A DNA stretch of 23,659 nucleotides. Origin: Terrimicrobiaceae bacterium (lineage in GTDB: Bacteria > Verrucomicrobiota > Verrucomicrobiia > Chthoniobacterales > Terrimicrobiaceae). The stretch spans positions 1 through 23,659 of the forward strand of contig JBIIPZ010000041.1 of assembly GCA_044342325.1 (NCBI GenBank). The letters run 5' to 3'. Positions 1 to 23,659 of this stretch are shown here, one piece after another; within the stretch, counting starts at the first letter, position 1, and every line of letters starts with the position of its first letter. The position numbers and the translations under genes were made by a program. A model generated the notes under the pieces. The model ran no database searches and was not told the origin of the DNA. It saw only the letters and a list, made by a program, of their open reading frames with translations.

Positions 1-96
1 CCATTAGCCAAGAAGTCCTTCTCAAATCCGCTCCCGGAACCCGTAAAAAATCAAGCCGCAAAATCATCCCAAACGGGTCTTAACTTAGCGCCATTC
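1..96. mobile_element. Probable end of an IS4-family insertion sequence (terminal inverted repeat at 79-96); rest of element outside window
   Basis: 79-96 CTTAACTTAGCGCCATTC (revcomp GAATGGCGCTAAGTTAAG) resembles the IS4 IR as recalled (TAATGCCGATCAGTTAAG). UbiB-like sequence (GPTFIKFGQ) starts exactly at 97, and 1-96 lacks the expected RLRLALEEL-type UbiB helix. Confidence 0.55.
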
Positions 97-1578
97 GGGC
101 CGACATTTATCAAATTTGGGCAGATCGTGAGTTCGCGTCGCGATTTGGTAAACGCGGATTACTTCGGCGAGCTGCGCAAACTTCAGGACGATGTTCCCAC
201 TTTCCCCGGAAAAGAAGCGAAGCATATTTTCCACGAGGAAATAGGGATGAGCGCGAACAGAGCCTTTGCCTCCTTCGACGAGGAGCCCATGGCTGGAGCG
301 TCGATTGCCCAAGTGCATCGGGCCACGACGCATCAAGGAGTAGCTGTGGCCGTAAAAATCCAGCGTCCTGGCATTCAGGCTCTCATCGATAGGGATCTCT
401 CCATCCTGCACGACTTGGCGAGTCTTTTAGAGAAGCATGCTCCGGATCTTGCCGTTATCAACCCGCTCGGTGTCGTGAAGGAATTTTCAAAAACTATCCT
501 GAAAGAGCTCGATTTTAGCAATGAAGCCGACAACATGGAACGCTTTGCTATTCAGTTTGATAAAAATGAGGCCATCAAGATTCCTGGCGTCCTGCGTGAG
601 TTCAGTAGCAAGAAGGTCCTGACCATGGAGTTTATCTCGGGCTGTGCTGTCACTGATCCCAAGGTGCTCCGGAGGCATCACATCAACCCGATCCTGCTTT
701 CGGAAAACATCTCCAAGCTTATCTTCAAGCAAATCTTCGTGCATGGGTTCTTCCACGGGGATCCTCATCCCGGCAATATGGTCGTGCTACCGGGGGGAGT
801 CATGGGACTCTACGACTTTGGAATGATGGGGGAATTTTCCATGGGCTTTCGATCGAGCGTGGCCAATCTCCTTGCCGGCTTGGCGGAGAAGGACAACAGG
901 CAGGTCATGAGCGCACTTGTCGATATGTCCGAATCAGGAAAATTAATCGATTCGGAAAAGATGCTGCGAGCTGTCGAAGAGTTCAGCAACAAGAACCTTA
1001 CCAAGCCACTCGCGCAGATTCACCTTTCAGGCGTTTTTAACAAGTTGCAGGAACTCTTGCGCGATCAACATCTCCAAATGAAGGGGAGCTTCTACTTGGG
1101 CATTAAGGCCCTCTCCCAAATCGAAGCGATCGGCCGTGAACTCAATCCCAAACTCAATTTCGTCGTCATTGGACAGCCCTACGCGATCAGGATGCTTGAG
1201 ACGAAATATCGCCCCGAGCACATTTATCATATCCTGAGGAAGCTCTCGTCGACCTCGCTCGACATCTTGGATGATTTCCCGGGAGACATCCGCATCCTGT
1301 GGAAACGCCTGCAGCGTGGTGAAATCAGTATTCCCATCCAGCATAATATTGATGCGAAAGGTATTGAGCCTCTTCGGAAGACACTGAATACAACCTTCAA
1401 CCGACTTGGCAACGCCATCCTCACCGCCGCTGTCTTGATCTGTTCGACAAACCTCATTCGCTCCGACCTCTCGCCGAAAATCTGGGGGATCCCCGCGCTT
1501 GGGTTAATCGGGTTGGCCTGGGGGGTGTGGATGTGCTTCAGACACGCGATCTCCACCCGGCGCAGCGACGGACTGTGA
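97..1578 (+). CDS. UbiB/ABC1 (AarF) atypical kinase family protein, 5' end apparently disrupted (first usable start GTG 127)
   Basis: Motifs GPTFIKFGQ, ASIAQVH, VAVKIQRP, ELDF..EA, FFHGDPHPGN and DFGM, plus hydrophobic C-terminal helices. Confidence 0.9.
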   Translation, partial: GPTFIKFGQIVSSRRDLVNADYFGELRKLQDDVPTFPGKEAKHIFHEEIGMSANRAFASFDEEPMAGASIAQVHRATTHQGVAVAVKIQRPGIQALIDRDLSILHDLASLLEKHAPDLAVINPLGVVKEFSKTILKELDFSNEADNMERFAIQFDKNEAIKIPGVLREFSSKKVLTMEFISGCAVTDPKVLRRHHINPILLSENISKLIFKQIFVHGFFHGDPHPGNMVVLPGGVMGLYDFGMMGEFSMGFRSSVANLLAGLAEKDNRQVMSALVDMSESGKLIDSEKMLRAVEEFSNKNLTKPLAQIHLSGVFNKLQELLRDQHLQMKGSFYLGIKALSQIEAIGRELNPKLNFVVIGQPYAIRMLETKYRPEHIYHILRKLSSTSLDILDDFPGDIRILWKRLQRGEISIPIQHNIDAKGIEPLRKTLNTTFNRLGNAILTAAVLICSTNLIRSDLSPKIWGIPALGLIGLAWGVWMCFRHAISTRRSDGL

Positions 1579-1635
1579 GGGACTTGAGATTTGCGCTGCG
1601 GCGCGTCCCTATCGATGGGAATCAAAAGTGCCGCC

Positions 1636-1983
1636 TCACATTTTCTTGATGAAATCTTGAAGAGTCGATGCCCCGTCTTCTATCGCTTGCGAGAGAGTCT
1701 TAGAGGCCTTGCCCAGCAGGCTGTGGGCTTTCCTTTTGGCGAGGATACGGGACTCATCCGTGGTTTGGGCTCCTTCGCGGATGCCAGTGCGCAGCAACGC
1801 CGTGGCCTCATCGAGGAATTTCAGCGCTTGTGTCGCCAGTTTATTATGATGAACGATTGGATTGCTTCTGACTTTGGGGGCAAGCTTCGCGAGGACAGAC
1901 TTTTTCTTTGTCGCTGGTTTTTTAGCGCCACGCTTGATGGTCGCTGGTTTTTTGGATGCGAGGCGGTGCGTGTGTGTTGTCAT
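1636..1983 (-). CDS. Hypothetical basic, helical small protein (Lys/Ala-rich N-terminus)
   Basis: ATG-started 115 aa ORF with KKPAT repeated twice then amphipathic helices; fills the gap between flanking genes. Confidence 0.7.
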   Translation of the reverse strand: MTTHTHRLASKKPATIKRGAKKPATKKKSVLAKLAPKVRSNPIVHHNKLATQALKFLDEATALLRTGIREGAQTTDESRILAKRKAHSLLGKASKTLSQAIEDGASTLQDFIKKM

Positions 1984-2109
1984 ATTCCCAATTTAGAAGA
2001 TCGGATGCGCTGTCGGTATAAGTAGTTTTCAGACCTGTTGTGACCAAAGCCCGCAGACCGGATAGGCAGCGGAATTCGCGTTTTTTGGAGTCGCTGGTAG
2101 ATTGTAAGA

Positions 2110-2696
2110 ATGAACTCCACATTGATCGTCTCTGCGCTCGTCGTTATGGGCGTCGCCTTGTCCATTTGGGGCTGCAAGACATCCCGTTCGGGATATGAAT
2201 CAGCGCCCTACTCTGCAGTCCTCTCGGATGGTAAATACGAGCTGCGTGACTACCCGGAGTTGACCATTGTCGAGACAACCATGCCCCAAGAGGGTGGTGG
2301 TGAAAATTCAGGATTCGGCAAATTGTTCCGCTACATCACAGGCAACAACAAAGGTAAGGAATCAATCGCCATGACCACGCCGGTGTTCATTTCCCGGATC
2401 TCCACACCATGGCATTTGTCCTGCCAGCTAAGTCCTCTGCTGACCGCGCCCCTGCACCTCTGGACTCCTTGTTGAACATTAAAAAAATCCCTGCAGGCCG
2501 ATTCGCTGTGCTTCGGTTCAGCGGCTCTCGCTCCGCAGCGAAGGAATCGGAATGCCTTGCCCTCCTGAAAAGTTGGATCACCGCCAAAGGTCTCACAGCC
2601 GTCGATCCGGCGATCTATGGCTTTTTCGATCCACCATGGACCCCCTCATTTTTGCGGCGCAACGAAGTCATGCTGCGTCTCGCACCCAAGCAATAG
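2110..2696 (+). pseudogene. SOUL heme-binding family protein, frameshifted near 2392-2408 (pseudogene or sequencing error)
   Basis: First frame: signal/lipobox-like IWGC, YE..PY, YELRDY, FGKLFRYITGNN, IAMTTPV. Second frame (2409-2696): MAFVLP, AVLRFSG, FDPPWTPSFLRRNEVM. Both halves are SOUL motifs. Confidence 0.85.
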
Positions 2697-2761
2697 CTGC
2701 GCTTTTCTCCGTCCTGAGACAAAACCGGGATATTGCCTCCGATTTCTCAAAGAAATTTTAG

Positions 2762-2833
2762 CAGGCTAAATGGAGTATCAGGGAATCATCCCACTGGCGC
2801 GGAGCGTTGAGACTGGTAGCCTCGCGCCGTTGA
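2762..2833 (+). pseudogene. Possible 3' remnant of a deleted gene (perhaps the SAM methyltransferase typical of such PKS operons)
   Basis: Frame from 2762 reads QAKWSIRESSHWRGALRLVASRR*. Its TGA (2831-2833) overlaps the TTG (2830) start of the oxidoreductase (TTGA coupling). Family assignment is from memory only. Confidence 0.3.
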
Positions 2834-3828
2834 AAAACCCAATCACCATAGCGGGAGGCGGACTTGCCGGGCTGTCGCTGGGCATCGCCTTGCAATCTCG
2901 TGGAGTGGCGGTGACTCTGCACGAGGCATCCGCCTACCCGAGGCACCGTGTGTGTGGGGAATTCATCAGCGGCGTGGGTCGGGAAACGCTGGCTGCTCTT
3001 GGAATCGCCGATTGCCTGGACGATGCGACGCGTTTGCAAAGCGCCTCCTGGAGCGACTCGGCGGGACGGCTCGCGGAAATGCAGGCTCCCGGTCGCGGAA
3101 TTTCACGTTGGAAACTCGACGATCACCTGCAGCGGCAGTTCGTTTCGCTCGGTGGCGCACTTGTCAGCAACTCGCGCATCGCACCGGATCCAGGCGTCAT
3201 CTGGGCGGCAGGTAGGCCTCGGCAGCCATCTCCATGGTTGGGCCTGAAATGCCATGCGCGCAACCTGCCGCTCACGCATGATCTCGAAATGTTCACCTCG
3301 CCCGGCGGCTATATCGGCCTCGCAAAAATCGAAGACGGCATGGTGAATATCTGCGGTCTGTTCAAGGCCCGGCCTGCTCGTGGAGCCAAGGGAAGCGCCC
3401 TGCTTCTAACCATGCTCCGCGAATCTTCGCTTCATACGCTCGCAGACCGCTTGGAGGCGGCCGACTTGGATGAATCGAGCTTCTGCGGTGTCGCTGGATT
3501 TCAAACCGGTCTGCAGTCCGGACCCGCCTTCAGCATCGGCGATGCAGCCAGCATGATCCCGCCTTTTACAGGAAACGGGATGAGCATGGCATTTGAGTCC
3601 GCCGAGTGCGCGCTACAACCCGCGCTGGACTACGCCGCCGGCCGCAAATCGTGGCTGGAAGCTGCGGAGGCCTCCACCGCCAGCCAGGCCTCCCGCTTCA
3701 AACGACGCCTGACAACCGCCACCATCCTGCACCATCTCTTAATGAATCGGACCGCGCTACGAATCACCCGCACCCTTGCCCGCAGGAAAATGATGCCTTT
3801 TCAAACCCTTCTCCACCTCGTCCGCTGA
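2830..3828 (+). CDS. FAD-dependent oxidoreductase (geranylgeranyl reductase/halogenase-like monooxygenase family)
   Basis: N-terminal ITIAGGGLAG Rossmann motif, HRVCGEFIS, IGDAASMIPPFTGNGMSMA. TTG 2830 preferred over ATG 2770 because the dinucleotide fold starts there. Confidence 0.85.
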   Translation: MKNPITIAGGGLAGLSLGIALQSRGVAVTLHEASAYPRHRVCGEFISGVGRETLAALGIADCLDDATRLQSASWSDSAGRLAEMQAPGRGISRWKLDDHLQRQFVSLGGALVSNSRIAPDPGVIWAAGRPRQPSPWLGLKCHARNLPLTHDLEMFTSPGGYIGLAKIEDGMVNICGLFKARPARGAKGSALLLTMLRESSLHTLADRLEAADLDESSFCGVAGFQTGLQSGPAFSIGDAASMIPPFTGNGMSMAFESAECALQPALDYAAGRKSWLEAAEASTASQASRFKRRLTTATILHHLLMNRTALRITRTLARRKMMPFQTLLHLVR

Positions 3829-4850
3829 TGTATCTCCAATCCCTCGCCACAGCTTTTCCGCAGCACTCCTTCACACAGGCCGAGTGCTTTGAAACCCTCA
3901 AGAACTCGGGCGCGATGGATGGCCTGCGCGGACGCTCCAGAGAGCTTCTCCAAAAAGTTCTGACTGGAAATTCCGGCATCGAAACGCGCCGGTTTTGCGA
4001 TCCAGATTTAAGGAAGACCTTCGGCTTCGATGCCGGGGAGTTACATCAGCACTTTGAAGAACACGCGCCTCGACTGGCCTCGGAGGCGCTTCTCAAAGCC
4101 TGCGATCTCGCCTCGATCAAGCCCACTGCCATCGATGCGCTGTTGGTCTGCACCTGCACGGGCTATCTGTGCCCGGGCTTGAGCAGTTACATTTCAGAGC
4201 GTCTGGGAATCCGCCAGAATGCCTTTCTCCAAGACCTGCTCGGCCTCGGCTGCGGTGCGGCCTTGCCTCTTCTGGAATCCGCTCGCGGCCTGCTCGCAGC
4301 GAATCCGCAAGCGACCGTGGCCACGGTAGCCGTGGAAATTTCCTCGGCCGCTTTTTACCTGAACGACGAGCCCGGAGTGCTCATCAGCCTCTGCCTCTTT
4401 GGCGACGGAGCCGCCGCGGCCATCTGGAAAGGTGAGAACCAAGGCGGGCAATTCCGCTTCCAGAATTTCCGCACCATCCACAAACCCGAACACCGGGAGA
4501 AAATCCGCTTCGTTAATGCCGGTGGTCGGCTCAAAAACCAGCTCCACCGCGAAGTCCCCGCCCTTGCAGCTGAAGCGGTCGCCGAGCTTTTTGAAATGCG
4601 GTCGAGCAAGCCAGATCAGCTCATCGCGCACACTGGTGGACGCGATGTGATCGAGGCCATCGAGCGCGCGATTCCCTCGCACCAGTTGTGCGCCACGCGG
4701 GAGGTTCTTCGCCAATACGGCAACATCAGCAGCCCAAGCGTCCTCGCGGCGCTGGAGCATTCCCTAAAAAACTCACCCGAAATCGCAAGCCTCTGGCTCA
4801 CCGCCTTCGGCGCCGGCTTCGCCGCCCACTGCGGCGAGCTCACGCGTTGA
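3828..4850 (+). CDS. Type III polyketide synthase (chalcone/stilbene synthase family)
   Basis: CTCTG, catalytic Cys (GLGCGAA), LFGDGAAA, His (AHTGG), Asn (YGNISS) and AFGAG. ATG 3828 overlaps the upstream TGA (TGATG). Confidence 0.92.
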   Translation: MYLQSLATAFPQHSFTQAECFETLKNSGAMDGLRGRSRELLQKVLTGNSGIETRRFCDPDLRKTFGFDAGELHQHFEEHAPRLASEALLKACDLASIKPTAIDALLVCTCTGYLCPGLSSYISERLGIRQNAFLQDLLGLGCGAALPLLESARGLLAANPQATVATVAVEISSAAFYLNDEPGVLISLCLFGDGAAAAIWKGENQGGQFRFQNFRTIHKPEHREKIRFVNAGGRLKNQLHREVPALAAEAVAELFEMRSSKPDQLIAHTGGRDVIEAIERAIPSHQLCATREVLRQYGNISSPSVLAALEHSLKNSPEIASLWLTAFGAGFAAHCGELTR

Positions 4851-5144
4851 AATAACGCTATTTGTTCTCATTGCAGTCATTCTCTTTCGCTCGCGAATTT
4901 TCACCTGCGCTGCCTTTGGATAACTTGGCGCAGAATAGCAGCGTTATCTGCTGACGAGCCTTTGAGCAAAGATGGCCGAGTATGAACCGAAGAGATCGGT
5001 TACAAACTGACCGAGGACATGGGTTCCACATAAACCAAAAAAAACAAAAACTGGATTGTCCGCTTTTTTCTTGTTTTGACTGATAGGCAAGAATTTTCTG
5101 TGACCAATGAACGATCGGTAGAAAAATATTCGCTTTAAGTCCAT

Positions 5145-5540
5145 ATGGCCATTTCTAAAGCTGAGGCTCAAGTCATCGAGTGGATCGAGTGTCGCGACTA
5201 CGCGGCACTGTTTACAAGAATGTGCTGCGCTCATTTCGCACTTGTCTCGCATAAAGCTGGATTAGGTGACATATATTGCCTTCAAAGCTTACATCATCCG
5301 CGATTTCTTGGCCACGTGTTCGTAATTAATTCTCTAAAAAGACTTTTTGATGTTATCGGATACCGCGCTATTTCAGAGATGCTAACAACTCTGAAATGGT
5401 GCGTTGCGCCACATCTGCCGTGCTATGAGGCAAGAGTCAGAGAAGAAATTGATTCTATTGGTCTATCTGCATATACAACATCCAAAATTTTTTACACCGC
5501 CGAGACCCTTTTGAAATCAATACTTGAACAAAATGAATAG
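5145..5540 (+). CDS. Hypothetical protein (cassette ORF 1)
   Basis: 131 aa AT-rich ORF; stop TAG is immediately followed by attC-like R'' GCCGAAC. Confidence 0.6.
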   Translation: MAISKAEAQVIEWIECRDYAALFTRMCCAHFALVSHKAGLGDIYCLQSLHHPRFLGHVFVINSLKRLFDVIGYRAISEMLTTLKWCVAPHLPCYEARVREEIDSIGLSAYTTSKIFYTAETLLKSILEQNE

Positions 5541-5655
5541 GCCGAACTGGCCGGCGCAGCTCATCCCCATGCCTTCGGCACTTTTGTTATGCTTCCTGCT
5601 TGCGCAGGAGATCATGCCAAAAGCAAGTGGGGATACCTGACGGGGGACTTTAGCC
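5541..5655 (+). repeat. attC-like site 1 (full length, R' core mutated)
   Basis: GCCGAAC-9nt-CAGCTCATCCCCA ... TGGGGATACCTGA-8nt-TTTAGCC. Inner arms CTTTTGTTATG/CATGCCAAAAG and TCCTGC/GCAGGA form a long imperfect hairpin with an extra C in the left L box. Confidence 0.75.
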
Positions 5656-5720
5656 AAGAAATATTCGCGATTTGTAGCATGATTCCTTATACTCCACCCG
5701 CAACCTGATCAAATAAAGCT

Positions 5721-6026
5721 ATGCAAGACGACACACCACCACCATCAGCGCAAGTGACAGCGTCAATTCCAAAGGGTTCGAGTCGCTGGAATCCCATTCT
5801 GCCGTTCGTAATCTCGGTTATCGGCAGCCTCACCTTCATATTCGCATCAGGCACGACATTCTCCAGCGCGCTGACAACTTTTGCGCTCTGCTTTGCCGTC
5901 GCATACATCACCCAGATCATTTTCGGACGCTTTTTTCTCGCGCTGCCATTTTTCGATACCGTGTCCACAACAGCCGACCAGTCCAAGCTCAGCGGGTCCG
6001 CGCCAGGCAATCCAAAAAAGCAGTAG
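5721..6026 (+). CDS. Hypothetical small membrane protein (cassette ORF 2)
   Basis: 101 aa with two hydrophobic segments; the C-terminal tail reads through the next attC-like site. Confidence 0.55.
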   Translation: MQDDTPPPSAQVTASIPKGSSRWNPILPFVISVIGSLTFIFASGTTFSSALTTFALCFAVAYITQIIFGRFFLALPFFDTVSTTADQSKLSGSAPGNPKKQ

Positions 6027-6040
6027 CTTCGACGTTGGGC
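5973..6040 (+). repeat. attC-like site 2 (degenerate)
   Basis: GCCGACC (5973-5979) then GTCCAAGCT ... AGCTTCGAC followed by a perfect GTTRRRY core GTTGGGC (6034-6040), 24 nt before the next ATG. Confidence 0.55.
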
Positions 6041-6064
6041 AGAAAAAACAAACCACAGTTTACG

Positions 6065-6520
6065 ATGAAAGATTGCATTTTTTGCCAGATTGTTCGCGGA
6101 GAAGTTCCCTCCCATAAATTTTGGGAAGACCAGGATCATATTGCATTTCTTTCCATTTTTCCCAATACGCTTGGATTCAGCGTAGTTATTCCACGACACC
6201 ACTATCCCAGCTATGCATTCGCGCTTCCCGACGATGAGCTTTCAAAACTCGTCATTGCCGCGAAGCAAGTCGCTCAATTACTTGATCAGAAGCTTGACGG
6301 CGTTGCTCGGACTGGGTTGATTTTTGAGGGCTACGGCGTTGACCATGTTCATGCCAAGCTGTTTCCAATGCACGGCACTGGAAGCGACAGTTCATTTCAC
6401 CGGATTCACTCTAGTATCGATAAGTTTTTTACAAAATACGAAGGATATATTTCATCACATGACTGGAAGCGTGCGGATAATGCTGAATTGGCGGCATTGG
6501 CAGCACACCTGCGCAGTTGA
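6065..6520 (+). CDS. HIT family hydrolase (cassette ORF 3)
   Basis: MKDCIFCQIV, AFLSIFP, VVIPRHH, and triad variant VDHVHAKLFP. ATG 6065 preferred since TTG 6035 lies within the attC core. Confidence 0.9.
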   Translation: MKDCIFCQIVRGEVPSHKFWEDQDHIAFLSIFPNTLGFSVVIPRHHYPSYAFALPDDELSKLVIAAKQVAQLLDQKLDGVARTGLIFEGYGVDHVHAKLFPMHGTGSDSSFHRIHSSIDKFFTKYEGYISSHDWKRADNAELAALAAHLRS

Positions 6521-6524
6521 AGAT

Positions 6525-6587
6525 CTGGGCGCGATCCCGGGATCTGCCGCGCCAGCGGTCCGGTGCCGATGATCTTGGACGTTCGGC
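6525..6587 (+). repeat. attC-like site 3 (3' half only)
   Basis: Inner hairpin CTGGGCGCG/CGCGCCAG around palindrome ATCCCGGGAT, then ATGA-8nt-GTTCGGC (6581-6587) 6 nt before the next ATG. No R''/L'' left after the HIT stop. Confidence 0.6.
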
Positions 6588-6593
6588 AGTAAT

Positions 6594-7046
6594 ATGAACA
6601 TGCTTAGAATACTCCTCGCAACTTGTCTGTTGATATTTGCATCAGGATGTGCATCTTTGCCGCGAAACCAGCCCATGACAAATCCTGTAAATTACTTTGA
6701 GATCCCAGTCCGCGATATGGATAGGGCGATCAGCTTCTACTCGAAGACCTTTGATATGACATTCGAGAGAAAAGAGATCGATGGCAACGAGATGGCGCTA
6801 TTCCCATATCAACCGAGTGGCGAGGGTGCCACTGGCGCACTTGCGAAAGGAGAAAGTTATGAGCCATCCTTGAAAGGCACTCGGGTCTATTTCTCAACGC
6901 AAGATATTGATGCCACGCTCCGAAATGCGATTTCATCGGGCGGGAGGTTGATCTACCCCAAGACAGACGCCGGTGATTACGGATTTGTGGCTGAATTTGA
7001 GGACTCAGAAGGAAACTGCATAGCACTTCACATGAAAAAACCATAA
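6594..7046 (+). CDS. VOC/glyoxalase-bleomycin resistance family protein (cassette ORF 4)
   Basis: NPVNYFEIPV.D..RA..FY, VYF...DID, A.FEDSEGN.IALH. Possible lipoprotein signal (FASGC); alternative start 6675. Confidence 0.9.
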   Translation: MNMLRILLATCLLIFASGCASLPRNQPMTNPVNYFEIPVRDMDRAISFYSKTFDMTFERKEIDGNEMALFPYQPSGEGATGALAKGESYEPSLKGTRVYFSTQDIDATLRNAISSGGRLIYPKTDAGDYGFVAEFEDSEGNCIALHMKKP

Positions 7047-7047
7047 G

Positions 7048-7074
7048 GCCGACCGGGGAAATGAAGCTAATCCC
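7048..7074 (+). repeat. attC-like site 4 (5' half only)
   Basis: Right after the stop: GCCGACC-9nt-AAGCTAATCCC, with the same spacing and sequence as the left arms of sites 1 and 5. GCCGACC is 6/7 complementary to this cassette's upstream core GTTCGGC. Confidence 0.55.
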
Positions 7075-7083
7075 TTCGAAATC

Positions 7084-7608
7084 ATGCCAATCATAGAATG
7101 CACAGATGAACTGATGCGGGATGCCGAGTCTCTTGTGAAGAGTGTTTTTCCATCGATGACACCACTCGAGCGACTGAGCTTCATCGCCATCAGGCGACCG
7201 GAGAGTCTTGCTGGTCGTTTACTCATGTGGCTCGCTGGGGTAAAGTCCAAGGTTGCATTTGCAGTGTATATCGACGAAACAAATGCAGTGCTTGGCACAA
7301 CTGGGCTGTATCAATACAAGAGGGATGCACAGGAGGCCATGTGGGTTTCTTGGTTCTGCGTCGATCCCAAAGCGAGGGGGAAAGGTATTGGGCAAAAGCT
7401 AATTGAGCATACAATATGCTTGGCAGCTCAAGCCGGTTTCCAACGGCTCCGCCTCTACACCTCAACAGATCCGAATGAAGAAGCCGCGCAGCGACTTTAT
7501 GAAAAAAATGGCTTCAAGGAAATCAGGCGGGAAAAAGGGCTTTTCGGAACCAAGATTTTCCGAGAGAGAGAAATCAAAGAACAAAATAGTCCAGCTAATC
7601 CCCTATAG
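7084..7608 (+). CDS. GNAT family N-acetyltransferase (cassette ORF 5)
   Basis: Motif A WFCVDPKARGKGIG and motif B AAQRLYEKNGF; last codons run into attC-like site 5. Confidence 0.9.
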   Translation: MPIIECTDELMRDAESLVKSVFPSMTPLERLSFIAIRRPESLAGRLLMWLAGVKSKVAFAVYIDETNAVLGTTGLYQYKRDAQEAMWVSWFCVDPKARGKGIGQKLIEHTICLAAQAGFQRLRLYTSTDPNEEAAQRLYEKNGFKEIRREKGLFGTKIFREREIKEQNSPANPL

Positions 7609-7647
7609 CCATCGCCTTTCAGGGATTGCTGACCACCAAAATTCCGC
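7576..7647 (+). repeat. attC-like site 5 (L boxes intact, R boxes decayed)
   Basis: AAAGAAC-9nt-CAGCTAATCCC ... GGGATTGCTGA-8nt-ATTCCGC. Left L arm has one extra base versus the right arm; next ATG 4 nt later. Confidence 0.65.
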
Positions 7648-7651
7648 ATAG

Positions 7652-8194
7652 ATGAACCTGCTGATCAAAACTGCAATCCGGACGCTTTTTACTTTCACAA
7701 GTCGCGAAAAAGCGCTGGAAAAAAGCGAATTTGTCTTGCGGAGATATGCAGAACTTGCCGACGGATTATCCAAAGAAGCTGGGCAGCGTTGCATCGAAGT
7801 CCCGCCAATGAGGGGTGTCGATGAAGATATGCGAAAATGGTCGTTTTTTATGATCTTGGAGCACAATGCCATTGTGAACAGAAGTATCACAGCCACAGTC
7901 GTTCAGCTTGCAAGAGGAGAGAAATTGAGCGGACCGGCCACGATCAATCCCAAGACGGATGTCATGCCCTCTTCATCGGCGGATGCATCACAATTCAAGG
8001 ATTTTGCTGATTCTGTGACCAGCCACATTGAAGCCGTGAAGAGTTTAAAGCGGCTACGAGGCACGAGGACTTCCCCGCATCCTGTCTTTGGAGATTTTGA
8101 CGCTCACAAATGGAACTGCATGTTTGCCTTCCATTTGGGACTGCACCTGCCACAGGCCGAGTATGTTGTGGGTAAGGCTATGGCCAGTCGGTAA
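7652..8194 (+). CDS. DinB-like (DinB_2/DUF1569) four-helix family protein (cassette ORF 6)
   Basis: WS...ILEH, PHPVFG, and C-terminal H...H..Q metal-binding pattern. Confidence 0.8.
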   Translation: MNLLIKTAIRTLFTFTSREKALEKSEFVLRRYAELADGLSKEAGQRCIEVPPMRGVDEDMRKWSFFMILEHNAIVNRSITATVVQLARGEKLSGPATINPKTDVMPSSSADASQFKDFADSVTSHIEAVKSLKRLRGTRTSPHPVFGDFDAHKWNCMFAFHLGLHLPQAEYVVGKAMASR

Positions 8195-8356
8195 TCCGGA
8201 CTTGGTCAGTTCCAGGGTGCACGCCTCTGGGCGTTCCGTTACGCGCCATCGCCGAGCGGCTTGAACAAAACGCGAATCGGACGACTGTAGCCAAGTTGCC
8301 TTCCGAGCGTGCCGCAGAGCGACAAAACCGCGCAAATCAGAAGACCCAGCCAGAGG

Positions 8357-10357
8357 CTACCAGAAGATCGCATAAAGACAGAGCGTGAGAACGACGATGG
8401 CAATGCCGATGATTTTTGCGGATCGGGAGGATTCGAGTTTGATCGAATCCGTCGTCGGCAAGACCGCTGGTTTTGCCATGGGTTTGAGGAAAGTGATTAC
8501 TCCAAGCACAAGAACCACCATACCGAAGCAGATCGCCATGCGGTTGAGGAATGCCATTTCTGGAGCAATGAACCATTTTAAGGCTCCGTAGAGGACGACA
8601 TTAAGCACGATTCCAAGCCAACCGAGATAGCGCGGTGCTCGCGGAATCAGGAATCCAAAGAGGTAAACCGCCAGAATTCCGGGACTGATGAAGCCTTGGA
8701 ACTCTTGGATGAAATTAAAAATTCCGCCGAATGCGGGGTTCGACAGGCTTGGAGCAATCACGCAGGCGATCAGCACGAAGAGGAGGGTGAAACCCCGCCC
8801 GGCAAGAACCAGAGCGGACTGCGAGGCGTTTTTATGAACCTTGTTGTAGAGATCCATGGTCGCGATGGTCGCGGCGGAATTCAGCATGGAGGCGAGGGAT
8901 GAGACGACAGCACCGAAGATGGCAGCGAGGACGAACCAAGTGATGCCCGGTTTGAGCAATTCTCGCAGAAGCGTGGGAAATGCCGCGTCGTAGTCGTAAC
9001 CGATAAGCTTCGTGCCCTGCGGAGCGCCCGTGGTGAGGAGCGAGTTGTTGGCATTGAAAAGATCGGACGCACTGGCATGCGGGGCAAGGTCGACGGATTT
9101 GCCAACCAGCGAGGCGTTGTGAAGCAGGACCGCAGCGGCTTTAGCAGGCTCAGTAAGAGCAAAGTTCTCTGTGAAGGGATAAACCAAACGACTTCCGGAT
9201 TCGACAGCAGATAGGGCGGATTGGTTTTTGCGCGAGGCCTCGGTTCGGAGTTCGTCGCTGAAGAGGTTGAAACAAAGAATGCCAGGAATGACGACGATGA
9301 AGGGAATGACAAGTTTGAGCGCAGCTGCGAAGACAATGCCGCGCTGGCCCTCGGCGAGCGATTTCGAGCCCAGGGTGCGTTGGACGATGTATTGATTCAG
9401 CCCCCAGTAGAAAAAGTTCGGAATCCAGAGCCCGATCAGCAGCGCAGTCCATGGAATACTGGGATCGCTGGCCGGGCGGATCATATGGAGTTTTCCACCA
9501 GAGAGATTTTCACCCGGCATGGCTTGGCCCTCGCCTTCCTTGCCAGCATTGAGGAGTTGGAAACGCTCCCAGGCTCCGGCTTTTTCAATGTCCTGCAGGG
9601 TCGCGGAGGAATTGGCGACCTTGGTGGTGAGGAGTTCGGCAGGATCGGCCTTGCCCAACGCGGAGAAAGCGAGCCACATGACGACCGCTCCGCCGAGAAC
9701 GAGCGATGCGCCCCAGACGAGATCTGTCCATGCACAGGCCTTGAGTCCGCCGATCAGAACATAGATTGCAGCCGAGATGCCAATGACCCAGCAACCGACA
9801 GTGACCGAGCCAAAATCAAGGCCGAGTAGCGATTGACCTTGAAAGAAAACCGATACGACCTTAGCGCCTGAATAAATGACAGAAGCCGTCGGCACGCCCA
9901 CCAAAATGACCAGCGTCGCAAGGGCCATGACGAGCCGCGAGAATGGGCCGTAGCGATACTCCAGAAATTCTGGAATCGTATAGATGCCGCATCGCAGGAG
10001 CTTCGGAAGAAAGACGAATGCCACCACCACGAGCGTGATTGCAGCCATCCATTCATAAGAGGCGATCGCCATTCCAAGCCAATCCGCAGCCGCGCCCGAC
10101 ATGCCAACGAATTGCTCGGTCGAGATATTTGCCGCGATGAGGGAAAAGCCGACGAGCCACCAAGTGAGTCCCCTCCCCGCAAGGAAATAACCCGCCGCTC
10201 CGCTGGACTCTTGGTTGTCACCGGTGGACTTTTCGCCCTGGTAAATGCCGAGGGCTACCACGCCGATGACAAAGACAAGGAACAGGATGATGTCCAAAGT
10301 GGACATGGGATTCGGTGAAGCAGCCGAGGCGAGCAGGGGGAGAGTTTGATAGATCAT
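8357..10357 (-). CDS. Sodium:solute symporter (SSS/SLC5 family, sugar-type like vSGLT)
   Basis: GYFLAGR.L.WW..GFSLIAANISTEQFVGMSG, YTIPEFLE.RY, GGLKA.AWTD, YWGLNQYIVQRTL and many TM helices. Confidence 0.95.
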   Translation of the reverse strand: MIYQTLPLLASAASPNPMSTLDIILFLVFVIGVVALGIYQGEKSTGDNQESSGAAGYFLAGRGLTWWLVGFSLIAANISTEQFVGMSGAAADWLGMAIASYEWMAAITLVVVAFVFLPKLLRCGIYTIPEFLEYRYGPFSRLVMALATLVILVGVPTASVIYSGAKVVSVFFQGQSLLGLDFGSVTVGCWVIGISAAIYVLIGGLKACAWTDLVWGASLVLGGAVVMWLAFSALGKADPAELLTTKVANSSATLQDIEKAGAWERFQLLNAGKEGEGQAMPGENLSGGKLHMIRPASDPSIPWTALLIGLWIPNFFYWGLNQYIVQRTLGSKSLAEGQRGIVFAAALKLVIPFIVVIPGILCFNLFSDELRTEASRKNQSALSAVESGSRLVYPFTENFALTEPAKAAAVLLHNASLVGKSVDLAPHASASDLFNANNSLLTTGAPQGTKLIGYDYDAAFPTLLRELLKPGITWFVLAAIFGAVVSSLASMLNSAATIATMDLYNKVHKNASQSALVLAGRGFTLLFVLIACVIAPSLSNPAFGGIFNFIQEFQGFISPGILAVYLFGFLIPRAPRYLGWLGIVLNVVLYGALKWFIAPEMAFLNRMAICFGMVVLVLGVITFLKPMAKPAVLPTTDSIKLESSRSAKIIGIAIVVLTLCLYAIFW

Positions 10358-10678
10358 GGAGAGATTTGAATTTTTCGAATTATGGGACCAACAGTCCAGC
10401 CCTCTTTGAGTGCGCGAAGTTCAAAGCGTTTCACGCCCTTGGCAAGCCTTCCAAGTAAGCCGCGGGGAAAAAATGGCCGTTCGGGGGGATTTTTCATCAA
10501 GGATTTGCCGCGTTTACCGTATTGAAGAATACGGCATCCGCGTGAGGGTTGATGTCATTTAAAAAAACACCCAAAGGATGGTTTGAAACAGGCAAGCATC
10601 GAGAGACTTTTTCTCTCTTTCTTTCCCACTGGGACTATTTTTTAGGCTGCCCACCCGCAGAACGAATGTTTAGGAGGT

Positions 10679-10752
10679 TGGCTGCCTCGCATGGATTCGA
10701 ACCATGACAAACAGATCCAGAATCTGCAGTGCTACCGTTACACCACGAGGCA
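10679..10752 (-). tRNA. tRNA-Gln (anticodon CTG), CCA encoded
   Basis: Minus strand TGCCTCG TG GTGTAACGGTAGCAC T GCAGA TTCTGGA TCTGT TTGT CATGG TTCGAAT CCATG CGAGGCA G CCA folds into a cloverleaf with U1-A72. Confidence 0.97.
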
Positions 10753-10830
10753 ATCGCGGAGGAGGAAATATCGATTTTCCTCGAGGCTTTGGCAAAGTTT
10801 TTTTCGGGTTTTTTGAAAACCCGGCGATGC

Positions 10831-11838
10831 TCAAGCCTTGAGGACGATGCGGTATCTTGGGCTGCCGTGTTCGAGGCGGTCGATGGCGGCGTTGACATCC
10901 GAGAGTGCGAATTCCTCAACGAGCGGGGCGATTTGATGGCGGGCGCAGAAGTCGAGCATGCGGACGACGGTGGCAGGGCTGCCGAGCGGAGAACCCGAGA
11001 AGGAGCGCTGCCCCATGATGAGCGGGAAGGCTGCCAGCGTGACAGGCTCGGGAATGGCTCCGACTGTGTGCAGGCGGCCTTTGGGAGCGAGCGCGGAGAT
11101 GTAGCCCATCCAATCGAGCGGGACGGCGACTGTGCTGATGATGAAGTCGAAGCGATTGGCTTCGGATTTCATAGCCTCCGCGTCGCGGGAGTTCACAACA
11201 CGGTGGGCGCCGAGTTTTTTGAGTTCCTCGGTTTTGTCGGTGGACGAAGTGAAGGCGGTGACTTCGCAGCCCCATTTATTGAGAAATTGCACGGCGAGGT
11301 GACCGAGACCTCCGATGCCAATGACACCAACTCGATCTGTGGGCCGGACTCCGAATTCGACGATGGGGCTGAAGACTGTGATGCCTCCGCAGAAGAGCGG
11401 ACCGGCGCTGACTGAGGAAAGAGCTTCGGGAAGTTTTGTGGCCCAGGCCCAATGGGAGCGGACGAGATCGGCGAAGCCACCGTGGCGCCCGACGATAGTC
11501 CCCTCGCCTGTGGCACAGAGGTTGTGGTCACCGCCCATGCATTGAGGACAAGTCATGCAGCTTTCGGAAAACCAGCCGAGCCCGACGCGGTCGCCGGGGA
11601 CAAGAGTTTTAACCATCGAACCAACGGCCTCGACGCGGCCAACGACTTCGTGCCCGGGGACGAGCGGATAGGAGGAAAAGCCCCACTCGTTGCGGAGCAT
11701 GCTGAGATCCGAGTGGCAGATGCCGCAGTATTCGACGCGGATGTCGACATGCTCGGGCCCGATGGGAGGGAGTTCGTAGGTGAAGGGTTCAAGGGGCGAT
11801 GTCGGGGATTGAGCGGCGTAAGCGTGGACAGTGGGCAT
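10831..11838 (-). CDS. Zn-dependent NAD(P)H alcohol dehydrogenase/aldehyde reductase (Ahr/YjgB, CAD-like)
   Basis: CGICHSD, GHE, structural Zn C..C..C.......C, PLFCGG.T, GIGGLG. ATG 11838 (MPTVHAYAA) avoids overlap with lpxA. Confidence 0.93.
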   Translation of the reverse strand: MPTVHAYAAQSPTSPLEPFTYELPPIGPEHVDIRVEYCGICHSDLSMLRNEWGFSSYPLVPGHEVVGRVEAVGSMVKTLVPGDRVGLGWFSESCMTCPQCMGGDHNLCATGEGTIVGRHGGFADLVRSHWAWATKLPEALSSVSAGPLFCGGITVFSPIVEFGVRPTDRVGVIGIGGLGHLAVQFLNKWGCEVTAFTSSTDKTEELKKLGAHRVVNSRDAEAMKSEANRFDFIISTVAVPLDWMGYISALAPKGRLHTVGAIPEPVTLAAFPLIMGQRSFSGSPLGSPATVVRMLDFCARHQIAPLVEEFALSDVNAAIDRLEHGSPRYRIVLKA

Positions 11839-11860
11839 GGTGGGATTATTGAGTATTGGT

Positions 11861-12634
11861 TTATCGGATGATGCCGCGCTTGCTCGATGCCACGAAGGCA
11901 AGGAGGCGGGCAATGACATCGGGCCCGGAAAAGTCGGCGGCGATTTTTTCGCAGGCTTGTTTGACGTTAAGATTCGAGCGGTAGAGCAAGCGGTAGGCCT
12001 CGCGGAGTGTGCGAGTGTCCTCGGCTACGAAGCCACGGCGTTCGAGTCCGACCTGATTGATTCCACGGACCTCGGCGGGGTTGCCATCCGCAATCATATA
12101 GGGAGGGACGTCTTGAACGATTTTTGTGCAGCCTCCGACGATAGAATGCTGTCCCAGGCGGCAGAATTGATGCACTCCGGAAAGCCCGCCGATGATGACA
12201 TGATCCTCGACTGTGACATGCCCGGCGATGGTTCCGTTATTTGAGAAAATGACATGGTCGCCGACTGTGCAATCGTGTGCGATGTGTGAGTAGGCAAGGA
12301 AATTTCCGTGATGACCGATGATGGTTTTGGTTCCTGGAAGAGTGCCGCGGTTGACTGTGCAAAATTCGCGGAACGAGTTGTTGTTTCCAATTTCCAGATA
12401 GGTCGGCTCGGAGGTGTATTTCAGATCTTGCGAGCGCTGGCCGATCGAGCAGTAGGGATAGAAAACATTCCCCTCTCCGATGCGTGCGGGACCGGCTATT
12501 GAGACATGGCCAATGAGGCGCGTTCCGCATCCAATCTCGACCTGCGGGCCGATATGGCAGAATGGACCGACCTCAACATCGGGGTGCAAAATCGCAGAGG
12601 GGTCGATGACCGAGCTGGGATGGATTTTTGTCAT
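11861..12634 (-). CDS. lpxA: UDP-N-acetylglucosamine O-acyltransferase
   Basis: Hexapeptide repeats, QDLKY, HIAHDC, VHQF, DVPPY; directly downstream of lpxC-fabZ. Confidence 0.95.
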   Translation of the reverse strand: MTKIHPSSVIDPSAILHPDVEVGPFCHIGPQVEIGCGTRLIGHVSIAGPARIGEGNVFYPYCSIGQRSQDLKYTSEPTYLEIGNNNSFREFCTVNRGTLPGTKTIIGHHGNFLAYSHIAHDCTVGDHVIFSNNGTIAGHVTVEDHVIIGGLSGVHQFCRLGQHSIVGGCTKIVQDVPPYMIADGNPAEVRGINQVGLERRGFVAEDTRTLREAYRLLYRSNLNVKQACEKIAADFSGPDVIARLLAFVASSKRGIIR

Positions 12635-13932
12635 TTATCGACAAGGCCAAAGAGCAGGATTCCTTCGGAGACGACCTCGCCATTGACCAAGCAGCGGCAG
12701 GAGGCCTTGCCGAGGCGTTTCTTGGCGCTAGTGAGTTCGCACTCGATGAAGAGTGTGTCGCCGGGCATGACGGGTTTGCGGAATTTGACTTCATCGGCAC
12801 TCATGAAGTAGCCGATTTTTCCCTCATTCTCGGTGCGGCGCATCATGATGATGCTGGCAACTTGGGCCATGGCTTCGAGTTGGAGAACGCCTGGCATGAC
12901 GGGATGGTTGGGAAAGTGTCCTTGGAAATAAGGCTCGTTGATAGTGACAGCTTTCACGCCGGTGGCTTTCAATTCGCCATCGAATTCCACAATGCGATCC
13001 ACCATGAGGAAAGGATAGCGGTGTGGGAGAATCTGCATGACCGCATTGATGTCGAGGGCACCAGGCGAGGCGGCAACGGGTTTGGCTGCGGCTGGCGCGA
13101 CGGCATTGAAACGCTCAGCGAGAAGTTTGGCGGCCTCGGTATTGATGCCGTGGCCGGGTTTTACGGCAACAACATGGCCTCGGATGAAACGACCTGAGAG
13201 CGCGAGATCACCAACGATATCAAGAATCTTGTGGCGAACGAACTCGTCAGGGAAGCGAAGTGGCTCTTTGCTGAGGACGCTGTCACCCCTGGCGACGATG
13301 GCGTTTTCGAGGCTCCCGCCTTTGATGAGGCCTTTATCCATGAGGGGCTTCACATCCTCGTAAAAAACAAAGGTGCGGGCGGGGGCGATTTCTTTCTCGT
13401 AAATCTCAGGGGTGATTTCCGTGGAAAGAAATTGCGTGAAACGCCCCTCGGGGCCGACCTGCGTGCAGGAGACTCGGAATTTCGTATCCGGGAGAATGAC
13501 GAGGATCGAACCGTTGGACTCGATGGTGACCGGTTCGCGGATATCAATATAACGGCGCGGCGCATCCTGCTCGATGATGCCGGCTTTGTTGATGAGGGCG
13601 ATGTATTCGGATGCGCTGCCATCGCCGATTGGGGGCTCGTTTGCGTCCATTTGGATGAGCGCATTGTCCACCCCCATTCCCGTCAGAGCCGAGAGAACAT
13701 GCTCCACTGTGTGGATTTTGACCATGCCTTGAACAAGCGTGGTCGCGCGCTCCACGGTCTTCACATATGCGGCGGCGGCATCGACAATCGGCTCATCGGG
13801 CAAATCGATGCGCTGAAATTTGAAGCCGTGGCCAACTGGTGCGGGCAAAATCGTGAGGGTGACATTTTCGCCTGTATGCAGGGCGCTGCCAGTGAGGCTG
13901 GCGGATGAGGCAAGTGTGCGTTGTTTTTCCAA
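12631..13932 (-). CDS. lpxC/fabZ: Bifunctional LpxC deacetylase / FabZ 3-hydroxyacyl-ACP dehydratase
   Basis: LpxC motifs TVEHVLSAL, EPPIGDGSA, RHKILD.VGDL; FabZ motifs LPHRYPFLMVDR, FQGHFP..PVMPGVL.EAMAQ; TTG start. Confidence 0.95.
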   Translation of the reverse strand: MEKQRTLASSASLTGSALHTGENVTLTILPAPVGHGFKFQRIDLPDEPIVDAAAAYVKTVERATTLVQGMVKIHTVEHVLSALTGMGVDNALIQMDANEPPIGDGSASEYIALINKAGIIEQDAPRRYIDIREPVTIESNGSILVILPDTKFRVSCTQVGPEGRFTQFLSTEITPEIYEKEIAPARTFVFYEDVKPLMDKGLIKGGSLENAIVARGDSVLSKEPLRFPDEFVRHKILDIVGDLALSGRFIRGHVVAVKPGHGINTEAAKLLAERFNAVAPAAAKPVAASPGALDINAVMQILPHRYPFLMVDRIVEFDGELKATGVKAVTINEPYFQGHFPNHPVMPGVLQLEAMAQVASIIMMRRTENEGKIGYFMSADEVKFRKPVMPGDTLFIECELTSAKKRLGKASCRCLVNGEVVSEGILLFGLVDK

Positions 13933-14002
13933 GGTGCGAATGGGATTTTAAGGATTTATGCGAGTGGATCGGGAAAGAGGCGAAATGCAGAACAGCAGGG
14001 TG

Positions 14003-14692
14003 TCAGGATGCAGAGCCAGAATCACTTTTGGAGAGTATTTTTCCATCGAGCATTTGTATACGAACCGGCGCCAGTGCGGCAACTGAGTCGCTGTGGGTGA
14101 CAATAATCAAGGTGGCAATTTTTTGGGAAGCAATCTTTGAAAATGTCTCGCAAACCATGGCGGCATTGGCGGAGTCAAGATTGCCCGTCGGCTCATCAGC
14201 CAAGAGAAGTGCTGGGTGTCCAACCAAGGCCCTCGCCGTGGCAGTGCGCTGCATCTCACCGCCACTAAGCTGATGGGGAAAATGGGAGGCTCGATGCGAT
14301 AATCCGACGAGGTCGAGCATTTCCGATACTCTTGTGGTCGCGAGCGAGGCGGACTCGCCGCGCAAGAGCAATGGCAATTCCACATTTTCCCGAACTGTCA
14401 TGGCAGGGAGGAGGTTGAAAAATTGGAAGACAATACCGAGCGTATTCCGACGGTAGCGGGTAAGCTCGGCCTCACCTGCATCGTGCAAGGGAATGCCAGC
14501 AACACGAATCTCACCCGATGTCGGGTGGTCAAGCCCGCCAAGCAGATTGAGCAGCGTGCTTTTCCCACACCCGCTGGGGCCGGTGATCGTGGCAAAAGCA
14601 CCAGGCTCGAGGTCAAGCGAGACGCCATCCAATGCGCGAACCTCGCCGATCCCGGAGGAATAAATGCGCGTGACGTTTTGCAGAGAAACCAT
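14003..14692 (-). CDS. ABC transporter ATP-binding protein (LolD/MacB-like)
   Basis: Walker A GPSGCGKST, VFQFFNL, LSGGE, LLLADEPTGNLD, VTH. Confidence 0.93.
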   Translation of the reverse strand: MVSLQNVTRIYSSGIGEVRALDGVSLDLEPGAFATITGPSGCGKSTLLNLLGGLDHPTSGEIRVAGIPLHDAGEAELTRYRRNTLGIVFQFFNLLPAMTVRENVELPLLLRGESASLATTRVSEMLDLVGLSHRASHFPHQLSGGEMQRTATARALVGHPALLLADEPTGNLDSANAAMVCETFSKIASQKIATLIIVTHSDSVAALAPVRIQMLDGKILSKSDSGSAS

Positions 14693-14715
14693 GGAGCAGT
14701 CATACTCAACATCTC

Positions 14716-15477
14716 ATGCTCGTGGATCAAGAAGAGTTCCGGATTATCGGGGAGACTCCCGACCTTTTGGTCGTGGACAAGCCAGCTGGGCTCCTCGTGC
14801 ACCCCAGCAAGCCTGATGGAACGCGCACTCTTTGGGACGGCTTGAGAGAGCTTCTTTGCTATGAAATCGCCAATGCGGGACAGGTCTCGTTGATCAACCG
14901 TCTCGACCGCGAGACAAGTGGATTGGTATTGGTCGCAAAACACGCCGCAGCCGCGCGGCGGGCGGCCATCGCGATGCAAGAAGGAAAGATAAAAAAGACC
15001 TATCTGACCATCCTATGCGGGCACCCAAGCGCGGAATTTTTTTCCATTGATGCGCCAATCATCAGACAGGGGGAAGTGGAGCCAACGAAGATTCATCTCA
15101 AGCGGATGGTCCACCCTGCAGGAGCCCAAGCTAAAACGCATTTTCGAGTATTGAAAAATATCGAAAACGCGGCGGGGCGTTTTTCCATGGTCGAGGCGCA
15201 ACCTGTCACCGGGCGCACCCACCAGATTCGAGTTCATGCCTCCCATGCAGGTCACCCCGTGGTGGGAGACAAAATTTATGGGCCTTCAGAGGATTGCTAT
15301 CTTGAGTTTATCCAAACCGGTTGGACCCTCGCTTTGGAGAAACGGCTGTTTTTGAAACGGCATGCTTTGCAGTCCGCCGGCCTAAAAATCGAGTGGAATG
15401 GCGTGCCAATGGAATGGAAAACGGGTTGGGCGGAAGATTTAAAAAAATTTGCGGGAAATGTTGACAATGATTCATAA
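14716..15477 (+). CDS. RluA/RluD-family RNA pseudouridine synthase
   Basis: VDKPAGL.VHP, NRLDRETSG (catalytic Asp), TGRTHQIRVH, GHPVVGD..YG. Confidence 0.92.
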   Translation: MLVDQEEFRIIGETPDLLVVDKPAGLLVHPSKPDGTRTLWDGLRELLCYEIANAGQVSLINRLDRETSGLVLVAKHAAAARRAAIAMQEGKIKKTYLTILCGHPSAEFFSIDAPIIRQGEVEPTKIHLKRMVHPAGAQAKTHFRVLKNIENAAGRFSMVEAQPVTGRTHQIRVHASHAGHPVVGDKIYGPSEDCYLEFIQTGWTLALEKRLFLKRHALQSAGLKIEWNGVPMEWKTGWAEDLKKFAGNVDNDS

Positions 15478-15503
15478 GGATGTTTATTTTGTCTCATATG
15501 AGA
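15461..15503 (+). promoter_or_regulatory. Putative sigma70 promoter plus operator palindrome of the TA operon
   Basis: TTGACA (15461-15466), 18-nt spacer, TATTTT (15485-15490), then perfect palindrome TCTCATATGAGA (15492-15503) covering ATG 15498. Confidence 0.55.
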
Positions 15504-15944
15504 AGAGCGCTTTACGCACCGAGAGTTATTGAGCAATTCCTGCCAAAGAATGATTATGTGATGAAAGAAGAAATGCCATCTAGCCCAATCGTAGAGCAGC
15601 TGAGGCATGGTTTTCTTTATGATGAATTCGAGGTGCTCCGACGTTGGCTTGATGTGAGCGAGGAGCAATTAGCAAATTGGCTCGATATTTCAAGAGCAAC
15701 ACTTCATCGTCGCAAAAAGACAGGTCATTTTGACAAGAATGAAAGTGATCGTATCGCTCGGCTTGCGAGGGTTTTTGGAAAAGCTTTTGAACTTTTCGGA
15801 TCCGAAGAAGCCGCCCGCGAGTGGCTGAAGTCTCCCGCGCACGCGATGAGCGGCGAGACGCCCATCGCTTTTTGCGACACGGAGGTCGGAGCCAGAATGG
15901 TGGAGGACCTCATTGGCCAGATCGACCACGGAGTCTTCGCCTGA
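15498..15944 (+). CDS. Xre/MbcA/ParS-family antitoxin (DUF2384)
   Basis: HTH LA.WLDISRATLHRRK, ESDRIARLARV, LFGSEEAAREWL..P...L/M.GETP, and C-terminal I.HGVFA. Start could be 15480, 15498 or 15561. Confidence 0.92.
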   Translation: MRRALYAPRVIEQFLPKNDYVMKEEMPSSPIVEQLRHGFLYDEFEVLRRWLDVSEEQLANWLDISRATLHRRKKTGHFDKNESDRIARLARVFGKAFELFGSEEAAREWLKSPAHAMSGETPIAFCDTEVGARMVEDLIGQIDHGVFA

Positions 15945-15953
15945 GGGTTTCTT

Positions 15954-16430
15954 ATGCTTCGAGCCTATCGCATTGTGAACCACAAATGGCGCACCTCCGC
16001 TTTCGATGGCGAAGGTGCGCGTTTGCATGGAGGGCGCTGGAATCATCCAGGCCATCCTTGCGTCTATCTTGCCAGCTCCCGTGCACTTGCCGCCTTGGAA
16101 TTGCTCGTCCATCTCACCCCAAAAACAAAGTGTGTGCGTTTTAGTTTTCTGGAATTGAATTTGGGTTCTTTATCAATTGAAAAAATTGCAACACTGCCAC
16201 GCGGTTGGGATGAGACTCTGCCATCCGGCGCAACCCGCGAGGCCGGGACTGAATGGCTTCGCTCCAAGCGTTCCGCTATTTTGCAGGTGCCATCGGTTTT
16301 GATACAGGAGGAGCCTAACTACCTTCTGAATCCCAGCCATCCGGAGTGTGAAAATGTATTCCCCATCGCAGCGCGCGACTTCTTTTTCGACCCCCGATTG
16401 AAGCAACACCTTGGGAGCGCCTATCTCTGA
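15954..16430 (+). CDS. RES-domain toxin (NAD+ phosphorylase/ART-like; ParT/MbcT family)
   Basis: YRI, AFDGEGA...GGRWN, VYLA....LA.LE, LQVPS, E.NYLLNP.H, FDPRL; directly downstream of the Xre antitoxin. Confidence 0.93.
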   Translation: MLRAYRIVNHKWRTSAFDGEGARLHGGRWNHPGHPCVYLASSRALAALELLVHLTPKTKCVRFSFLELNLGSLSIEKIATLPRGWDETLPSGATREAGTEWLRSKRSAILQVPSVLIQEEPNYLLNPSHPECENVFPIAARDFFFDPRLKQHLGSAYL

Positions 16431-17629
16431 ACAACCGAGCAAGCCCTCGCGGAGAGAAGTAACCCCTCCGCCTTGTGCCATGTTTCCTCCCATTCCTTTT
16501 CTCCTATGGAATCCGCCACGATGCCTGCTCCCACATGGAAATGAGAGCGCATCGGCTCAAAAATTGCAGTCCTTATAGCAATCGAAAAACGACTCTCGCC
16601 ATTGTAACCAAAGTAGCCGATTGCTCCCGTGTAGATGCCGCGTGGATGCACTTCGAGCGCCCGAATGATCTCAATGGCGCGTTTCTTTGGAGCCCCCGAA
16701 ATCGACCCGCCCGGGAAACACTCGCGCAATGCCGCAACATGGCTCACATCGGATCGCAATTCTCCTGAAATGGTAGAGACCAGATGAAAAACCTGTTCGT
16801 AACTTTCAAGGCGGAGCAACTCCGGCACATGAACTGTTCCGTAGCGGCAAACGCGGCCCAGATCATTGCGCTCGAGGTCGGTAATCATGACCAACTCCGC
16901 GATTTCTTTTGAGGATGTCAGTAGCTCCTGCGAACTTAATCTATCCCCCGCCTGGTCGGGACTGCGAGGCCGCGTGCCCTTGATCGGCCTAGTCTGAATG
17001 TGCCTGCCCGACATATTCAAAAAACTCTCCGGCGAAGCCGAGGCGATTTGTAAATCTCCGCAGTCCAAAAACGCCGCATGTGGAGCGGGAGAATGCTTCC
17101 TCAGCATCTCATAAAAAGCCCAGGGGTCAGCACCTCCAGCGGCAACGAAGGGGTGGCTCAGACAGACTTGATAAATGTCGCCAGCAGCAATGAACTCCTG
17201 CGCAGAATCGACCATCCCTATAAACTCATCCCTGCCAAGCAGCGGCTTGAAATCAAGATTTGCAGAGACCGAAGGATTCGAATGCGCCACAAATTTTTCC
17301 GGGCGGAGTATCCACTCCTGGGCATCATGCGAATAAACATGAAGCCGATCATAAAATGAAAAATAGAAGTCTCCGTCGTATCCAATCCAACCAATAGCGG
17401 CACCATCGGGTATTCCTGAGCCCCCATTATTTCGACGACGACGCTCCAACTCCTGTTCGAGCATCTCCCAATCACGACCACGCAAAACAAGATCCGGTTT
17501 GCAGGCCAGGACCGAAACAGAGCCATCGCCGGGGAGGGCGGAATCCAAAAAAACAAAGCCCGGCTCCTGCTTCATCGCCCGGGCGGCTTCCACAGGTCCC
17601 TCGGCTGGGTAACGCGTCTTTGGATTCAT
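16421..17629 (-). CDS. pabB: Aminodeoxychorismate synthase component I (chorismate-binding MST family)
   Basis: GDIYQV, SPE.FL, TRPIKGTRPR (PIKGT is PabB-type), KE.AELVMITDLERNDL, FPGGSISGAPK. Confidence 0.85.
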   Translation of the reverse strand: MNPKTRYPAEGPVEAARAMKQEPGFVFLDSALPGDGSVSVLACKPDLVLRGRDWEMLEQELERRRRNNGGSGIPDGAAIGWIGYDGDFYFSFYDRLHVYSHDAQEWILRPEKFVAHSNPSVSANLDFKPLLGRDEFIGMVDSAQEFIAAGDIYQVCLSHPFVAAGGADPWAFYEMLRKHSPAPHAAFLDCGDLQIASASPESFLNMSGRHIQTRPIKGTRPRSPDQAGDRLSSQELLTSSKEIAELVMITDLERNDLGRVCRYGTVHVPELLRLESYEQVFHLVSTISGELRSDVSHVAALRECFPGGSISGAPKKRAIEIIRALEVHPRGIYTGAIGYFGYNGESRFSIAIRTAIFEPMRSHFHVGAGIVADSIGEKEWEETWHKAEGLLLSARACSVVQR

Positions 17630-17683
17630 GCTCTTGCCAAGTCATCCCAAAATTGCTGTGATTTCAAGCCTGCCGCCAGCGCC

Positions 17684-18307
17684 ATGCTTCTCAAGCGATT
17701 CATCACTTCCCTTTTTATTGTCTCCACGCTCACCTGCCCAGCCATGGCCCAAGATGCCTCGACTGCAGAGGCTCAAGCAATCCCCGCCCCGCAGGTCACT
17801 CCAAGCGATCAGGATTTTATCAACCTGCCGAACGATCCCGCAGCTCCGACTACGGACATCATTTCCGAAACACAGATTTCCTTAACGGGCGAGACCTTGC
17901 CTGCAACAGAGTCTGACAAGGATTATGTGGATCCGAACCAGCTAATGCCCACGGACGGCGCACCCGCTCCCATAGATCCACGCACGCTCGCAGCATCCGG
18001 TGAAGAGCAGGAGCGCAAGGTCAAAATCCGTTACCAACAGGTGAGAGCAAAAGCCGAACTGGATTCCGATGTGGCAAGCCTTCTCGCAAAAGCCAAAGCA
18101 GCGAGCACATTTGAAGGCGAACGCGCGGCCTATCGTAAATACTACGAATTACTCTTCAAAAAAATGAGGAAGCTCGACAACACTCTCTCGAAGAAGTGCG
18201 ACCTCATGGAAAAGACCTATCTCGCACGACTCGCGCAGACTCGCGTGGAGCCTACAATCCCCCTCGAACCTCCTCCCAAGCCAGAACCCCTCGCCAACCA
18301 ACCCTAA
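17684..18307 (+). CDS. Hypothetical secreted protein
   Basis: Signal peptide ending AMA-Q, acidic/Pro-rich linker, helical basic C-terminal domain. Confidence 0.8.
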   Translation: MLLKRFITSLFIVSTLTCPAMAQDASTAEAQAIPAPQVTPSDQDFINLPNDPAAPTTDIISETQISLTGETLPATESDKDYVDPNQLMPTDGAPAPIDPRTLAASGEEQERKVKIRYQQVRAKAELDSDVASLLAKAKAASTFEGERAAYRKYYELLFKKMRKLDNTLSKKCDLMEKTYLARLAQTRVEPTIPLEPPPKPEPLANQP

Positions 18308-18347
18308 ATCCATCACATCTCACACCAAAGCCGTTGCCTGACATCCC

Positions 18348-19310
18348 ATGACTCTTTCCTGCAACCCGGAAATGAAAATCTTCACAGGCAACGCCAATCC
18401 GGCGCTGGCCCAAGACATCTGCACCTACCTCGGAGTTCCGCTTGGCGACGCCACCGTGACTTCCTTCCCCGATGGTGAGACTTTTGTAAAAATCAACGAC
18501 AACATCCGAGGCCGAGATGTTTTCATCATTCAGCCCACGTGCCCGCCAACGAATCAAAACCTGATGGAGCTTCTCATCATGGTGGATGCAGCGCGGCGCG
18601 CCAGTGCAGCCCGCATCACAGCAGTCTTGCCATTCTTTGGCTACGCCCGCCAAGACCGCAAAGACCAGCCACGCGTGCCGATCACCGCTAAGCTCGTTGC
18701 CAATCTCCTTGTGGCCGCAGGCGTGAACCGCGTGCTGACGATGGATCTCCACGCACAACAATTGCAGGGCTTTTTTGACATACCGGTAGACCACCTCCAT
18801 GCCATGCCTGTGATGGTCGAGCACATCCGCTCCATGGGCATCGAAAATCTCATCGTCGTATCGCCCGATGTCGGCGGAGTGAAAATGGCATCCGCCTATG
18901 CCAGCGCTCTCGGCACCCGTATCGCCATCGTGGTCAAGCAACGCAAAAGCGCGACCGAGACCGAAGCCTCGCATATCATCGGCGAGGTGGCTGGAAAAAA
19001 TATTCTCATCGTCGATGACCTCACCGAAACCGCTGGCACAATCACCAGCGCCGCAAGGATTCTCAGGAAACACGGGGCCCTCGATATTTATGCTGGCATT
19101 TCCCACACCATCCTGACAGATTTGGCGGTCGAGCGTTTGAGGGACTCCGATTTAAAGGAGTTGATTTCCACGAACAGCGTTCCGGCTCGTCTCACGACCG
19201 GCAGCAGAGTCACATCACTCTCCGTTGCCGAGCTTCTCGGTGAGGGGATCAGGCGCATTCACGACGACGAGTCCGTAAGTTCGCTCTTTGAAGTAAAACA
19301 AACCAAGTAA
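18348..19310 (+). CDS. prs: Ribose-phosphate pyrophosphokinase
   Basis: FPDGE, YARQDRK, DLHA.Q, VSPDVGG, VDDL..TAGT. Confidence 0.97.
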   Translation: MTLSCNPEMKIFTGNANPALAQDICTYLGVPLGDATVTSFPDGETFVKINDNIRGRDVFIIQPTCPPTNQNLMELLIMVDAARRASAARITAVLPFFGYARQDRKDQPRVPITAKLVANLLVAAGVNRVLTMDLHAQQLQGFFDIPVDHLHAMPVMVEHIRSMGIENLIVVSPDVGGVKMASAYASALGTRIAIVVKQRKSATETEASHIIGEVAGKNILIVDDLTETAGTITSAARILRKHGALDIYAGISHTILTDLAVERLRDSDLKELISTNSVPARLTTGSRVTSLSVAELLGEGIRRIHDDESVSSLFEVKQTK

Positions 19311-19319
19311 ACCACACAT

Positions 19320-19979
19320 ATGGCCAAGCAAGTTAAACTCACAGCCCGTCCCCGCTCCGAAAGCGGCCGCAATGCCGTCAAGAGCGTCCGCGCCCGCGGA
19401 TCCGTCCCAGCCGTCATCTACGGTCACCACAGGACGCCTGCAAATCTCGAAGTCTCGCACCGCGAACTGGAAATCCTCCTCTCCCACGCCGTTGGAGAAA
19501 ACATCCTCGTCGATCTGGAAATCCAAGACGGCTCGAATAAATCCAGCCAACTCTCGCTCATCCAGGAAGTGCAGCGCCACACGCTCCGCCACCAGATTTT
19601 GCATGTGGATTTCCAAGCGGTGTCGATGACAGAAAAAATTTCTGCCGACATCACCATCGAGCCTTTCGGCGAAGCAGACGGCGTGAAAAACTTTGGTGGC
19701 CTTCTCGAGCAGAGCATGCGCTCGATCGCCATTCAATGCCTCCCGCAAGATCTTCCCGAGATCATCAAGGTGGATGTCAGCGCCCTCAAAGTCGGCGACT
19801 CCATTCACGTCCGTGATCTCCCGCTTCCAAAAGGCGTGGAAGCCGATGTCGATGCCGACCTCACAGTCTTCATCGTTGCAGAGCCTGCAGTAGCCTCTGA
19901 AGCCACTGCCACGACTGCTGCAACCGCTCCCGAAGTCATCAAGGAGAAGAAAGCCGAAGCAGGCTCGGACAAAAAGTAA
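19320..19979 (+). CDS. rplY: 50S ribosomal protein L25/Ctc
   Basis: R..G.VPAVIYG, ILHVDF, GVK.FGG.L, I.VDVS.L.VGDSIHV.DL; prs-rplY-pth synteny. Confidence 0.95.
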   Translation: MAKQVKLTARPRSESGRNAVKSVRARGSVPAVIYGHHRTPANLEVSHRELEILLSHAVGENILVDLEIQDGSNKSSQLSLIQEVQRHTLRHQILHVDFQAVSMTEKISADITIEPFGEADGVKNFGGLLEQSMRSIAIQCLPQDLPEIIKVDVSALKVGDSIHVRDLPLPKGVEADVDADLTVFIVAEPAVASEATATTAATAPEVIKEKKAEAGSDKK

Positions 19980-19990
19980 TTCCCGCCGAA

Positions 19991-20569
19991 GTGGAATCAA
20001 CCGCTGCATACCGGCTCGTAGCCTGCTTGGGCAATCCAGGCAATCAATACCAGAATACCCGTCACAATGTCGGGTTCATGGTTGGCGACGAGTTGGCAAG
20101 GCGGGGAGCCACCACATTCACCTTCGACCAGAAGTGGAATTCCGACACCGCGCGCACTGGCGGACGCACCCTCATGAAGCCGCAAACCTTCATGAACCTC
20201 AGCGGCGAAGCAGTGGGCGAGTTTTCGAGATTTTACAAAATTCCGGCTACTGAAATCATGGTCATCCTCGATGACACCTCTCTCCCACTCGGCATGCTGA
20301 GGCTTCGCAAGTCTGGCAGCGCTGGCGGGCATAATGGACTGGAATCCGTTCTCGTCCATATGGGAACAGAGGCAGTCCCCCGAATCCGCGTTGGGATCGG
20401 AAAGCCGGAGAGCACCCTCCATAATCATGTCCTCGGCGGATTCCGCAAAGAGGAACTTCCCCTGCTTCAGGAGTCTGTGAGCAGGGCGTCGGACGCTTTT
20501 GAATACGCCAACGCCCATGGCATCGAAGCCGCAATGAATCAATTCAACCAAAAAAACCAGGAACAATGA
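19991..20569 (+). CDS. pth: Peptidyl-tRNA hydrolase
   Basis: LGNPG..Y..TRHNVGF, KPQTFMNLSG, GSAGGHNGL.S, RIRVGIG. Confidence 0.96.
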   Translation: MESTAAYRLVACLGNPGNQYQNTRHNVGFMVGDELARRGATTFTFDQKWNSDTARTGGRTLMKPQTFMNLSGEAVGEFSRFYKIPATEIMVILDDTSLPLGMLRLRKSGSAGGHNGLESVLVHMGTEAVPRIRVGIGKPESTLHNHVLGGFRKEELPLLQESVSRASDAFEYANAHGIEAAMNQFNQKNQEQ

Positions 20570-20880
20570 ACAGATACGAAGCACTCCTCGCCCTCAATAC
20601 GCGAGGCAAAGAAGAAACCATCAAAGACACCATCGAGCGCCTTGAAAACGTGCTCAAAGCAGAGGGAGCCGCCATCGAGCAGGTTCAACGCCTCGAAAAA
20701 CGCGAACTCGCCTACGAAACAGACCACCTCAAGAGTGCCTACTTCGTGAATTTCGTGTTCGAAGCCGCCCCGACCGCGATCGATAAACTGCGCTCAAAGC
20801 TCAAACTCGACAACGACATTCTCCTCCAAAACTACCTCAAACTCCCTACCAAAAAAGCTTCGGCTCCAGCCGCAGCCTAA
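20566..20880 (+). CDS. rpsF: 30S ribosomal protein S6
   Basis: MNRYE, KRELAY, ferredoxin-like pattern; lies between pth and ssb. Confidence 0.9.
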   Translation: MNRYEALLALNTRGKEETIKDTIERLENVLKAEGAAIEQVQRLEKRELAYETDHLKSAYFVNFVFEAAPTAIDKLRSKLKLDNDILLQNYLKLPTKKASAPAAA

Positions 20881-20896
20881 CCCCAATAAGGAAGCC

Positions 20897-21376
20897 ATGG
20901 CCAACGTCAACAAAGTCATCCTCATCGGAAACGTCACACGCGACCCTGAAGTCAAGTTTACCTCAAAAGGCAGCGCCGTTACGGACATTGGCCTGGCCAT
21001 CAACCGCAACTACACCCTCGACAACGGCGAGAAACGCGAGGAGACGACATATGTTGATGTCGAACTCTGGGGACGCCTCGCTGAAATAGCGGGTGAATAT
21101 GCCAAGAAAGGCCGTCCGGTTTACATCGAAGGCCGCCTTCGTATGGACACCTGGGAAGACAAGGCCAGCGGGCAAAAGCGGAGCCGCATGAAGGTAGTGG
21201 GTGAGAACCTGCAGCTCTTAGGCGGTCGCACCGGAGGGCCCGGCCCTTCCAGTGGAGGAGAGCATGAGAGCTACGAATCCGCTCCTGCCGCCCCTCGCCG
21301 CTCCGCCCCACCACAACCTCAGCGTCAGGTGGCGCCTCCTCCGAGCGACATGCCGGACGACGACATTCCATTCTGA
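20897..21376 (+). CDS. ssb: Single-stranded DNA-binding protein
   Basis: NKVILIGN.TRDPE, KG..VYIEGRL, and C-terminal DDDIPF. Confidence 0.97.
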   Translation: MANVNKVILIGNVTRDPEVKFTSKGSAVTDIGLAINRNYTLDNGEKREETTYVDVELWGRLAEIAGEYAKKGRPVYIEGRLRMDTWEDKASGQKRSRMKVVGENLQLLGGRTGGPGPSSGGEHESYESAPAAPRRSAPPQPQRQVAPPPSDMPDDDIPF

Positions 21377-21432
21377 GGCCCTGCGAGGCTTGAAATCTCA
21401 AACCAGGCGGGCATTGGCATGAACAATTTCCC

Positions 21433-22476
21433 ATGAGCACGCCAGACCCCAAATCCCAGGATCTCGAGCCGATAGATTCGGCTTTTGAGATTTCCCTCAG
21501 GCCACCGCTTTTCGAGGAATTTGCGGGTCAGGAAAAAACTGTCGAACGCCTGCAGGTGATGGTCGAGGCGGCCAAGCAACGAGGCGACACGCTCCAGCAC
21601 ATCCTCCTGAGTGGCCCACCCGGACTTGGCAAGACCACCCTCGCCTACATCATAGGCAATGCCATGAACTCCGAGGTCCGCACCACCAGCGGACCGATGA
21701 TCGAAAAGGCTGGCGACCTCGCTGGACTGCTCACAAACATCGAACGCGGCGGAGTTCTCTTCATCGATGAAATCCACCGCCTGCAACCAGCGATCGAGGA
21801 GTATTTGTATCCCGCGATGGAGGATTTCAAACTCGACATCGTGATTGACCAGGGCCCCAGCGCCCGAACCGTAAGGCTGAGCCTCGCTCCCTTCACACTC
21901 ATCGGCGCGACGACCCGCTCGGGTATGATCAGCGATCCGCTGCGCTCACGATTTGGCATGAACTGCCGCCTCGACTACTACGCTCCCGAAACCCTTGCTG
22001 CCATTGTGAGTCGCAGCGCGGGACTTCTCGGCAGTGAGTTGGAGGCAGGCGCCGACTTGGAAATAGCCCGCCGCGCGCGAGGCACTCCACGCATCGCAAA
22101 CAATCTTCTCCGCTGGGTGCGAGACTACTCCTTGGTTCGTGCCGGGGGCCGAATCACCGCCCAGAGCGCCACCGACGCCCTCACCATGCTCGACATCGAC
22201 GCCGAGGGCTTTGACGAAATGGACAAGCGCATCCTGGAAGCGATCATCGGCCTTTTCGATGGAGGCCCCGTAGGCGTGAATAGCCTTGCCGTCGCCATCG
22301 GAGAGGAGTCCGGCACGATTGAGGAAGTGCACGAACCCTACCTCATCATGCAAGGCTACATCAAACGCACAGCCCAAGGCCGCGTCGCCATGCCGAAGGC
22401 CTACAGAAAGCTCGGTCTGCCTGCGCCAAAATCCGCTCCCGACTCCCCCTCGCAGCCTGACCTCTTCAAAGCTTAG
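21433..22476 (+). CDS. ruvB: Holliday junction branch migration helicase RuvB
   Basis: [42 protein letters not shown]. Confidence 0.97.
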
Positions 22477-22478
22477 CC

Positions 22479-23270
22479 ATGGATTTCATGCTTCGAGGCA
22501 AAGTCGCCATGGTGGCCGCATCCAGTCGTGGTCTGGGATTTGGAGTCGCCCGGGAACTCGCGCGCGAAGGCGTAAAGGTATCCCTCGCCAGCAGAGACTT
22601 GGAGTCTGCCAAGAAAGCTGCTTCGCAAATTCATGAAGAAACGGGAACTCCCGTTCTCGCATCGCAAATGGATGCAAAAGATCCGGCAGCCATAGCGAAT
22701 TGGACATCACGCACCATCTCGGAATTCGGCGGAGTCGATCTCCTCGTAGCCAATGCAGGCGGTCCTCCCGCAGGAAACTTCGACTCCTTCAGCGACGAAT
22801 CCTGGCAGGATGCCTTTGAACTCAATCTTCTCAGCACTGTTCGCATGATACGCAGCGTCCTCCCCTCGATGCGCCAACGCGGCGGCGGCTCCATTCTCAC
22901 GATCACCTCTATCACCGTCAAAGAGCCCTCCGAACAACTCATTCTCTCAAATGTCATGCGATCCGGAGTCACAAGTCTGGTTAAGACGCTCTCCATGCAA
23001 CTCGCTCCAGAAGGCATCCGAATAAACAATATCATGCCTGGCAGAATCGATACCGACCGCATCAGGAGCCTCGACAGCACACGCGCCGAACGCACCGGGA
23101 TGACGCCTGAAGAGTGCCGAGCCGAAGCCATAAAGACGATTCCCATGGGCCGCTACGGCGACATCACCGAATTTGGAAAAGCCGCAGCGTTTCTCCTCTC
23201 CGACGCCGCAGCCTACATCACCGGCTCCAGCCTCGCACTCGACGGCGGTTCCCTCAAAACCGTCTGGTGA
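22479..23270 (+). CDS. Short-chain dehydrogenase/reductase (FabG-like atypical subfamily)
   Basis: ASSRGLG, NAGGP, PG.IDT.R, IP.GRYG, YITG....DGG; active-site SxxxR (SNVMR) in place of YxxxK. Confidence 0.9.
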   Translation: MDFMLRGKVAMVAASSRGLGFGVARELAREGVKVSLASRDLESAKKAASQIHEETGTPVLASQMDAKDPAAIANWTSRTISEFGGVDLLVANAGGPPAGNFDSFSDESWQDAFELNLLSTVRMIRSVLPSMRQRGGGSILTITSITVKEPSEQLILSNVMRSGVTSLVKTLSMQLAPEGIRINNIMPGRIDTDRIRSLDSTRAERTGMTPEECRAEAIKTIPMGRYGDITEFGKAAAFLLSDAAAYITGSSLALDGGSLKTVW

Positions 23271-23348
23271 CGCTTCAAGGCGTGCCTCCGAAAACGAGAC
23301 GCCGAAGCCATATTTCAGCAAACAATGGGTGCTGCGCGGTTGGACGGA

Positions 23349-23656
23349 AACTAACCACGGAGGACACGGAGAGCACGGAGTAAAATGAGGAATTGCAGTT
23401 TGTCGAAAGACGCTGAAAGCCGAGATTTTTTCTCCTAACCAACAAGTCACATCATATTACAGTAAAGAATAATATAAAACCACTGATTACCCGGATGAAC
23501 GCGGATACGAACAAATGGGCACGGGTGCATTCGCGGCGCGAATGGGGCAGGGTAAAACAAAAACTCTGCAAGCAGGCTTGCAAGATTTTTGCTTTTTTCT
23601 GCCAATCCCAGATTGATGGGATCATCCGTGCCCATCTGAGAAATCCGTGGTTAGTT
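23349..23656. repeat. Nested inverted-repeat element (REP/MITE-like) built from 9-bp-period CACGGA units
   Basis: 13-bp perfect IR AACTAACCACGGA (23349-23361) / TCCGTGGTTAGTT (23644-23656); CACGGAG three times at 9-bp period (23356-23380); second left arm 23478-23506 matches the revcomp of 23624-23652 at 22/29. Confidence 0.7.
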
Positions 23657-23659
23657 CTT

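Follow-up and report, generated by a model that had tools for sequence, protein, structure and literature searches.

Complete integrons are less numerous than cassette arrays without a neighbouring integrase gene (CALINs). Whether the latter are remnants or still working components of the integron system is not settled, in part because the tools in use miss attI sites outside the clinical classes. Both CALINs and their use in trans are already known ideas. According to the accessible part of Cury et al. (2016; PMC4889954), intI loss and IS-driven rearrangement are among four listed origins of CALINs, and attI is undescribed for most integrons and could not be searched for. In Xanthomonas, the available part of a recent report (bioRxiv 2025.06.18.660453) describes progressive loss of intI and CALINs at conserved chromosomal loci across species, and names mobilization in trans as possible. 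An integrase may also place cassettes away from its own gene, as in the SALIN/attG insertions of Loot et al. (accessible part of bioRxiv 2022.09.11.507474), and in the Delta-attI-type cassettes of class 1 and 2 integrons an extra attI away from the primary site can recombine (available part of PMC12901181).

The locus considered here, from a lake bacterium of the Terrimicrobiaceae, is an eroded integron cassette array with its own attI site and no intI beside it. It lies on a stretch of 23,659 nucleotides, analysed at its full length and called the window. Like the CALINs in the part of PMC4889954 available to us, it is a cassette array with no neighbouring intI, with an intI elsewhere in the genome and with cargo of unassigned function; unlike them, it has its own attI and a single strong attC left. 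The sequence-only reading of this DNA had proposed a hidden, CALIN-like array without integrase. The cassette origin and the absence of a neighbouring intI stand, whereas the bare attC cluster does not: with an attI of its own, the array is an integron platform minus intI. A complete integron, in which intI adjoins attI, is present on contig C30 of the same genome; in the window an IS end occupies the place of intI. With that sedentary chromosomal integron (G000:C30), whose cassettes run opposite to intI, the window shares the attI, the attC family, the R''-5-L''...L'-6-R' anatomy and two extrahelical bases; it differs in lacking intI and in its eroded attC sites, and the genome has four platforms with a full attI, of which it is one. 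Taken together, the sequences make it likely that the array lost its intI through an insertion sequence and was filled in trans by the C30 IntI.

The attI site occupies positions 5052-5119 of the forward strand, with the crossover (G|AT) at 5113/5114 and neither intI nor an intI stub upstream. Its 62 nt up to the crossover (5052-5113) gave 48.2 bits (E 2.1e-14), the sole match in the window to a model of 46 sites from which six of 52 had been omitted (the window site itself, two doubtful or altered, two truncated and one duplicate). Its identity is 76% to the intI-adjacent attI of C30 and 81% to that of C68, and in a tree of 95 nt, read for topology alone, the site clusters with those of loci A, B and C. 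The homology ends at the crossover, where the cassette follows, and this boundary is visible among 52 listed sites. The stretch 5082-5119, with which the sequence-only reading had begun the array, is non-coding and belongs to this attI, which had been missed.

Such a site bears on the suggestion that the cassettes were inserted at a secondary attG site, or split from a larger array, without any platform. A 62-nt attI homologue exactly heads the first cassette, which refutes that origin for the head of the array, and attG sequences, in the accessible part of bioRxiv 2022.09.11.507474, are unlike attI, of which the window site is a clear homologue. The suggestion would agree with the absence of an intI stub nearby, with contig G034:C22, where the PKS flank of the window continues into a broken cassette end, an attC and then directly the VOC gene, with attI absent, and with one lake contig that joins 4913 to 6577; we consider it improbable. 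It follows from the arrangement on G034:C22 and from the 4913-6577 joint that the VOC-GNAT-DinB tail may have come separately from attI and the first three genes.

No match to intI was obtained with TIGR02249 or tblastn anywhere on the 23.7-kb window contig, the 3 kb around attI included. In front of attI, at 4980-5035 on the forward strand, lies the lone left end of an IS481-type insertion sequence, which points to attI, where intI would start. Over 56 nt it shares 91% identity with the end of an IS on G000:C65, whose 406-aa transposase has NF033577 (IS481) as its best match (212 bits, E 1e-62, cut-off 224) and also matches PF13011. Since there is no intI remnant beside the IS end, and lone ends of this type are common in the genus, IS-driven loss of intI at this spot is a guess.

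At positions -15, -5, -4 and +1 the window attI differs from every one of the 48 sites with which it was compared, and the three changes to the left of the crossover weigh against the explanation preferred here. The change from GTT to GAT was dropped as proof of a dead site, because IntI1 recombines attI1-GAT at or above the wild-type level (PMC2811028, Table 4), and the window attI may still be able to take up a cassette. The locus with its attI was found in one genome only among 41, and exact one-cassette differences, the indirect evidence that such attI sites recombine, come from sister sites. In all four lake runs, contigs across 5113 have the identical first gene, even at about 3% divergence, with no joint listed; a metagenome scan with the PKS flank yielded one unrelated chance match (L109) and no other alleles of the window locus. 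The constancy of the first cassette favours the view that the array is a dead fossil, built while intI was adjacent and without recombination here since, as does the fact that no intact attC is left in the window.

The five junctions between the genes (J1 to J5) were compared with a covariance model of attC sites from outside the window. It comprised 23 of 30 candidates found, four of them with corrected ends; G015:C201, a near-copy of J1, was omitted, as were seven further candidates whose left ends were unclear or duplicate. Changes on both sides occur in 21 of 41 pairs of the alignment, a figure reached by 1 of 500 shuffles and inflated by the kinship of the sequences. J1 (5541-5655, reverse strand) is a full-length attC of family A with a bottom-strand hairpin (81.7 bits, E 1.9e-21), 93% identical to the G015:C201 site, which retains GTT where the J1 core reads TTT. 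J5 (7576-7647, reverse strand) is short and degenerate (15.7 bits, E 0.023; next chance match 13.8 bits), with an L box, an extrahelical G and an ATT core; it folds with a bulged G and is conserved in G041, G043, G039, G037 and G001. J2, J3 and J4, all on the forward strand, gave no match to the model at E<=10. J3 (6532-6587) is the right half of a family B attC, with GTTCGGC intact and the left half deleted, and is 90% identical to the right half of the full G001:C65 site; full copies of family B occur in G001, G021, G040, G048, G029, G004 and G011. J4 (7048-7074) is the left half of a family A attC that collapsed through deletion: its counterparts in G001 and G037 have left and right stubs still joined, and one lake contig runs on into a family A left arm (loose end at 7052). 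The weakest junction is J2 (6027-6040), a remnant of 7 nt and an intact R' box (GTTGGGC) read off the sequence, for which no relative was located.

The motifs on which the sequence-only reading had relied are present, the left one with its 9-nt gap at 5541, 7048 and 7576 and the right one before 5649, 6581 and 7641, and the ends of the VOC cassette are complementary as described (GTTCGGC at 6581, GCCGACC at 7048). Their interpretation has to be revised. The 9 nt taken for a spacer comprise the usual 5-nt spacer and half of L''; the 8 nt comprise the end of L' and the usual 6-nt spacer. One consensus and one attC family for all junctions could not be upheld, since J3 represents a second family and J2 keeps 7 nt and its R' box. 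Nor is the right box GTT throughout, the core sites at 5649 and 7641 reading TTT and ATT; J1 has AAC...TTT and J5 AAC...ATT in place of the AAC/GTT core pair, while J2 and J3 have GTT and no left arm. The proposed R''-L''...L'-R' architecture, with 5- and 6-nt spacers, bottom-strand hairpin and extrahelical bases, is in register in the family, in J1 and in J5, and is absent from J2-J4. Of five proposed attC junctions the covariance model thus returned one whole site, one weak short site and three half-sites without a match, and under the strict CALIN rule (at least two attC) the status of the array is borderline. With IntI1, recombination drops to 2e-4 for attC-TTT and to 3e-3 for attC-ATT (PMC2811028, Table 4). 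Deletions and the core first-base changes (TTT at 5649, ATT at 7641) would lock the six genes as a fixed, operon-like block.

Behind the last stop codon, TCCGGAC at 8195-8201 on the forward strand (TCCGAAC in G043:C61) is tentatively an R'' remnant, and homology to G001, G014, G037, G039 and G043 stops a few bases past it. We rejected 8195-8292 as a sixth attC, the R''-like box excepted: in G041:C2, what follows about 8205 is present on the symporter side although DinB is missing. A scan of the window with Rfam gave a tRNA as the sole significant match and no attC-type match; the array junctions are absent from the list of an exact-seed repeat search, and promoter and terminator sites were no more numerous than in shuffles.

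The six genes are co-oriented on the forward strand, as had been reported. ORF1 (5145-5540, 131 aa) has no Pfam or NCBIfam match; a protein search returned its own cluster alone and no relative, and Atlas matches of 0.93-0.94, YunG-like, are a weak lead only. Between the two ends of its cassette, GATCGGT and GCCGAAC, 5 of 7 positions are complementary. ORF2 (5721-6026, 101 aa with a hydrophobic middle stretch) has two unnamed homologues, 79% and 55% identical; GCCGACC inside it was rejected as the R'' of J2 because the 79% homologue has the same C-terminal length. At E<=1e-15, none of the 40 other genomes of the genus has a counterpart of the HIT-family hydrolase gene (6065-6520; PF01230, 34.4 bits). 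This gene is followed by the VOC/glyoxalase gene (6594-7046; PF00903), the GNAT acetyltransferase gene (7084-7608; PF00583 and PF13508 above cut-off), whose frame enters J5, and, last in the array, the DinB-like gene (7652-8194; PF12867, DinB_2, 20.4 bits, under cut-off). The cargo is ordinary, and the array is a worn member of the set found in the genus.

That the VOC gene is a mobile cassette can be taken as proven from comparison with relatives, in which the match begins at the core site, behind other attC sites or an attI-like site. In G041:C52 it is 97% identical and likewise upstream of DinB and a symporter gene, with a different attC preceding it from the crossover on; VOC-GNAT-DinB also moves as a fused block. 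The expectation that these families are cassette cargo and recur as cassettes elsewhere is therefore borne out for VOC, whereas the HIT subfamily seldom occurs in cassettes elsewhere (with a strict detector, 1 of 78 loci, against a shuffled rate of 0.4%, plus L151 by eye among 16 inspected). For ORF2, HIT, GNAT and DinB no single movement with exact borders was seen in the other arrays compared, and ORF1 and VOC are the only well-supported cassettes of the array. The exact VOC borders, with the E values of J1 (2e-21) and attI (2e-14), also refute chance motifs among unrelated accessory genes as an account of J1, J3, J4 and attI, with J2 left as a putative junction. Such an account could call on the failure of J2, J3 and J4 to match the covariance model, on the many genome places that loose versions of the half-motifs match at 2 mismatches and on HIT and DinB homologues that mostly lack attC; we regard it as extremely improbable.

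A genome search for intI, suggested with the sequence-only reading, found one intact copy, on C30, and the genome has four full attI sites. The C30 IntI (466 aa, uninterrupted frame) gives 417.8 bits on TIGR02249 (cut-off 265), and what we take to be the R, K, HxxR, H and Y integrase motifs are visible in its sequence. The C30 array shares attC family A with the window, and cassette 2 of this intact integron is found again at locus A. The window contig (C11) and C30 are joined by binning alone (0.28% contamination), and all genomes compared are fragmented assemblies.

Across the genus, attI sites of the window type occur in 28 of 41 genomes (69 matches, 18 of them counted without individual inspection), and a full intI in only 11. 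The 54 attI-like sites examined form a graded series: a full intI at 7, an internally deleted one at 1, a fragment of 23-265 aa at 11 and no intI within 1.5-3 kb at 29, with too little flank at 6. At 30 integrase-less sites no conserved small helper ORF stands in the intI place; the ORFs present in that position run antisense to the upstream gene, except for an IntI-like stub in G038:C30. Seven orthologous loci without intact intI lie behind DUF6572, pfkB, ureD, pgk, RND and pgi genes, with one (locus E) an attI inside an array; their upstream 400 nt are 65-98% alike, and their 24 sites have 21 different first cassettes. At two loci one species has an extra cassette precisely at the crossover: G039:C15 corresponds to the G037:C58 array from base 1 (99.5% over 1907 nt) preceded by an extra cassette of 974 nt, and G039:C81 to the G037:C26/G042:C185 array preceded by one of 1180 nt. 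Cassettes that come first at one locus also reappear deeper within other arrays. Several attI sites with different first genes in related species thus make it likely that one integrase elsewhere in the genome serves all.

These loci weigh on the dead-fossil view, under which differing first cassettes at sister loci predate independent late intI losses or came by homologous recombination. The existence of intI stubs of every length agrees with it, as do four near-complete genomes, G035, G039 and G043 (98% complete) and G033 (96%), with 2-5 attI matches and no full intI, which a resident integrase therefore cannot serve now unless it is unassembled. Against it stands locus A, where seven genomes, 90-94% alike up to attI, have six first cassettes and one exact one-cassette addition; the DUF6572 gene lies only about 143 nt from the crossover, which leaves no space for separate late intI losses. 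This objection comes from locus A, and the window on its own may be a fossil; overall, we see the fossil as a possible but less probable explanation. It is unlikely that the element is conserved only as a Pc-like promoter for accessory genes, with recombination incidental. Its frequent position directly behind housekeeping genes, in the same direction, and conservation reaching 60 nt left of the crossover would suit that role, but conservation ends sharply at GTT, the sequence beyond differs at nearly every site, and added cassettes are joined to the base. No consensus promoter (Pc) or sigma-70-like site was found near the window attI, in a scan that may not suit this phylum.

We lean, by a modest degree, towards a distributed integron, in which one IntI, resident or transient, would serve up to eight chromosomal attI sites, and capture and exchange from a shared pool would outlast the loss of intI; the window attI (G|AT) would still be competent and its six genes locked. 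Cassettes would have entered by ordinary IntI recombination between a bottom-strand attC hairpin and double-stranded attI at G|TT, the newest lying nearest attI. An insertion sequence probably removed intI and left the array with its attI, and the one intact integrase of the genome probably filled it in trans. It appears that integron platforms of the genus reached new loci by copying or relocation and lost intI step by step while attI remained in use, and the many attI sites directly behind housekeeping genes could draw transcription from them. The genus resembles Xanthomonas in its progressive intI loss, but there, in the accessible part of bioRxiv 2025.06.18.660453, ilvD is the single intI locus and the other loci are described without an attI; in the present genus many loci have intI or a stub of it, and every array is headed by attI. 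Locus E recalls the Delta-attI-type cassettes; in the available part of PMC12901181 these belong to mobile integrons and end in a truncated copy of attI, while in the genus complete attI sites stand at the start of distinct chromosomal arrays. No description of many attI-bearing platforms in one genome turned up in the literature searched, the supplements of which could list such sites.

The genus has dated captures at integrase-less sites, where the accessible part of PMC4889954 raises the possibility only, as excision from a CALIN. It offers recognizable attI sites, one cognate integrase, a series from intact intI to none and species pairs one cassette apart, which makes capture in trans directly testable. 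Our analysis suggests that some arrays filed as CALINs may be entry points for cassettes and not stores alone.

The window array is real and of mixed attC family, without any intact attC site. The window is an entire contig (C11) of a 2.93 Mb assembly (78 contigs, 86% complete); most sequencing runs in which it is present come from lake-water metagenomes. The array is flanked by a type III PKS gene on one side and a sodium:solute symporter gene on the other, and its DNA has a GC content of 42–51% vs 56.5% for the genome. The six genes comprise two of unknown function (ORF1, 5145–5540; ORF2, 5721–6026), HIT (6065–6520), VOC (6594–7046), GNAT (7084–7608) and a weak DinB match (7652–8194). Elsewhere in the window we observed a tRNA gene upstream of the symporter gene (10682–10752, minus strand), an Xre/RES toxin–antitoxin pair with no link to the array (15480–16430) and a gene seemingly split in two frames (2110–2475 and 2409–2696, together 2110–2696), possibly a frameshifted SOUL-type heme-binding protein.

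The sequence-only reading saw parts of one attC consensus in all five junctions (J1–J5). Related loci yielded 30 attC candidates, of which the 23 with clear ends were aligned; none came from the window, and a 93% near-copy of J1 was excluded. The alignment has the canonical anatomy (R'' of 7 nt, spacer of 5 nt, L'' of 8 nt, L' of 7 nt, spacer of 6 nt, R'), with two unpaired bases on the bottom strand. Paired cells amount to 83% vs 30–40% with partners slid, and two-sided changes occur in 21 of 41 pairs, kinship of the sequences inflating the shuffle test. With the local covariance model built without window sites, similarity to attC is strong at J1 (5541–5655; 81.7 bits) and weak at J5 (7576–7647; 15.7 bits, E 0.023, the next chance match reaching 13.8 bits), but J2, J3 and J4 were absent from the 11 matches at E ≤ 10. 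J3 is the right half of a different family (B, that of J1 being A), with full-length copies in G001:C65 (genome:contig, here and below) and six more genomes of the genus; J4 is a left half, of family A, and both stubs are still joined in G001 and G037. J2 consists of 7 nt plus GTTGGGC. The core is TTT in J1, GTT in its near-copy (G015:C201) and ATT in J5. For IntI1 and a GTT partner, TTT in attC lowers recombination about 5000-fold and ATT about 300-fold (PMC2811028, Table 4); by analogy, these figures may carry over to the integrase of this genus. Further family A sites lie at G000:C71:94519–94641, after a long chromosomal-looking gene, and at C18:13509–13578 of the same genome, with no attI seen nearby.

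A genome search for intI, which the same reading had proposed, found one intact integron integrase, on contig C30 (466 aa, 417.8 bits on TIGR02249); its cassettes follow in the opposite direction and carry attC of the J1 family. The integrase of this genus (L013:1577–2974, G000:C30) has about 150 additional N-terminal residues ahead of the SAM_4 domain, for which no Pfam match was found; overall IntI identity is 82–86%. Copies of the stretch that separates intI from the first cassette lie in the window immediately 5' of ORF1 (76% identity), on C68 without intI, on C46 with a 72-codon intI stub and, as a partial copy, on C28. An attI model of 46 sites, the window's left out, gave a single window match, at 5052–5113 (E 2.1e-14). 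Immediately ahead of this match, 4980–5035 shares 91% identity with an IS481-type left end from an element on C65, and no intI remnant was detectable upstream of the window attI. The observation of a hidden, CALIN-like array without integrase is partly confirmed and its interpretation partly supported: the array is headed by an attI, and an intact intI exists elsewhere in the genome. The 66 nt between the divergence point of G004 (4913) and the IS end (4914–4979) end in GGCCGA, resembling an interrupted R'' box; part of them matches the start of G031:C68, and they possibly represent what is left of a cassette that once lay upstream. In several arrays the cassette R'' box holds, in backward orientation, an element that encodes a tyrosine recombinase as well as an IS91-type transposase and ends in an attC-like hairpin: G000:C68 (L054:196–2560), the end of G000:C46 (L055), G007:C60, G034:C313 and G038:C30.

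Across the genus, attI gave 69 matches in 28 of 41 genomes (at least two in 15 genomes, maximum 8), and a full intI occurs in 11 of the 41; a search of 134 genomes from the order's remaining genera did not find this attI. Among 54 sites examined (52 from the first search and two more, with 18 further of the 69 matches outside this set), a full intI accompanies 7, an internally deleted one 1 and fragments of 23–265 aa 11; 29 have no intI within 1.5–3 kb (one doubtful; G038:C30 has a short stub), and the flank is too short at 6. In seven groups the upstream flank is shared; six follow a DUF6572, pfkB, ureD, pgk, RND or pgi gene, and the seventh is located within a cassette array. These loci hold 24 sites with 21 different first cassettes, and identity is 65–98% in the 400 nt upstream of attI vs about 50% downstream; first cassettes of one locus are found again deeper in other arrays. 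In two cases G039 carries the array of the sister species from its first base on, with a single additional cassette (974 and 1180 nt) in front of it that is attached at the crossover. IntI produces exactly such one-cassette junctions at the crossover, by gain or loss alike. Behind the DUF6572 gene, about 143 nt separate the upstream gene from the crossover in seven genomes, and therefore intI cannot have been adjacent. Four genomes that are 96–98% complete (G033, G035, G039, G043) have 2–5 attI matches each and no full intI, which counts against a simple resident-integrase picture.

Other features were observed at these sites. An entire attI is embedded in a long cassette array, some 210 nt past the preceding gene (L242:7048–7125 in G039:C81; also G037:C26 and G042:C185), and has itself gained or lost a cassette. 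An element of about 430 nt without a clear gene, 92–100% identical where compared and often at contig ends, comes first at five attI sites in four genomes (L089:2596–3025 in G038:C30, G035:C21, G041:C62, G041:C96, G013:C79); it may be a cassette that supplies a promoter or is non-coding, or else a repeat. In G015:C201, where attI is accompanied by no more than a decayed intI stub, the first cassette is a putative restriction-modification-like gene pair (L038:5142–7852) with an attC 93% identical to J1.

As to homologous ORFs as cassettes in other orders, VOC is a proven cassette: its matches begin at the core site in G041:C52 and G034:C22 and end at the R'' box in G034:C22, G034:C313 and G050:C136. 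The attC upstream of VOC is of family A, family B or a third type in relatives, and in G045:C87 a 69% homologue occupies the first position behind an attI-like site. The G041 VOC, 97% identical, likewise precedes DinB and the symporter gene, but stands behind a different attC. On G034:C22 the PKS gene is followed by VOC, both attI and the first three array genes being absent, and 4913 is connected with 6577 on one lake contig; because VOC is present three times in G034, the contigs of this genome could not be joined with confidence. Other observations speak against free mobility: VOC–GNAT–DinB occur together with eroded junctions at another locus in G001 and G037, as do GNAT–DinB in G039; DinB lacks attC in G013, G014 and G015; and an attC-like site follows HIT relatives in one of 78 loci, HIT not being found in the other 40 genomes of the genus. 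In G034:C205 (L194:820–1400) the place of GNAT between VOC and DinB is taken by a putative toxin–antitoxin-like gene pair together with an IS remnant, and a 393-nt deletion in GNAT is common to G041:C52 and a lake contig. Window 8209–8333 is a breakpoint region, other DNA, including an oxidoreductase-like gene, lying between DinB and the symporter gene in other strains and species.

We consider it probable that the array is a platform that lost its intI, was filled in trans and then became fixed. The platform would once have had intI at this locus, or would have been moved there, and the IS may have taken part in the removal of intI. Cassettes would have entered at G|TT through attC × attI recombination, with the integrase supplied in trans after intI loss, and later deletions and core changes would have fixed the six genes in place. 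ORF1 lies on contigs crossing 5113 in four of four lake runs (at most 29 differences per 996 nt); a joint at that position is not listed for any of these four runs. No turnover was seen at the window attI, as would be expected had it been inactive ever since intI loss, a rather doubtful alternative that overlaps with the main reading for this locus. At four positions the window attI departs from every one of the 48 sites compared, one of these changes being GTT>GAT; the same change in attI1 leaves recombination by IntI1 undiminished (PMC2811028, Table 4), and by this analogy the site with its GAT core may still be working.

Class 2 integrons are served by IntI1 in trans. They usually have a truncated intI2 (PMC8876359). 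Published work already covers CALINs, how they arise through intI loss or IS rearrangement, and their mobilisation in trans (PMC4889954, PMC9668308, bioRxiv 2025.06.18.660453). According to Cury et al., attI is unknown for most integrons and was hence not searched for (PMC4889954), and a Treponema study takes one attI per integron as an assumption (PMC3607928). Insertion at attG (bioRxiv 2022.09.11.507474), delta-attI cassettes (PMC12901181) and phage CALINs (PMC9892861) are, as described there, related to the window array, yet different. The full-text literature searched, subscription journals and supplements excepted, yielded no description of chromosomes with several integrase-less arrays that each start at an attI. 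The window array itself is ordinary and worn; what makes it interesting is its attI, together with the set of integrase-less platforms found across the genus.
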